64,000 bases of DNA, taken from the NCBI GenBank assembly GCA_025594325.1, contig JANHCV010000012.1:1364001-1428000 (forward strand). Direction: 5' to 3'. The position numbers and the translations under genes were made by a program. This DNA is from Blastocladiella emersonii ATCC 22665. Lineage: Eukaryota; Fungi; Blastocladiomycota. This document shows, piece after piece, positions 1 to 64,000 of this stretch. The stretch's first letter is position 1. The number at the start of each line of letters is the position of its first letter. The notes beneath the pieces were generated by a model, which worked only from the letters and a program-made list of their open reading frames with translations, made no database searches and was not told the origin of the DNA.

Positions 1-1507
1 TCGAGCGGCGTGCCCACGGCGTTGGTCACGCACACGACGAACCCGCGGTCCGTCGACTCCGCGGCGGCGGGTTGCGTGCCGGAGGGCGAGGCCGCGGACT
101 CGGTGCGCGGCTGCTGCGACACGACCGCGACGTGCTCGCGGTTACTCGCGAGCACCGCGAGACCCGGGACGGCCTTCTCGACGCGGGCGCCGGCCTTGTA
201 GTCCCAGTACGTGAGCGTGTCGTTGCCCGTGCGCGGCGCGTAGACGAGGGCGTTGCGGATGTGCGCGTGGACGTACTCGGGGTGCAGGTTGCAGAAGTAG
301 ATGGCGCTGTCGACTGCGAGCGCGAGCCGCAGACCACCGGCCTCCCACGTCACGGCGCGCAGCACCTTGCCCTGCGGCACCTTGAGGTACCGGATGTACG
401 CGCCGTGCGCCGTGTACAGCTGGACGACGACGAGCGGCTTCTCGGCGCCGTCTGCGCCCTTGACCCGCTGGTGCCCGCCCACCGCGAGCACGGTGCCCGT
501 CGGGTCCCACTTGAGCACCAGGCCCTGCATGTTCGTGTCGAGGAGGACCGGTCCTACGGTGCGGGCGGGGTTAGTCACTGAATGCGGGCGCCGATCCCAC
601 GGAAAAGCGTACGTGGGTCGCGCTCGTGGCGGTTGATCTGCAGCTTGCCGTTGTCGAGGGCGATGGCGAGGCACGGGCGGTCGGCGGCCATGTAGTTGCG
701 CGACGCGGCGTGCCAGTCGATGGCGACGACCTTGGCGCCCTCGCCGGCGTACAGCGGGACCTTGTGCTGCTCTCACCGACGCGTCAGTTGCAGCACTCCA
801 TCGGGACACGCGAGAGAGGTGACGTACGAGATAGTTGGCCTGCGCATCAAACAACTTGAGCGCGCCGTCGGCCGTCGCGAACAGGAGGAACGCGGCGTCG
901 GGCGACCACGCGACATGGGTGAGCTGGCTCCCCAAATCCTTGCCGAGGATGCGGTTCCCCTCGACGCCGCCAACGATGATGTTCCCGTCCGTGTACGCGA
1001 TAGCGATCTTGTCGCCGGCGCGGCTCCACTGCAGGTCGGCGACGGTCGCCTTCGCGCGGTCGTTGACCATCTCCTCGTACCACATGCCCTTGTACAGGAC
1101 CCACACGATGATCATGCCGTTGCTGTCGGCGGTCGTCAGCTTGGTGTGGGTGTCGTTCCACGCCACCTTGACCACGGTCCCGCTGTGGCCCTCGAGCGTC
1201 TGCGACAGCGACAGGCTCGCGGGCGCCTGCGGCGCGGCGCCGCCCGACTTGCCGCCGTTGCCCGGGGCGGGAGCGGCGGGGGCGGCGGCGGCGGGAGGAG
1301 GGGCTTCCTGCAGCTTCAGCACCTTGAGCAGCGCCTGCTCGCCGCCGCAGCACACCCAGCCGGGCGAGTTCTCCCACCCGAGAGCGTGCAGCTGCGTGTC
1401 ATTGGGGATCGAGATCTATCAAAGCGAGGCTCGGGGTGGTGAGCGCGGGCTCGTTTTTCGGAGGAGCGCGGTGACCGACCGACCTTCTTGGACAGGTAGA
1501 TAAACAT
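1..1507 (-). CDS. WDR35: Intraflagellar transport protein IFT121/WDR35, 5' part (runs off the window start); exons 1484-1507, 828-1415, 613-766, <1-553
   Basis: The spliced N-terminus MFIYLSKK|ISIPNDTQL and the segments QTLEGHSGTVVKVAWN, WVLYKGMWYEEMVN and WEAGGLRLALAVDSAIYF match WDR35 as I recall it. Three GT-AG introns (1416-1483, 767-827, 554-612) keep the frame. Confidence 0.93.
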
Positions 1508-1811
1508 GCTTGCGGCTTCTCTCGCGTCTCCATCAGCTGCATTGGTGGCGGGAAAGCAGGTGAGAGACGCGACAGCTGCAGGAGTGCGAAACGCGTCGCG
1601 ACGCGCGTGCGGCTCAGCGCGCGTGACCGGTCGATCGAGTCAGGCGAGTCCGCGTGACCGACTGCGCTTTTCGCCGCCCTTCGTGGCGCTGGTCATCGCG
1701 CGGCTACTCGTTTCTATCACCGCCCTCGTACACGGCACACGATCGCCGCTGCTAGGCTCCACGCCACTCTACGCAAACGAACGAAGCAAACGCATCGAGT
1801 CCCACGCCAAA

Positions 1812-2921
1812 ATGCCGCCCAAGAAGAACGACAAGAAGGCGCAGCAGGCCAAGCAGGCCAAGGTGGTCGAGGACAAGACGTTCGGGCTCAAGAACAAGAA
1901 CAAGTCGGCCAAGGTGCAAAAGTACGTCGAGGAGGTCAAGAAGCAGGCGAGCAACGCGACGCAGCAGAAGCGCGGCGGGCCGCCCGAGCCGGCGGGGCCG
2001 ACCAAGAAGGAGCGCGAGGCGCAGCGCAAGGCCGAGCTGGCCGAGCTGTTCAAGCCGGTGCAGACGCAGAAGGTGCCGTTCGGGACCGACCCCAAGACGG
2101 TGCTGTGCGCCTTCTTCAAGTCCGGGCTGTGCCAGAAGGGCGCCAAGTGCAAGTTCTCGCACGACCCGAACGTGGAGCGCAAGTCGGCCAAGATCGACGT
2201 GTACTCGGACAAGCGCGACCAGGACAAGGAGGCCGACTCCATGGACACGTGGGACCAGAACAAGCTCGAGTCGGTTATCAAGTCCAAGCACGGCAACCCG
2301 CGCACGACTACCGACATTGTGTGCAAGCACTTTCTCGAGGCCATCGAGAACGCCAAGTACGGGTGGTTCTGGGTGTGCCCCGCGGGCGGCGACCAGTGCA
2401 AGTACCGGCACGCGCTGCCGCCGGGCTACGTGCTCAAGAAGAAGGCCGACAAGAAGGCGGGCGACGACGACGTGATCCCGCTCGAGGAGTTCCTCGAGAC
2501 GGAGCGCCACCAGCTCGGCACCAACCTGACCCCAATCACGCTCGAGACCTTCACCGCGTGGAAGGCGCGCCGCCTCGAGGCCGCCGCCCAGGCCGAGGCC
2601 GACGCCACCAAGGCCAAGGCCGACGCCCTCAAGGCCGGCCGCAAGCAGGGCCTGTCGGGCCGCGACCTGTTCACGCTGCAGGCGCCCGAGGACATGGACG
2701 ACGGCGGCGCCGACGGCGGCGACGCCGACGACAACGACTTTGACCTGTCGCGCTACCTCCGCGACCGCGCCGAGTCGGACGCGGCCGCCGAGGCCGAGGC
2801 CCAGCGCCAGTCCGAGTCGGCCCGCGCGGCCGCGGGCGAGCGCGGCGGCGAGCAGGACGAACCGCCAGCCGCGAGTCTCGAGCAGCTCGCGCTCGAGGAC
2901 GTGGCCGAGGACGAGCAGTAG
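1812..2921 (+). CDS. TMA46: CCCH zinc-finger translation machinery-associated protein Tma46/ZC3H15 (DFRP1)
   Basis: MPPKK start, VEDKTFGLKNKNKSAKVQKYV, two CCCH fingers (CAFFKSGLCQKGAKCKFSH; CKHF...GWFWVCP...CKYRH) and an acidic tail. The ORF track's extension back to 1506 overlaps the WDR35 start and is not credible. Confidence 0.92.
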   Translation: MPPKKNDKKAQQAKQAKVVEDKTFGLKNKNKSAKVQKYVEEVKKQASNATQQKRGGPPEPAGPTKKEREAQRKAELAELFKPVQTQKVPFGTDPKTVLCAFFKSGLCQKGAKCKFSHDPNVERKSAKIDVYSDKRDQDKEADSMDTWDQNKLESVIKSKHGNPRTTTDIVCKHFLEAIENAKYGWFWVCPAGGDQCKYRHALPPGYVLKKKADKKAGDDDVIPLEEFLETERHQLGTNLTPITLETFTAWKARRLEAAAQAEADATKAKADALKAGRKQGLSGRDLFTLQAPEDMDDGGADGGDADDNDFDLSRYLRDRAESDAAAEAEAQRQSESARAAAGERGGEQDEPPAASLEQLALEDVAEDEQ

Positions 2922-3100
2922 TCGCCGTCTCGGCGGGTGCTGTGGTGGGTGGATTCACCGGATACACGCGTACTTTTTCCTTATATTTGGACCGTGCGGG
3001 CAAACTGAGGTGTAAGCTCGGCGCACGGTTGGGTGCTGTGCCTCGCCGCGGACGGACGCGTGGGTCACTGGAGCGCGTGCGCGTGCCGACGGCGCCGACC

Positions 3101-3107
3101 TATAAAG
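3101..3107 (+). promoter_or_regulatory. TATA box upstream of the dioxygenase gene
   Basis: TATAAAG 62 nt before the ATG at 3163, in GC-rich DNA, followed by a pyrimidine-rich leader. Confidence 0.5.
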
Positions 3108-3162
3108 TGCGCCAGCTCCCCCCGACCCCCTCCCGCTCTCTCGCCCGCCACCAAACTAGCTC

Positions 3163-4210
3163 ATGCAACTTGACGATCCCATCATGGTCGCCGACTTTGC
3201 CTTCACCGACGCCATGAAGGCGCAGTTCCTTGACCAGGGCTACCTGATCCTGCCCGGCTTCTTCTCGCCCGCCGACGCGGCGCGCCTCAAGACCCGCGCC
3301 GACGAGCTGCTGCGCGACATGGACCTGACGCACCACCCGATGACCAAGTTCGAGACGGGCGGCGAGTCGGGCGAGAAGCACATTGGCGACGCGTACTTCC
3401 TCGAGTCGGGGGATAAGATCAGGTACTTTTTCGAAGAAGGGGCCTTCGACGCCCAGGGCAACCTCGTCAAACCCAAGGAGCGCGCCATCAACAAGATTGG
3501 CCACGGTTCGTTTTTCTCGGTGTGTTGCGGCGGGTACGGAGCGGACTGACGCAACCGTGTGTAGCCCTTCACGTCCTCGACCCGACGTTCCGCGAGTTCT
3601 CGCACCGCCCCGCCATTGTCGACATTGCGCGCAAGCTCGACTTTGTCAAGCCCGTCATCCTGCAGTCCATGCTCATCTTCAAGCAGCCGCGTACGTCGCC
3701 TGTTCGCTCGCTCGCGGCGCCCACCCGTCCCCGCTCACCCACGCCACCCGCCGTGCCGTAGAGATCGGTGGCGCCGTGCCGCCGCACCAGGACTCGACGT
3801 TCCTGTACACGGACCCGCCGTCGGCCGTCGGGTTCTGGTACGCGCTCGAGGACTGCACGCTGACCAACGGGTGCCTCACCTTCGTGCCGGGGTCGCACAA
3901 GGCGTGCCCGATCAAGCGCCGGTTCGTGCGCGTGCACCCGTCGGGCGAGGGCGGCACCACCTTCGAGGGCGAGGGCGACGGCAAGTACCCGTACCCCGAG
4001 TCCGACTACGTCGTCGGCGAGGTCAAGGCCGGGTCGCTCGTCCTCATCCACGGCGGCGTCGTCCACGCCAGCGCCGCCAACAAGTCGGACAAGTCCCGCT
4101 TCATCTACACGTTCCACGTCGTCGACGGCAGCCGCACGTATGATGAGAAGAACTGGCTTCAGCCGACGCCCGAGCTGCCGTTCGACTCGCTCTTCGACTA
4201 CCGCGCGTGA
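3163..4210 (+). CDS. Phytanoyl-CoA dioxygenase-family (PHYHD1-like) Fe(II)/2-oxoglutarate oxygenase; introns 3506-3564 and 3691-3761
   Basis: YFLESGDKIRYFFEEGAFD, INKIGH|ALH, QSMLIFKQP, the HQD motif, a distal His (IHGGVVH) and N.S.KSR. Both introns have GT..CTGAC/CTCAC..TAG and restore the frame. Confidence 0.87.
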
Positions 4211-4674
4211 GCGAGGAAGTGGTGGCGTGCGCGCGCGTGGTGCGCGTGGTGTGAGGATGGGATTATACAGATACAGCAGATGACTCTCCTTTCGTTGATC
4301 TGCGACCATAGCGAGGGCCAACCGAAGCGCGCTGACCGCGGCCTTGGTCTCCCGCCAACTCGTCAGTCTCGGCCTCGAGCGCAACGCACGATGAACCGAG
4401 GGGTTATGATGGAGTAACGGGAGCCGGGTCGTGGCTTTCCGAGGCAGAGGACGTGAGCGACGCGACTCGCGACGCGCTCACGTGGCGCGACTTTGACGCG
4501 TAGATCACGCCTGCATCACACCCGCATCCGCAACATTTTTCTGAGCGTTGTATCGTGATCAGAGGCATTCGGGGACCCTATCCATGTGATTACCTCGAGG
4601 TCGATATGTGGGGGTGTCGAGATCTCGTACTTCACCCTCCCCGAACTGATGCGGCGGAGCTCGCGCACCGATCG

Positions 4675-4702
4675 AAGGCCTAAGGCCTAAGGCCGAAGGC
4701 CG
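4675..4702. repeat. 7-bp tandem repeat (AAGGCCT)2(AAGGCCG)2
   Basis: Read directly: aaggcct aaggcct aaggccg aaggccg. Confidence 0.8.
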
Positions 4703-4874
4703 ACGGTCGCACACAAGTGTCGAGCGTTGGGCAAGTGTAATCACTCCGAGGGTGTGTATTGAGCAAGGTGGTTGAGCGTAGTATACAGGGTGAGCTAAGC
4801 TAGGAGGGAGATGTGCAAGGCCACGTCGTGCGCGAGCGAGCGGGACGCCGCGCACCGCGTGCGTGCGTGCGCGT

Positions 4875-5343
4875 CTAGTAGCGGCCGATGGCCTCGTCGT
4901 CGCTGCCGTCGGGCCGGACCTGCGACCAGTTGATGGGGAGCGGCACCCACAGGGAGAAGAGACCTGGTGGGCGAGAGAACGAGTGAGTGAGTCGCCAGTC
5001 GAGCTGGCGACGAGGATCAACCGGAGGCGGTACCGATGAAGCGCGTGTTCTCCTCGGGCACGTCAATGACGGAGAAGAGCTTGAAGTCCTTGCGGTCATA
5101 CAGCATGCTGGCGATCTGCGCGGCCGCCTTGCGCTCGAGCCACGAGCGGCCGTCGCTACGCGGGCGATGGGGACGACGGTGAGCGGGGGGTGCTCGTACG
5201 CGCGAGCGGCGTAGCGGTCAGCGGTACCTCTTCATCTTGGTCTCAATGTACTTCTTGAACGACCTCTCGTCGGGGTTGGTCGCAAACGCCGTGGCGGCGA
5301 GCGCGACGACGACCGAGACGAGGGTGACAAAGTTCTTGCTCAT
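4875..5343 (-). CDS. Small (~108 aa) protein with an N-terminal hydrophobic segment, DUF4359-like; exons 5228-5343, 5034-5155, 4875-4963
   Basis: Splicing gives MSKNFVTLVSVVVALAATAFATNPDERSFKKYIETKMKSDGRSWLERKAAAQIASMLYDRKDFKLFSVIDVPEENTRFIGLFSLWVPLPINW... The TNP, F.LFS and FIG.F pattern resembles DUF4359. Introns are 5156-5227 and 4964-5033. Confidence 0.6.
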
Positions 5344-5717
5344 CGTGGCCGTGGAGGGAGGCTGGCCGGGGGCAGGCGGCGGGTCAGCCGGTGCATTCAT
5401 TCATGGTTCATTCATTCATCGAGCCTTGCATACATGGAGTGGGGGTGGCGTAGTTGTTGTTGCGAGAGCGCGAGCTGGCGACGGCCGGCGCGAGCGTGAA
5501 AAACGAGTGCAGCCTGCGTTTCAGGTCGGCCGACGGGCGTGGCAGGCCCGGCCGACGCCGCGCGCGTGACCGCAGACGTCAGTACGTCGCGTCGCCGCCG
5601 CGCTGCTGCTGCCGCGGGCAACGCGCCCGACGCGATCTGCCGCCTCTTCTGCTGTAACGCACACGAAGCACACGCATCCCCGCCCCCTGCAACGCATCAA
5701 CACCCTACGCACGCACC

Positions 5718-6752
5718 ATGGCGCCACCTCCGACCAAGGACTCGACGACGGCGGCGGCCGCGGGTAAGCCCGACGTGGACGCCGTGTCCGCGGCGACGGC
5801 GGACCTGTCGCTCGGGTCGGCGGCGGCCAACGTGCCCGACCGCGTCATCGTGCACCCGCTGGTGCTGCTGTCGGTCGTCGACCACTACAACCGCGTGGCC
5901 AAGAACACGCGCAAGCGCGTCGTGGGCGTGCTGCTCGGCCAGCACACGGGCAAGGAGTTCAACGTGGCCAACTCGTTTGCCGTGCCCTTCGAGGAGGACG
6001 AGAAGGATCCCAGTGTCTGGTTCCTCGACCACAACTACATCGAGTCCATGAACGAGATGTTCAAGAAGGTGAACGCGCGCGAGCGCATGATCGGCTGGTA
6101 CCACACGGGCCCGAAGCTGCGCGCCTCGGACCTCGAGATCAACGAGATGCTCAAGCGCTTCATCAAGGACCCCGTGCTCGTCGTCGTCGACGTCAAGCCC
6201 AACCACATTGGCCTGCCCACCGACGCCTATTTCGCCATCGAGGACATCAAGGACGACGGCACCCCCGTCGCCCGCACCTTCATGCACGTGCCGTCGGCCG
6301 TCGAGGCCGAGGAGGCCGAGGAGATTGGCGTCGAGCACCTGCTGCGCGACATCAAGGACAACGCCGTCGGCACCCTGTCGACGCGCCTGCAGGACCAGCT
6401 CGAGTCGACGCGCGGGCTCGTGTCGCACCTCGACGGCATCCAGACCTACCTGCGCAAGGTGGCCGCCGGCGAGCTGCCCGTGCACCACGACATCATCTAC
6501 AACCTGCAGGACGTGTTCAACTGCCTGCCCAACATCGACGTGCCCGCCACCACCCGCGCCTTCCACATCAAGACCAACGACCAGCTCATGGTCATGTACC
6601 TCGCCTCCACCATCCGCGCCGTCCTCGCCCTCCACAACCTCATCAACAACAAGCTCGAGAACAAGGCCTCCGAAGACGGCAAGTCCGACGACAACGCCGT
6701 GTCCTCGGCCGAGGACCACCTCAAGTCCAAGGACAACACGGTCAAGGCATGA
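5718..6752 (+). CDS. RPN8: 26S proteasome lid subunit Rpn8/PSMD7 (MPN domain), intronless
   Basis: [82 protein letters not shown]. Confidence 0.97.
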
Positions 6753-6858
6753 GTCTGATTGTCTGCTTGCTGCTGTCACGATTCGAATACACGAGTGTTT
6801 TACTAAATCACAAGAGCCAGTCTGTTCATTACTTTGTCTCTCCTACATCTTCGCCTCC

Positions 6859-9800
6859 TCACCGCTGCATCTCGAGCAGCACCATGTCGACGCACGAGTT
6901 GATCCAGTCGCGGCGCGGCGCCAGGTCGACGCCAAAGTAGTTGCTGAGCGACGTGCGCACCGACTTTTTCGTGACCAGCGCCAGGTCGCTCTGCGCGAGC
7001 AGCACGCGCACTTGGTCGAGGATCATCTGGTCCGAGACCGCGCCGCCCGCGCCCGCGCCACGGCCCAGCGTCTGGCCGCCCGGCGGCGGCATCCCGCTCG
7101 CGAGCTGCGGCGAAAACAGGTTGGCCATGGACGGCGAGTACCCGAACCCGCCCATCCCCATGCCCATGCCGCCCATGGCGCTCATCGGCATCCCCGTCGC
7201 GCTCATGGGCGTGCCGTGCGGGACCGCCGGGTACATGTACCCGCCGGGCGCCGCGGACATGGCCGACATGGGCACCATGTTGCCGCCGCCGTCCGCGTAC
7301 ACGTTGGTGCGGTACATGTCGGTGAGCGACGCGACGCTGGCCGAGTGCGCGCCGCGCAGGAGGTTCGCCGAGCTGCTGTTCATGTGGAGCGCGGCCGTCG
7401 ACCCGTGCCCGTCGATGCCCGCAGCCGAGCGCAGGTTGTCGGTGCTCCCGCCGCGCGTCTTGACCGACTTCTTGAGCGTGCCGAGATCGCCGCTCGCGGC
7501 CGCCAGGTTGTCCATGGACGCCTTGGTCGCGTCGAGCGACGCCTCGGTCCGCTTCACCCGCTTGTAGTCGTCCCACTTGGCCGTCGGGATCGTCGACGGG
7601 TCGAAGAGCTCGTTGTCGCCGTCGTGCCCGCCCTTGCCGCTGTCGCCCTCGATACGGCGGGTCGCGCCCCTGTACGATGATTCGTGGTTAGCGATGAGTT
7701 CGCGGGCATGGCGGCGAGGCGATGGACGCGTACCAACTGAAGTCGTCAAAGTGCCAGAACTAGACGACGGGTGAGCGGGCGGCGGTCAGCACACACACGA
7801 AGGACGAACACGCAAGGTCCAAGACGTACCGAGTACAGCGGAATGTACATGTAGAAGACGGGCATGGCGAGGATGTGCACGAGCATCCAGCCAATGTGCT
7901 GGAACTGGCGCTTGATGAGGAAGATGACGGCCTGCATGCCGTACGTGGCCGCGATCAGGATCAGGACCTGCATGTGCGCCTTGCTGTCCATGATGACCAG
8001 GTAGATGAGGTAGCCGAGGTAGCCCACACTGGCCGGCATCACGAGCGTCGCCACGAGATCCGTGATGATGACCAGTCGCATCGAAAAGATCAGACACCCG
8101 CAGAGATCGCTACGCGCGGAACGTCGTCGAGGTCAGCAGAGTCCCTCGCGGCGAGCAGCGGCCCATCGCGTACCTCACGGCCGACAGCTCGAACAGGTTG
8201 TGGATGGTCGAGTTGATCCAGCGGCGGCGCTGCGAGAGGAGCACCGAGAACGAGTCGGGGACGATGGTCAGGCAGTACGCGTCGGGGATGAACTTCTGCG
8301 ACCACTGGTTGAACTTTTTCAGCATGAGCGTCGTCAGGTACCGGTCCTCGCCGAGCGACAGCAGGTTCTTCTTGTGCAGCGTGTCGACCACCGACTCGGC
8401 GTACAGATCGATGATCTCCGAGTCGATGAGCAGCAGCGTCTTCTTGCCGCCGCGCTGCGAGTAGAGCCGGTACATGGAGAAGCATCTGGTCGGTGGACAC
8501 GGCCGAGTCAGTTTTGCGCCGATAATGGTCGTTGTGGGGAGCGAGAGCGTACCCGGGAAGACACGTCACGGTGCCGAACAGCGACTCGAAAGCCTAGCGA
8601 GAGAACATCGGGTCAGTTCCGTGGTCCAGTTGGGCGTGGCCATCATCACGCGAACGCACCTTGGCGAGGTGATGCGAGATCCAGTACTCGTAGACCTGGA
8701 TCATGGTGATCCACGACTGCTTCTCGTTGGCGATCTTGGTCAGGCCGCAGAGCCCCATGATCTTGCCGTCGTTGACGCACGCCGACACGAGCCGCGTGAG
8801 ACTGTCGGGCCCGACCTCGGTGTCGGCGTCGACCATGAGAATGTACTCGTACAGCGCCGGCTGCACGCCAATCACGTTGCGGACGTGCCGGTACATCTCG
8901 AGCTCGAGCGGCGTCATGGGCAGGTTGAGGTGCACCTGGAGGGCGGCCGATGGGGTTAGTCACGGATTCACGGACACGAGCGCGCCGCAAGCGTACCTTG
9001 TTGAGCCACTTCATAAGGACCATCTGCGAGTCGCGCTTTCCGCGGTTCCCGGCCTTGGTCGTCTCCTGCTCGGTGCCGCACTTGATCACGACAATGTAGG
9101 GTACGGCGCGGCCCTGGACGTGGTACAGGCCCGAGTAGATTTTGCCCTTGTTGTGTCCCTTGGACCCCTCGCCGATGGCGTGGTAGCTGAACCCGGACAC
9201 GTCGCGGTGCGTGTCGGGGACGCCGAGAATGTCGAGGACGAGGTCGGGCGTCGGCTTGTCGTTGCCCGAGCCCTTGACCATGCCGTCGGCGACGACGAAC
9301 AACAGCTTGCGCGTGTCGTCGTAGGTCGTCAGGGCGAGCGAGTCGATGGTCTTCTTGAGCGAGTCGGTGCCTTCCGAGTAGCACGGGACCTGCATGATCA
9401 CGTACTTGTCAATGTCCTCGGGCATGCGCTTGGACCCGAGCTGCAGCGCCGACAGGAACTTGATGACCATGATGGCGACCATGACGTAGGTCACGCCCAT
9501 GAGAATGTACGTCGAGATCTGGCAGACGAGGTAGTTGCGGTTGTCGACGACGCCGACCCACGCCACGGCGTCGAGGCACTTCATGTTGACGTACTTTTTC
9601 CCGTACGCCGTAATGTCCTTGCCGCCGTTGGCCAGCAGCAGCGTGCGCTCCGCGTCCGTCAGCGGCGACTTGCCCGACGTCAGCAGCGTCACGTCGTACA
9701 CGTTGTTGTCGATGACCACGAACCGCGACGTGTCCGAGTTGCGCGCCGCCACCGCGTCCAGAGTCCACGCGATCTTGGCCACACGCGACACGGTCAGCGT

Positions 9801-12800
9801 CGGGTCCTTGATCGCCACCTTGAACGCCATCTGGCTGTACGAGTGGCAGTACCCCGTCGCGTTCGACCCCGTCGGCACGCACAGCTTCGGGTCCATGTCG
9901 ATGCCGCGTCGCGACAGCTGGGACTGCTGGTCAGCACCGTCGACCTGGCGGCGCGCGGTCCGCGGCGCGCACACGGACGGCGCCTCGCCCGTGCTTGGGT
10001 TCCAGCGCGGGAAGTAGGCCGAGGCGTCGCGTCCGTGGAGTTCGAGAAACGCCTGCTGGTTGTACCCGTCCGTGTTCGGGTGCGACCAGGACGTCGAGTC
10101 GTAGATGTACCCGTTGATGATGTGGCGCGTCCACTTGGACGAGCCCTCGCGCTGCTCCTTGAACACCTCCTCGAGCGTGTACATGTCGACCTCGGGGCAC
10201 ATGAGCTTGCTGAACCCCGTGATGAAGAAGAGCATGAGCGCCGACAGGATCGCGATGATGGTGCACAGCGCCACCTTCTCGCGCCACGTCTGCCGCACGT
10301 CGTCGCGCGCCATGCCGCGCCAGACCAGCGCCCGCTCCGGGATCCAGAACGTCAGGCACGTCGTCGCGCACAGCCACCGACGCCGGATCTTGGACAGCTT
10401 GGGCTTCTTGGGCGGGTCCGCCGCTTTGGCCTTGGCCGCGTGCGCGGGACCCGCGCCGCCGCCGCCGCCCGCCGCCGCGTCCGCCGCATCGGGACCGAGC
10501 TCGCCCAGCTCAAAGTCGTCCTGCGTCACGACCGTCCCCGCAATGCTGCTGCGGTCGTCCTCGCTCTCGGCGCCGGCCTCTCCCGCCGCCGCCTCCTCGC
10601 GCTGCGCCCGGTCCTGCACCTTGGCAAACGTCACGAGCCCGTGCGCCGTCTCCTGCAGCGCGCCGGCCGTCTCGGCGCCCTCGAGCACGAGCCACTCGGC
10701 GTCGCGCAGGAGCACCAGGTCGCCCGCGTCCGACACGGCGGGCTGGATCGCGAGCGTGTCGCGGAGGTGAGCGACGAGGGTCATCGGGTTGGCGGAGGTG
10801 CTTGCGAGCCCGGCCGACACCTTGGGATACGCCGCGAGGAATGTCGCGACGGGAACCACGGCCGCGTACGGCGCGGTGCGCGCTGCACCGATGAGCGTCG
10901 GGATGCCGAGCTGGCGCACCACGTCGTCCGACAAACCCGAGGTCGGGACGAGCGCCACGGTCCACACGCGGCTCGCGTCGAGCGTCGCGAGCAGCTTGTC
11001 CATGATGACGCGGTGCTGGCCGACGACCGTGTTCGAGAGCCGCGACAGCGGCACGTCCGTGTCGTTCTCGTCCTCGTCGTCCTCGTTGACCGTCTCGGGG
11101 ACCGCCGGCGGGACCTCGGCGAGCGTGGGCGACGCGGGCGACGGCACCGCTGCGGGTCCCGCCGCGACAGCGGCGGTCGCCATGTCGCGCTTGATCCCGC
11201 CCGTGTTGCGGCGGACCATCTTGGTCGGGTTGCGGCGCAGGTTGGCGGCGCGGCCCGCGACAATGGTCTTGGCGCGCTTCGGGTTGACGTACGTGACAAA
11301 GCGCGCCTCGTTGAAGGCCTGCTTGAGCACCGGGTTCTTGTTGGCGTCGCTGCGGCACGCCGTGATGAACTCGGCGGGCACAATCGAGCTCAGCTGCTGC
11401 AGCGCCGTCGTGATCGAGTAGGTCACGATCCCCGTCGAGTGCCGCACCGCGAACCCGGACGCGCTGTCGGTCGGCGGCAGCGAGTAGCTCGGGTGGTGCG
11501 CGTACTGAGAGTGCAGCTTGTCGAGGAGGTGCAGCGACGACACGGCCGCGGCGCGCGCCGTCGGCGTGGTCGGCGACCCGGCCGCCGCCGACGCCGCGGC
11601 AATGTTGCGCGTCTCGCGCTCGAGCAGGTCAAAGATCTCCTCCATGAGCCCCGCGGGCCCGGCCTGGACGAGCGCGTCGATGGCCGCGGCCGCGTCCGCG
11701 TTCCCCGTCGCCGTGCGCACCGTCTGCGCGACGTGCTTGAGGTAGAACTGGTGCATGCGCTCGGCCGCGTAGTTGCGGCACAGCTGGTGCGCGGCGTTGG
11801 TGTACTGGGCCTCGACGCCGCCCATGTCGACGACGTTGATCGTGTGGACCGTGGTCGCCTCGCTGCTCAGCTTGCGGTTGACGAGGTCGAGCAGGTACGA
11901 GAACATGGACCCGTACACGGCCGAGATGAAGTTGCCGCACACCTCGCGCGCTTGGACCGGGTTCAAAAAGTCGGTGTACGCCGAGTCGCCCGACACGGTG
12001 GTCTTGCAGGTCACGACCGACTGCAGGCGCTCGGCGGGGAGACCTAGCAGCGCGGCCGCGGTCTCCAGCACGTCCACGTTGCGCACGTACGCGGCGGCCT
12101 GCTTGTTGCGCGAGTCCATCTCGAACTCGAGGTTGCCGAGGTGCAGCAGGCCCGCGAGTACCGAGAAGAAGGACTGCTGGAACCGCTTCTTGAGGCCGAG
12201 CGCCTTCATGCACTTGGTCATCATGCGGTACGCTACACACGCGGTTGTTAGTGTGGTTGTCGTGCGGGGTTACGGGTCGAAAAACGTACTCGCAGCAGAA
12301 ACGTTCTTGGCAGCGACGCGAGCGCCGTTACACAGGAGGTTGTACTTGGTCTGGTCGGCGACGAGCTTCATGGCCTTGAGCTCGGGCGCAGTCGCCGCGG
12401 CGGCGCAGATGGCGTGCAGGGCGTGGAAGTTGGACTCGGCGAGCGGCGGGTTGCCGGCGCGCGCGTTGTCGAAGTGGTAGTCGCAGATCTTGGCGCCGAC
12501 AATGGTGCCGAGGGCGTCGAACTGGACCTCGGTCAGCTTGCCGTACCGCACCGAGGTGGCGCCGAGCGGCGAGGTCGCGGCGCCCATGCAGTCCATGAGC
12601 AGGTGCGCCTTGGCCAGGTCCGTGTGCAGGCGGTGTGTCGCCTTGCCCGTCGCCGCGCTCTGCCGCATGAGCTGCTCGAGGATCAGCTGGTGCAGGCCCG
12701 TGTGCTGGGTCGATGCGAGGCCACTACGATAATGGAATGCGGGTGAGCAAGGATACGGAGCGGAATCGAGTGGTGAGAGGGACGCACTGGACGTGAATAA

Positions 12801-13167
12801 CCTGGTCGCGCTGCTCGCGGTGCATGGCGAGCCACGCCTTGGCGGCGACGGCGCACGCGACGGACGAGGTAGTGCTCGCGGGCGCGACGATCGGGTCGGC
12901 GTTGGCGCCATCCTGGATCGACTTGGCGGCGGCAGCCTTGGCCGTCTCGCACAGGGCGCGCGGGTCGCACGTGTCGGTGGCGCCGAACGAGGTGCTGGCC
13001 GACTCGGAGGTGATGAGGGCGAGCGACGACCCGACACAGTAGTCGGCGGCGCGCGACTTGGCGGCCAGGTCCGTGATGAAGGTGGTCACCTGGCGCGGGG
13101 TCGGGGCCGGCGTCGACAGCGCCGTGGCCAGGTTGGTCGTCTGACCGCCGCTGGACTTGGCGGCCAT
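6859..13167 (-). CDS. Myosin-motor-like chitin synthase (class V/VII type): motor-like domain, cytochrome-b5-like regions, CHS2 catalytic domain, DEK-C tail; 8 introns
   Basis: Catalytic motifs [26 protein letters not shown] and QRRRW are present, with a C-terminal DEK-C ([14 protein letters not shown]). Introns: 12724-12787, 12233-12289, 8936-8996, 8594-8659, 8486-8552, 8110-8173, 7760-7829, 7670-7733. Confidence 0.93.
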
Positions 13168-13720
13168 GGTGACGACGGTGCGTGTGGGTGTGCAAGGAGT
13201 GCGCTCTCGGCGAGTTTCGAGAAGTCTCTATGGTTTTTGAAGTTGCGAGGAGGAGTGCGGTGGCGAGGAGATCAGGAGGGACGCGGACGGAGGGGGGCGG
13301 GCAGGCAACGCCCCGCTCGCGCTCGCGCGCTCGCTCGCATGATATCGAAGTGCATGTTGCGCGCGGCGGGAGACGGCGACGCGCGCGTCGAGGGCACCGA
13401 ACAGGGCAGTGCGGCGGGAGACGCGTTTTGCGAGACGCGTCGGGAATCATGTGAGTTCACGCGGCGGGTGCGGGACATTTGCGCCACAGCGTAAACGTGA
13501 TGGATCCGCCGCCGCCACCGCCACACGCGCCGCCCGCGCGTCGTTCAGTCGCCGTTCGGCTCTCGCCCTCTTTCCCCCGCTCTTTCGACCCTCATCTGCC
13601 TCGGGCAACCCCATGTAACTCGGCCGCCGCTGCCGCCGCCCGCTTCCACGCGACCGACGGGCCCGATCGACCCCTACGCATCGACACCGCCGTGCCCGCT
13701 GTACTACCGCTACTGCAGCC

Positions 13721-16700
13721 ATGGCGAGCATCGTGAGCTTCTTGCAAAATGAGCTGCTCACGCTCTCCAACGAGGCGCGCAAAAAGTATCCCGACATCAA
13801 GGATGTGCGTGCTGCGGTACTCGTTGACCGACAGGGACCGGCCGAACCGCTCACCGCACCCACTACTCGCCCGCCCGCTAGGCGTCCGAGCGCGTCATCA
13901 TGATCCTGAGGCCGCTGAAGGACCGGCCCGTCAACGAGATCTGCGCCGGTGCGTCCATGCGCGACCCGCCCACCGCGATACCCGGCTGACGACCCGCCCG
14001 CTTCGCGCAGAGCTCGCCAAGTCCGACGAGGTGTCGCGGCCCTTCTACCTCGCCTGCGACACCAAGCAGGCCAAGCTCGTCTCCATCGCCGTCGGCGGCC
14101 TGCAGCGCCTCGTCTCGCACCGCGCCATCGCCGACTCGGCGCCCGCCCTGCGCCAGCTCATCCACACCCTCGCCGACGTGACCTCGCTCGGCATGGAGGT
14201 GCAGGTCAAGGCGCTGCAGACGCTGCTGCCGCTCATCACCCAGTTCCAGGCCCTGCACATGGAGCTCGTCGCCGACACCCTCAACATCTGCTTCCGCCTC
14301 GCCGCCGTCAAGGACGGCCTCGTCAGCAACACGGCCGCCGCCACGCTGCGCCAGCTCGTCATCTTCCTCTTCGACAAGGTCCCGCTCGAGGACGGCCTCG
14401 AGGAGTCCATCACCTCGGACCTCGGCCGCGTCAAGCTCGCGCCCTCGTCCATTGACTCGCTGCGCCCGTGCGCGCGCGACGCCTACCTCGTCTTCGTCGA
14501 CCTGTGCAGCCTCGCCAGCGGCACGGACGCCACCACCTTCCTCGCCGTGCAGTCGCTGCCGCGCGCCTTTGCCCTCGAGCTCCTCGAGAGCGTGCTCGCC
14601 AACCACGCCGCCGTCTTCGAGCGGCACATCGAGTTCAGCCACGTCCTGTCGCAGTCCGTGTGCCCCATGGTCATCAAGACCTACCCGGAGCGCCACGACT
14701 ACTCGCAGTCGGTCCGCCTCATGCGCGTCGTGCACCTGCTCGTCCACAAGTTTGCCTCGATCCTCGTCATGGAGTGCGAGGTGTTCCTCTCGCTGCTCCT
14801 GAAATCGCTCGACAACGACCACGGCTGGCCGTGCGCCCTCGCCCTCGAGGCCCTCGTCTCGCTGTGCGCCCAGCCGCGGCTCCTGTACAACGTCTTCTGC
14901 GTCTACGACCAGCAGAAGCAGTCGACCAACATCTTCCGCGACCTGCTGACCGGCCTGCACAAGCTCATCACGAGCGACACCCAGGGCAACCTACTCGCTG
15001 CGGCCCCCGCCCGCGTCCAGTGCATCGACCAGCTCGACAAGTCGGACCCGCCGTCCGTCTCCGAGGACTACGAGGTGTACCTCGCCGTGCAGTGCGTGTA
15101 CGGCGTCGTGACCTCGCTCGAGGCCGTGCTGGGCGAGCCGGACGCGGTCGCCATGGTCGAGACCGCGTGGTCGGCCCTGCTCGCGTCGCTGTCGCACCTG
15201 CTCAAGTACACGGCCGACGTGGTGCCGTACGTGCAGATCATGGCCGTCGTGTGCGGGCGCGCCGGGCTCACGGCGCCGCGCGACGCCTTCCTCACCCTGC
15301 TCTCACGCCAGGTCACGGCCAACGCCGAGCACGCGCCCGCGTGCCTCCACGCCGTCCTTGGAGTCGCCCAGGAGCTCATGGACTCGCTCGACGGCGGCGC
15401 GTGGTTCCTCGTCTTCGAGATCGCGTGCTACTGGGAGCGGTTCCGCGCCAGCGGCAAGGCCGGCAGCGCCGCGAGCAGTAACGCTACGCTGCCGTCCCCG
15501 CCGCGGAGGTTGCTCACGCCGACCTCGCCGACGGGCGTCGCAAACGGCGCATCGGCCGCCGGCGTGGAACCCGCACCGACCGACCCCGACGGCCAGCTCC
15601 GCCACCTGCTCTCGGCCACGCGCGAGCTGCCCGACGACGCCCTCGTGCCCATCTTCAACGCCATGTGCCAGTTCAACTCGATCCCGACCATGGTACGCGC
15701 GCGCGCACTTTTTCGTATCGATGCGTACTTTCGAGACCAAACTGACGATCGAACCGCAAACCCGCGTAGGCGTTCGCAGTCGACAAGCTGCGCCAGCTCG
15801 TGATCATCCACCTGCACCGGCTGCTGTCGACGCTGCCCGAGGTGTGGGTCCTGGTGATCCAGCACTTTGTGTTCATTGCCAGCAACACGCAGAACATTGA
15901 GCTGCAGCTGCAGGCGTGCGAGACCATCTGCCACGTCGCGACGCAGGGGATCCACCTCAGCCAAGCCAAGGTGCTCGCGCCGCTCAAGGAGCTGGCGGCG
16001 CTGACGGGCGACGTGCCCAAGCGCGCGCTGCAGACGCTGCACAGCCTCCTGCAGGTGCACGGGCAGTCCATCTCCGAGTGGCCGCTCGTCTACGCGATCC
16101 TGCAGAGCAGCGTCGCCGAGGACGCGCTCGTCCGCATCGCGTTCCCGTCGCTCGAGCTGCTGTGCGCCGACTACCTCCCGACCAACCCCGCCGAGCTCGA
16201 CCAGTGCATCGCCACGCTGCGCATCTACGCCCTGCAGAGCGCCGACGTCAACATCTCGCTGACGTGCATCCGCCTGCTGTGGACCATTGCCGACTCGGCC
16301 CACGCCCGCAAGACCCACTGGCTCGCCGTGCTCCAGCAGCTGACGCTCATCTGCAAGGACCGCCGCCCGCAGGTCCGGAACGGGTGCGTCACGTCGCTGT
16401 TCCGCGCCGTGGCGAGCGCCGGGACCCGGCTGCACCCTGAGCAGTGGGACACGTGCATCTGCGACATTGTGCTGCCGCTGCTCGACGCCACGCTGCACTG
16501 CAACACGGCGGCGCCCGCGCCCGCGGCCAGCAGCGCCGGGCTCGTCATGCACCACTCGCGCGACACGGCCGAGAAGCAGTGGGACGAGACCCGCGTGCTC
16601 GCGATCCAGGGGCTCGGCGCGCTGTTCGCCACCGACGCGTTCCGCGCCCCGCTCGCCCGCCACGTCGGCCCCGTCCTCGCCATGGCCGCGCGGTACGTGC

Positions 16701-18097
16701 TCGAGGCGTCGCTCGAGGTGCGCGTCGCCACGGCCAAGGTCCTCGGCGCGTTCGCCGCGGAACCCGCGCTCGAGCCGGCCATCCGCGCTGAGCTGTACGC
16801 GTGCTGGAGCCGCATCGTCGTCGGCCTCGAGGAGTACTCGGGCACGCTCGATCGCTCCGCGCCGCTCCCGCCACGCACCCTGTCGCACGACTTTGTCCAC
16901 CTGCTCGTATTGTTCCTCCGCTCGCTCCTGGCCGCCGAGGACTCGGTCGCGGCCCTCGCCCCCGTCGCCGAGCTGCTCGACCGCCTCGAGGCCGTGCTGC
17001 GGCTCCTCCGCGCAGTTCCCGACCACTCAAACGACACCGAGCACCTCGGCGCCGTGCAGTCCGACGTCGTCGACGTGGCGATGTCGCTCCGCGAGCCCGC
17101 GAGCGCAGTAAGCGGCGGCGGCGGCGGTGACCCGGTGCACCTCCGTATCCAGTTCCTCGCGCGCGCCGCGTCGCTCCCGCTGCAGGCGCCCACCCTCGCG
17201 CCGGGCAACCGGCACCCGACGTACCTCGCGCTCGCGCGGACCGCCATGTCACGCGCGGTCGACGCGACCAAGAGCAGCGGCGCGTCAGGGTTCAGCGCTG
17301 CCGCGACGGCCGCGCTCGCCACGTCGCTCGCCGCGTTTTTGACTATCGCGCACCCGCTCCACGAGCCCGCCGTCGACGCCGTCCTCGCGCTGGTCGCGTA
17401 CCTGTGCCCCGCGCCGGGATCCCTAGAACCCGCCGTTGCGGACGAGGCGACCCTGCACCTGCTCGTCGCGGCCGTCGTCGACGCGTACCTCCGCTCGCGC
17501 CCGAACGCGCACGACGCGAGCGAGGCCAAGGACGCGGCGGCGCTCGCGGCGCTGATGGCGAGTCTACCGCACCACCTCGCCGACGCGGATCTCACGGTCC
17601 TCGTGCACGCGGTCGACGCGGCGGCGCGGTTCACGTCCGTCTCGGCGCTCGACGCGGCCGTGGCGAGCGCCATGACCATGACGGACGCCGAGCCCGAAAC
17701 GCCCACGACGGCGGCCGAGCGGACCCACGTCCGCGAGTCGTTTGCCGCGGCCGCGCTCACGGCGCAGTTCGACCTCGCGCGCCGGTTCCCCGCGAGCTCG
17801 GCGCTCCCGGTCCTGCTCGCAAGGGTCCGCGGCGTGCTCTCGGCGTACGTGGCCGACACGGAGCGCACGGGTGGGTCCGTTCCGCTCCCGCGGCTGCGCG
17901 ACGCCGAGGTCGAGCTCGTCCTCGCGCAGCTCGCCGAACTCGAGATCAACACGGCCGCGGGCGTCCCGCACCTCGTCGCGCTGTACCCGGTCCTCGTCGA
18001 CACGGTGCCCGCCCTCCGGCACCACCCCGCGGCGCTCGGCAAGCTGTGCATGTGCTTGCGACGCGCCGGAGCTGCGTTTGGCGCTGGGCCAAATTGA
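13721..18097 (+). CDS. MON2: Mon2 (Sec7-family DCB/HUS scaffold, Golgi-endosome trafficking); introns 13805-13881, 13949-14010, 15693-15769
   Basis: FLQNELLTLSNEARKKYPDIKD|ASER, PFYLACDTKQAKLVSIAVGGLQRL, NTAAATLRQL, FALELLESVL, RVQCIDQLDKSDPP, DVNISLT, DRRPQVRNG, EKQWDET. Confidence 0.92.
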
Positions 18098-18130
18098 AGA
18101 CACGTCTGGACACTATACTGGAATTCTTTT

Positions 18131-18673
18131 TTGAGCTGTCAACCCGCAGTGCACGTTCATGCGAGGCTCCATCACGTCAATGCATTTCCACAGCGTAACC
18201 TCAGCATTGACGCCAAGAACGGAAACCTTGACCTGATCCGCTGGTGGTACGCTCGTTATCCGAGCGCGGTGCGCTACTCGCTGCTCGCGCTTGACTGGGC
18301 CAGCGCGGGCGGGCACGCCGATCTCGTCCAGTGGTGGCTTCTCTCGGGGCCAGAGCCCCACTATTCGTACGCGGCCATCGAGCATGCCTGCGCCAAAGGG
18401 CACGTCGCCGTGGTCAAGGTGTGGCTTTCGTCGCGGCACGCGTCCAGGTACTCGGCCGCCGCCTTTCTGACCACGGCCATGAACAAGGCTGTGATGGTCG
18501 AGATGCTCGAGTGTTGGCGTCGCTCCCGGCGGCCGGTGTACTCCACGCCACGCGCGCTCGAATCAGCGCGTGAGAATCGCGCGCACGACGTCGTCGAGTG
18601 GTGGACGGCGCTGCAGCTGCCCGACACGCTGCCGCCTGGGGATCGCGTTGCGCTGTGCTTGCTTGATCGCTGA
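18131..18673 (+). pseudogene. Ankyrin-repeat gene remnant, apparently 5'-truncated
   Basis: Repeats AKNGNLDLIRWW, ASAGGHADLVQWW, ACAKGHVAVVKVW and ARENRAHDVVEWW. There is no in-frame ATG before the repeats, and the frame opens only about 34 nt after the MON2 stop. Confidence 0.6.
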
Positions 18674-18800
18674 TATGATCCCGTCGCCTTGTAACATGCT
18701 ATCAATCAAACTGCACAACACGCTCCGGCCTGGGGATCGCGTTGGGCTGTGCTTGTGTGATCGCTGCGATGATGTCGTCGCCCTGCAACGTGTAATACAG
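18617..18800 (+). repeat. Imperfect ~94-bp tandem duplication covering the 3' end of the ankyrin ORF
   Basis: ctgcccgacacgctgccgcctggggatcgcgttgcgctgtgcttgcttgatcgctg (from 18617) recurs as ctgcacaacacgctccggcctggggatcgcgttgggctgtgcttgtgtgatcgctg (from 18711). Similarity continues through cgtcgcc.tg.aac.tg. Confidence 0.85.
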
Positions 18801-19244
18801 TGAAACTTTCGCTTGTAAGTTCCGATGCAGAGACAACATCGTCTTCAATCACCTTTATGCTGAAAGACGCGTTTTTTCGCACTGTCGTGGGAGCTGATCA
18901 CAGGCTGTGCGGAGTCCGTCCAAGGTTTGTCCCCATCACACAGGCGCGGCCCGCGTCACCTCGACGGTGAGCCGTAGCTGAGGTTTTCGTCAGCTGTACA
19001 GAGACACCGTTCAACTGCCCCAAGAGTCCTCATGACGCGCATTCGGTTGAAAGGGAACGGGCGAAGCCACCCACCTGAAACGCGACGCGATGCGCCACGT
19101 GAGGCTTGATCACGCGTTTTGTGCTCGTGGATTCCGCATGCAAGCACTCAATCTCGAGTCTCCCGTGCAGCAACGGTCGAGACAGAGAAGCCGCCCGAGC
19201 AACCTCGACACTCTCTTTCGCCAAATTTTGTGAAACCCGCTGCA

Positions 19245-20745
19245 ATGAGCCAATCCTCGATGAAGAGGACGTTAGGCCTCGCCAGGTTTCTGCCCCCGGG
19301 CATCGAATGTTCAGTTTTGACCACTTGCAAGTACGGTGTGTCTGTCCGTCACTCGCCTCATCGTCCAACGACGGCGAAGCTGAAGTCGTCGAAACGCATG
19401 CTGACCCCCGGATCGCGTGTAGAAAACCTGCTTTCGAGCTCAATGCGGACTACAACCTCTCGATTCCGGCGATTCTTTGGGACACGGATCCAAGCTCGCT
19501 TCTCGTCTTTGACCCGGCACCGAAGCACTTTCCGGGCGACCGGATCAAGCCTGCGGCCGATATCCGGTTCTCGAACATGGAGCACCTGCTCTCGACCAAG
19601 GACCGCGCTGATGCCATGGACGCCTCGCTCGTGCCTGTACGCTGTCTCAGTGCACATGCACTCGTTGCTCTGAACACTAACTAGTAGTACTGTGTAGTTC
19701 TTCCGCGACGGCACCAAGGAGGTCGCGTTCTTGTTCCTGAGTGGATGTCGAATGCTCGCCAGGTACGGGGCGTCAAACGATCCGCTCGGTTCTACACTGA
19801 CCCTGACCATGCACTAACGGCGGCCGCGGCGGCAAGTTCAACACGCCCCTGCTCACGGCTCGCAGCGAGATGGACGCGGCCGGCAACGCGGTCGCCACCT
19901 CGATCTTCCTCGACTGCCTCTGGCGCCAGATCGAGGAGTTCCTGTCGTCGGAGGCGGGCGATGGACCTGTTCCTGTCGCCCACGTTCGCGCCGGGTGGGT
20001 CAAGGTCAGCTACTACGACCCCACGAAGCCGACCATCATCCCGCTCTCGTCGGTCGCTGACGACACCGTTGGTCGCAACTGCGTCGCTCCGTTTCAACGC
20101 GGACCGGCGAAGCTCATCATCATGGACGATCTGTCGCACATCAAGTGGCCCGAGTGCAAGTCCAAGGCCGACCTCGAGCCCGTCATCTCGCACTTTGACG
20201 CCGCCGCGTCCAGGTGCCTCGTACAGGCCCACCGTTGCTACGGTACCGCCGACTGGCATCTGGCCACCGAGGTGGTCCTGTCGACGCAGGCCGAGGGCGC
20301 TCGCGCTCGCCATTTTCGCGTCACGATCGTGCCGGAGCCCCAGGACCACCAGCTGCTGCAGCTTGAGGCCGTGCCCAAGAAGCGCGAGCTCGCGGCGCGG
20401 ATCCTCGAGCAGTGCGTCGCGGCTAGCGTGGCCACTTGGCTTTCCGGGTTGTGACATGGCGACGGCGACGACGCCGTAGACTACGTGTCGTGTAAGTTCG
20501 TGCACGTCATCGAGGCAACCGACGCGGTGGCAGCCGCCTGCTTGCTCGCGCACGGCGAGGCCATGGACGCGGCCCTCACCAAGGCGTGCATCGGCCAGGA
20601 TCAGCACATCCAGGGCCAGGGTTAGGACGGGCGCGGGCCCGCCGACACGGACAGGAACGCCCGCTGGGAGGTGATGACGTTCTACATGCAGCTCGAGCGG
20701 ATGCTTGAGCACGCCCTGCGCAACCTGATTAAGTACGAGACGTAG
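19245..20745 (+). pseudogene. Spliced orphan gene with two in-frame stops (TGA 20452-20454, TAG 20623-20625); probable pseudogene
   Basis: Introns 19331-19422, 19637-19697 and 19763-19865 (GTACG donors) join exons in frame. After both stops, GC3-rich codons continue in the same frame (HGDGDDAVDYVSCKF...; DGRGPADTDRNARWEVMTFYMQLERMLEHALRNLIKYET*). Confidence 0.6.
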
Positions 20746-20911
20746 CGGGTCTCTCGCATTGCGAGCCGCGGTCTCCTCCTTCATCGTTGTCGTGTTTTTC
20801 TCGGCTGCTCCCCTCTTCCTCTGCTCTTGATACACGTCGGCGTGCGTTCGGGTTCCAAAAGCTTGCGCAGTGTATCGCTGTACAGAGAAAAGCGACGCGT
20901 CGAGTCGCGCG

Positions 20912-21724
20912 TTACATGCGTGCGGCCCGCCACGGGCCGCTACTCCACGCGTCGGCTCCCGATCCGTTCCTGGTTGGTGGCGGGACGGGCGGCATCGGGA
21001 TGGCCATGGCCGGGACGCGCGACGAGGTGAGGAGGCGCGGCGGCGCAGCACGCGCCGCATCGGTGACGAGGAGGTCGACGGACGCGAAGCCCATGAAGGC
21101 GAGGCGGCCACTGCCCTGCAGGGTCCCGTGCGCCTCGAGGATGGCAACCGAGGTCGGTGGTGGCGGCGAGTCGGGCCGGTACGTCGGCCACGCGGTCGCG
21201 TGCGCGTGTGCGGCGGGGAGTTGCGGGTAGCCGCCGCCTACATGATCAAGGGTCAGCCGAGAGTCGTATTGGAGCGCTTTGATGAAAGCGACGAACCTTG
21301 CTTGAGCCCGCCGGCGGCCTCGAGCGGCCGGTCCGTGTCGAGGAGCGGGAGGAGCGCCGTGACCACGTCCGTGACGGCCGCGGCGATCTGCGGCAGTGGA
21401 GACCCGTCGGGAGTCTACTTCCATGATGGGATCAGCATCGGAAACGTAAAAGTTGGTCGAGGATTCGCACAAACGGACCAGCTGCGTCGCGGCGAGCGGC
21501 ATGCGCGCAACGAGGTAGCGGCGGGCCGGGTCGAGCTGGGTGACGACGAGCGACAGGTGCAGGTGGCGGGCAACCATGCGCTCGAGAAGCAGCTGCAGGA
21601 CGGCGTTGATCATGCCGACGGGCGGCGCAGCTCGCCGCTGCTGCGGCCCTGGTCCTCCCGCTGGAAGAACGGGCGCTGTGGCGGCCAGGGCGTTGACGTG
21701 TGGAGGTGCATGGAGTTGATGCAT
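20912..21724 (-). CDS. Hypothetical protein; introns 21415-21478 and 21238-21296; start uncertain (21724 or 21613)
   Basis: Two typical introns (GTCCGT..GCTGAT..TAG; GTTCGT..GCTGAC..TAG) give MINAVLQLLLERMVARHLHLSLVV...ATQL|TPDGSPLPQIAAAVTDVVTALLPLLD...|GGGYPQL. I recognise no family. Confidence 0.6.
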   Translation of the reverse strand: MHQLHAPPHVNALAATAPVLPAGGPGPQQRRAAPPVGMINAVLQLLLERMVARHLHLSLVVTQLDPARRYLVARMPLAATQLVRLCESSTNFYVSDADPIMEVDSRRVSTAADRRGRHGRGHGAPPAPRHGPAARGRRRAQARFVAFIKALQYDSRLTLDHVGGGYPQLPAAHAHATAWPTYRPDSPPPPTSVAILEAHGTLQGSGRLAFMGFASVDLLVTDAARAAPPRLLTSSRVPAMAIPMPPVPPPTRNGSGADAWSSGPWRAARM

Positions 21725-22041
21725 GGTTTTTATCGTTCAGGGATACATGGAGCCAAGGGCGGGGATGGACGGGAGAGAAGAAGGCGGAGGTGGCGAAGTT
21801 GGAACGAGCGACTGGCCGCTCGCCATGAATTCCGCGGGCCGCCCGAGTGACGTCACCTTGTCACGCGGCGCGTTCCGTCTCTCGGCGCGAGACGCGTCGC
21901 GCCGCAAACGCGTCGGTCGCGCGGATTCTCGGCGCCCAGCGCACTCGCCTCCTTGCCCGCAAAGCCGATCCGCACGGAGATCGTGCCTCCATGAATCACG
22001 CACTCGACGCACTGCACTGAACACCCGACCGACGACCGACG

Positions 22042-23932
22042 ATGCCCGTTCCCGTCGCGCCGACCTCCGTCGCCGGCATCGGCGGCAGCGACGCCCCGCC
22101 CACTGCGCCGGTGCTCAGCGAAAAGTGGGCGGCGTGGGACCAGACCATCACGCAGCGCGCGCTGGTGCCGCTGGCGGCCGCCGCGACCGACCTGGCCGAC
22201 TTTGCCGCGCGCCAGCAGACGCTCGTGCTCGAGGCGCGGTCCATGGACGAGCTGCTCAAGCTGCACGCGCAGGCCGAGGCGTGCGCGGCCCAGGCCCTCG
22301 CCAAGGTCTCCGACTACCTGTCGCGCGCGAGCGCCGGGCTTGACGAGACCGTCGGCCACTGCGGGACCGAGCTGACGGTGCACACGGCCAAGCTCGACGC
22401 CATTTCCGAGGTGCGACCAACTACTCAACTTTGAAGTTCCCGTACTCACACCTAGTCATGATTATAGCGCTTCGAGGAGCTATTTGGCGCCTCGATCCGC
22501 CGCGACACGCTGCCGCTGCGCCCTGAGCAGCCCGAGCTGTCGCTCGAGGCCGAGAAGCCCTTCATCACCTTTCACGGCACTCGTGCGCACGCCGGCGTCT
22601 CTACGGGCCGCTCCGGGTCGTACCTGTCCATGACGTCGACCGGTTTCCCGCCGCCCTCGCCGCTGTCTCCGCTGAAGCCCGGGTCGGCGACCATGTCGGG
22701 CAACCCGTTCGGCACCGCCTCGAGCGCTACGAGCACCGGCACCGCGTCCATGAGCAACGTGCCGCCCAAGCTCGACCTGTCGGTCCTCGACGCCGTCGGC
22801 ACGCCGCTCCCGCCGCTCGCGTCGCTGCAGGTGTCGTCGGACAAGAAGCTCGGCGACGGCGCCGCGCTGCTCGGCGGCGTCCAGGCCAAGTTCGAGCTCA
22901 CGTCGCTCGGCGGCACCATTGCCCGGCGCGGCGGCGGCGGTGACCGCGCGTCGCTGCACGACAATGAGGGCATGGCGCCGCTCGACCGCGCCCAGTCCAC
23001 GTCCATTGACAACCTGCCGCCGCCCCCGCCGCCGCCGCTTCCGCCCGGGTCCGACGTCGAGACAGCGAGCGTGCGGTCGGCCTTCAGCGCTGCGTCGGCT
23101 AGCACCCTGTCGTCGCCCCCACCGCCCCCGCCAGGCGCAGTAAGCCAGCAACCGTCCGTCGCCTCGCTTCCCCCGCCGCCTCCGCCGCCCGCTCCAGCGG
23201 CGCCCGTCGCTCAAGCGGCCCTCCCGCCTCCACCTCCCCCTCCGGCTGCTGCACCTGCACCCGCCGCGTTCAACGCGGTCCCTCCGCCGCCGCCTCCGCC
23301 CCAGCACCAACAGCAGCAGCAGCAGCAGCAGCAGCCGGCGCTCCCCTCACCACCCCCGCCTCCGCCCGCGACCCACGCCGGGTACGCGAACCTGGTCGCT
23401 CCCGCCATGGGCTACCCACAGGCGCGCGTCACGACGCCTGAGCCGGGCACGGGGAGCGTGCGGTCCATGTACCCGCAGCCCCCGCCGCCGCCGCCGCCCG
23501 CCCCGGCCGCGTCCATGGGGTACCCGACCCAGCAGCAGCAGCAGTACCCGGGCGGCAACGGCGGCACGTTCACGGGCATGGGCTCGGTGCGCGGGGCATA
23601 CCCAGTCCCGCCGCCGCCCGCGCCGGTCCCGCAGCAGCAGCAGCAGCCGCAGTACTCGATGGCGGCGGTGCACGGCGGGTCGGTCCGTGGGATGTCGCCG
23701 GTCCCGCCTCCGCCGCAGCAGCAGTACGGCGGGTATCTGCAGCAGCAGCAGCAGCAGCAGGCGGGCTACATCCCGTACGGCGGCGCGCAGCAGGTGCAGC
23801 CGCCGGGCGGTGGGTACGGCGGGTCGGTCCGTGGCGTCAGCCCGCAGCAGCAGTACGGCGGGACCATGAACCAGGCGCAGCAGCAGCAGTTCATGTACCA
23901 ACAGCAACAGCAGCAACAGCAGCAGTACATGT

Positions 23933-24005
<73 letters not shown>

Positions 24006-24384
24006 CCAGGCGGGCGGGTACGGGTACCAAGGCCAGGCGCCGCCGCCGCAGCAACAACAGCAGTACTACCAGCAGCAGACGCAGCAGCAGTACTCGCCCG
24101 GGTACGGCGGCGGCCACCCTCAGCAGCAGCCGCAGCAGTACGCGGCTCCAGCGCCGACAGGGCACGGTGCGGGCGGGGCGGTGCCGACGATCCCGCCGCC
24201 GCGCAACCCGATGGCGCGCGTCATGTTCCCGTACGCGGCGGTCGAGGCGGACGAGATCGACTTGGTGGCGGGCGAGGTGATCGAGATCCTGACGCTGGAC
24301 GCGGGCGCCGGGTGGACGCGCGGCATCACGCCCGACCGCCGCCGGTGCGGCATGTTCCCGCGGACGTATATCCAGCTGCTGTGA
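22042..24384 (+). CDS. Abi (Abl-interactor)-like SH3 adaptor with polyproline and polyglutamine tracts; intron 22411-22467
   Basis: C-terminal SH3 (ARVMFPYAAVEADEIDLVAGEVIEIL...GWTRG...GMFPRTYI) and many polyPro runs. The helical N-terminus (AQALAKVSDYL...) and KLDLSVLDAVG recall the Abi N-terminal and HHR motifs. Confidence 0.7.
23935..24003 (+). repeat. Pure (CAG)23 tract encoding polyglutamine
   Basis: 23 uninterrupted CAG codons counted; the neighbouring Gln runs are interrupted by CAA. Confidence 0.95.
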
Positions 24385-24783
24385 TGTGATCGGGGGTTTT
24401 ATGCACGAATTTAAGCTTGTTGTGTTCTGGAGCGGTGGAGTGTGGGAGGCGAGCGGTAGTGGAGCGCTGGACGCGGCTTATCTCGGCTATCTCCGCTATC
24501 GGAGGCTGAGGCGAAACGGCGCCATCTCGGATCAGCGGCGCCGTGTTTCGGATTCGGGTCAGCGGACCATCCATCGCGCCGGTGAAGCACGGCCAGTCAT
24601 CGCGATGACTCGCCCTCGCCGCCGTCTCCCGCCGTACTTGAAGGCAGCGACCCCCGCGCCGTCGGCCACGGCCTGCTCTCTCTCCCCCCCTGCACGCCTC
24701 GATCCTCTTGCTCGACGGCGTACACTCCCCCGCCGCCACCCTTGAATGCATCACCTGTCCAACACCACCGCGACTCCGACACC

Positions 24784-26306
24784 ATGCCACCGACAACCGC
24801 CACCACCACCTGCCACGCCTCGCTCGCCGCCGCCGCCATGACGACACTCTCGGGACTCACGCACACGTACTCGTCGGCGTTCGCGTCGGCCAACAAGTTT
24901 GAGCTGGCGCCCGCGTGTCTGCTCGACCTGCGCGCCGTGTTCGCGTCGCGCGCGTGGCCGCCGACCACCGCGGGCGATGCCGACGAGTCGGGCGCGATCG
25001 CATGGTGGGACGCCATCGACTTTCGCCCGCGCCCGAGCCCGCACCTAGCCGTCAACCTCGACCGCGTGCGCCCGCTGCTCGTCCAGGCGTGCGGCGGATG
25101 GCCCGACCTCGTCCCCGCCACCAACGCCGAGCTCGCGCGCCTCCTCGCGGACCAGCTGGTACGCTCTGCCGCCATCTACATGCTGTGAACCGCAACTCAC
25201 GCTTCACCCTCCACCGCTAGCTGTCCGACCCCGTGGTCGCCTCGGTCATGCCCGTGCGCGACGCCGAGCTGCGCGTGACGCTGCGCGACTACACCCCGCT
25301 GCTCGACGCCATGGTCGCGTCGTCGGCGCTGGCCCGCGCCCCGCCGGCCTCGCCGACCCCGTTCTTCTCCTCCCCCAAATCGTCGCGCCCGACGTCGCCC
25401 GCCGGCTCCTCGGCGCCCACCCCGCTCGTCTACCTGTACCCCACGACCTCCCCGACGAGCACGCGCGGGACCCTTCTCGCCGCCTTCCTCGCGCGCCTGT
25501 CGGGCGCTCCGGGCACCATGCACCCGCCCTCGGCCTCGGCCTCCCCAACTCCCGCGCCCGCACTCGAGGGCAAGCTGCACCACCTGCTCCGCGCGCTGCC
25601 CGTCATGACGGCGCCCGGCGGCACTAAGCTCGTCGACTGCGGCGCCGACGCGGGTGTCGCGGTCTTGTTCTCACGCGGGAACTGGACCCCGCTCGCGGCG
25701 CTCGTCGCCGACCTCGCCGCGCGCCGTAGCGGGACGACCGCGTTCCTCGTGTGCCCCGTCGGGTGCGAGGCCGCAGCGGGGCAGGTCGTCGCGCTACTCC
25801 GGATGCTCGACGCGCCGTGTACCGTGCGCGTCGTCGCGTACGTCGAGTCGCTGGCGGCGGGGACCAGTGAAGGTGCTGGTGAAGCGCTCGCGGTCCTCGC
25901 GGCCAACCGCCGCAAGCCGCTCGCCGGTAGCGGGTCCGGGTCCGGGTCCGGGTCGCGCGCCAACGAGTGGGCGTGCATCCGCGCCGCGTGCACCGCCGCG
26001 TCGACCTCCGCCACGGCACGCCCGTCTCCGCGCGGGAGCACCGACTCCGCCGCCACGGCCGAGGCGTGGGCCGAGCTCGCCTTCACGCTCGCGCAGTACC
26101 CGAGCGTGCTGCACCGGTGCGCGCGCGGCGCCGAGTCGTCGCCGCTCGCGACCTACGCCGTGCGCGCCGCCAAGCTCGCCCTCCGTGCCACCCGCCGCGG
26201 GACCACGTCGGCGAACACGAACACGGCGGCGGTGGCGCGCGCCGCGGCCGAGGTCCTCGAGCACGCCGCGTGGGTCCTCGCTGGCGACGGCGCTGACGAT
26301 GTGTGA
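24784..26306 (+). CDS. Degenerate arginyl-tRNA synthetase-like protein with a C-terminal DALR anticodon-binding domain (HIGH/KMSKS lost); intron 25159-25220
   Basis: The C-terminus WAELAFTLAQYPSVLHRCARGAESSPLATY...VARAAAEVLEHAAWVLAG fits a DALR domain. Internal segments are collinear with ArgRS (TRGTLLAAFLARL; GGTKLVDCG...VLFSRGNWT; FLVCPVG...QVVALLRML) but lack the catalytic signatures. Confidence 0.7.
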
Positions 26307-26643
26307 CGATGATGATGAACGACTCGATACAATGTAAACCGTTTTTGCTTCCCAACCCTGGAATTCTCGCGCGGGAAAAAGAAGAAGGCGCGCGCCACGT
26401 GATGTCTCGCAGCTGGCGCGACGCGTGCGCCCCGTCATCATCCCTCACGCCCACACCAACACGCGCGCACCCCTCACACGCGGGCGCGCGGGCGAAAACA
26501 GCCGGAAACCTGCTCTGCCCATGAACATGCACGCGTGTTCGGTGCGCGCCCGCTGCGGCGCGGGTGGTTGTTCTCGTCAACCCGCCTTATCGCCTCGCGC
26601 GCGCGCGCCGAGAAAGAAGAAGCGGCGCGCTCGGGGAGACGTT

Positions 26644-26977
26644 AACAAGCACGCGGGCGACGCGGCGATCACGCCCTGCCGCCGCCCGCGCCGAAACAAG
26701 CAGGGACAGTGGTGGCGAGGGGACGCGACGCGACGCGCCATGACGCACGACACGCGAAAACATGTTCGACGCGACGCGCGCCGTCTCCCAGCGCGCCCGC
26801 CGCCGCCTTCTTGTTCGCCGCCGCCGCCACTCACCTGCTTGTTCCCTCCACCTTGGTTCCCGTGCTTGACACGCACACGCACGCACGCGCACGCGGCGGC
26901 GCCCGCCGTGTGCTGCGCGCGTCGTGCCGCTTTCCTTCGCGCCGCGCCAGCCAGCACGCGCGGCCGCCCGTATAAAA
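26644..26977 (+). promoter_or_regulatory. Promoter of Thr-rich gene 1: four CTTGTT/AACAAG sites, a 16-bp block shared with the paralogue, and a TATA box
   Basis: AACAAG at 26644 and 26695; CTTGTT at 26810 and 26838; GCCGTCTCCCAGCGCG at 26780-26795; GGCCGCCCG followed by TATAAAA at 26971. Confidence 0.65.
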
Positions 26978-27203
26978 CGGCGCCGCGCCCCCGGCCATCT
27001 CCCCTTCTCTCGTCCAGCACCTCCCCTCCTCCCGCCGTCCTCGCATACACCCGATACACGGGCTTCGGGTCGCCATCCTCGCTCCTCCCCACCCCTCGCC
27101 AAGACTTTGCTTCGCTTGCACTACTCGCTCGTACACCGGCGCGCGGCCTCGATACACACACACAGCTCCTCGCATACATCCCCACCCCTACACCATCACC
27201 AAC

Positions 27204-28460
27204 ATGACCAAGCTGTCCGCCCTCCTCTGCGTCCTCTTCCTGGCCACGGCCGCCAACAACGCGCTTGCGTATGTGTCCCGCTGCTCGCCTGCGACGCGTC
27301 GTCGCGGTTCCCACGCCTCTTCGCGACCTGATGCTAACGCTCGCCCCTCCCCCGACATCCACAGGCTCCCCGTCTACCAGCAGTCGGCCATCGCGACGAC
27401 CACGGCCGGCGCCGCGGCCGCCGAGGAGACGATCATCGACTTCCCGAGCGAGACCACGGTGACCGAGACCGAGACGCAGACGGCGACGGTGGTCGAGACC
27501 CAGACCGACACGGCGACTGAGACCCAGACGGTGATCGGCTCGACGCCCGTGCCCGACTCGACGACCATGGTCACGCTCATCTCGTCGGCGTCGTCGTCGG
27601 CGGTCCCGACCACGACGGCCGTCGACATCCCGACCCCGACGTGGGTCTACACGACGCACGCGCCCTCGACGACGGCCACGCCGACGTACACGAGCTCGGT
27701 CGCGTCCACCACGGTCGTGACGGGCGGCGGCGGCGACGCTGGGTCGACGGTCCCGGCGTACAACTACGGCACGGCCACGTCGGCCGTCGACTCGACGACC
27801 TACACGCAGACGGCGACCTCGACGACGGGCGGCGACGGCGGCGTCGCGTCCGTCACCCAGGACACGACCATCACGCAGACGGCGACGCGGTTCGTCACCA
27901 ACACGGCCGTGACCACGATCACGTCGTCGTGCGCCCCGACCACCACCACCATCACCGAGACTGAGACGACGGTCGTCCCGACCACGATCGTGTCGACGTC
28001 GACGCTTGACGTGACCGCCACCGAGACGGCGACTGTGACCGCGACGGCGACCGTCACCAACACGGCGACCGAGACCTCGACGGCTACCGCCACCGCGACC
28101 GTGACCGCCACCGAGACGGCGACGGCGACCGCGACCCAGGTGTCGACCGCGACGGCGACGGTGACCGTGACCGAGACCCAGACGGCGCAGGCGACCACGA
28201 CGGCGACGCGCACCGTGTCGTCGGCGACGGCCGTGACCGTGACGAACCAGGCGACGGCGACCGAGACGACGACGATCAACGTGACGACCACCGACAACGT
28301 GACGGCGACGCAGACGGCCACGGTGACCTTCACGGCGGCCGAGGTGACGACCATCACGGCGCCCTGCGAGGACGGCACGGCCACGTCGGTTGGCGTCGTG
28401 ACCACGACCACGTCGGCGTACCCCGTGACGACGCCCTGCGAGACGACGACCGCGGCCTAA
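27204..28460 (+). CDS. Secreted Thr-rich mucin/adhesin-like protein 1; intron 27269-27364
   Basis: Signal peptide MTKLSALLCVLFLATAANNALA, then TAT/TET/TVT repeats ending TTPCETTTAA*. No transmembrane or GPI-like tail. The intron reads GTATGT..GCTAAC..CAG. Confidence 0.8.
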   Translation: MTKLSALLCVLFLATAANNALAYVSRCSPATRRRGSHASSRPDANARPSPDIHRLPVYQQSAIATTTAGAAAAEETIIDFPSETTVTETETQTATVVETQTDTATETQTVIGSTPVPDSTTMVTLISSASSSAVPTTTAVDIPTPTWVYTTHAPSTTATPTYTSSVASTTVVTGGGGDAGSTVPAYNYGTATSAVDSTTYTQTATSTTGGDGGVASVTQDTTITQTATRFVTNTAVTTITSSCAPTTTTITETETTVVPTTIVSTSTLDVTATETATVTATATVTNTATETSTATATATVTATETATATATQVSTATATVTVTETQTAQATTTATRTVSSATAVTVTNQATATETTTINVTTTDNVTATQTATVTFTAAEVTTITAPCEDGTATSVGVVTTTTSAYPVTTPCETTTAA

Positions 28461-29333
28461 GAAGGCGGTGGGCGAGCGGCGAGCTGCAGTCTCGACCAAC
28501 CTCCCCGCGCGCGCTGGCGTACGACATCCAAGAAACCAAGAAACCCCCTCCTCATTAGCACTTTTTGATCCACGATCATCTCTACCCTCCCTCCCTTCTC
28601 TCCTCTCCATCGCACTACCCCCCTCTTGCACTTGTCTGATCTTTCCCCCCTATCTTGTGTCTCCTCCTCATCCACGGGCCGGTCATCCCGCGGACGGACG
28701 GTGATATCTTCCTGGCATGCTTCTCTCTCCTCCCCCTCCCCTCATTGGCAATACACATGGTAATCTGCATCATCCACTGCTCGTCTCTCGTGTCTCTCGG
28801 CTTTGCTTGTGCGCGACGGTGGCCTTGGCCATCGTCGCGCTTGAGTTGCGTTCGATGCATCGCGCGTTGCTTGGCTTCCGCTCCCGAGTTGCTCGCGCCT
28901 CGAGCATGATTCTCGTTCTTCGCCGCTGGTCAGCTCATCCTTGAATTGACTTGGTCGCATCGGCCATGGATTGAATGCCGTGAAGCGGTGGTGCCGCTCG
29001 TCGCGTTGGTCGTGGCCACGGCCATGGCCGACTTCGTTCTCGCTCACACGTACGTACGCTCATGTACCGGCGAGCCCGCCGTTCTCGGACAAGGTAATGC
29101 TTGCGCTCAGCGTCTTTCGCGACCATGGTCGACTTGATGATCTCTCGCTCGCCCGTCAACGTCCATCCTTTGAGCCGCCGACCCGCGGCGAAGGCGAAGC
29201 CTCCGCTCGTCGCCCGGGCCACGGCCACGGCCGACTTGCGTGCGCAGTTCGACCACTCTTCACTCGCCCTTCCACGCCAAGATCTCGACAGAATCAAGTA
29301 TATCCTTTGTCCCCTCCCCCACCATCTCGCGCA

Positions 29334-30444
29334 TCAGAACTGCACCCACCCAGTCGCCGCCGCCCCGCTAGCACTCGGCGACCCGGCGGCCTTGGGCGGC
29401 GGCGCCGCTGCCGCGGTAAAGTCGGCCCAGTCGTCGCTGCCGCCGCTGTGCCGCTTGCTGGCGGCGGGCGGTGGCGCGGAGAACGCGCCGAACGGCGAGT
29501 CGTCGAAGGCCGCGAAGGATGACGGCGCAGGAGCAGCGGCAGCGAACGCGCCGAACGGTGCACCGGCCGCGGGCGGGGCGGCGAACGGCGTGAAGTTGGT
29601 GCCCGCGGGCGGCGGGGGCGGGAAGAAGCCGGTGTCGGCGCCGCCGGCGGGGAGCGCGGCGGGTGCGGGTGCGGCGGTTGCGGACGTGCCGCCGAGTTTC
29701 TTGGCGAGCTACACACGAGTGACGGATGTCAGCCCACCGAGCTCAGTGAGTACCCGGTCCACGTACGACGCCAATATTGATCTTGATCTGCTGCCCCTCC
29801 TTGAGCCCGAGATCGAGCGGCGGACCCGCGGCCACCGCAGCCGCCGCTGCCGCCGCCCCACCGAGCGCGGCGGCGCCGCCCGTCTCGTACTTGACCTGCT
29901 TGGCGAAATCCTGCATGGCGACGTTCCAGTCAAACGCGTCGGCGCGCTCGGCGAACCCGAACCCGACCCAGGCGTGGCGCGCGGACGCGCGGTCCGTGAG
30001 TCGGATCACAAAGTACCGCGACGAGTCGAGCACGCGCTCCACGTCCGTGTCCGGGTCGCGCACCAGCGACTCGCCGAACAGCTCGCCCGTCATGCTGTCC
30101 TCGAGCTTCACGACGCACAGCGACCACGGGCCCTCGGGCGCGCTCGGCTTGATCATCTGTTTCGCGAGCGCGGGACCCAGCGCGCGTGACGCCGCCGCGG
30201 GGCTCGCGTACGTGACGTGCAGCACGCGCAGACGGCCTGACCACGCCTTGGACGTGTCCCAGTCGGCCGCCTTGTACCCCTCGGCGCGCGTGCGCGGCGG
30301 GATCGGGAAGACTTGCGCCTCGCGCTTGACGAGGAGCGTGGCTGCGCGCAGGGGTCGGCGGAGTGATCAGAGCGTGTGCGCGGCGGGCTCTCAACGCGGC
30401 GGCGTACCCTCGAGGGGCGGCGAGTCGGGCGGGAGGGAGGCCAT
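29334..30444 (-). CDS. NECAP: Adaptin ear-binding coat-associated protein NECAP; introns 30342-30407 and 29709-29766
   Basis: IPPRTRAEGYKAADW, WSGRLRV, VERVLDSSRYFVIR, GFGFAERADAFDWNVAMQD, LDLGLKEGQQIKINI, and the terminal WVQF* AP-2-binding motif. Confidence 0.92.
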
Positions 30445-30608
30445 GTTGATGCGTTGCAGCGGGTGGTTTCAATTTAGGCCGAGCGAGAGCGATGCATGGA
30501 GCGGCGATGCGCTTCGTCGGGGAGAGCGGCGAACGGTGGCGCGGCCGACCTGCACATGAACGACGCGTCTCACAAAGCTCCGTGTGTTGTATTACTCCTC
30601 CCCGTGAG

Positions 30609-33337
30609 CTATGCCACGTACACGTAGCGGTCGTTCCCGCCCGTCGCGCGCTCAATGTACTGCTTGTCGATGAGGATCTCGATGCACTTCTTGATGAGCG
30701 CGATCGACGGCCGGAACCGCGCCGTGGCCAGGTCGATGACCGACGTGACCAGCTGGTTGTGGTCGACGGTCCGCTGCGACTTCATGATCCGCACCATGGT
30801 CGCCTGCAGGAACAGCTTGCGGTCCTCCTCGACCGCCGCGCGCGTCGCCTCGTCGTCCTCGTCGTCGCCGCCCGCACCCGTCCCGCGCCGACCGCTCCGC
30901 AGCGCACCGTTGCTCCCGCCACCCGCCGATGCACCGCCCGCTACGCTGTCTGCGAGCGACAGCGTGAGCCGCAGCTTGGCGCGCTTGCTCGTGAACGCGT
31001 CGTTGATGGCGATCGCGCCGCCGTCGGACCCGTCGGCCGCCGCGAGGAGGAGCCCCGCGTCGATGAGCGACTGCACGGTGCGGTCGGCGTCGTGCTGCGG
31101 GCACCCGAGGGCGCCGGCGATCTCGGCGCGAGTCAGCCGGGGCGCATCGTTGAACAGGGCGAGCACCGCGTACTGGTGCAGGGCGACCGACACCTCGTAC
31201 CGCTTGTCGAACCCGTTGAGCCGCACGTCGGCGCGGCACAGGTGCCACATCCAGAACAGCTTGCGGCCGTTGTGCTTGGTCCCGTAGAAGGCGGTGAACG
31301 CGGCGACGCTGGCGGCGATGGGCGCGGGGAGGTGCGGGAGGACGGGTGCCGACGCCTGCGAGATGGGCCAGGTCCCCGCCGTCAGCACCATGGCGTGCAG
31401 CTCGGGCCCGGCGTGGTCGGGGAACTCGCGGAACTGCGCGGACGTGTCGGCGCTCAGCGTCATGTCCGTGAACATGCGCTGCAGCTTGGACGTGTACTCG
31501 ACGCCGCACGCCATCTTGAGCCGAGTCAGCACCGTGTACTCGAGCTCGTCCGACGTCGAGAGCCGCTGGATCAGCCGCTTGGCGAGCAGCCGAGCGTAAA
31601 CCTTTTGGAACACGTCCTTGTCGTCGATGTACGCGAACAGGACCATGACCTGCACCAGGGCGCGCTCCACCTCGGCGTCCGACTGCTTGCTCGACTTTTT
31701 CATCAGCCAGTCCACGTACTGCGCAATCTGCTTGGGCGAGTTGACCGCGTCGCTGTCGTTGATCACGGACCGGTACGCCTTGTCGAGCGACGCCACGAAC
31801 TTGGGGTCGTTCTTGAACAGCGCCTGGATCTCCGACGTCCGCGTCGCGTGCAGGTCGCCGAGCGATGCGACGAGCGTGCGCGGGTCCTGTTCACGGGGGT
31901 CAGGTTAGCGCACGCCGCGGGTGTCGAGTAAGTACGCCGATCACGTACGGGCGACAGCAGCTTGCGGCCCTCCTCGCCGACAAACGCCTCGTAGACCTGC
32001 GTCAGGAGCGTGATGCCGTTCGGGATCTGCGACAGGAGCGAGTACGCGAGCTCGAGGTCTATAGACGGTGTGGCGGTGAGCGACCGGGTCGAGCTCGCAG
32101 CGTCGTGGGAGCAGAAGGTACCCTCGCGGCGCGTGTGCACCAGCATGTCCTTGAAGCTGAAGCAGATCTTGTCCTTGTGCGCGTCAATATACTGCGCGTT
32201 GCACTCGAACAGGACCTATGTGCTCCCGGAGTGAGTACTCGGAGAGGAGAGGTGACTCGGCAAGTTGGCGTACCTTCTCGACCGAGCTCGGGTGCAGGTA
32301 CCTCGCCGCGCGCGACTGCTCCTGCTTCAGCCGGTCGTCGGCCTACACCACCACGCGCGGGTCAGCTACCAAGCGCACAGGCGCAGCAGCGGGCAACGCA
32401 CCATGCGCATGAACTCGGACACGCTGAGGTCTCGTGCGTAGCGGCGGCTCTCGGTCTCGTAGTACTTGCGCGACTCGGCGATGAACACCGACTCGTAGTC
32501 GTAGAGGTACAGCGACATGGACTGCGAGACGCGGGCCTGCAGGGTGACGAGCGACAGGGCGAGCGCCTTGCACGCCTCGTGCGGGCCGAGCACGCCCTCG
32601 CGGTCGCCGCGCACCACGTCGGCCACGGACCCGATCAGGTCCTTGCGCAGCTTGCGGAACACGTTGTCCTTCCACAGCACAAAGGCGAGCTACACGCACG
32701 GTGGTAACGGGTGAGGTGCGGCGGTCGGCGCACCGGCGCGCGCGAGGTGAGGAGAAGCGTACGCTCTCGACGGACTGGCGCTTGTACACGCTGTCGCGAA
32801 CGAGCGGGCGGCGCTCCTGGTGCGCGCGCATCGCGACGCTCATGTTGGCGCCGCGCAGCGGGGTGCAGATGGACCGGTTGAGCACGTCGCACACGATGTT
32901 GAGCGTCTGCGTCGCGAACAGGTAGATTTCCCACTCGGCCGCGTACGTCTGCAGCGCGTGGTCGCTGGCGTGGACGCGCTACACGCAATGGGACCGTCGT
33001 CGTGTCAGGCGCGCCAGTGACTGCCGGAGTGAGCGAGCGAGCGCACCTTGGCAATCTCCTGCGTGTGCCGCGCGAGGTAGTCGGCGAGGCGCAGGAACAG
33101 GTCCTCGGCCATGGGCTTGGGCCGCGTGTTGCACATCTGGTACACCGACCTGGAGGTCCCGCGGAAACGTCAGCGTGCGCGCCCGTCACGCGGTAGCCGA
33201 AAACCATACTCGTAGAGGTCCATGCCGCCGACGACGGCGCCCGGGTCGCTCGGGGTGCACGAGAAGAGCTGGTCGACGACCCGGATGAACCCGGTGAAGA
33301 CGGCCTCAAAGTCGATTCGTTTGCGGCCGAGTGACAT
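30609..33337 (-). CDS. CUL2: Cullin-2; 7 introns (33150-33209, 32979-33046, 32690-32762, 32343-32401, 32216-32273, 32059-32121, 31887-31948)
   Basis: MSLGRKRIDF, MCNTRPKPMAEDLF, YIDDKDVFQKVYARLLAKRLI, LKMACGVEYTSKLQRMFTDMTLSAD, and the neddylation region LQATMVRIMK...IKKCIEILIDKQYIER. The N-terminus and DDKDVFQK..AR/ACG segments look most like CUL2. Confidence 0.8.
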
Positions 33338-33691
33338 GGTTTGGTGATGATACGTTGCAGCGAGTCGGTGCGCTTGATCGGCGGTTGGAGCGGCCGGCCG
33401 AGGAGAAGTGGCGGTCGGGTCAGCCAGCGCGCGGCCACGGCGGCGCGTCGACGCGCGACTCGAGCGGTGCTCACCGCCACCTGACTCGCTCGGATCACGG
33501 CTCAGAACTAGCGACTCGCAAAGCACCAGCAGCAGAAGGGATGCAGAAAACGGGTTACATGCGCGTTTGAATGTACTGTATTTCAACCAGTCGAGTCGAT
33601 CAAGCAGGAGGCAGAAGAGGAGATGGCGGCGGCATCGGAGAGATCATATTCACACCAGCGCTATCGCCACAAACCCCAACCACACAGAGCC

Positions 33692-34249
33692 TTACTCGCC
33701 GCGGCGGAGGGCAGCCTTGGCCTTGATGACGGCGGTCTTCTTGGTCAGCTTCTTGGACTTGGGGGCCTTGGCGGCAACCTCCTGCGAGCCGGCCTCGGCC
33801 ACGATCAGCTCGACGTGGCAGGGGTGCGACTGGTAGGGGTTGATGCGGCCGTGGGCGCGGTAGGTGCGGCGGCGCATCTTGGGGGCCTGCTGGACCTGGA
33901 TGTGCTTGATGACGAGCTTCTCGGCGTCGAGCTCCTTGGCCTTGGCGTTGGCCTCGGCGTTCTGGAGCAGGTCGAGCAGGAACTCGGCCGACTTGACGGG
34001 CCAGCGGGCCTGCGTGGTGTTCCACTCCTTGGCCTGGGCGGTACGGCCGACACCACCGTTGAAGCGGCGGAAGGGCACGGCGCGCTTGTGGGCCTTGACG
34101 TCCTCGAGGAACTGCACGGCCTTGTGCAGCTGCATGCCCGAGATGGTGGCAGCGGCCTCGCGCGTGTTCTTGAACGAGACGCGGAGGTACTCGCCGCGGG
34201 CCTTGGCGGTCTTGGCCTCGTTGGAGGGGGTAGCCGAGTAACGAACCAT
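33692..34249 (-). CDS. RPL17: 60S ribosomal protein L17 (uL22), coding region intronless
   Basis: MVRYS...[69 protein letters not shown]. Confidence 0.98.
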
Positions 34250-34265
34250 ATTGACAACTATGGAC

Positions 34266-34594
34266 CTGCGGGGAGACGCACAGCGGGGGCTCGTCAGCGT
34301 CAAGTTCATGGATCAGAGGTTCGGCGTGCACGCCGGCCGTCGGTCGGTCGTCTGCACCACCACACGCATCGCACAGCCACCCACTCGTCGTGCGCCAAAA
34401 AAAAACGCCATCCGGCGTCGTCGTCGTCGTAAATCCATCCGACGTCGTTTCGGCAGCCGTCTGCGTCCCGTGTCGAAAATCGAACGAACAGCGTTTGGTT
34501 CATCAGGGTCACACGGTCGACAGGGTCACGCCGCAGGTGCTCCGCTGAGCGCAGCCCGCGCAGCGTGGACAGTGACGGTGACCACAGCCCGTAC
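34266..34594 (-). other. Probable long (329-nt) 5'-UTR intron of RPL17
   Basis: Acceptor CAG 16 nt before the ATG, branch GCTGAC at 34293-34298, consensus donor GTACGG at 34594. A weaker alternative donor GTGCGA at 34374 would give 109 nt. Confidence 0.55.
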
Positions 34595-35201
34595 TTTCCG
34601 CAGGGCGAGGTCGACGTAACGGTTGCCGGGACGGCGTGACAGGTCCAGCGCGCAAAAAATCCGTGCACAAAACGGGCGCGGAAGGTGCGCGGGAGCGGCG
34701 AAACGGCGAGGCGGCGCGTGGCGAGGCGGGATGGATGGACGTGATCACCCGCGCGGCGGGGTGGCCTGGAGGCGGGACGGCGTTGATGCATGGCTCCGCT
34801 GGGCGAGCGGGCGGCGACAGCGATTCATGGCGTTGGCGGCAGCGATTCATGGGTGGTGGCGGTGACGGCGGCGACGGCGGCGTGCTTGCAGCGAATTTTT
34901 CGACGCACTTACCGTGCCGTGTAGGTGAGAAGGAGCGGGGAACGTCGCTCGTCGGCCCGTTCACCGAGGCGGCCCAGCCGCGAGGCGCCGTGTGGCGCGG
35001 CCGTGTGGCGCTCAGCGTCGAGAGGCCCTTGGGAGTGAGGCATGTGGCCCCACCTGAGCCAACTCAACAAGCCGCCCCGTTCGCTGCTGCGACGCATCCG
35101 CCCTCCCGACCTTCGAGGCCCGCAGAACACTCAGAGATCAGGCCGCTTCGTTACGCATCGCGCACACGCCGCTCGCCGCGCTGTACTCTACGCATCGACT
35201 C

Positions 35202-37238
35202 ATGCCCAACGCCACCACGCAGACCCAGGGCGCCCAGGCCCCGAGGGTCATCACGCCCTCGGCGAGCGCCACCGCTGCTCCCGCCGCTGCCCCCGCTACT
35301 GCTGCTGCGTCCCCGGTCCCCGCTGCCTCTGGCCTGCGCGCTCCCGCCGGCCCGCGCACCCGCACCGTCTCGGGCACCTCGGTCCACTCGAACCACTCGT
35401 ACCGCAGCAACCGCACCTCGGGCAGCGCCCGGCGCGGCGGCCGCGGCGGCCACCACCATCACCACCACCACCACCACCATGGCCACCACCACCACGATGA
35501 CGACGAGGACGGCTACGGCTCCGACACGTCCATCTCGACCGTGTCGACCCTGACCTTCGAGCTGTCCAACACGTACATCCTGCCCGAGCCGTTCCTCGTC
35601 TTCTGCCCCTTCGACTGCGAGGACCAGACCCCGTACGCGTCGGTCCACCCGCTGCTCGACCACCTGCTGTCGCACCACGGCATCAAGATCGCCGACGTCG
35701 GCGTCGTGGCCGGCGTCATGACGACGTACCTCGACGAGTGGGCCCGCCGCATCCACAGCGACGCCGAGCTCAAGGCCGCCCTCGACGCCTTTGCCGAGAC
35801 CCAGGCGGCTGCCGCCGCCGCCGCCGCGGCTGCCGCGCCCGTCGTCGTCCCCGAGCCCGTGGCCGCCCCCGTGTCGTACGCGGCCGCCGCGTCCATGCCC
35901 CCGCCGGCCTCGCTCCTGTCGGCGCAGCTCGGCCCCAACGGCTCTGCGTCGTCGTCGCACGGCCACCACCGCGCCATCGCCATCACGTTCGGCGTGCCGC
36001 AGGACACGTGGGACCGCGACCTGCGCGCGGCGCTGACCAAGGCCAAGCTAACCGAGGTGCTCAAGCTGCAGGACAAGGAGCGCCAGACCGAGGCGCACAA
36101 CCCGCGCAAGTGCCTGTTCTGCAAGAAGGTGGCCGAGAACCGCACCGCCCTGTTCCGCCACATGTTCGCCGAGCACTCGTTCAACATTGGCCTGCCCGAT
36201 AACCTCGTCTACGTGTCGCACTTCCTCGACCTGCTGTCCGAGAAGCTCGCCAAGCTGCAGTGCCTGTACTGCGAGCGCACCTTCAAGTCGTCGGCGGTCC
36301 TGCGCAAGCACATGCGCAAGAAGCGCCACTTCCGCATCTCGCCGCGCAACCACGAGTACGACCGCTTCTACATTGTCAACTACCTCGAGCCCGGCAAGAA
36401 CTGGGAGACCCTCACCAACGCGGAAAAGTATTTCGAGTCGGACGACGAGAACGCCGACCGCCGCTCCGTCTACTCCAACGCCCTGACCGGCACCTCGTTC
36501 CCCGCCAACGGGTCGGTCCGCTCGCACCAGTCCTTCATGACCTCGGCGCTCGGCGAGGACGAGGACGACGCCGGGTGGTCCGACTGGGCCGACGACGACG
36601 ACGAGACGGCCGCCGCCGCCCGCGACGCGTGCCCGTGCCTGTTCTGCGACCACGTCGGCGCCGGCGCCGAGGCGTGCGTCGGCCACATGGCCGCCGAGCA
36701 CGCGTTCGACCTCCCCGCCGTCACCAAGGACATGGGCCTGTCGCTGTACCAGACCATTGTCCTCATCAACTACCTGCGCAAGGCCGCGCTTGTCCCGCGC
36801 TGCCCGCGCCCCGGGTGCACCGCCGCCATCGCCGACCTGCCCGCGCTCGCCAAGCACGTCGCCGCCCATAAGTGCCTGACCAAGCTCCCGCGCCCCGCGC
36901 CCGAGGCCAAGATGGACGTGTCCGTCAACCTCGCCGGCACCAACACGTTCGGCGATGAGCACGCGCTCCGCCAGGTCGCCGCCGAGCTCCGCGGGTCCCT
37001 CGCGGCCGCCGTGAGCGAGGGCGCCGACGCCGAGTCGACCGAGGACCTGCCCGCACAGTGGGACAAGGTCGGCGACACGGTCGTCACGCTGTCGGGCATG
37101 GAGGGCAAGCCCGAGGACTCGTTCTGGAACGACCCGCAGTACCTCTTCCCGACGCTCGACGGCGACCCGCTGCTGTCGTACGGCGTCGACCACGACGACG
37201 ACGAGGACTGGGACACGGAGCCGCAGTTCATGTTCTGA
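35202..37238 (+). CDS. ZNF277: Zinc finger protein 277-like (C2H2 fingers), intronless
   Basis: CLFCKKV...HMFAEHSFNIGLPDNLVYV, LQCLYCERTFKSSAVLRKHMRKKRH, YDRFYIVNYLEPGKNW, CLFCDH, FWNDPQYLFPTLDGDPLL. Confidence 0.88.
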   Translation: MPNATTQTQGAQAPRVITPSASATAAPAAAPATAAASPVPAASGLRAPAGPRTRTVSGTSVHSNHSYRSNRTSGSARRGGRGGHHHHHHHHHHGHHHHDDDEDGYGSDTSISTVSTLTFELSNTYILPEPFLVFCPFDCEDQTPYASVHPLLDHLLSHHGIKIADVGVVAGVMTTYLDEWARRIHSDAELKAALDAFAETQAAAAAAAAAAAPVVVPEPVAAPVSYAAAASMPPPASLLSAQLGPNGSASSSHGHHRAIAITFGVPQDTWDRDLRAALTKAKLTEVLKLQDKERQTEAHNPRKCLFCKKVAENRTALFRHMFAEHSFNIGLPDNLVYVSHFLDLLSEKLAKLQCLYCERTFKSSAVLRKHMRKKRHFRISPRNHEYDRFYIVNYLEPGKNWETLTNAEKYFESDDENADRRSVYSNALTGTSFPANGSVRSHQSFMTSALGEDEDDAGWSDWADDDDETAAAARDACPCLFCDHVGAGAEACVGHMAAEHAFDLPAVTKDMGLSLYQTIVLINYLRKAALVPRCPRPGCTAAIADLPALAKHVAAHKCLTKLPRPAPEAKMDVSVNLAGTNTFGDEHALRQVAAELRGSLAAAVSEGADAESTEDLPAQWDKVGDTVVTLSGMEGKPEDSFWNDPQYLFPTLDGDPLLSYGVDHDDDEDWDTEPQFMF

Positions 37239-37342
37239 TCGTCTCGCGTTCGCGAGGTCGGTTCTCGTACAAGCACCACCGCCAATGTCTAGCTCAAGTC
37301 CAAAATAAATAGTTGCAGTCCGTTTTTGTTCATCATCGTCCA

Positions 37343-39444
37343 TCACTGGTACAGCTTGAGGTACAGCGCCTTGAGCATGCGCGCCTCGTACGCGACCGAG
37401 TTGTGGGCGGGGTCAATGTTGGCCATGCCCATGGGGTCGACGACGGCGAGAATGTCGCGGCCGTGGCTCTCGGCCGTGTCGAAGAAGGCGAGGATCTCGT
37501 GGTACACGTCGTCCTTGAGCACGATCATCTGCTTGGCGAGGGTCTCGAACAGCGCGACGAAGCAGCGCTTCGCGTAGTACCACGTGTCGGTGCCGAGCTT
37601 GCGGGCCATGGGGTCCATGGACTTCATGACGCGGCCGATGCCGAACTCGAAGTTGCCCTTGGCGCAGTACAGGGTGCCGATGACGAGGTTGACGATGCAC
37701 AGGTGGAAGCACCGGCGCGTCGGGTCCTCGAAGGCGAGCCGCTCCTCCTCCTTCTCGATGCGGCGCATCAGGTCCTCGGCGGCCTCGTTCTGCGACGTCA
37801 TGATGTAGGCGACGCACAGGTTGGCGAGCACGATGGCCGTGACCTCGAGCAGCGAGTCGTCGAGGTGCTTGCGCACAATGGGCTCGTAGAAGGAGATGGC
37901 CTCCTTGTACTTGTTCTCCTGCATGAACAGGACGTGCGCGACGTTGAGCTTCCACGTGTCGTGCTCGGAGCAGAACTCGACCGACTTGCGGAAGATCTTC
38001 TCGACGACGTGGTACTCGCGCGTGTCCCAGTACAGCTTGGCCTGCGCCATGAGCACCGGGATGTACCGCTCGAGCTGCTCGTCGTACTCGTGCACGAGCC
38101 GCTTGACGAGGTCCTCGTCGCGGTTGTTGCGCGCGTCCTGCACGCCCTTGGAGAGGCGGCGCAGCTGCTCGACGTTCTTCTGGCCCATGTCGTCGAGCTT
38201 CTTGAACGAGTCCTCGGGCGACGCCGTCTTGAGCAGCACCGCCTCGAGAAAGTCGTACAGGTACCGCGACAGGACCGCGCGCGCGAGCCCCGAGTTCTCG
38301 GCGAGCAGGTCGGCCGCCGCGTCGTAGTACTCGAACTTGAGGTACAGCAGCAGCAGGTTGCCGAACGTCTCGGGCGGGCACGGCACCTGCTGCAGCAGGA
38401 AAATCAGCTTCTCGAACCCCGTGGCCGGCTCCGTGTCCATGTGCACCAGCGCCTGGTTGTGCAGCGTGACGGGATCCAGCTCCTCCTCGAGCCGCGGCGG
38501 CATGTCCTGCAGGGCCTCCTTGGCGGCGACGACTACACGGGGGTCGGGAGACGCGGTTAGTCGCGATGACGAAGCGAGAGCAAGGGAGCAAGCGCACAGT
38601 TCTTGAGGTTGTACTCGATGGCGGCCTTGAGGTTAAAGGCCTCGACGAGAAACGACTTGTGCAGCGAGACCGTGTTGCCGACGCTGAGGATCTCCTCGGG
38701 CAGGACGCCGACGTTGAGGTCGGGGTAGTCGCGGATGCCGTGCTCGATGATGTCGGCAATGAACTTGAGCGAGGTCACGTACTCGCGGCGCTGGTACGCG
38801 CACAGGGCCATGTTGTAGAAGAGCTCCGGGTGGTACCCTTGGCGCTTGGCGGCCTCGTTGAACCGGACCAGGGCGTCGGCGTACTTGCCCTCCTTGTACA
38901 GCAGACACGCCTGGTTGAAGATGGTGTCGACGTCGTCCTGCGCGCACTGGTCGATGAGCACGCGGCACCCCGTCACGTCGTCCGACTCGTACTTGATGGC
39001 CGCCTGCAGCCGCTTGATCTGCTCGCTGAACTGCGGGTTGCCGATCGCCTGGCACGCGTCCTGCGCCGCCGGGTACTGGCCCGCCTTGTACAGCGCCTGC
39101 GCATAGTGCAGCTTGTACTCGTCGACGTCGGGGTAGTACTTGACGAGCTCCTCGTAGCTACGCAGTTGCGTGGTGGCGGCGTGAGTCAAGGAGCGTCTCG
39201 GCGCGAGCGCGTGTAACACGGACCATCCAGCGGCGCCGAGCCAGTCCTGCTGCTGGTAGTAGCACCAGGCGATGAGCGAGAGCGCGGGGCGCGAGCGCGG
39301 GTTGGCGACGAGCTCCTGGTTGAGCAGGGCCGTCACGTCGTCGAAGCGCTCGTCGCGGATCAGCGAGTAGATGGTGTGGGTGATCTTGCCCTGCGGGATC
39401 TGCGACACGGCGAGGGGCGCGGGCTGCTGCTCGGTGGATGCCAT
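37343..39444 (-). CDS. TTC30: Intraflagellar transport TPR protein IFT70/TTC30 (fleer/DYF-1); introns 39158-39223 and 38533-38597
   Basis: IYSLIRDERF, YKLHYAQALYKAG, EAFNLKAAIEY, DMPPRLEEELDPVTLHNQAL, CPPETFGNLLLLY, HLCIVNLVIGTLYCAKGNFEFGI, TDTWYYAKRCF. Confidence 0.95.
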
Positions 39445-39674
39445 TCTGCGTTCATTCAGTGCGATGCATGTGTGTGGGGTGGCGTGTGGTGCGCCATGGC
39501 TAACGAGCGATCGGCCGACGGACGCGCGGCGAGAGCGAGGACCGCGCGCGAGAGACGCGTCGGCGCGAACCGTCACGTGAGCGGCGCGGCGCGCACCCAC
39601 GCCGTGTCTCGCACCGCGCCGCCGCCGCGATTTCGCGCCGCGCGTAAAAAAGAAGCGCGCACGCCGCCGCCGCC

Positions 39675-40142
39675 GCCGTCTCCCAGCGCGATAACGCCCT
39701 TGTTACTTGTTACCGCCTCCCCTCGCACGCGCGCTCGCTCGAGTTCGACGCGCCGCCGCGTCACGCCCGACCGAACAAGTCGATTCTTGTTGAGTGATGA
39801 TGGTGCGTGCCCGTGTCTCCCTGCAAGCGCCTGCTTGTTCGCCGCCGCCCGTGTCGCGTCCCTGCACGCGTGCGTGTCCCGCGAGCCTGCCTCGGTCTTG
39901 CTTGCTTCACGCGTGTCTCGCACGTTTCCGCGCGCACGCGCCGACCCGCCGGTTCACGCACGGGCCCGACACGCGACCGCACGGGCACCGTGGGTAACAG
40001 GCACGGCGGGATCGCCCTGCCGCGCGCGCCCCGCTTTCTTGTTCGTGACGTGTTCCGGCCACCGCCGCCGCCGTGCGCTGGCTGCGCGCCGCGCGACTCC
40101 GAGCGCGCGCCCTTCGCTGCTGGCCGCCCGCCGAGTATAAAG
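39675..40142 (+). promoter_or_regulatory. Promoter of Thr-rich gene 2: six CTTGTT/AACAAG sites, the shared 16-bp block and a TATA box
   Basis: CTTGTT at 39699, 39706, 39786, 39834 and 40038; AACAAG at 39774; GCCGTCTCCCAGCGCG at 39675-39690; GGCCGCCCG at 40122; TATAAAG at 40136. Confidence 0.65.
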
Positions 40143-40351
40143 CGCGGCGCCCCCGCCCGCCCTCCCTCCTCTCTCGTTCCTCACCCTCCGCCGTCGCCGT
40201 CCTCGCAGTCGAGCCGTCCCCTCCCCTCCGCTAGAAACTTGCATCCTTGCACTCGCCCCGTCGTCGCCCAGAAGAGCCGAATCGCGGTAGATCAACTCGC
40301 ATACACCACCACCCCCTCCCCTCCTACACCCACCACCACCCACACACCAAG

Positions 40352-41261
40352 ATGCAGATCCAGTCAGTCCTCCTCGTCCTCGCCGCGCTCGCCGCCCTCA
40401 CCAACGCGTACGTTTGCCGCGCTCGCTCTCGCGCTCGCGACGCGACGCAACGCGCCGCGCCCGCTCTCCTCGGAACACAAACTGACGCGTCGCCACCCTC
40501 GCCCTCCCCCTCGCAGCGCCCCGAACGGCTACTCGTACGGCGACGTGTCCTCGTACATCCCGCCGCCCGTGTCGACGTCGAGCTCGACCAAGGTGACGAC
40601 CACGACGGCCGTCGACATCCCGCCGACGGTGACGCCGACGGTGACGGTCGCCAACATTGTGCTGACGCGCGTCACGGTGACGTCGACCATCAACCAGCTC
40701 TTCACCGACACGTACATCCTGTGCCGCCCGACGACCGAGACGTCGACGCTGATCGCGACCGAGACGTTCCCCGTGACGTCGACGGCCATCGAGACCAACA
40801 CGGCCACGGTGACCGAGACGGAGCGCACCACGGCGACCGAGACGCAGTCGACGACGACGACCGAGGCCGTGACCACCACCGCCACGGCGACCGCGACGGC
40901 CACGGTGACCGAGACGGCGACCGTGTCGTCGGAGGTGACGCAGACGGCGACGGCGACCGAGACCAACACGGTGACCAACACGCAGACGGCGACCGAGACG
41001 GTGACGGACGTGGCGACCACGTCGGTGACCGAGACGGTGACGGGCACGACCACGGTGACCGAGACCAACACGGTGCCCATCACCAACACGGCCACGGTGA
41101 CCAACACGGTGACGGTGACGACCACGACCACGTCGACCGAGACCGTGACCGTGACCAAGCCGCCCGCGTCGACGACGGTCGTCACGACCACGACCACGCC
41201 GTGCGAGACCGCGACGCCCACGTCGACGCCCTGCACCACCACGACCAAGGCCGCGTACTAA
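40352..41261 (+). CDS. Secreted Thr-rich mucin/adhesin-like protein 2; intron 40408-40516
   Basis: Signal peptide MQIQSVLLVLAALAALTNA|A, then TTTTAVDIP, TET/TAT repeats and TTPCETATPTSTPCTTTTKAAY*. The intron reads GTACGT..ACTGAC..CAG. Confidence 0.8.
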
Positions 41262-41641
41262 GGACGCGTCGTCAAGTCGTCGCTCTTCAAGGTTCGCCGC
41301 GTGACGCGCCTGCCGCGCGCGCGCGACGGCGGCCGGCCACCTTCTCCCTCCCCCTCTTTTGGACCACCCCCATTGCACCCTACCCTCTCTCGTTGATCGC
41401 ACTCACCGCTCTTCATACCTCTCTTCCCTTCTCTCCTCTCGACATTGCACTCCTCTCCCTCTCCCCTACGTGTTGCCAACCCGTACCTCTCCCCTCTCTT
41501 TTCTCCCCTCATGCATGCCAGCAAGACCTAATATCACTGTTCGTTTGGGACCGACCATCCCACGTTTACATCTATCCACTGTCGTCTTCCCAAGCGTCTT
41601 GAGTGTGAGCTAGTGAGCAAGCAAGTGTATTGAGTAGCAAG

Positions 41642-42755
41642 TTACTGCTTCTTCTCGGCGGCCTTGAGCACGTTGCCGAGCTCGTACTCGTAGAAGCCGC
41701 GGCCGACCTTCTTGCCGAGCCAACCGGCGTCGACGTAGGTCTGGAGCAGCGGCGAGGGGCGGTATTTTGACTCGCCGAGCTGGGTGTGGAGGATCTTCAT
41801 GATGGACAGGCACGTGTCGAGGCCGATGAAGTCGGCGAGGACGAGCGGGCCCATGGGCATGTTGGTGCCGAGCTTCATGGTGGTATCGATGTCCTCGCGG
41901 GTGCCGATGCCCGAGTCGAGGGCGAACACGGCCTCGTTGATGTAGGGCATGAGCAGGCGGTTGGCGATGAACCCGGGCACGTCGCGCGACAGCGTGGTGG
42001 TCTTGCCCATGGCGGCGGCGAGCGCGAGCGTCGTGTCGAGCGTCGTGGGCGAGGTGGCGAGGCCCGGGATGATCTCGACCAGCTTCATGATCGGGACCGG
42101 GTTCATGAAGTGCATGCCGACCACGTTGGCGGCGCGCGCGTGCGAGCCCGTCGCGGCCGCGATCTTGGTGATGGAGATGGACGAGGTGTTGGACGCCAGG
42201 ATCGCCGACTCGGACGTGACCTCGGTCAGCTGCTTGAAGATCTTGGCCTTGAGGTCCACGTTCTCGGACACGGCCTCGATCGAGAAGTCGACCTCGGCGA
42301 ACGCGTCGAGCGACGTGGTCGTCGACACGCGCGCCAGCGTCTCGGCGCGCGCCTCCTCGGTCAGCTTGCCCTTGGACACGTCCTTCTTGAGCACGGCGTC
42401 TACGCGGGCGCGCGGGCGAGGGTGGGTGAGCGGGCTGTCAACGAGCGGTGACGCGGTCCCAACGTACTGATGTAGTTGAGGCCCTTCTCGATCTGGACGG
42501 GGTTCGTGTCCATGATCATGACGGGCAGCTTGGCCACGTTGGCGGCGACGCACGCGATGCCGACGCCCATCTGGCCGGCGCCGATGACGCCCACCTTGCG
42601 CACGCCGTGCGGCTTCTACGCGGTTGGTCGTTCGGTCGCGCGGGTGAGCATCGGGGCCCGATCATTCATGTGCATTCATGGGGGGTGGTGCATACAGCGA
42701 CAGCGGTCGAGTAGGCGCGGCACAGGGCCGGGAGGGAAGCGGTGCGGCCGAACAT
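41642..42755 (-). CDS. Mitochondrial 3-hydroxybutyryl-CoA/3-hydroxyacyl-CoA dehydrogenase; introns 42616-42695 and 42400-42467
   Basis: Presequence-like MFGRTASLPALCRAYSTAVA, VGVIGAGQMGVGIA, EAVSEN, ASNTSSISIT, GMHFMNPVP, GFIANRLL, PMGPLVLADFIGLD. Confidence 0.92.
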
Positions 42756-43188
42756 GGTGATGCGTGCGAGCGTCGTCGATGGCGAGGCAGGGAGAGAGAG
42801 CGAGGACCGATCGCGGCGGCGTAGGTTGCGCTACGGTTCGCCCCAACAGTCAGCCCGACCGCTCGGAACAGGTCGGGACATGATCGGCGCCACGGCCCGC
42901 GTGCGCGGCGGCCCGGTCCGCGTGACTGCGACGCGCGACGCGTCTCGCCGTGTTTTCGCCTTCGGGAGCGCTTCCGGCGCACGCTGAGTCTCCGCACCCC
43001 GAAACGACGGTCCCGCACTCGGACCGCGCCCTGCCCTGCCTGCACCCACTCGCCCGCCCGCGCGACCGCGACGCGCGCCTATCCGACAGCAGCCGATCAT
43101 GCTCCCCGACCTCTGCACGCTCGCCACGGCCATCCAGGAATCCGCACAGCGGCCAGCACCACCACGACGCACCAAGGGATCACCCACC

Positions 43189-44044
43189 ATGACTGCCGTC
43201 GATCCCGCCGTGGTCACCGTCGCGGTCCCTGCGCTCGTCGCCGCCGCGCCGCGCCCGCGGACCCCAACACGGGTCGTGCTCCGGCCCGCGTTCCTCGCCC
43301 TCGTCTACCTGCTCGGCACGGCCCTCGTGCTTCTCGCTGCGGCGCCGGTCGCCGTCGTCGAGGCCCAGAGTCACCGCTGTGGAGAGTGTACGCTGCCGCC
43401 CCTCGCCGCCAGTCGTCCCGGACACGAGCTGACACTGTTGCGTAGTCATGTACCTCAACCTGCGCCCGTCGAGCTCGGCCAACTCGACGCACCGGGTTCT
43501 CGGCTTCTCGTACCCGCGGGGCAACGCGCGCGTCTTCGACATTCTGCGCGGCAAGGCGCTGGTGCTCAAGCGCAACGGGCTCATGACGCACCGGCGCGAG
43601 CTCGGGCACCCGCGCAGCTACGTGCGGTACGGGTTCCAGACGCTGCCGTCGATCCCGCGGTCCGCGTTCACGGGTGCGGGCGCGACGACGGACCTGATCG
43701 CCGAGGCGCGCGTCGGGTGGCTCAAGGGCCGCCAGCGCGGCCAGTGCCGCCCCGCAGAGTACCGCCTCGCCCTGTACCTCGACGACGTCGAGATCGCCAA
43801 CCAGGACCTCACCATGTTCGACCGCAAGCCGCGCCCCTCCGTGATCCGCCTCGTTATCCCCAAGTCGGCGTGGAACGGCACCTCGCTCGCGACGCCCCGG
43901 CCGGCCTCCGCCGACGGTAGCCGTGGTGACGACGGCGTGCGCCTCACGCTCCAGATGATGCAGCGCAACGTCAACGGCCACGTCCCGTGCATCGACTCGA
44001 CCACGCTCTACATGCGCCACCTCAAGCTGTGCCGCGCCGCGTGA
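43189..44044 (+). CDS. Hypothetical secreted or signal-anchored protein; intron 43388-43445
   Basis: A hydrophobic stretch AFLALVYLLGTALVLLAAAPVAVVEAQ is followed by a typical 58-nt intron and a ~200-aa globular exon with four Cys overall. No family recognised. Confidence 0.7.
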
Positions 44045-44197
44045 GGGAGCGCGGGGTCGGCCACGCTCGGCCGAGGGACACGCGCGCGCGCGCGTAGTAG
44101 TGTCTCCCGCGCCCACTCTCGCACACCAACTCGCCCTCAATACACCCACTACGTTTGTCCTCTGTCTAAACCATGTATGCGGTGCCGATGAGACAAC

Positions 44198-45939
44198 ATG
44201 AACTGGGACCAGATTGAAGGTAGCTGTCGCGTGAACCGGTCATGGACGATAGAACTCACGACGACCGACTGAGTGAACAGAGCGCGACCGCCGTCGGGAC
44301 GCGGACGCTCGCCGGCTCAAGGATGGTGCGGATAGTCCAAGAGCAGCGCGCACGGTGGAGGCCTGACCCACGATCGCCGGTTAGAGCAGCGAAGACAGGC
44401 GGAAGAGGTCAAGGCCCGGCGAAGAGTTGACTTTCAGGGCGCTACGACACCCGCACCGACAGCTACGGCAGCGGCTGCTGCCGACTCGGTACGCCCATGT
44501 CTCGCACGCGCTCTCGGCAGGTAGACCCTGACATCGTCGTCGCCGTGTAGATCCGAGCCGCGACCATCAACGCGACCATCTCACCACGCGCCACCCTCCT
44601 CCCCTCCGCCGCGTACACGGCGCTCGCGCTGAGCCCAAAACCGCTGACCCTCCCGCCACTCTCCCTCGCCACAGCCCTTCCACCAACGCAATCCGCCTCC
44701 CTCGACGCGCGCGACACGGACCTGATCCTCGCCCGCCTGACGTCGCTCGAACACGCGCTGGACCGCGAGCGCGCGCGCCGCATGGCGCTCGAGGAGCACG
44801 TCCTGGCGGACCGCCTGCGCCTCGACGACCTCGCCGCCTCGCTCGCCGCTGGCCACCGCGCCCTGCAGGCCGATGTCGGGACGCTCGCCGCCGCGGTGTC
44901 GCAGCTGCGCACCGCGTGGGACGCACATGGCGCGGGCGGCGCACAGGTGCGCGAAGCTGTCGCCGACCTCGCGGCCCGCGTCGCGGGCATCGCTGAAGAC
45001 GTCGCGACCGTCCAGGCGGCCGCCGCGCGCGTCCCCGAGTACGTCCAGGCCCGCGCGGTCCGCGCCGAAGCCGGGTTCCGCGACGCCATCGCGCACGCGG
45101 CGGCGGCCGCGGCGGTTGAGGCGGACCGCGTCGCGCGCGACGCCGAGGCACGCGCAGTCGCTGCGGCATCGGCAGCCGTCTCGGGACTCGACGAGCGGAC
45201 CGCCGCGGCGCTCGCGGCGCTCCGCGGACACATCGACGCCACCAGAGGCCCGCTGCGCGAGGCAGTGACCGCGCAGGCCGGCGCGATCGCGGACGCCATT
45301 GCTCGTGCGGACGCGGAGACGTCCCGCATCCACGGCGTCCTCAAAGCCGAGATCCGCGCGCGGGTGGCTGCCGACGCAGCACTTGCGGGCGAGGTCCGCG
45401 CGGCGCACGCGTCGGTCGGCGAGCTCACGCGGCGCGTCGACTCGGAGCTCGCGGCGCGCGACGCACACGAGGAGCACACCGAGGTGAGTCTCCGCGCCGC
45501 CGCCGAGGCGAACGTGAAGGCGGTCGTGGCAAGGGTCGCGGGGCTCGAGGCGCGCGTGCGCGCGCAGGAGATGTTTAACGAGATTCGCCGGCAGCAGACA
45601 ACGGCGCAGCATCCGGTCGCGGTGCAGGCGGCGGCTGACGACGAGGACCCCGTCATGGCCGAGCTCGAACGTACCCTCGCCCCGCGGCGGCGCGCGGGCA
45701 TGGACTCGGTCACGGCCATGATGGCGGGCGGCGCGAAGCCTGCGCAGCCGGCGCCGAATCCGCCCGCGTCCGAAGACGTCAAGGACCCCGAGATCGCCAA
45801 GGCTCTCGTCGACGAGCTCATTGACCGCGCGCTGCAGCAGTCGGCGGGCAAGACGCGAGGCGGCGGTGGCGGCGGCGTGCAGGTGCCCGCGGCGGTCGCG
45901 GCCATCGAGAAGGGGCAGGCGGGCGGCGCGGGCGTGTGA
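44198..45939 (+). CDS. Coiled-coil protein of unknown function; introns 44220-44280, 44326-44384, 44489-44550
   Basis: Three 59-62-nt introns join MNWDQIE|ERDRRRDADARRLKD|EQRRQAEEVKARRRVDFQ...ADS|IRAA... to a long Ala/Arg/Glu heptad-like ORF. Confidence 0.65.
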
Positions 45940-46070
45940 TGATGCCGGGCAATGTAATAAAACAGCAGGTCGAGTGCATGGCGTGTCGGCGTGGCCACCT
46001 TGTCAACGTCACCCCTCAGGTCACAATCTGCAAGTACCGCTCACGGCAGCAGACGGCGGCGATCCCATAC

Positions 46071-46103
46071 GAGCTTCGGTGAGCTTCGGTGAGCTTCAGT
46101 GAG
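46071..46103. repeat. 10-bp tandem repeat (GAGCTTCRGT)x3.3
   Basis: gagcttcggt gagcttcggt gagcttcagt gag. Confidence 0.85.
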
Positions 46104-46657
46104 GTGGTCAAGCTTTGGCGACAGCGTTGGTAACCAACGAACGCTGCCTCAAATACAAGGACGGCCGGTGCGCGGCGGACGAGCCTGCACGGCGCCCACC
46201 GGATGAAGACAGGCGGGTGGCACCGGGCTGCTGACGGCTCACGGCGGCCGCGCGGACCCACAAGAAGCACACAAGTTGCAAGAGGGTGGACACACACGGG
46301 CCCAAGAGCGAAGCGAGCCAGCGCGCGAGGGTGCCTGCCGCTGGTCTGCCTGTTGTTGCGAGGTGTGATGCGATGTGATGCGTTGCATAGAGTTCATTCA
46401 TCAAGTTTCATTGGGTTCATCCATTCCAGCTGCCTCTAAGCGTCCGTGCGGCTGTGAGGGCTGTCTGCGGTGACTTGGCACGGCTGGCCAAGGTCGCTGG
46501 AAGGTCGGCGGCCGGCGCCACACACGTGGAGCTGAAACGTCTCCACCCGCTGCCACCGACCCGGCCGCCGTCGCCGCCACCGCCGTCGAGCCCAACCCTT
46601 CACATCGCCGCGCACCCGCCGTGGACTGCTCCTCCTCTCCACGTACGGCCGAACACC

Positions 46658-48016
46658 ATGAAGGTGAGATTACTGCAATAAATCGCACGCAACACACGAG
46701 CAGGTCGCCAGCGTCATGCACCGACCCGGTCGCAGATACACCCTCCGGACGGCATCCCGCGCCGTTGGCCGAGGCGGACTAGCTCCACTGATTCCGCACC
46801 CCTCCTTGCGTTGTGCGCGAACGCGCCGCGCAGACAGGGGTGACGTTGACAAAGGTGGCCACGCCGGGCCATCCGTCGCGGCGCCCTGAAAAAGCGCTGT
46901 GGCGGGTGAAACTCGGGCGTGGTGGGTCCTCTCGGTCGGTGTTCCTCTGTGAGCGGGCAACGCTTGGCTTGCTTTGTACTGGTTGCTCCCCGGGCTCTGT
47001 AACGCGGCGCCAGGGGCTGTAACGGCCCTCCTGGCGCTGCTGCCGACGGGCGCAGAGACCGGGCATGTTGGACTTGGCCAATCAACCGCTCAGAAAGCAC
47101 TGGCATTCCCGACCCCGCCATGTGTTGCACCCCTCGCACTCCACTCGAACGAATCGCTCATCGCTTTGCTGCCCTTTCCCCCGCCGATGCACCCTGTCGC
47201 GCGCGATGTCCCGGCATTCTCGCCGTCGCTAGCTCAACATCGCCGACCCCTCGACCGGTTCCCAGAAGACCTTTGAGATCGATGACGAGAAGCGCTAGTA
47301 CGTTGTTTTGCTGTCCCTGCGTCCGTTGTACTGGTGGGATGCTGACCCTGGCCCTCCCTGGCAACAGCCACGTCCTGATCGACAAGCGCATCTCGGCCGA
47401 GGTCCCCGGCGACCAGCTCGGCGATGAGTTCAAGGGCTACATCTTCAAGATCACCGGCGGAAACGACAAGCAGGGCTTCCCCATGAAGCAGGGTGTCCTC
47501 GTCAACCACCGTGTGCGCCTCCTCCTCTCGGAGGGCCACTCGTGCTTCCGCCCCCGCCGCACCGGTGAGCGCAAGCGCAAGTCGGTCCGTGGTTGCATCA
47601 TCAACCACGACATCTCGGTCGTCTCCCTCGTCGTCGTCAAGAAGGGCGAGAACGAGATTGCCGGCGTCACCGACGTGACCGTCCCCAAGCGCCTCGGCCC
47701 CAAGCGCGCCTCGAAGATCCGCAAGATGTTCAACCTCACCAAGGACGACGACGTGCGCAAGTACGTCATCCGCCGCGAGGTCGCGACCAAGAAGGAGGGC
47801 GTCGTCAAGTCCAAGGCCCCCAAGATCCAGCGCCTGGTCACCCCCCTCACCCTCCAGCGCAAGCGCGCCCGCCACGCCGAGAAGCGCAACCGCGCCATCG
47901 CCGCCCGCGATGCCGCCGCCGAGTACAAGAAGCTCCTGGCCCAGCGCCACCACGAGGAGCGCGAGAAGAAGCAGCAGAAGAAGTCGTCGCGCCGCGCCTC
48001 GACCGCCTCGGCCTAA
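46658..48016 (+). CDS. RPS6: 40S ribosomal protein S6 (eS6); exons 46658-46663, 47233-47297, 47368-48016
   Basis: MK|[22 protein letters not shown]|[63 protein letters not shown], and a terminal [10 protein letters not shown] phosphorylation tail. Intron 1 is 569 nt. Confidence 0.96.
46859..47095 (+). ncRNA. Candidate structured intronic RNA element in RPS6 intron 1
   Basis: A 15-bp stem 46870-46884/46894-46908 with 4 G-U pairs, an outer stem 46859-46865/46916-46922, an 11-bp stem 47004-47014/47030-47040, and further pairings. Identity unknown. Confidence 0.45.
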
Positions 48017-48450
48017 GCTTCTCCTCCCCTCTTACTCTGCCGCGTGCCACTCTTCGCCGTCGTGTTTGGTCCTCGCGAGTTGAATACACGGTCATGTTAG
48101 GCTTCAAACCATCCTCGTCTTTTGTCCGGACTAGCGGCTCAGTTGAGCGTCGTTTGTGATGGAGAAGTCACTTAAAAGTGGTGTGCAGGCTGGAGTGAGC
48201 TGGTTCTGACCGATCAAGCTTGAAGCGCTATCCACTTTCTCCCCGACCCTTCACCATCCCATGCAGCCCGCTCATGAGCTTGGATGTAACATGCCGCAAT
48301 TTACCAAATGCACACGATGCTCTTACTCTCCGCACGGCTCAACGATTGGTAAATAGTTGCAAGTCGCGCTAGCTCAGCTCACTGCGGTGGCGCTCCAGCC
48401 GCTGGCGGCTGACGGCGGGCGCCTTCGCCGCCCACCACTTCGAGCATGCC

Positions 48451-48762
48451 GTGGTCGATTCTGCCACCGTTTCGACGTGGACCGAAGCGGCTCCGAACAA
48501 CGCACAGCACTACGACCAGGCGCAGGGCTACTCGCACGCGGATGCAGCTTCATACTGGCACGCGGGACACAGTTCAGTAGCTCACTACTACAACAGCAGC
48601 CATCACCAGCCGTCGGACGACTACTCGCACGCCGCCTCGCATGCACACTCGCGCTCGTACGCCGTGAACAGCGTCGTGAACAGCGTGAGCTACTCGAGCA
48701 GCGTGGCGCATGTCAGTGGCGGCGTTGGTCATTTCCATGGAGACTCTGGCGGTTCTGATTGA
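48451..48762 (+). pseudogene. 5'-truncated Ser/His/Gly-rich coding fragment resembling the C-terminal tail of the 49400 protein
   Basis: No in-frame ATG (TAG at 48370). The His/Ser/Tyr-rich frame ends GDSGGSD*, like EDSGGGGGGGSSD* in the next gene. Confidence 0.4.
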
Positions 48763-49399
48763 GTAAATCGCGACCAGCAACTTTGAATCGCCCAATATAC
48801 CTCCTTGGTTTTGTGAAAAGGAGCTGTCGCGCGGTTTAACTGAGCAGCCAGCCTTGGAAACGTGTCGCGCGTCCTCGTGCAGATGAGCGACGCGGGGCCG
48901 TCGCAAAGACTCCGACCCGTCAACTGTCCGCTCATGAAGGCTCATGTTTGTTTTCGGACCTGCCACGCGTCAACGAGCAAAGTGTCATTCCTGTCCGCTA
49001 ATTAGCTGTTTTGGCAGGGTGCGTGCTCGTCAGTGAGGGTGACCCCTTCCATCCGAGGCCTACACACCGTTTTGCCGGCTTGCGGGGAGGAAGCGCGTAG
49101 AGACGCGAGGCACCCTCTCAGCCAGGTGGCGAGACGCGGGGTGGGTGCTGCGTCGTGATGGGGACCGTGATCGAAAACGTGGCGGCGCCCGCTTGAGTCG
49201 GCCGCCGCCACCGGCTCGAGGGACCCTGATCCACGCCACAAGGGTCAGCACGGGTCCGAGCTCGTCGATCGAAACTACCCCGCGACCACTGCCATGAACG
49301 CTTGATTCTTGCCTTATAAGTAGCGGCATTCCCGCTTTCTCCGATAGAACTAGACCGTCAAGTCGAACCGCGCTTGCCCCTCGACCAACACCAACAACC

Positions 49400-50116
49400 A
49401 TGACAAACTCCTCCGCCCTCGGCTGGCCAGTTTGGGCAGGCATCGGCCTCGGAGCCGCCGTGCTACTCGCCATCATCGTCTGGGTTCTTCGCCGCCGGAG
49501 CCAGGGCGCCAAGGAGCCCGTCCTGCCCGTCAGCGCCCCACCTGCGCCGCCTGCCACGACGGGCCCGAAGCCGAAGCAGAACAAACCCGGTAAGGGTAAC
49601 GTCAAGTCGCAGGGCGGCGCTGCTGCGGGTCCAATGCCAAGTGGTCCAGGCAAACAGAAGAGGCACGAGATCAAGGGCGCAAAGGACCAGGCGGTCCGCA
49701 CCGAGGATCCCGCCACCACGGCCAACAACGACTACCTGCTGATGATGACCGTCATGGAGTACGGCGAGTGCGACGAGGCCTACGACGCGGGCAACGCGTC
49801 CTCGTCCGCGGCGGCGCCCGCGCACCCCGACTCGATCGCCCAGCAGTCCTCGTCCTCGGCAGGCCACCACGCGCACCGCCCGCCGTACACGCACTCGCAG
49901 CCCAACCACCACACGCCCGGCTACGGCGGCGGCGTGACGTGGAGCGAGTCGGTCAACGAGCCCGCGTCGCACGAGTACACGTCGTCGTCCAGCCGCCATC
50001 ACCATCACGACACGTCCAACTCGTACAGCTATAGCGGCGGCAACGACTACTCGTCCTCGAGCGGCGGCGGTGGCGAGGACAGCGGTGGTGGTGGTGGCGG
50101 CGGGAGCAGTGATTGA
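49400..50116 (+). CDS. Single-pass membrane protein, tandem family member A (N-terminal TM, Pro/Lys then Ser/His/Gly-rich tail)
   Basis: LGWPVWAGIGLGAAVLLAIIVWVL followed by RRR; intronless; TTATAA at about 49313. Confidence 0.75.
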   Translation: MTNSSALGWPVWAGIGLGAAVLLAIIVWVLRRRSQGAKEPVLPVSAPPAPPATTGPKPKQNKPGKGNVKSQGGAAAGPMPSGPGKQKRHEIKGAKDQAVRTEDPATTANNDYLLMMTVMEYGECDEAYDAGNASSSAAAPAHPDSIAQQSSSSAGHHAHRPPYTHSQPNHHTPGYGGGVTWSESVNEPASHEYTSSSSRHHHHDTSNSYSYSGGNDYSSSSGGGGEDSGGGGGGGSSD

Positions 50117-50489
50117 TTGATGGAAAATATATGCGCCTTTCGCGCTTCGTGGTCTACTCTGAGTTGACGCGGTTCGAGCAAGGAAGGCCTGAGAGACGCT
50201 GCGAGACACTGGTACTCGCTGCGCAACGCGACGCGGCTCGCTGGACTGCGTGTCTCCCACTCCTGTGAGCGAACAGTGACCATCGTGGGACTGCGATAGC
50301 CTTTGATCGTCGTCGGACGCGGCAACGCGAGTGCGAACATCTGGCTCGGCTGGGAGACAGAGGCTCGCGGCTCGCGCGCTGCGAGCAACCTGGGTTGTTG
50401 ATCTGGATCACGGCCTGCCCGCGCATTCGGCGCACCCTTCTTCGCGAGATCACGTCAAACAAGGAGCACACTTTATGTAACAGCCCAAA

Positions 50490-51086
50490 ATGCCCGCGAT
50501 CGGCAGCGTCAAGGGCGAGGACTCGGTCCTCGGCTGGCTCATCTGGGTCGCCGTCGCCCTTGCGTCGGTCTTTGTCCTGTGGCTCATCACGTTCATCTGG
50601 CGGCGCCTGCGCGGCGCGTCGTCCATGACCGTCGTGCCTACCGACGACACGGACGTGTCTGCGGGCAAGTTAGCAGAAGGCAAGTCGGGCGGCGGCGACA
50701 ACGCGGTCCAGCCGTTGAAGACTGCCGCGCTCCGCGGCAATTCCAAACACGGCCACGATGCCACGGACGACAAGGCCAGCAACGTGCTGTGGACTGACGG
50801 CAAGCCCATCTTCAACATGCCGACGGCACACGGCCAGCACGGCATGAACTGGTCGGCCGGCTCGGGCTCAAGTCGCGGGTCGGGGACCGCGGCTGTGGGC
50901 TACATAGGGTCGGTGGGCGTTCTTGGCGCCGTCACTGCGGCCATAGTCAACGCTGCCGACAACGCGACCGAGGTTGGCGGCGGCGACGCGGACGGAGGTA
51001 ACGACAGCGGTGGTGGCGGCGGAGGCCTCGACGTGTTTGGGTTTGGCGACGTGGGCGGGTTTGACGGAAACATCATTGACGATTGA
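50490..51086 (+). CDS. Single-pass membrane protein, tandem family member B
   Basis: MPAIGS...LGWLIWVAVALASVFVLWLITFIW-RRLR, HGHD, LWTDGKPIFNMPTAHG, Gly/Asp tail. Confidence 0.75.
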   Translation: MPAIGSVKGEDSVLGWLIWVAVALASVFVLWLITFIWRRLRGASSMTVVPTDDTDVSAGKLAEGKSGGGDNAVQPLKTAALRGNSKHGHDATDDKASNVLWTDGKPIFNMPTAHGQHGMNWSAGSGSSRGSGTAAVGYIGSVGVLGAVTAAIVNAADNATEVGGGDADGGNDSGGGGGGLDVFGFGDVGGFDGNIIDD

Positions 51087-51520
51087 TCGCGTTGATTGGC
51101 AGTCGTCGCGGTGGCCATTGAATCACGGTAATAGACGTATAACTTTTTCGGCGTAAGACCAGACGCAGCGAGGAACCGCAAGGTTGGGCTCGCTTCGCTG
51201 CCGATCGGCGGGGACGCGTCAAAGTATCATGTGAGATCACGCCACAAGTGTGGGACGCGCGAGACACCGCGCATCGCGATGCGGTCACGGGCCGCGTGCC
51301 TCGCGTCCGATGCAGCCGACTCAGATGACCATCGTGAGCATCACAAAGCGATTCCGATCGGTGACCGCTCCGCTCAAGCTAAGGCCATCGGATCGTGCGG
51401 ACGATGATGCGCCGTGAGCTGAGCTTGCATGTGCGAGCCGCAACGATGCCTGCGGCATGATCCACGCGGGGTCCTTGCTCCGACAGGGAAGGATAACCAT
51501 GCACGATTGATGAGATACTC

Positions 51521-52216
51521 ATGAATCACGCCATGCCCTCAGTCGGCAGCACATCAACCTCAGACTCGACGGGCGGATACCTCACCTGGATTGCGACGAA
51601 CTTTGGAGCGGTCGTCGGGCTCCGCCTTCTTGCGTACTTTTGGAAACGGCTCCGAAGTCGTACCAGCGCCACGACTGTGCTGACCGGTGACCCGGCTTTC
51701 GAGACGGCCGCCGCTACACGAACAGTGCCTCGAGTCAAGTTACACGGCCACAAGCACCACCACCACCACCACCGTCACCTTCGCCCGCACGGGCACGATG
51801 GCCATCGAGTCGATGGCGCCAAAAGTCCAGCTTTCAACTCGCTGCAGACGGACGGGATGCCCATCTTCGACACTCCGACTGCGCCTGGCTCGCTCAACAT
51901 ACTCGCGACCAACTCGTACTCGAGCCATGGATCGGACTCGTTCAGCGACGGCTCCTTCACGGGTTCTGGCTCACGCTCGGGTTCCATCGGATCGGCCTCC
52001 GTGAAATCGGGTGTCGGCAAGGAAGACGGACCGTCGAGCGGGGAAGAGCTCTTTGTCACGGCAGCGTTGCTCCCGAGTCGCTCGGCCGACAGCGTAGTGT
52101 CGTCGCGGAGCCGCGACACTAATAGCTCCGCGGCCACGGGCGACAGTGGTGGACAAGGTGACGTGGACGGTGGCAGCGGTGGTCCTGAAAGGCATGATAG
52201 TAATAGAGCCGGCTGA
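51521..52216 (+). CDS. Single-pass membrane protein, tandem family member C
   Basis: MPSVGS...GYLTWIATNFGAVVGLRLLAYFW-KRLR, a His run, HGHD, LQTDGMPIFDTPTAPG, Ser/Gly tail. Collinear with member B. Confidence 0.7.
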   Translation: MNHAMPSVGSTSTSDSTGGYLTWIATNFGAVVGLRLLAYFWKRLRSRTSATTVLTGDPAFETAAATRTVPRVKLHGHKHHHHHHRHLRPHGHDGHRVDGAKSPAFNSLQTDGMPIFDTPTAPGSLNILATNSYSSHGSDSFSDGSFTGSGSRSGSIGSASVKSGVGKEDGPSSGEELFVTAALLPSRSADSVVSSRSRDTNSSAATGDSGGQGDVDGGSGGPERHDSNRAG

Positions 52217-52423
52217 TCAAGGCAAAGGAATTACTACGCGTTTGGATATCATGTGAGGGCACGCCGCTGCTGCGAGACATGCGGGACACGCAACTGATGG
52301 CACGTTGGCAGAGGATGTTTCTCGCGCCTCGCGTCCCCACCACTTGTCGACATACGTGCACGAGTCGCCGAAGAGCTGAGAATGAATTAGTGAATGTATT
52401 GCGGTAGTAGCTACTCGACGCGC

Positions 52424-53974
52424 TCACAGTTCCAGCGCATCCACGCGCTCGACCAACCCGTCCGCGCCCGCATCCGTGTCGACGAGGAGCCACGCGCGCA
52501 CCGTGTTCTCGTCAATCACGTCGCCCCACGCGGCGTCCCAGTTGTCGATCCACCAGCGGACGAGGGAGAGCCATGGCCCACGGTCGTCCGCGACGAGCAT
52601 AGCGTCAGCGAGCGGGTCGGGTCCGCGGATCCAGGTGGCGCCCCAGACGCGCGCGAGGTTGGACGCGGGCATGCGGGTGGTAGCGTGGGCGCGCGCGATG
52701 CGGCGGAGGACCCAGGCGGTGAGGGCGACGGCGACGCGGAGTTTGGGCGAGGGGATGAGCAGGGCGTCGCGGAACGCGGGCCACGGCGGGAGCGGCTGCT
52801 GGTTGACGGACGCGTCGGTGGGTTGCGCGGCGGCGTGCCACGAGCGCAGCGCGGGGTAGGCCGAGGCGGGGACGACGGGGTCGGGCAGCTCGCGGAAGTA
52901 GCGGGCGAGCAGGGTATCGGCGACGAGCGGCGCGTCGCCATGGAGCCCGTCGCCCTCGTCGTCGCTCGTGTCGAGGGCGCCGGGGAGGAAGGGCGAGGGG
53001 GTGGAGGCGGGTGGCGGCCACTTGGGTTTCCGGCCGGCGAGGGCGACGTGGTGGCGGTCGAGGAAGGCGCGGGCGCGGACCACGTCGGAGCCGCGGGGCG
53101 CGCGGCGGCAGATGCCCTCGGTGGCGAGTCCGGCGGGCGAGGCCATGACGCGGGCGGCGAGGACGACGCAGAGCGGGACGGGGGTGGGCAGGAGGTCGGG
53201 TGGGGCGGTGAACTCGGAGGCGAGCGGCGGCCACCAGTGGGCGGCGTCGAGGAGGGCGGGCGGGAGGTGCTTGGCCCAGTCGGGGTTCTCGCGGGCGAGG
53301 TGGTTGTGGGCGAGGACGGCGGCGGGGATGCGCAGCGAGGCGAGGTCGGGGAAGGCGTCGCGCGGGAGTGCGCTGAGGGTCGGGATGTACTGGACCTTGC
53401 GAAAGAACTTGGGGCTGACGAGGGCGCGCATGAACTCGAGGACGACCTTCATCCAGGCGGTCGGGTGGACGAGGTAGAGCTGCTTGAGGTTCTTTCGGAA
53501 TCTAGCGGCGAGCCTCCACCGGCGCGGGCGGCGGCGCGTTAGGTTGCTGATATTTCGTGAAATGAAAGGAGAGACGCACTTGCGGTCCATGGAGCGGTAG
53601 GCGCGGTAGAACCAGCGCGTCGAGGGGCGGTGCTCCGCGCCGGCGCCGAGCACGACGGCGACGTACTCGTCCACTTCGGAAGAGGCGGCATCGAGGGTGC
53701 GCGAGAGCAGGGCAATGAGCTCGGCGAGAATGACGTCGGGCGACAGGATGGCGGGGTCGAGCAGGTGGCACACGCAGAAGACGATGACGGCGCGGCCCAT
53801 GGAGTCGGCGCCGGCGTGGTACAGGACGTGGTCGCGGATGTAGGCGGCCTGGTCCTCGGGCGGCGACCCGCGGCGCAGGTTTTGCGAGGCGCGCGGCAGG
53901 TAGAGCGGCGGGCCGAGGTGGATTGCGTCCTCGTCGGTCGGGTCGTCGGCGGTTGTCGGGGGTGCGGACGCCAT
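52424..53974 (-). CDS. BCH/CRAL-TRIO plus RhoGAP protein (ARHGAP1/8-like); intron 53502-53579
   Basis: LYHAGADSMGRAVIVF, RWFYRAYRSMDRK|FRKNLKQLYLVHPT, SPKFFRKVQY, LATEGICRRAP (Arg finger), LARYFRELPDPVVP, TRMPASNLARVWG. Confidence 0.85.
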   Translation of the reverse strand: MASAPPTTADDPTDEDAIHLGPPLYLPRASQNLRRGSPPEDQAAYIRDHVLYHAGADSMGRAVIVFCVCHLLDPAILSPDVILAELIALLSRTLDAASSEVDEYVAVVLGAGAEHRPSTRWFYRAYRSMDRKCVSPFISRNISNLTRRRPRRWRLAARFRKNLKQLYLVHPTAWMKVVLEFMRALVSPKFFRKVQYIPTLSALPRDAFPDLASLRIPAAVLAHNHLARENPDWAKHLPPALLDAAHWWPPLASEFTAPPDLLPTPVPLCVVLAARVMASPAGLATEGICRRAPRGSDVVRARAFLDRHHVALAGRKPKWPPPASTPSPFLPGALDTSDDEGDGLHGDAPLVADTLLARYFRELPDPVVPASAYPALRSWHAAAQPTDASVNQQPLPPWPAFRDALLIPSPKLRVAVALTAWVLRRIARAHATTRMPASNLARVWGATWIRGPDPLADAMLVADDRGPWLSLVRWWIDNWDAAWGDVIDENTVRAWLLVDTDAGADGLVERVDALEL

Positions 53975-54461
53975 GGTTGCGCGGGTCACGGTCGTTGCAT
54001 GGGGAGTGTGGGTGCGGTTGCAGCAGGTCGCATGCCTGTGCGTCGCCTTCCCTGCCCTGTGTGCTGGCGAGGTGAGCGAGTGTGGCGGCGGCGGCGGCGC
54101 GGCGCTGTGTGGCGGGGCGCGTCCACGGCGCCGCACACGTGGGCCGGCTGCCGCGCCCGTCACGCGACGCGTTGCCATGGCGCGATTCGGTCGGCGTGTT
54201 GCGCCACTTTTGGCGGAGCGGCTCCAAGCTCTCCCGCGCGGCTTCCTCTCCCGCTGACGGCCCGAACGATGGCCCATCGCCCCATGTATCACGACATGCA
54301 CCGCGCCTCCCGAGCATTCACGCGCTGCCAACCAACGCGCACCTGCCGCCCGGCCCGACGTGTGCCCGAGAGCGGCGCGGGAGGCGCTCTGCTTTAAGGT
54401 GCAGCGTCTCCCGCTTGCCGAGCGCCGATGCCCCTCTGCACCGCACGCACACCGGCCCGCA

Positions 54462-56063
54462 ATGCTCGCCGTCGAGTCGCCCCTCTCTCCTCCCGCCCGG
54501 ACACTGCCCACCCGCGCCGCCGACGTGATCGACACCATGCCCTCCTCGACCTCCACCGCATCGCCGGATCCCAACGCCGCCGCCGCTGCGCCCGCGCGCC
54601 CCGACCCGCACGCGACCAACCCGTACCTCAAGCTCGTCGCCGACCAGCACATTGCGCACATCCCGTCCTTCACGCTCGAGTGCGGCGCAACGCTGACCGA
54701 CGTGCCCGTCGCCTACAAGACGTGGGGCACCCTCAACGCCGCCGGCACCAACGTGCTGGTCATCTGCCACGCCCTGAGCGGGTCCGCCGACGTGGCCGAC
54801 TGGTGGGCGCCGCTGCTCGGGCCCGGCCGCGCCTTTGACACGCGCCGCTTCTTCGTCGTGTGCTGCAACGTGCTCGGGTCGCCCTACGGGTCCGCCTCGC
54901 CGCTGTCCGTGAACCCCGCCACGGGGCGCATCTACGGGCCCGGCTTCCCCGTGGCCTCGATCCGCGACGACGTGCGCATCCACCGCCGCGTCCTCGACTC
55001 GCTGGGCGTGCGCCAGGTCGCCTTCGCCATCGGCGGCAGCATGGGCGGCGCCCAGGTCCTCGAGTGGGGCGCCGAGTTCGGGCCCGACTACGTCCGCTTC
55101 CTCGTCCCCATGGCCACGTCGAGCCGCCACTCGGCCTGGTGCATCTCGTGGGGCGAGGCACAGCGCCAGGCCATCTTCGCCGACCCAAACTACCTCGACG
55201 GCCACTACCCGGTCGCCAACGGGCCCGTCACCGGCCTCGCTAGCGCCCGCATGCAGGCCATGCTCACCTACCGTTCGCGCAACTCGTTCGAGTCGCGCTT
55301 TGGCCGCAAGGTCATGACGCGCGCCGGTTCCGGCACCGCGACGGTCGCGGCGCAGGAGCAGCAGCAGGTGCCGCCGCCCGTCAAGGCCGTGGCCGGGTCC
55401 GACGAGGCCGCCGCCGCCCCGCTCAGGCTCGCCCACAACGACGGCCTCGAGCACTACCGCTCCAACTCGTCGTCGAACCTCCTCGCCACCGCCACCGCTT
55501 CCGCCGCTGCCGCCGCGCAGACCCCGCCCCCGCCCGCCGCACCCGTCGCGCCCGAGTCCAAGGTAACGCCAGGCGTCTTCTCAGCGCAGTCGTACCTGCG
55601 GTACCAGGGCGACAAGTTCGTGCGCCGCTTCGACGCCAACTGCTACATCTCCCTGACGCGCAAGCTCGACACCCACGACGTGTCGCGCGGCCGCACCGCC
55701 GGCGTGCCCGCGACGACCGAGGCCGAGGACGAGCTTCAGCACTGGACCGCCGTCGCCCACGCCGTGCGCCAGCCCACGCTCGTGCTGGGCGTGGAGAGCG
55801 ATGGGCTGTTCACGCTCGGCGAGCAGGAACAGCTCGCGGCGCGGCTGCCCAACGCGCGGCTCGAGGTCATCCAGTCGCCCGACGGGCACGACGGGTTCCT
55901 GCTCGAGTTTGACCAGGTTGGCCGGCATGTCGCCGCGTTCATGCGCGAGGTCGCGCCTGAGCTGTTTGCTGCCGACGGTGCGGCGAAGGACGGCGAGGAG
56001 GTTGCGCTCGGCGAGACGGCCTTCACAAGCACGTTTGGCGAAGCCGATCTCATCGCGTGGTAG
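54462..56063 (+). CDS. MET2: Homoserine O-acetyltransferase (MetX family), intronless
   Basis: VAYKTWGTLN, ICHALSGSADV, CCNVLGSPYGS, IGGSMGG (catalytic Ser), RFDANCY, VESDGLF, SPDGHDGFLLE. Confidence 0.92.
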   Translation: MLAVESPLSPPARTLPTRAADVIDTMPSSTSTASPDPNAAAAAPARPDPHATNPYLKLVADQHIAHIPSFTLECGATLTDVPVAYKTWGTLNAAGTNVLVICHALSGSADVADWWAPLLGPGRAFDTRRFFVVCCNVLGSPYGSASPLSVNPATGRIYGPGFPVASIRDDVRIHRRVLDSLGVRQVAFAIGGSMGGAQVLEWGAEFGPDYVRFLVPMATSSRHSAWCISWGEAQRQAIFADPNYLDGHYPVANGPVTGLASARMQAMLTYRSRNSFESRFGRKVMTRAGSGTATVAAQEQQQVPPPVKAVAGSDEAAAAPLRLAHNDGLEHYRSNSSSNLLATATASAAAAAQTPPPPAAPVAPESKVTPGVFSAQSYLRYQGDKFVRRFDANCYISLTRKLDTHDVSRGRTAGVPATTEAEDELQHWTAVAHAVRQPTLVLGVESDGLFTLGEQEQLAARLPNARLEVIQSPDGHDGFLLEFDQVGRHVAAFMREVAPELFAADGAAKDGEEVALGETAFTSTFGEADLIAW

Positions 56064-56132
56064 AGCTGCTGACATACCTAAGTTGATAAAATGTATTCAA
56101 AACAAACCAGCGCAAACTAGCTACAACTCTAC

Positions 56133-59100
56133 TTACGCCTCCTGCTCCTCCTTGGCAGCGGCGGCGGCGGCCTTCTTCTCCTTCTTCGGCTTGGCCGCGG
56201 GCTCCTCGACGGGCATGCCGAGGAGCTTCTTGACCTCCTTGAACAGCGCCGCGGCAGCCTGCTTGGTGGGTGCCGTGGCGACGCCCTCGGCGGCGGCGCG
56301 CCACGCGTCCGTCGGGGCCTGCGCCTTGATCGCGGCGCGCAGCGCGGCCACCGTCAGCTTGAGCAGCGCCGTGTCCTTGGGGTTGTCGGCGAGCTCCTTG
56401 CCCATGAGCGCCGCGAGCGTCGACGAGGGCGACGCGACGGACTCGGGAGCGGGGGTGGGGGTCGGGGAAGCGCCCTTCTTGCTGCCCTTGGACTTCTTGG
56501 ACGCGGCGGGCTTCTTCTCGGCAGCAGCCGCGGGAGCGGCGCCGGCGAAGGCGGCCTTGAGCTCGGGGACCGCAGGGACGCGCTCGAGCAGCGGCTGGAT
56601 GACCGTCTGGACAGCCTTGACGTTTTTGCGCGACAGGTTCTTGGTCGCGGCCTCGAGGATCGGGCCGCACACGGCGGGGAGCGTGCGTGCGAGCGTGGCG
56701 AGGACCGACTTGTACCGCTTGATGTCGGCGAGCAGGATCGCGGCGGTGGCGGGCGACAGCTTGAAGGCCTTGAACATCTTGGTCAGGACCGGGTGCGCCT
56801 GGGCGAGGTTGCCCTTGAGGAACAGGGCGAAGAGAGCGTCGATCTCGCCGTCGGCCACGTCGTCGCCGGCTTCGACCTTCTTGATCTGGGCCACGGCATG
56901 CCACAGCTTGGTCGCGAGCTGCTTGTCGTTGGTCTGCCCGATACGGTCGGCGAGCGCGCGCAGGTGCGCGACGGGCGTGGCCGCGCGGTGCTTGAGGTAC
57001 ACGGCGACCAGGTCCGCCACGCGGTACTGGAAGTGCAGCCGCTCCGTCGCCTGCAGCCGCGTGTTCTGCTTGCGCACCAGCGCGCCCAGCACGTTGTCGA
57101 GCGCCAGCATCGCGTCGTCGTCCAGGTCGCTCTCCTCGTCGCCCGTCTGCGCCATGCCGCTCGACTGCAGCGCCTGCGTGATAGCCGCAGACAGCTGGCG
57201 CTGGCGCTCGGCCGCAGACTCGTCAGCCGCGTCCTCGTCCATGTCGTCCTCGTCGTCGTCATCCGAGGCAGCAGCTGCGCCGTCAACCTCCATGGAATCC
57301 TCCTCCTCGTCATCGTCGTCCGAGGACTCGGCCTCTTCCTCGACCTCCTCCTCCTCGTCCTCGTCCATCTCCTCGTCATCCGCGCCCGTCTCCCCCGCGA
57401 GGACCGAGACGAGCAGGTCGAGCGTGTTGTCGGTCATGGCGTCAGCGAACTGGCCAAACACCTGGTTGCAGAGTCGGCGGAGCCACGCCATCGGGTGGGC
57501 CGTGAGCTCGAGCATGGTATCGGCGAGGACATCGAGCGGGTGGAGCTCGTCGTCGCCGCCCTGGTTCCCCTCGGCGTACCGGCGCCACACGGAGACGAGC
57601 TCGTCGACGACGGCAGGCGTCGCGGCATCGCCCTCGGCGGCGCGCGCGTCCATGCCGACCACGAGGTGCGCGGCCATGACGAGCGCGCGGATCGCGTTCT
57701 CCTTCTTCTGCATCACGGCCTCGCCCGCGGTCGCGGGGGACTCGACCCACGCGAGCACGCGCGCGTCCGCGTCGGGGAACGCGCGGTAGATGGCGGCGAG
57801 CGACTCGACGTGGGTCTCGGGCGCCGGGACCGCGCGCGCCAGGAACTCCTGCACGCGGCGCGCGCTGTCGCGGGTCGCGCCGTGCACGGGGCCGAGCAGG
57901 AACGACGCGATGCGCGTGCGCAGGTCCGAGCCCGCCGTCGCCGAGGCGCCGGTCACGGTCACGAGCGAGCCGTGCACGAGCGCGTCGAGCGGGGCCGTCG
58001 AGGCGTCGGCCTCGGCCGAGGTCGCGGCGGTCACCGCGCGGTCGAGCAGCGTGTCGACGTACGCGGCGAGGTCGGCCTCGGTCAGCGCCGCGAGGAGGGT
58101 CTCGAGCGGGTCGACGGTGGCGGTCGCGGGCGACTCGGCGTCGTCGTCGCTCGACTCGTCCTCCTCATCGCTGGACGCATCACCGTCAGTCTTCTTGGGA
58201 GCAGCCGCCTCGGCAGCCTTGCGGGCGGTGCGGAACACGGCGGGCTTGACGCTAGCGAGGACCGTCGGGATGGCGGCGGGGTCCGCGAGGCACGCGGCGT
58301 GGACGACGCGCATAGCACGGCGCACGTGCGGGCGGAGGGCGTGGCGGCGCGAGGCGGTGGCGGCGTCGAGCAGGCGGACGAGGTTGGTGGAGAAGAGCGT
58401 CGGGAGCAGCGCGACGGGGACCGCGGCGAACAGGTACGCGAACAGGTGCAGGGCCGCGGCCTGGCGCTGCGGCAGCGACACGAGCATGGTGCGGTCGACG
58501 GCGTGCCAGAAGGCGGCGAGCAGCGCCGCGTCAACGGTCGCGGCGGACCGGCGCGAGGGCAGGGCCGTGGCGGTCTCGTCCTCGTCGTCGGTCTCGAACG
58601 AGGGGAGCGTGATCTCGACGCGCGCGGCGGGGACGCCGAGGATGCGCGCAATGAGGACCGACCACACGGTGTGCAGGCGCGGGGCGACGCTGGTGGCGTC
58701 GAGGAGCAGGTCCGTGATGGGGCCGGCGGAGAAGGCCTCGGCCGAGACGGGGAGCGGGGTGGCCATCTTGAAGTGCTCGAGGTAGGCCGAGAGCGTCAGC
58801 TGGTGCAGCGACGTGAACTCGGCGGCGGTCGCGGGGAGCAGGGCGGCGGCGGCGGTCTCGGCAATGGCGGCGCGGTGCGCTGGCTGTATACACGCGCGGT
58901 TGTGCGGGTTAGCGGTTGTCCAGAAACGCGCGCGGAGTGCGAGATGACACGTACGCAGGCTTCGATCAGGCGGAACAGGAGCACGAGGCCGGCCTCGCGG
59001 AGGTACTGCTTGGCCTCGATGACAGCGACAAGGGCGGTCGCCATCTCGACGGCGTCGGCGGCGGTGGTCGACTCGTGGGCGGCGAGGCCCGACTCGAGCG

Positions 59101-59593
59101 CGGCCGTGACGACGAGCATGCGGCCAAACAGCTTGTCGCGCTCGTCGGCAGTCGAGTCCGAGGGCGCATCGAGAATGTACTTGTGCATGGCGGCGTGCAG
59201 GACGGCCCACCGCAGCGTCGGGAACGCGAGGCGGACGAGCCAGGTCAGGGCGAGCGTGAACCCCTGGCGCGCGGCCTCGCGGCCCGACGGCACGCCCTTG
59301 ACGAGGCGCGTGAAGGCGTAGGCGACGTGCGGGTGCAGCACGTCCTGGACGGCGGCCAGGAGCGCGGCGTTGTGCGCCTTGCGGGCGGCGGCGTCGGCGG
59401 GGACGGGCGCGGCCAGGGCGGCGTCGAGCGCGGCGGTCGCGGGCGCGGCGGCGGCATGGGCCTGGTGCAGCGGGGCGAGGTGGACCAGCAGCTTGTGGGC
59501 GGCGGCGACGCGCGCCTTCTCGTCGACGGACGCGAGGTCCCAGAAGTGCTGCAGCACGGGCTGCGGCGGCAGGTTGCGGGCGAGCGGGGCCAT
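56133..59593 (-). CDS. POL5: Pol5/MYBBP1A nucleolar ARM-repeat protein; intron 58884-58954
   Basis: VLQHFWDLAS..EKARVAAA, VAYAFTRLVKGVPSGREAARQGFTLAL, ERDKLFGRML, LDVLADTMLEL, acidic tracts, DDDAMLALDNVLGALVR, HFQYRVADLV. Confidence 0.85.
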
Positions 59594-59789
59594 GGTGTCG
59601 ATTGCGTGATCCGTCGTCGTCGTCGTCGTCACTTCCAACGGCGCCTTCGACGTGACAGCGATGGCGTGTGGCTCGACGATCGGTGAGGCCCGCGGCGGCC
59701 GGTGCGGCCGAAGCGTCGCGAAGTGTGTACTCACGGTCAGCGGGGCGCATGTGACTTGCTGCTAGGGGCTCTACAACACGAAGTTCGCA

Positions 59790-59799
59790 GTTCGAATCC
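59790..59799 (+). promoter_or_regulatory. B-box-like motif GTTCGAATCC in the POL5/RPC82 divergent promoter
   Basis: Matches the TFIIIC B-box consensus. There is no tRNA fold or A-box nearby. Confidence 0.3.
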
Positions 59800-59873
59800 T
59801 CGTCTCCCCTCGCGGCCGCGCTCTCTGCAACCTCACGGGCCCATCTTGCAACGCAATCGAACCCTTAACAACC

Positions 59874-61626
59874 ATGAGCAGCGACGTCCGGGTGATCCGC
59901 AATGTGCTGCTGCCGCACTTTGGCGAGCACGTCACGGTGAGTTGCTGCATGCTGCGAGAGCAACACCCGCCGGTCGCTCACGAGCGCCATCTTCCCTCCC
60001 CTCCTCGTGTAGTCCGTAGCGTGCGCGCTCGCGAAAAAGGGCCGTCAGACGCTCGCCCAGGTTGCGCGGGTCAGCGGGCACACGGTGCCGATTGCCCGCC
60101 TCGCGCTGCTGGTGCTGATCCAGCACGGGCTGGCCGTGTACTTTGCGCAGGTCGAGGGCTCGCGCGAGGTGCTGTACTACACGCTCGACGTGCAGCGGGT
60201 GCTGTGGCGGCAGCGGTTCCCGCGGTACATCAAGGCGGCGCGCGACCTGTACCAGGACGAGGGCAAGCTGATTGTGTCGCTGCTGCTGCTGCACGGCCGG
60301 CTGTCGCTGGCCAAGCTGCTCGCGCTGACGGACCGCCGCCAGTACCAGACCGAGAGCGTGCGCGAGACCTTCATCCAGATGGTTCACGACCGCTACCTCA
60401 AGGGGTCCGCCGCCACCGACTCGGTCTCGGACCTCGACGTGCGCCTCAAGCGCCACAAGGAGGACCTCGACAAGCTCGGCGTCATGCCCACACCCAAGGA
60501 GCTGCGCTCGCTCGCCCTCAAGCGCGAGCGCGAGGCCCAGGAGGAGCTCGACAACGCCGTCGTCATTGGCATGAAGCGCAAGCCGGGGCTCGCCAACTCG
60601 ACCTCGGCCGCCGACTACAGCAACAAGGCGTACAAGGCGTTTGACCTCGACCCGGACGTGTACTTTGTCGTGCACTACGAAAAGTTCCACCGCACCTTCC
60701 AGCTCGACATGCTGGTGCAGGTCGCGCAGGAGCGCATCAACCTGGTCGCCGGCAAGGTGCTGCGGTGCGCGATCCAGCTGCTGACGACGGCCGCGCCCAC
60801 GGCCGGGTCGGCGGCGAGCGACAGCAATGAGGGCGCGGGCCTGCTCGCGGCGCGCCCGACCACGGCGACCACGGTGACGCCGTCGCAGATCCACCACAAC
60901 CTCCAGATCTCCGAGGCCAACCTCGCCATGGAGTACCCGCGCGACTTCACGCCGGGCGCGGTGCAGAAGGTCAACGACTACCTGGACCTGCTCGAGGCGT
61001 CCGAGCTGCTGGTCAAGGACTCGAACCGCAACGCTTTCGCGCTGCCTTCGCAGTCGCAGATCGCCACGGTGCTGCAGGTGCGGCACGCACAGCACTACGC
61101 GTACAAGCGGCACGGCAAGTGGGGCATGCGCATCTTCCGCGCGCTGCTGCTGCGCGGCAAGCTCGAGGAGAAGCAGCTCGCCACGCTCACCATGCTCCCC
61201 GTGTCGTCCGCCCGCCGCGCCATGTACGAGATGCACCACCAGGGCCTGATCGAGCTGCAGCTCGTGCACAAGACGGCCGACCGCGCCCCGATGCGCACCT
61301 TCTACATCTTCTACATCGACATGCCCAACATGGTGCGGTCGTTCCGCCTGGGCCTGCGCCAGGCGCTGTGCAACGCGGCCGAGCGGCTGGTCGCGACCGA
61401 GGCCGTGGCGCGCGGCGGGGCGGGCGCGGCAGCGGCGGCGGCAGCGGCGCGGCGGCAGCGACTCCTGGCCAAGCGCGCGGCCGAGGCGGACGGCGGCGAG
61501 GAAGGGGACGATGTGGACAAGGACATGGTGGACGCCGAGACGCTGATGCAGAAGAACGAGAAGGCGCAGCGCATGCTCAAGGTGGCGCTGCTGCGGCTCG
61601 ACAAGGACATGCTCATCTACGAGTAG
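59874..61626 (+). CDS. RPC82: RNA polymerase III subunit C82/RPC3 (POLR3C); intron 59937-60012
   Basis: LLPHFGEHVT|SVACALAKKGRQTLAQV, ALLVLIQHGL, RFPRYI, LLLHGRLSL, MRIFRALLLRGKLEEKQL, LQLVHKTADRAPMRTFYIFYID. Confidence 0.9.
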
Positions 61627-61657
61627 GTTTCGCACGGTTGTATTGGGTCCTCTCTTT

Positions 61658-62378
61658 TTATAGCGTAAACTTCATACACCTGCCGCGTCGGTTCAGCGTC
61701 AGTTCCCCACGAATCAAAAAGTAGCAGTGGCGCGAGGTGACGGTACCGGGTCTCGGTGTGGGTGCCCTGGCACGGCAGCGAGCAGTAGAGCATGCCGCAC
61801 TTGACGCACGTGTAGGCGGCCTTGAACCCGCACACGGAGCACAGCTTGCGCGCGGGCCGCGTGGACGGGCCGACGACGGCGGTCAGGTAGGTCGGAATGT
61901 CGGGCGGGTAGTACTCGAGCCGCTACCTCGTGGTCGTGAGTGGGGTAGGGGGTCTCACAGCGCGGCGGTGGCGGCGTACCGACTCCTCGATGTGCGACGC
62001 CAGCGTGCGCTTGGCCTGGAGGACACGGGCGACGCGCGCGCTCTTCTGCTGCTGTTGCCGCTTGCGCCCGCGCGGCGGCTTCCCTCCCGGCAGCAGCACG
62101 CCCGCAGCGGCGGCCTGGACGAGCTCGTCGGCAAACGACGTGCTCCCGCCCGCCACGGCCGCCGACTCGGACGCACCGCCCGCAACGGCCGACGCGAGAA
62201 AGGCGCCGAACGGGTCGTCAGCGGCCGCCACGGCCGAGGAGGCACCCGCCCCGCGCGCGACGGCGTAGTTGTCCGAGTCGAGGTCGCTCAGGTGGCGCTG
62301 CTTGTGCATCCAGCGCATCGCGTCGTCCATGGCCTTGCGCGCGGACGCGGCGCGCGGGTTGGTTGTCGTGTGATTCAT
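61658..62378 (-). CDS. VPS71: SWR1/SRCAP subunit Vps71/Swc6/ZNHIT1 (zf-HIT); introns 61923-61979 and 61680-61746
   Basis: RHLSDLDSDNY, PTYLTAVVGPSTRPARKLCSVCGFKAAYTCVKCGMLYCSLPCQGTHTETR|CMKFTL*. Confidence 0.9.
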
Positions 62379-62508
62379 GGCAGCGTGAGGTGTGATGATG
62401 AGAGAGCGCTGACCGAGGCGCGGGACTCTTTTGCCTTGCTCGCTCAGCCGCGGCCGACCATCAACAACCGCGCTCGCTCTCTCTCTCCACCCTAAACAAC
62501 GCATCGCC

Positions 62509-63525
62509 ATGTCATTCCCGCCCAACGTCGACCGCACCTACAACCCGGCGCTGGTGCGGCTGCACCCGGCCAACCAGCACCCGGTGCTGCGCGCGTGGGC
62601 GTCCGAGCCCTCCATCACGCCCGCGTCCCTGGTCTACCCGGTGTTCATTGTCGACGACGAGGACGCCGTCGAGCCCATCGCGTCGCTGCCGGGCGTCGCG
62701 CGGTACGGCGTGCGGTCGCTGGTCGCGCACCTGCGCCCGCTCGTCGCCAAGGGCCTCGGGACCGTGCTGCTGTTCGGCGTGCCGACCAAGATCCCCAAGG
62801 ACAACGCCGGCAGCGCCGCGCTCGACCCCAAGACCCCCGTGGTCCTCGCCCTCGCCGCCCTGCGCGCCGAGTTCCCGCACCTCGTCCTGGCCGTCGACCT
62901 GTGCCTGTGCGCCTACACGTCGCACGGCCACTGCGGCATTCTCGGGGACGACGAGACCCTCGACAACGCCGCCAGCATCGCGCAGCTCGCGCGCGTCGCC
63001 GTCCACTACGCGCAGGCCGGCGCCCAGATCATCGCGCCCAGCGACATGACGGACAACCGCGTGCACGCCATCAAGCAGGCGCTGTACGCCAGCGCCCTCG
63101 ACAAGGTGTCGGTCATGGCGTACTCGGCCAAGTTCGCGTCCGTCTTCTACGGCCCGTTCCGCGACGCGGCCAAGTCGGCGCCCGGCAAGGGCGACCGCAA
63201 GTGCTACCAGCTGCCGCCCAACTCGCGCAAGCTCGCGCGCCGCGCCATTGTGCGCGACGTGGCCGAGGGCGCCGACATGATCATGGTCAAGCCGGGCTAC
63301 CCGTACCTCGACATTGTGCGCGACGCCGCCGACCTCGCCCCGGACGTGCCCGTCGCCGTGTACCAGGTTTCGGGCGAGTACGCCATGCTCTACCACGGCG
63401 CCCAGGCGGGGGCTTACGAGCTCAAGGGCGCCGTCATGGAGTCGCTCGAGGCGTGCCTGCGCGCCGGCGCTACCATCCTCATCACCTACTACACGCCGCA
63501 GCTGCTCGACTGGATCCGCGAGTAG
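62509..63525 (+). CDS. HEM2: Delta-aminolevulinate dehydratase (porphobilinogen synthase), Zn-type, intronless
   Basis: [14 protein letters not shown] Zn site, [50 protein letters not shown]. Confidence 0.97.
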
Positions 63526-63571
63526 TCTGTCTCTATTCTTTTACTCTATCGGGGATGGTATACAAACACAA

Positions 63572-64000
63572 TCATACGCGCACCCGCAGCTCCGACTTGA
63601 TCTTCTCGACCACGGCTAGGTCGCGCCAGTACCGTTGCGTGAGCGCCTCGAGCTCCTCGTCGTGCTCCGACTTGGGCCCCCCACCTCCCGCCTGCGCTGC
63701 TGGTGGCGCACCCCGCGGGCCCGCAACGTGCGAGATACTCCCGCCCGCACTCACCGCGAGCGGCGGCAGCACGGGCGCGCGCGGCCGCGGGACGCCCGCC
63801 GCGTACTCGGCCATCTTGCGCCGCCGCGCCCGCGCTTCCTCGACTGCCGGGTCCGGCGCGGGCGCCAGAGGCAGCGACGGCGACGGGTCCTCGGAAGTTG
63901 AGGCCGGACCGTTGCTCGCGCGGCTCGACGTCCGCTGCTGCTGTTGCTGTGAGGCAATTGCGGCCGCGCGCAGCTGCTGGCCGTAGCTCTGCGCGCGCCG
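63572..64000 (-). CDS. 3' end of a gene running off the window; C-terminus resembles ciliary JHY-type proteins
   Basis: Open frame ending RRKMAEYAAGVPRPR...ELEALTQRYWRDLAVVEKIKSELRVRV*. The pattern recalls the JHY C-terminus (KALEYAK.IPKP...LE.LQ.RH....AV) as I remember it. Confidence 0.45.
   Translation of the reverse strand, partial: RRAQSYGQQLRAAAIASQQQQQRTSSRASNGPASTSEDPSPSLPLAPAPDPAVEEARARRRKMAEYAAGVPRPRAPVLPPLAVSAGGSISHVAGPRGAPPAAQAGGGGPKSEHDEELEALTQRYWRDLAVVEKIKSELRVRV

Follow-up and report, generated by a model that had tools for sequence, protein, structure and literature searches.

A conserved two-exon gene of Blastocladiella emersonii encodes a candidate non-catalytic relative of arginyl-tRNA synthetase

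tRNA-recognition modules are repeatedly reused in the form of catalytically dead aminoacyl-tRNA synthetase paralogues. To our knowledge, DALRD3 is the sole characterized dead paralogue derived from arginyl-tRNA synthetase (ArgRS); with METTL2, it constitutes a dead-ArgRS adaptor system for m3C32 on tRNA-Arg (tRNA-Arg-CCU/UCU). SerRS with Trm140 in yeast or METTL6 in humans may be functionally analogous, in that a tRNA-specific binding protein directs an m3C32 methyltransferase. There the adaptor is the active synthetase itself, whereas at the locus described here a separate dead paralogue would serve. DALRD3 has been described as vertebrate-restricted, with an N-terminal region of unclear origin, and according to the published view both DALRD3 and m3C on tRNA-Arg originated within vertebrates or animals (PMC7237682). 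Unlike that description, the DALRD3 clusters in the ESM Atlas include arthropod members.

The gene analyzed here, H9P43_008910, lies on the forward strand of a 64,000-nt stretch of Blastocladiella emersonii DNA (the window), and an earlier note on this DNA had described it as a two-exon gene with intact splicing and frame that encodes an Ala/Pro-rich, DALRD3-like protein. Exon 1 (24784..25158) begins with the first in-frame ATG, has GC contents of 0.70, 0.56, and 0.92 at the three codon positions, and ends in ...GACCAGCTG|GT. It is followed by a 62-nt intron (25159..25220; GT..AG, GC 0.60) and by exon 2 (25221..26306, TGA stop included; GC3 0.93), which shows 100% identity to the protein P0001. 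Because the intron contains an in-frame TGA and its length is not a multiple of 3, its removal is needed to keep the frame. The spliced ORF from ATG 24784 encodes 486 aa with no internal stop; the NCBI model (KAI9159570.1, 468 aa) starts at the next ATG, at 24838, and has the same intron. The coordinates and model of the earlier note were correct, the splice signals are canonical, all of the peptides that it quoted are found in P0001, and the composition is as it stated (Ala 21%, Pro 8.4%). GC3 reaches 0.92 to 0.93 in the coding frame only, and the neighbouring gene has a GC3 of 0.90. Many long ORFs occur in other frames across the region. No tRNA genes were found in the window.

Catenaria anguillulae has a full-length, collinear, intronless orthologue (29% identity, E = 1e-33). 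The tblastn E-values for the orthologous ORF ranged from 1e-33 to 1.6e-44 across residues 3 to 462, and this ORF, of which the public C. anguillulae protein model is a fragment, runs uninterrupted past the B. emersonii intron point. An ORF of ~1.4 kb is intact in the two genera, with block-wise conservation along its whole length, and the sequence is conserved yet fast-diverging. Given that Catenaria has kept a full-length orthologue, H9P43_008910 is not a pseudogene; it is a real, intact, spliced, and conserved gene rather than a chance product of GC-rich sequence. Protein homology searches with exon 2 and with a profile of the two species returned the protein itself alone, low-complexity words having swamped the word filter. 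A phmmer search of 1.84 billion representative proteins returned no relative beyond the Catenaria fragment, and no DALRD3; two metagenome scans found no relatives, and a PHROGs search gave nothing relevant. No synteny was found between the Catenaria locus and the window. So far, the gene has been seen only in Blastocladiomycota.

The C-terminal helical domain (25950..26285; residues ~351 to 462) looks DALR-like, of the ArgRS type, with its core match at residues 381 to 424 (26040-26171). The linker before it is encoded by a (CGGGTC)4 microsatellite (25931..25954, GSGSGSGS) that is absent from Catenaria. Depending on the query piece, Pfam DALR_1 (PF05746) matched the B. emersonii protein at E = 0.008 to 0.064 and the Catenaria protein at E = 0.048 to 0.2, in both cases over the identical profile region (25 to 70) and with 12 to 17 bits against a cut-off of 22.3. 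TIGR00456 (argS) matched at model positions 477 to 522, below its curated cut-off, with E-values of 0.086, 0.047, and 0.16. In hhalign, the C-terminal part was placed onto E. coli ArgRS 486 to 571, reaching the C-terminus (E = 0.018 to 0.023, probability 2 to 2.5%), and 0/60 and 0/200 shuffles were as good. The shuffles set against the DALR score were of columns and residues and kept composition. A diverse ArgRS profile was assembled from phage and IMG/VR contigs that carry ArgRS genes; the ArgRS HMM built here scored 11.3 and 6.9 bits for the DALR part, scores reached by 0/300 and 1/300 shuffles. Residues conserved between B. emersonii and Catenaria (L..TL.QYPSVL.RC...AES.PLATYA.R.A ... V.R.AA.V..HA.WVL.G) sit on conserved DALR positions. 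PDB sequence searches with the single protein, the full profile, and the C-terminal profile returned no ArgRS, only designed helical repeats. The DALR-like C-terminus proposed earlier is favoured by DALR_1 and TIGR00456, which are concordant in both orthologues though sub-threshold, and by hhalign. The last ~90 to 125 residues thus resemble an ArgRS-type DALR domain weakly but reproducibly. For the ArgRS relationship as a whole, no single test reaches conventional significance, and the Pfam and TIGRFAM matches fall under the curated cut-offs.

At the other end of the protein, a predicted N-terminal alpha/beta domain (25000..25322, across the intron; P0001 residues ~55 to 141) is possibly equivalent to the Add-1 domain of ArgRS (Arg_tRNA_synt_N). 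It is the best-modelled part of the protein (pLDDT ~60), with the order strand-strand-helix-helix-strand-strand-helix in both orthologous models, and Foldseek aligned residues 17 to 143 of the B. emersonii model, a region of pLDDT ~60, with ArgRS 2 to 114 at a probability of 0.89. In hhalign, the block 96 to 131 fell on E. coli ArgRS 55 to 64, and 2/200 shuffles were equally good at the same place. The N-terminal part of the Catenaria protein matched ArgRS HMM positions 55 to 68 (6/300 shuffles as good), and that of B. emersonii gave no match; neither orthologue matched Arg_tRNA_synt_N (PF03485) in Pfam. Further along, the helix STRGTLLAAFLARLSGAP (25458..25511; residues 187 to 204) lies at the place of the post-HIGH helix of ArgRS. 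Its best local profile match is E. coli ArgRS 132 to 149, with R189 facing the invariant R134 (joint shuffle 4/200), and this match coincides with the earlier note's alignment of RGTLLAAFLARL to the post-HIGH helix (HLRSTIIG...). The N-terminal block, like the post-HIGH helix, appears to sit where collinearity with ArgRS would place it; the joint shuffle P values, about 0.01 to 0.02 each, are marginal, and in the shuffle controls the best match for some blocks fell in the expected window 15 to 27% of the time.

The catalytic motifs of ArgRS are missing from both orthologues. Regular-expression searches found neither HIGH (H-x-G-H or variants), in agreement with the earlier statement that HIGH is gone, nor KMSKS/MSTR (KMSK, MS-x-R-x-G); at the collinear HIGH position, B. 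emersonii has ...SPTSTRG... and Catenaria ...AAQEPRG.... PF00750 (tRNA-synt_1d) gave no match at E-values up to 10 with whole proteins or fragments, and the positive control, E. coli ArgRS, scored 5e-181. Only ~130 residues stand in place of the ~350-residue catalytic domain of ArgRS (E. coli 95 to 446). Given the absence of HIGH and KMSKS/MSTR, the product of H9P43_008910 cannot be an active synthetase. The central region includes a predicted hairpin and beta-alpha-beta unit (25593..25847; residues 232 to 316) that is conserved between B. emersonii and Catenaria, with the same strand and helix order in both models, and that on the earlier pairings would be what is left of the second half of the Rossmann fold. 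Profile alignments and shuffles of the central ~200 residues against ArgRS gave no signal. The earlier note had paired GGTKLVD... and FLVCPVG...VRVVAY with ArgRS segments. Because the best profile matches of these segments lie elsewhere and are no better than shuffles, we dropped the motif-by-motif pairings in the central blocks B2 to B5. The pairing of AAGTSEG (25854..25874; residues 319 to 325) with MSTRKG is unsupported by alignment, and AAGTSEG is not conserved in Catenaria. Collinearity with ArgRS, which had been proposed for the entire protein, is marginally supported for the N-terminal block and post-HIGH helix, fits the DALR tail weakly but reproducibly, and finds no alignment support in the central blocks.

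The earlier note had proposed AlphaFold and Foldseek as checks. AlphaFold2 with two-sequence alignments yielded poor models, with a pLDDT of 38 for B. emersonii and also for Catenaria. In Foldseek searches, ArgRS accounted for 14 of the best 30 Swiss-Prot matches to the B. emersonii model, aligned collinearly, and for 2 of 30 matches to the Catenaria model. An ESM-Atlas shape search with the low-confidence B. emersonii model returned ArgRS-like proteins in 7/10 family sets, with residues 22 to 309 matched to ArgRS clusters; the same search with the Catenaria model returned no ArgRS-like shape. Foldseek against the PDB and VIA-align wide were uninformative. Since the Catenaria model failed to reproduce the ArgRS enrichment, we treat it as a lead only. 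For the whole protein, for exon 2 alone, and for residues 1 to 340 alone, the nearest language-model neighbours included ArgRS, Arg_tRNA_synt_N, DALR_N, and DALRD3 clusters at scores of 0.81 to 0.90, of which those below 0.9 are leads only; for residues 1 to 340, the two top rows were unnamed Bacillota clusters. Only language-model features and the single low-confidence shape search hint at an ArgRS-like central region, and the Catenaria model did not reproduce the shape match.

Compared with ArgRS (class Ia; Arg_tRNA_synt_N, tRNA-synt_1d, and DALR_1; TIGR00456), the protein would have the same domain order, with a possible Add-1-like N-domain, a helix in the collinear post-HIGH place, and a DALR-like tail that runs to the C-terminus. 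It differs in the absence of HIGH and KMSKS/MSTR, in a core of ~130 rather than ~350 residues, and in the lack of significant sequence matches. With DALRD3 it shares a similar size (~470 to 540 aa) and probably a DALR-type C-terminus after a non-catalytic N-terminal region, and chordate and arthropod DALRD3 clusters were language-model neighbours at 0.83 to 0.89, as near as ArgRS clusters; DALR_N was a neighbour of residues 1 to 340 at 0.83. The label "DALRD3-like" found no backing in other searches: the DALRD3-specific N-terminal region DALR_N (PF26758) gave no Pfam match at E-values up to 10, phmmer returned no DALRD3, and DALRD3 was absent from the best 30 Swiss-Prot matches by Foldseek. 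In language-model space, the whole protein lay closest, at 0.90, to truncated phage and bacterial ArgRS-like proteins (Atlas clusters of 240 to 430 aa that carry Arg_tRNA_synt_N, DALR_1, or both, in some cases together with part of tRNA-synt_1d), and the first row of the ESM-Atlas shape search was an actinobacterial 356-aa cluster with Arg_tRNA_synt_N and DALR_1. These clusters likewise represent a synthetase reduced to tRNA-binding modules; they are prokaryotic or viral, and the likeness is one of language model and shape.

We consider that the product of H9P43_008910 is probably a non-catalytic descendant of ArgRS, a pseudo-synthetase seen only in Blastocladiomycota so far, and we infer an ArgRS ancestry for its N-terminal and central parts as well. 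Such a protein would have kept, at its C-terminus, the DALR helical bundle, the part of ArgRS that holds the anticodon stem-loop, and probably, at its N-terminus, the Add-1-type domain, whose contact in ArgRS is with the D-loop. These two tRNA-binding modules would be joined by a shrunken core of ~130 residues that lacks the HIGH and KMSKS/MSTR ATP-binding signatures, and a core without these signatures implies that the product does not charge tRNA. The most likely activity of the protein is tRNA binding, tRNA-Arg being the obvious candidate. Our favoured role, modelled on DALRD3-METTL2 and SerRS-Trm140/METTL6, would be to present selected tRNAs to an enzyme that modifies them; a function as an m3C32 adaptor, specifically, is suggested purely by analogy. 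Orthology of this Blastocladiomycota gene to animal DALRD3 is unlikely; it would mean that a dead-ArgRS adaptor steering a Trm140/METTL2-type enzyme to tRNA-Arg (m3C32) was already present in the opisthokont ancestor and was lost in Dikarya.

One alternative, rather unlikely in our judgement, is a domain fusion, in which the ArgRS-type DALR domain is limited to the C-terminal ~120 residues and the N-terminal 340 are an unrelated, lineage-specific alpha/beta region. Lentini et al. (2020) weighed the same alternative for DALRD3 (PMC7237682). It would account for the DALR part alone being reproduced across both orthologues and every profile test, for the lack of alignment signal in the central part, for the lack of Pfam matches to tRNA-synt_1d, Arg_tRNA_synt_N, and DALR_N, and for the Catenaria model giving no ArgRS-like shape. 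It accords less well with the collinear placement of the N-terminal block and post-HIGH helix, with the Foldseek match of residues 17 to 143 to the ArgRS N-domain and the Atlas shape match of residues 22 to 309, or with the ArgRS-catalytic, Arg_tRNA_synt_N, and DALR_N clusters near which residues 1 to 340 alone were placed, below the two unnamed Bacillota clusters. Still less probable is the absence of any kinship with ArgRS, the gene being an orphan that evolves fast within Blastocladiomycota and gives chance, sub-threshold matches through the Ala/Leu-rich composition of its C-terminal helices. Helical profiles can be attracted by such helices, every E-value is 0.008 or worse and under curated cut-offs, the PDB sequence searches did not return ArgRS, and the models are of low confidence. 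Against this, shuffles that keep composition almost never matched the DALR score (0/60, 0/200, 0/300, and 1/300), two orthologues at 29% identity gave matches at identical model positions in each of two libraries, their conserved residues sit on conserved DALR positions in an alignment that stops at the C-terminus as in ArgRS, and one family dominates the language-model neighbours.

The many long ORFs in other frames would be consistent with misannotation of GC-rich DNA or with a pseudogene in decay, a reading that we rejected as very improbable, since GC3 is 0.92 in the coding frame only, as in neighbouring genes, the ~1.4-kb ORF is intact and block-wise conserved in two genera, and the splice signals are canonical. 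Similarly, the ArgRS-like neighbours in language-model and shape searches are what an active, highly divergent (e.g., organellar) ArgRS would give; this reading, too, was rejected and has practically no likelihood, as HIGH and KMSKS/MSTR are missing in both species, and ~130 residues with no tRNA-synt_1d match replace a catalytic domain of ~350.

The pseudo-synthetase reading, whose homology is weakly supported, is offered as a lead and not as a result. The tractability of Blastocladiella as a model fungus puts m3C mapping on tRNA-Arg, as well as pull-downs, within reach. If a fungal protein joins a DALR domain of the ArgRS type to a body possibly derived from ArgRS, either the dead-ArgRS invention represented by DALRD3 dates to the opisthokont root or it arose twice; under either origin, the protein would provide a second, very divergent sequence for finding which parts of a synthetase are needed for tRNA targeting. 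If the gene were a DALRD3 orthologue, it would contradict the published vertebrate or animal origin of DALRD3 and tRNA-Arg m3C (PMC7237682).

An arginine in the last DALR-like helix is conserved (R447 in B. emersonii). R517 of human DALRD3, a disease residue, is also in the last helix (PMC11615593), and the likeness between R447 and R517 is one of location alone.

The gene that the earlier note had read as a catalytically dead, DALRD3-like paralogue of arginyl-tRNA synthetase (ArgRS) lies on the + strand at 24784-26306 and has two exons. Exon 1 begins with the ATG at 24784, or with the next in-frame ATG (24838), and ends at 25158; exon 2 starts at 25221 and finishes with a TGA stop codon (26304-26306). 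Between them lies a 62-nt GT..AG intron (25159-25220; GC 0.60) that has a TGA in frame and whose length is not a multiple of three. Translation from the first ATG gives a spliced product of 486 amino acids with 21% Ala and 8.4% Pro, which bears out the Ala/Pro-rich, approximately 490-amino-acid model that had been proposed, including its coordinates and intron. The annotated protein KAI9159570.1 ("hypothetical protein H9P43_008910," 468 amino acids) from the Blastocladiella emersonii ATCC 22665 genome (PMC9730499) uses the same splice junction and starts at 24838; all peptides quoted in the note are found in it, and residue numbers below refer to it. Sequence around the gene is 72% GC and several frames have long ORFs, with a coding signature in this frame only (GC3 of 0.92 to 0.93, compared to 0.90 for the upstream gene). 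The upstream in-frame ATG (24784-24837) would extend the NCBI model by 18 residues, MPPTTATTTCHASLAAAA; an imperfect 13-nt repeat (24785-24816) overlaps this stretch. The upstream neighbor (22630-24384) encodes a protein rich in Pro and Gln that has very long poly-Q runs.

Using phmmer against 1.84 billion representative proteins, we detected one relative only, a 172-amino-acid "hypothetical protein" of Catenaria anguillulae PL171 (ORZ37229.1), which matches residues 292-463 (E 5.6e-11). That model is incomplete: an uninterrupted ORF in the same frame reaches upstream (4939-6519 of the Catenaria locus L001, on MCFL01000013.1; first ATG at 5035) and encodes a whole orthologue of approximately 450 to 490 amino acids, which aligns with residues 3-462 (29% identity; E 1.6e-44, or 1e-33 after correction for composition). 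Conservation between the two species is block-wise. The blocks are WW..RP.P.PHL, LVQ..G.WP, AE.R..L.D..PLL, RG...A.FLARL, and P.G....D.GA..GVA.L; further blocks are F.V, Q.VAL, VAY, LA.NR, LA.TL.QYPSVL.RC...AES.PLATYA.R.A, and V.R.AA.V..HA.WVL.G, and the low-complexity linkers separating the blocks have diverged. A perfect coding (CGGGTC)4 microsatellite in B. emersonii (25931-25954), which encodes GSGSGSGS in the linker preceding the DALR-like domain, is missing from Catenaria; its length could differ among isolates. The Catenaria orthologue does not have the intron, and flanking genes at the two loci show no synteny. Word-indexed protein searches and metagenome scans returned no additional relatives. 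Because an intact frame of approximately 1.4 kb has been retained in two genera at such divergence, the gene is neither a pseudogene nor a chance ORF.

Of the claims in the note, the DALR-like C terminus has the strongest support. DALR_1 (PF05746) is the sole Pfam family matched by either orthologue, always at profile positions 25-70 and always under the 22.3-bit cutoff, with E-values of 0.008 for the last 135 amino acids of the B. emersonii protein, 0.032 to 0.064 for longer pieces, and 0.048 to 0.2 for Catenaria. In NCBIfam, both Catenaria queries match TIGR00456 (argS) and nothing else (E 0.16 and 0.047); for the C-terminal piece of the B. emersonii protein it ranks second (E 0.086), after an FEA1-related lipoprotein model (E 0.0062). 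All TIGR00456 matches fall at model positions 477-522. We also used hhalign to compare a two-species profile with a diverse ArgRS alignment, built from ArgRS genes on contigs in phage and IMG/VR collections together with E. coli argS. The resulting alignment (E 0.018 to 0.023, with hhalign's own probability just 2 to 2.5%) spans E. coli ArgRS 486-571, reaching the C-terminal LG motif, and pairs QYPSVL.RC...AES.PLATYA with the signature f-P-x-v...P-H-x-i-x-Y-L-x-L-A and V.R.AA.V..HA.WVLG with a-R-L-x-L...v-L-x-x-g-L-x-l-L-G. Column shuffles that kept composition never equaled the observed score (0/60 and 0/200), and residue shuffles scored against an HMM of the diverse ArgRS set did so in 0/300 cases for B. 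emersonii and 1/300 for Catenaria. An hmmsearch of PDB sequences matched no ArgRS. Taken on its sequence, the C-terminal region is very probably an ArgRS-type DALR domain.

The collinear reading of the rest of the protein against ArgRS stood in part. We aligned each conserved block locally to an ArgRS profile and asked whether the best match lies at the position that ArgRS predicts, and four of seven shuffle-controlled blocks did so. Both DALR blocks are on position (shuffles 0/200 and 4/200), the N-terminal helix ARLLADQLLS falls on E. coli ArgRS 55-64, the P-x-x-I-A helix of the N-terminal Add-1 domain (joint shuffle control 2/200), and STRGTLLAAFLARLSGAP, which the note had paired with the region at HIGH, falls on 132-149, the helix that directly follows HIGH, and aligns R189 with the invariant R134 (shuffles 4/200). 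The proposed pairings of the GGTKLVDCGA... hairpin, the FLVCPVG...VRVVAY beta-alpha-beta element, and AAGTSEG as the equivalent of MSTRKG (KMSKS) were not supported: their best matches are off-position, with scores like those of shuffles. An eighth block (residues 350-372), run without shuffle control, is also off-position. Combined by Fisher's method on the shuffle counts, the seven controlled blocks give P ~1e-3 for collinear similarity, driven by the protein ends. The whole middle region (141-340) has no match in Pfam or with the ArgRS HMM and scores 13.1 against ArgRS, compared to 12.8 ± 1.4 for shuffles, as would be expected under the main rival explanation, fusion of a DALR domain with an N-terminal region of unrelated origin. 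The collinear positions of the N-terminal and post-HIGH helices argue against such a fusion, which we consider unlikely; descent of the whole protein from ArgRS is probable. The absence of HIGH is confirmed, as neither orthologue contains H-x-G-H, KMSK, or MS-x-R-x-G. The E. coli catalytic domain comprises 350 residues, whereas approximately 130 separate the post-HIGH helix from the start of the helical tail in the fungal protein, which, judging from these features, is not an enzyme.

AlphaFold2 produced poor models from two-sequence alignments (mean pLDDT 38.4 and 38.0), therefore fold searches provide leads at best. In both models the N-terminal unit is strand-strand-helix-helix-strand-strand-helix (for B. 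emersonii, at pLDDT ~60); after it come a helix at RG..A.FLARL, then a hairpin, helix-strand-helix-strand, and five helices. This predicted order is that expected of Add-1, the post-HIGH helix, the second Rossmann half, and DALR, and is also a common pattern generally. Arginine-tRNA ligases account for 14 of the best 30 Swiss-Prot Foldseek matches of the B. emersonii model, and they align collinearly (E 0.2 to 0.8, TM ~0.12), with residues 17-143 on ArgRS 2-114 (probability 0.89) and residues 224-460 on ArgRS ~265-570; an ESM-Atlas shape search returned 7 of 10 family sets that are ArgRS-like over residues 22-309. The Catenaria model did not reproduce this enrichment (2 of the best 30 Foldseek matches; 0 in the shape search), and PDB Foldseek and VIA-align were uninformative. 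Language-model neighbors, all in the "lead only" range (0.81 to 0.90), include ArgRS, Arg_tRNA_synt_N, phage ArgRS-like, and DALRD3/DALR_N clusters. The whole protein gave neighbors of these types, and so did exon 2 by itself and residues 1-340, a piece that lacks the DALR part; with that piece, two unnamed Bacillota clusters (0.84 and 0.83) outrank them.

Human DALRD3 combines a C-terminal DALR domain with an N-terminal region "specific only to DALRD3 homologs," binds METTL2 and tRNA-Arg-CCU/UCU, and is required for m3C32; its homologues were then known from vertebrates only, and the origins proposed for it were loss of catalysis in an ArgRS duplicate or fusion of domains (Lentini et al., PMC7237682). 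Arthropod DALRD3 is now also present among Atlas clusters. The fungal protein resembles DALRD3 as conceived, a dead ArgRS cut down to its tRNA-binding parts. As to the kinship suggested in the note, we detected no PF26758 (DALR_N) match in Pfam, no DALRD3 with phmmer among the representative proteins, and none among the best 30 Swiss-Prot Foldseek matches, and the sole link is language-model proximity, the same as to ArgRS. The protein may be a DALRD3 orthologue or an independent derivative, and a role in m3C would be by analogy. Our literature search found no publication on a fungal DALRD3-like protein.

Overall, the observation in the earlier note is confirmed and its interpretation borne out in part. 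The reading we favor, with somewhat better than even confidence, is that the gene encodes an ArgRS derivative that is non-catalytic, evolves fast, is restricted to Blastocladiomycota, and putatively binds tRNA. Such a protein, with its weak homology, would be a new and very divergent pseudo-synthetase in a lineage from which none has been described.

Among the Atlas clusters, bacterial proteins (Actinomycetota and Cyanobacteriota; 240 to 392 amino acids) and phage proteins (~390 to 430 amino acids) have Arg_tRNA_synt_N, DALR_1, or both, and little if any catalytic domain; shortened ArgRS-like proteins therefore seem to be widespread and uncharacterized. Three records from the phage collection (OR846590.1, OR846731.1, and OR844990.1; L005, L006, and L008) carry full-length bacterial-type ArgRS genes on "UNVERIFIED_ORG" "phage" contigs of 35 to 214 kb, for which the named hosts are Enterococcus, Listeria, and Staphylococcus; these probably represent contigs of host genomes and not phage genes.
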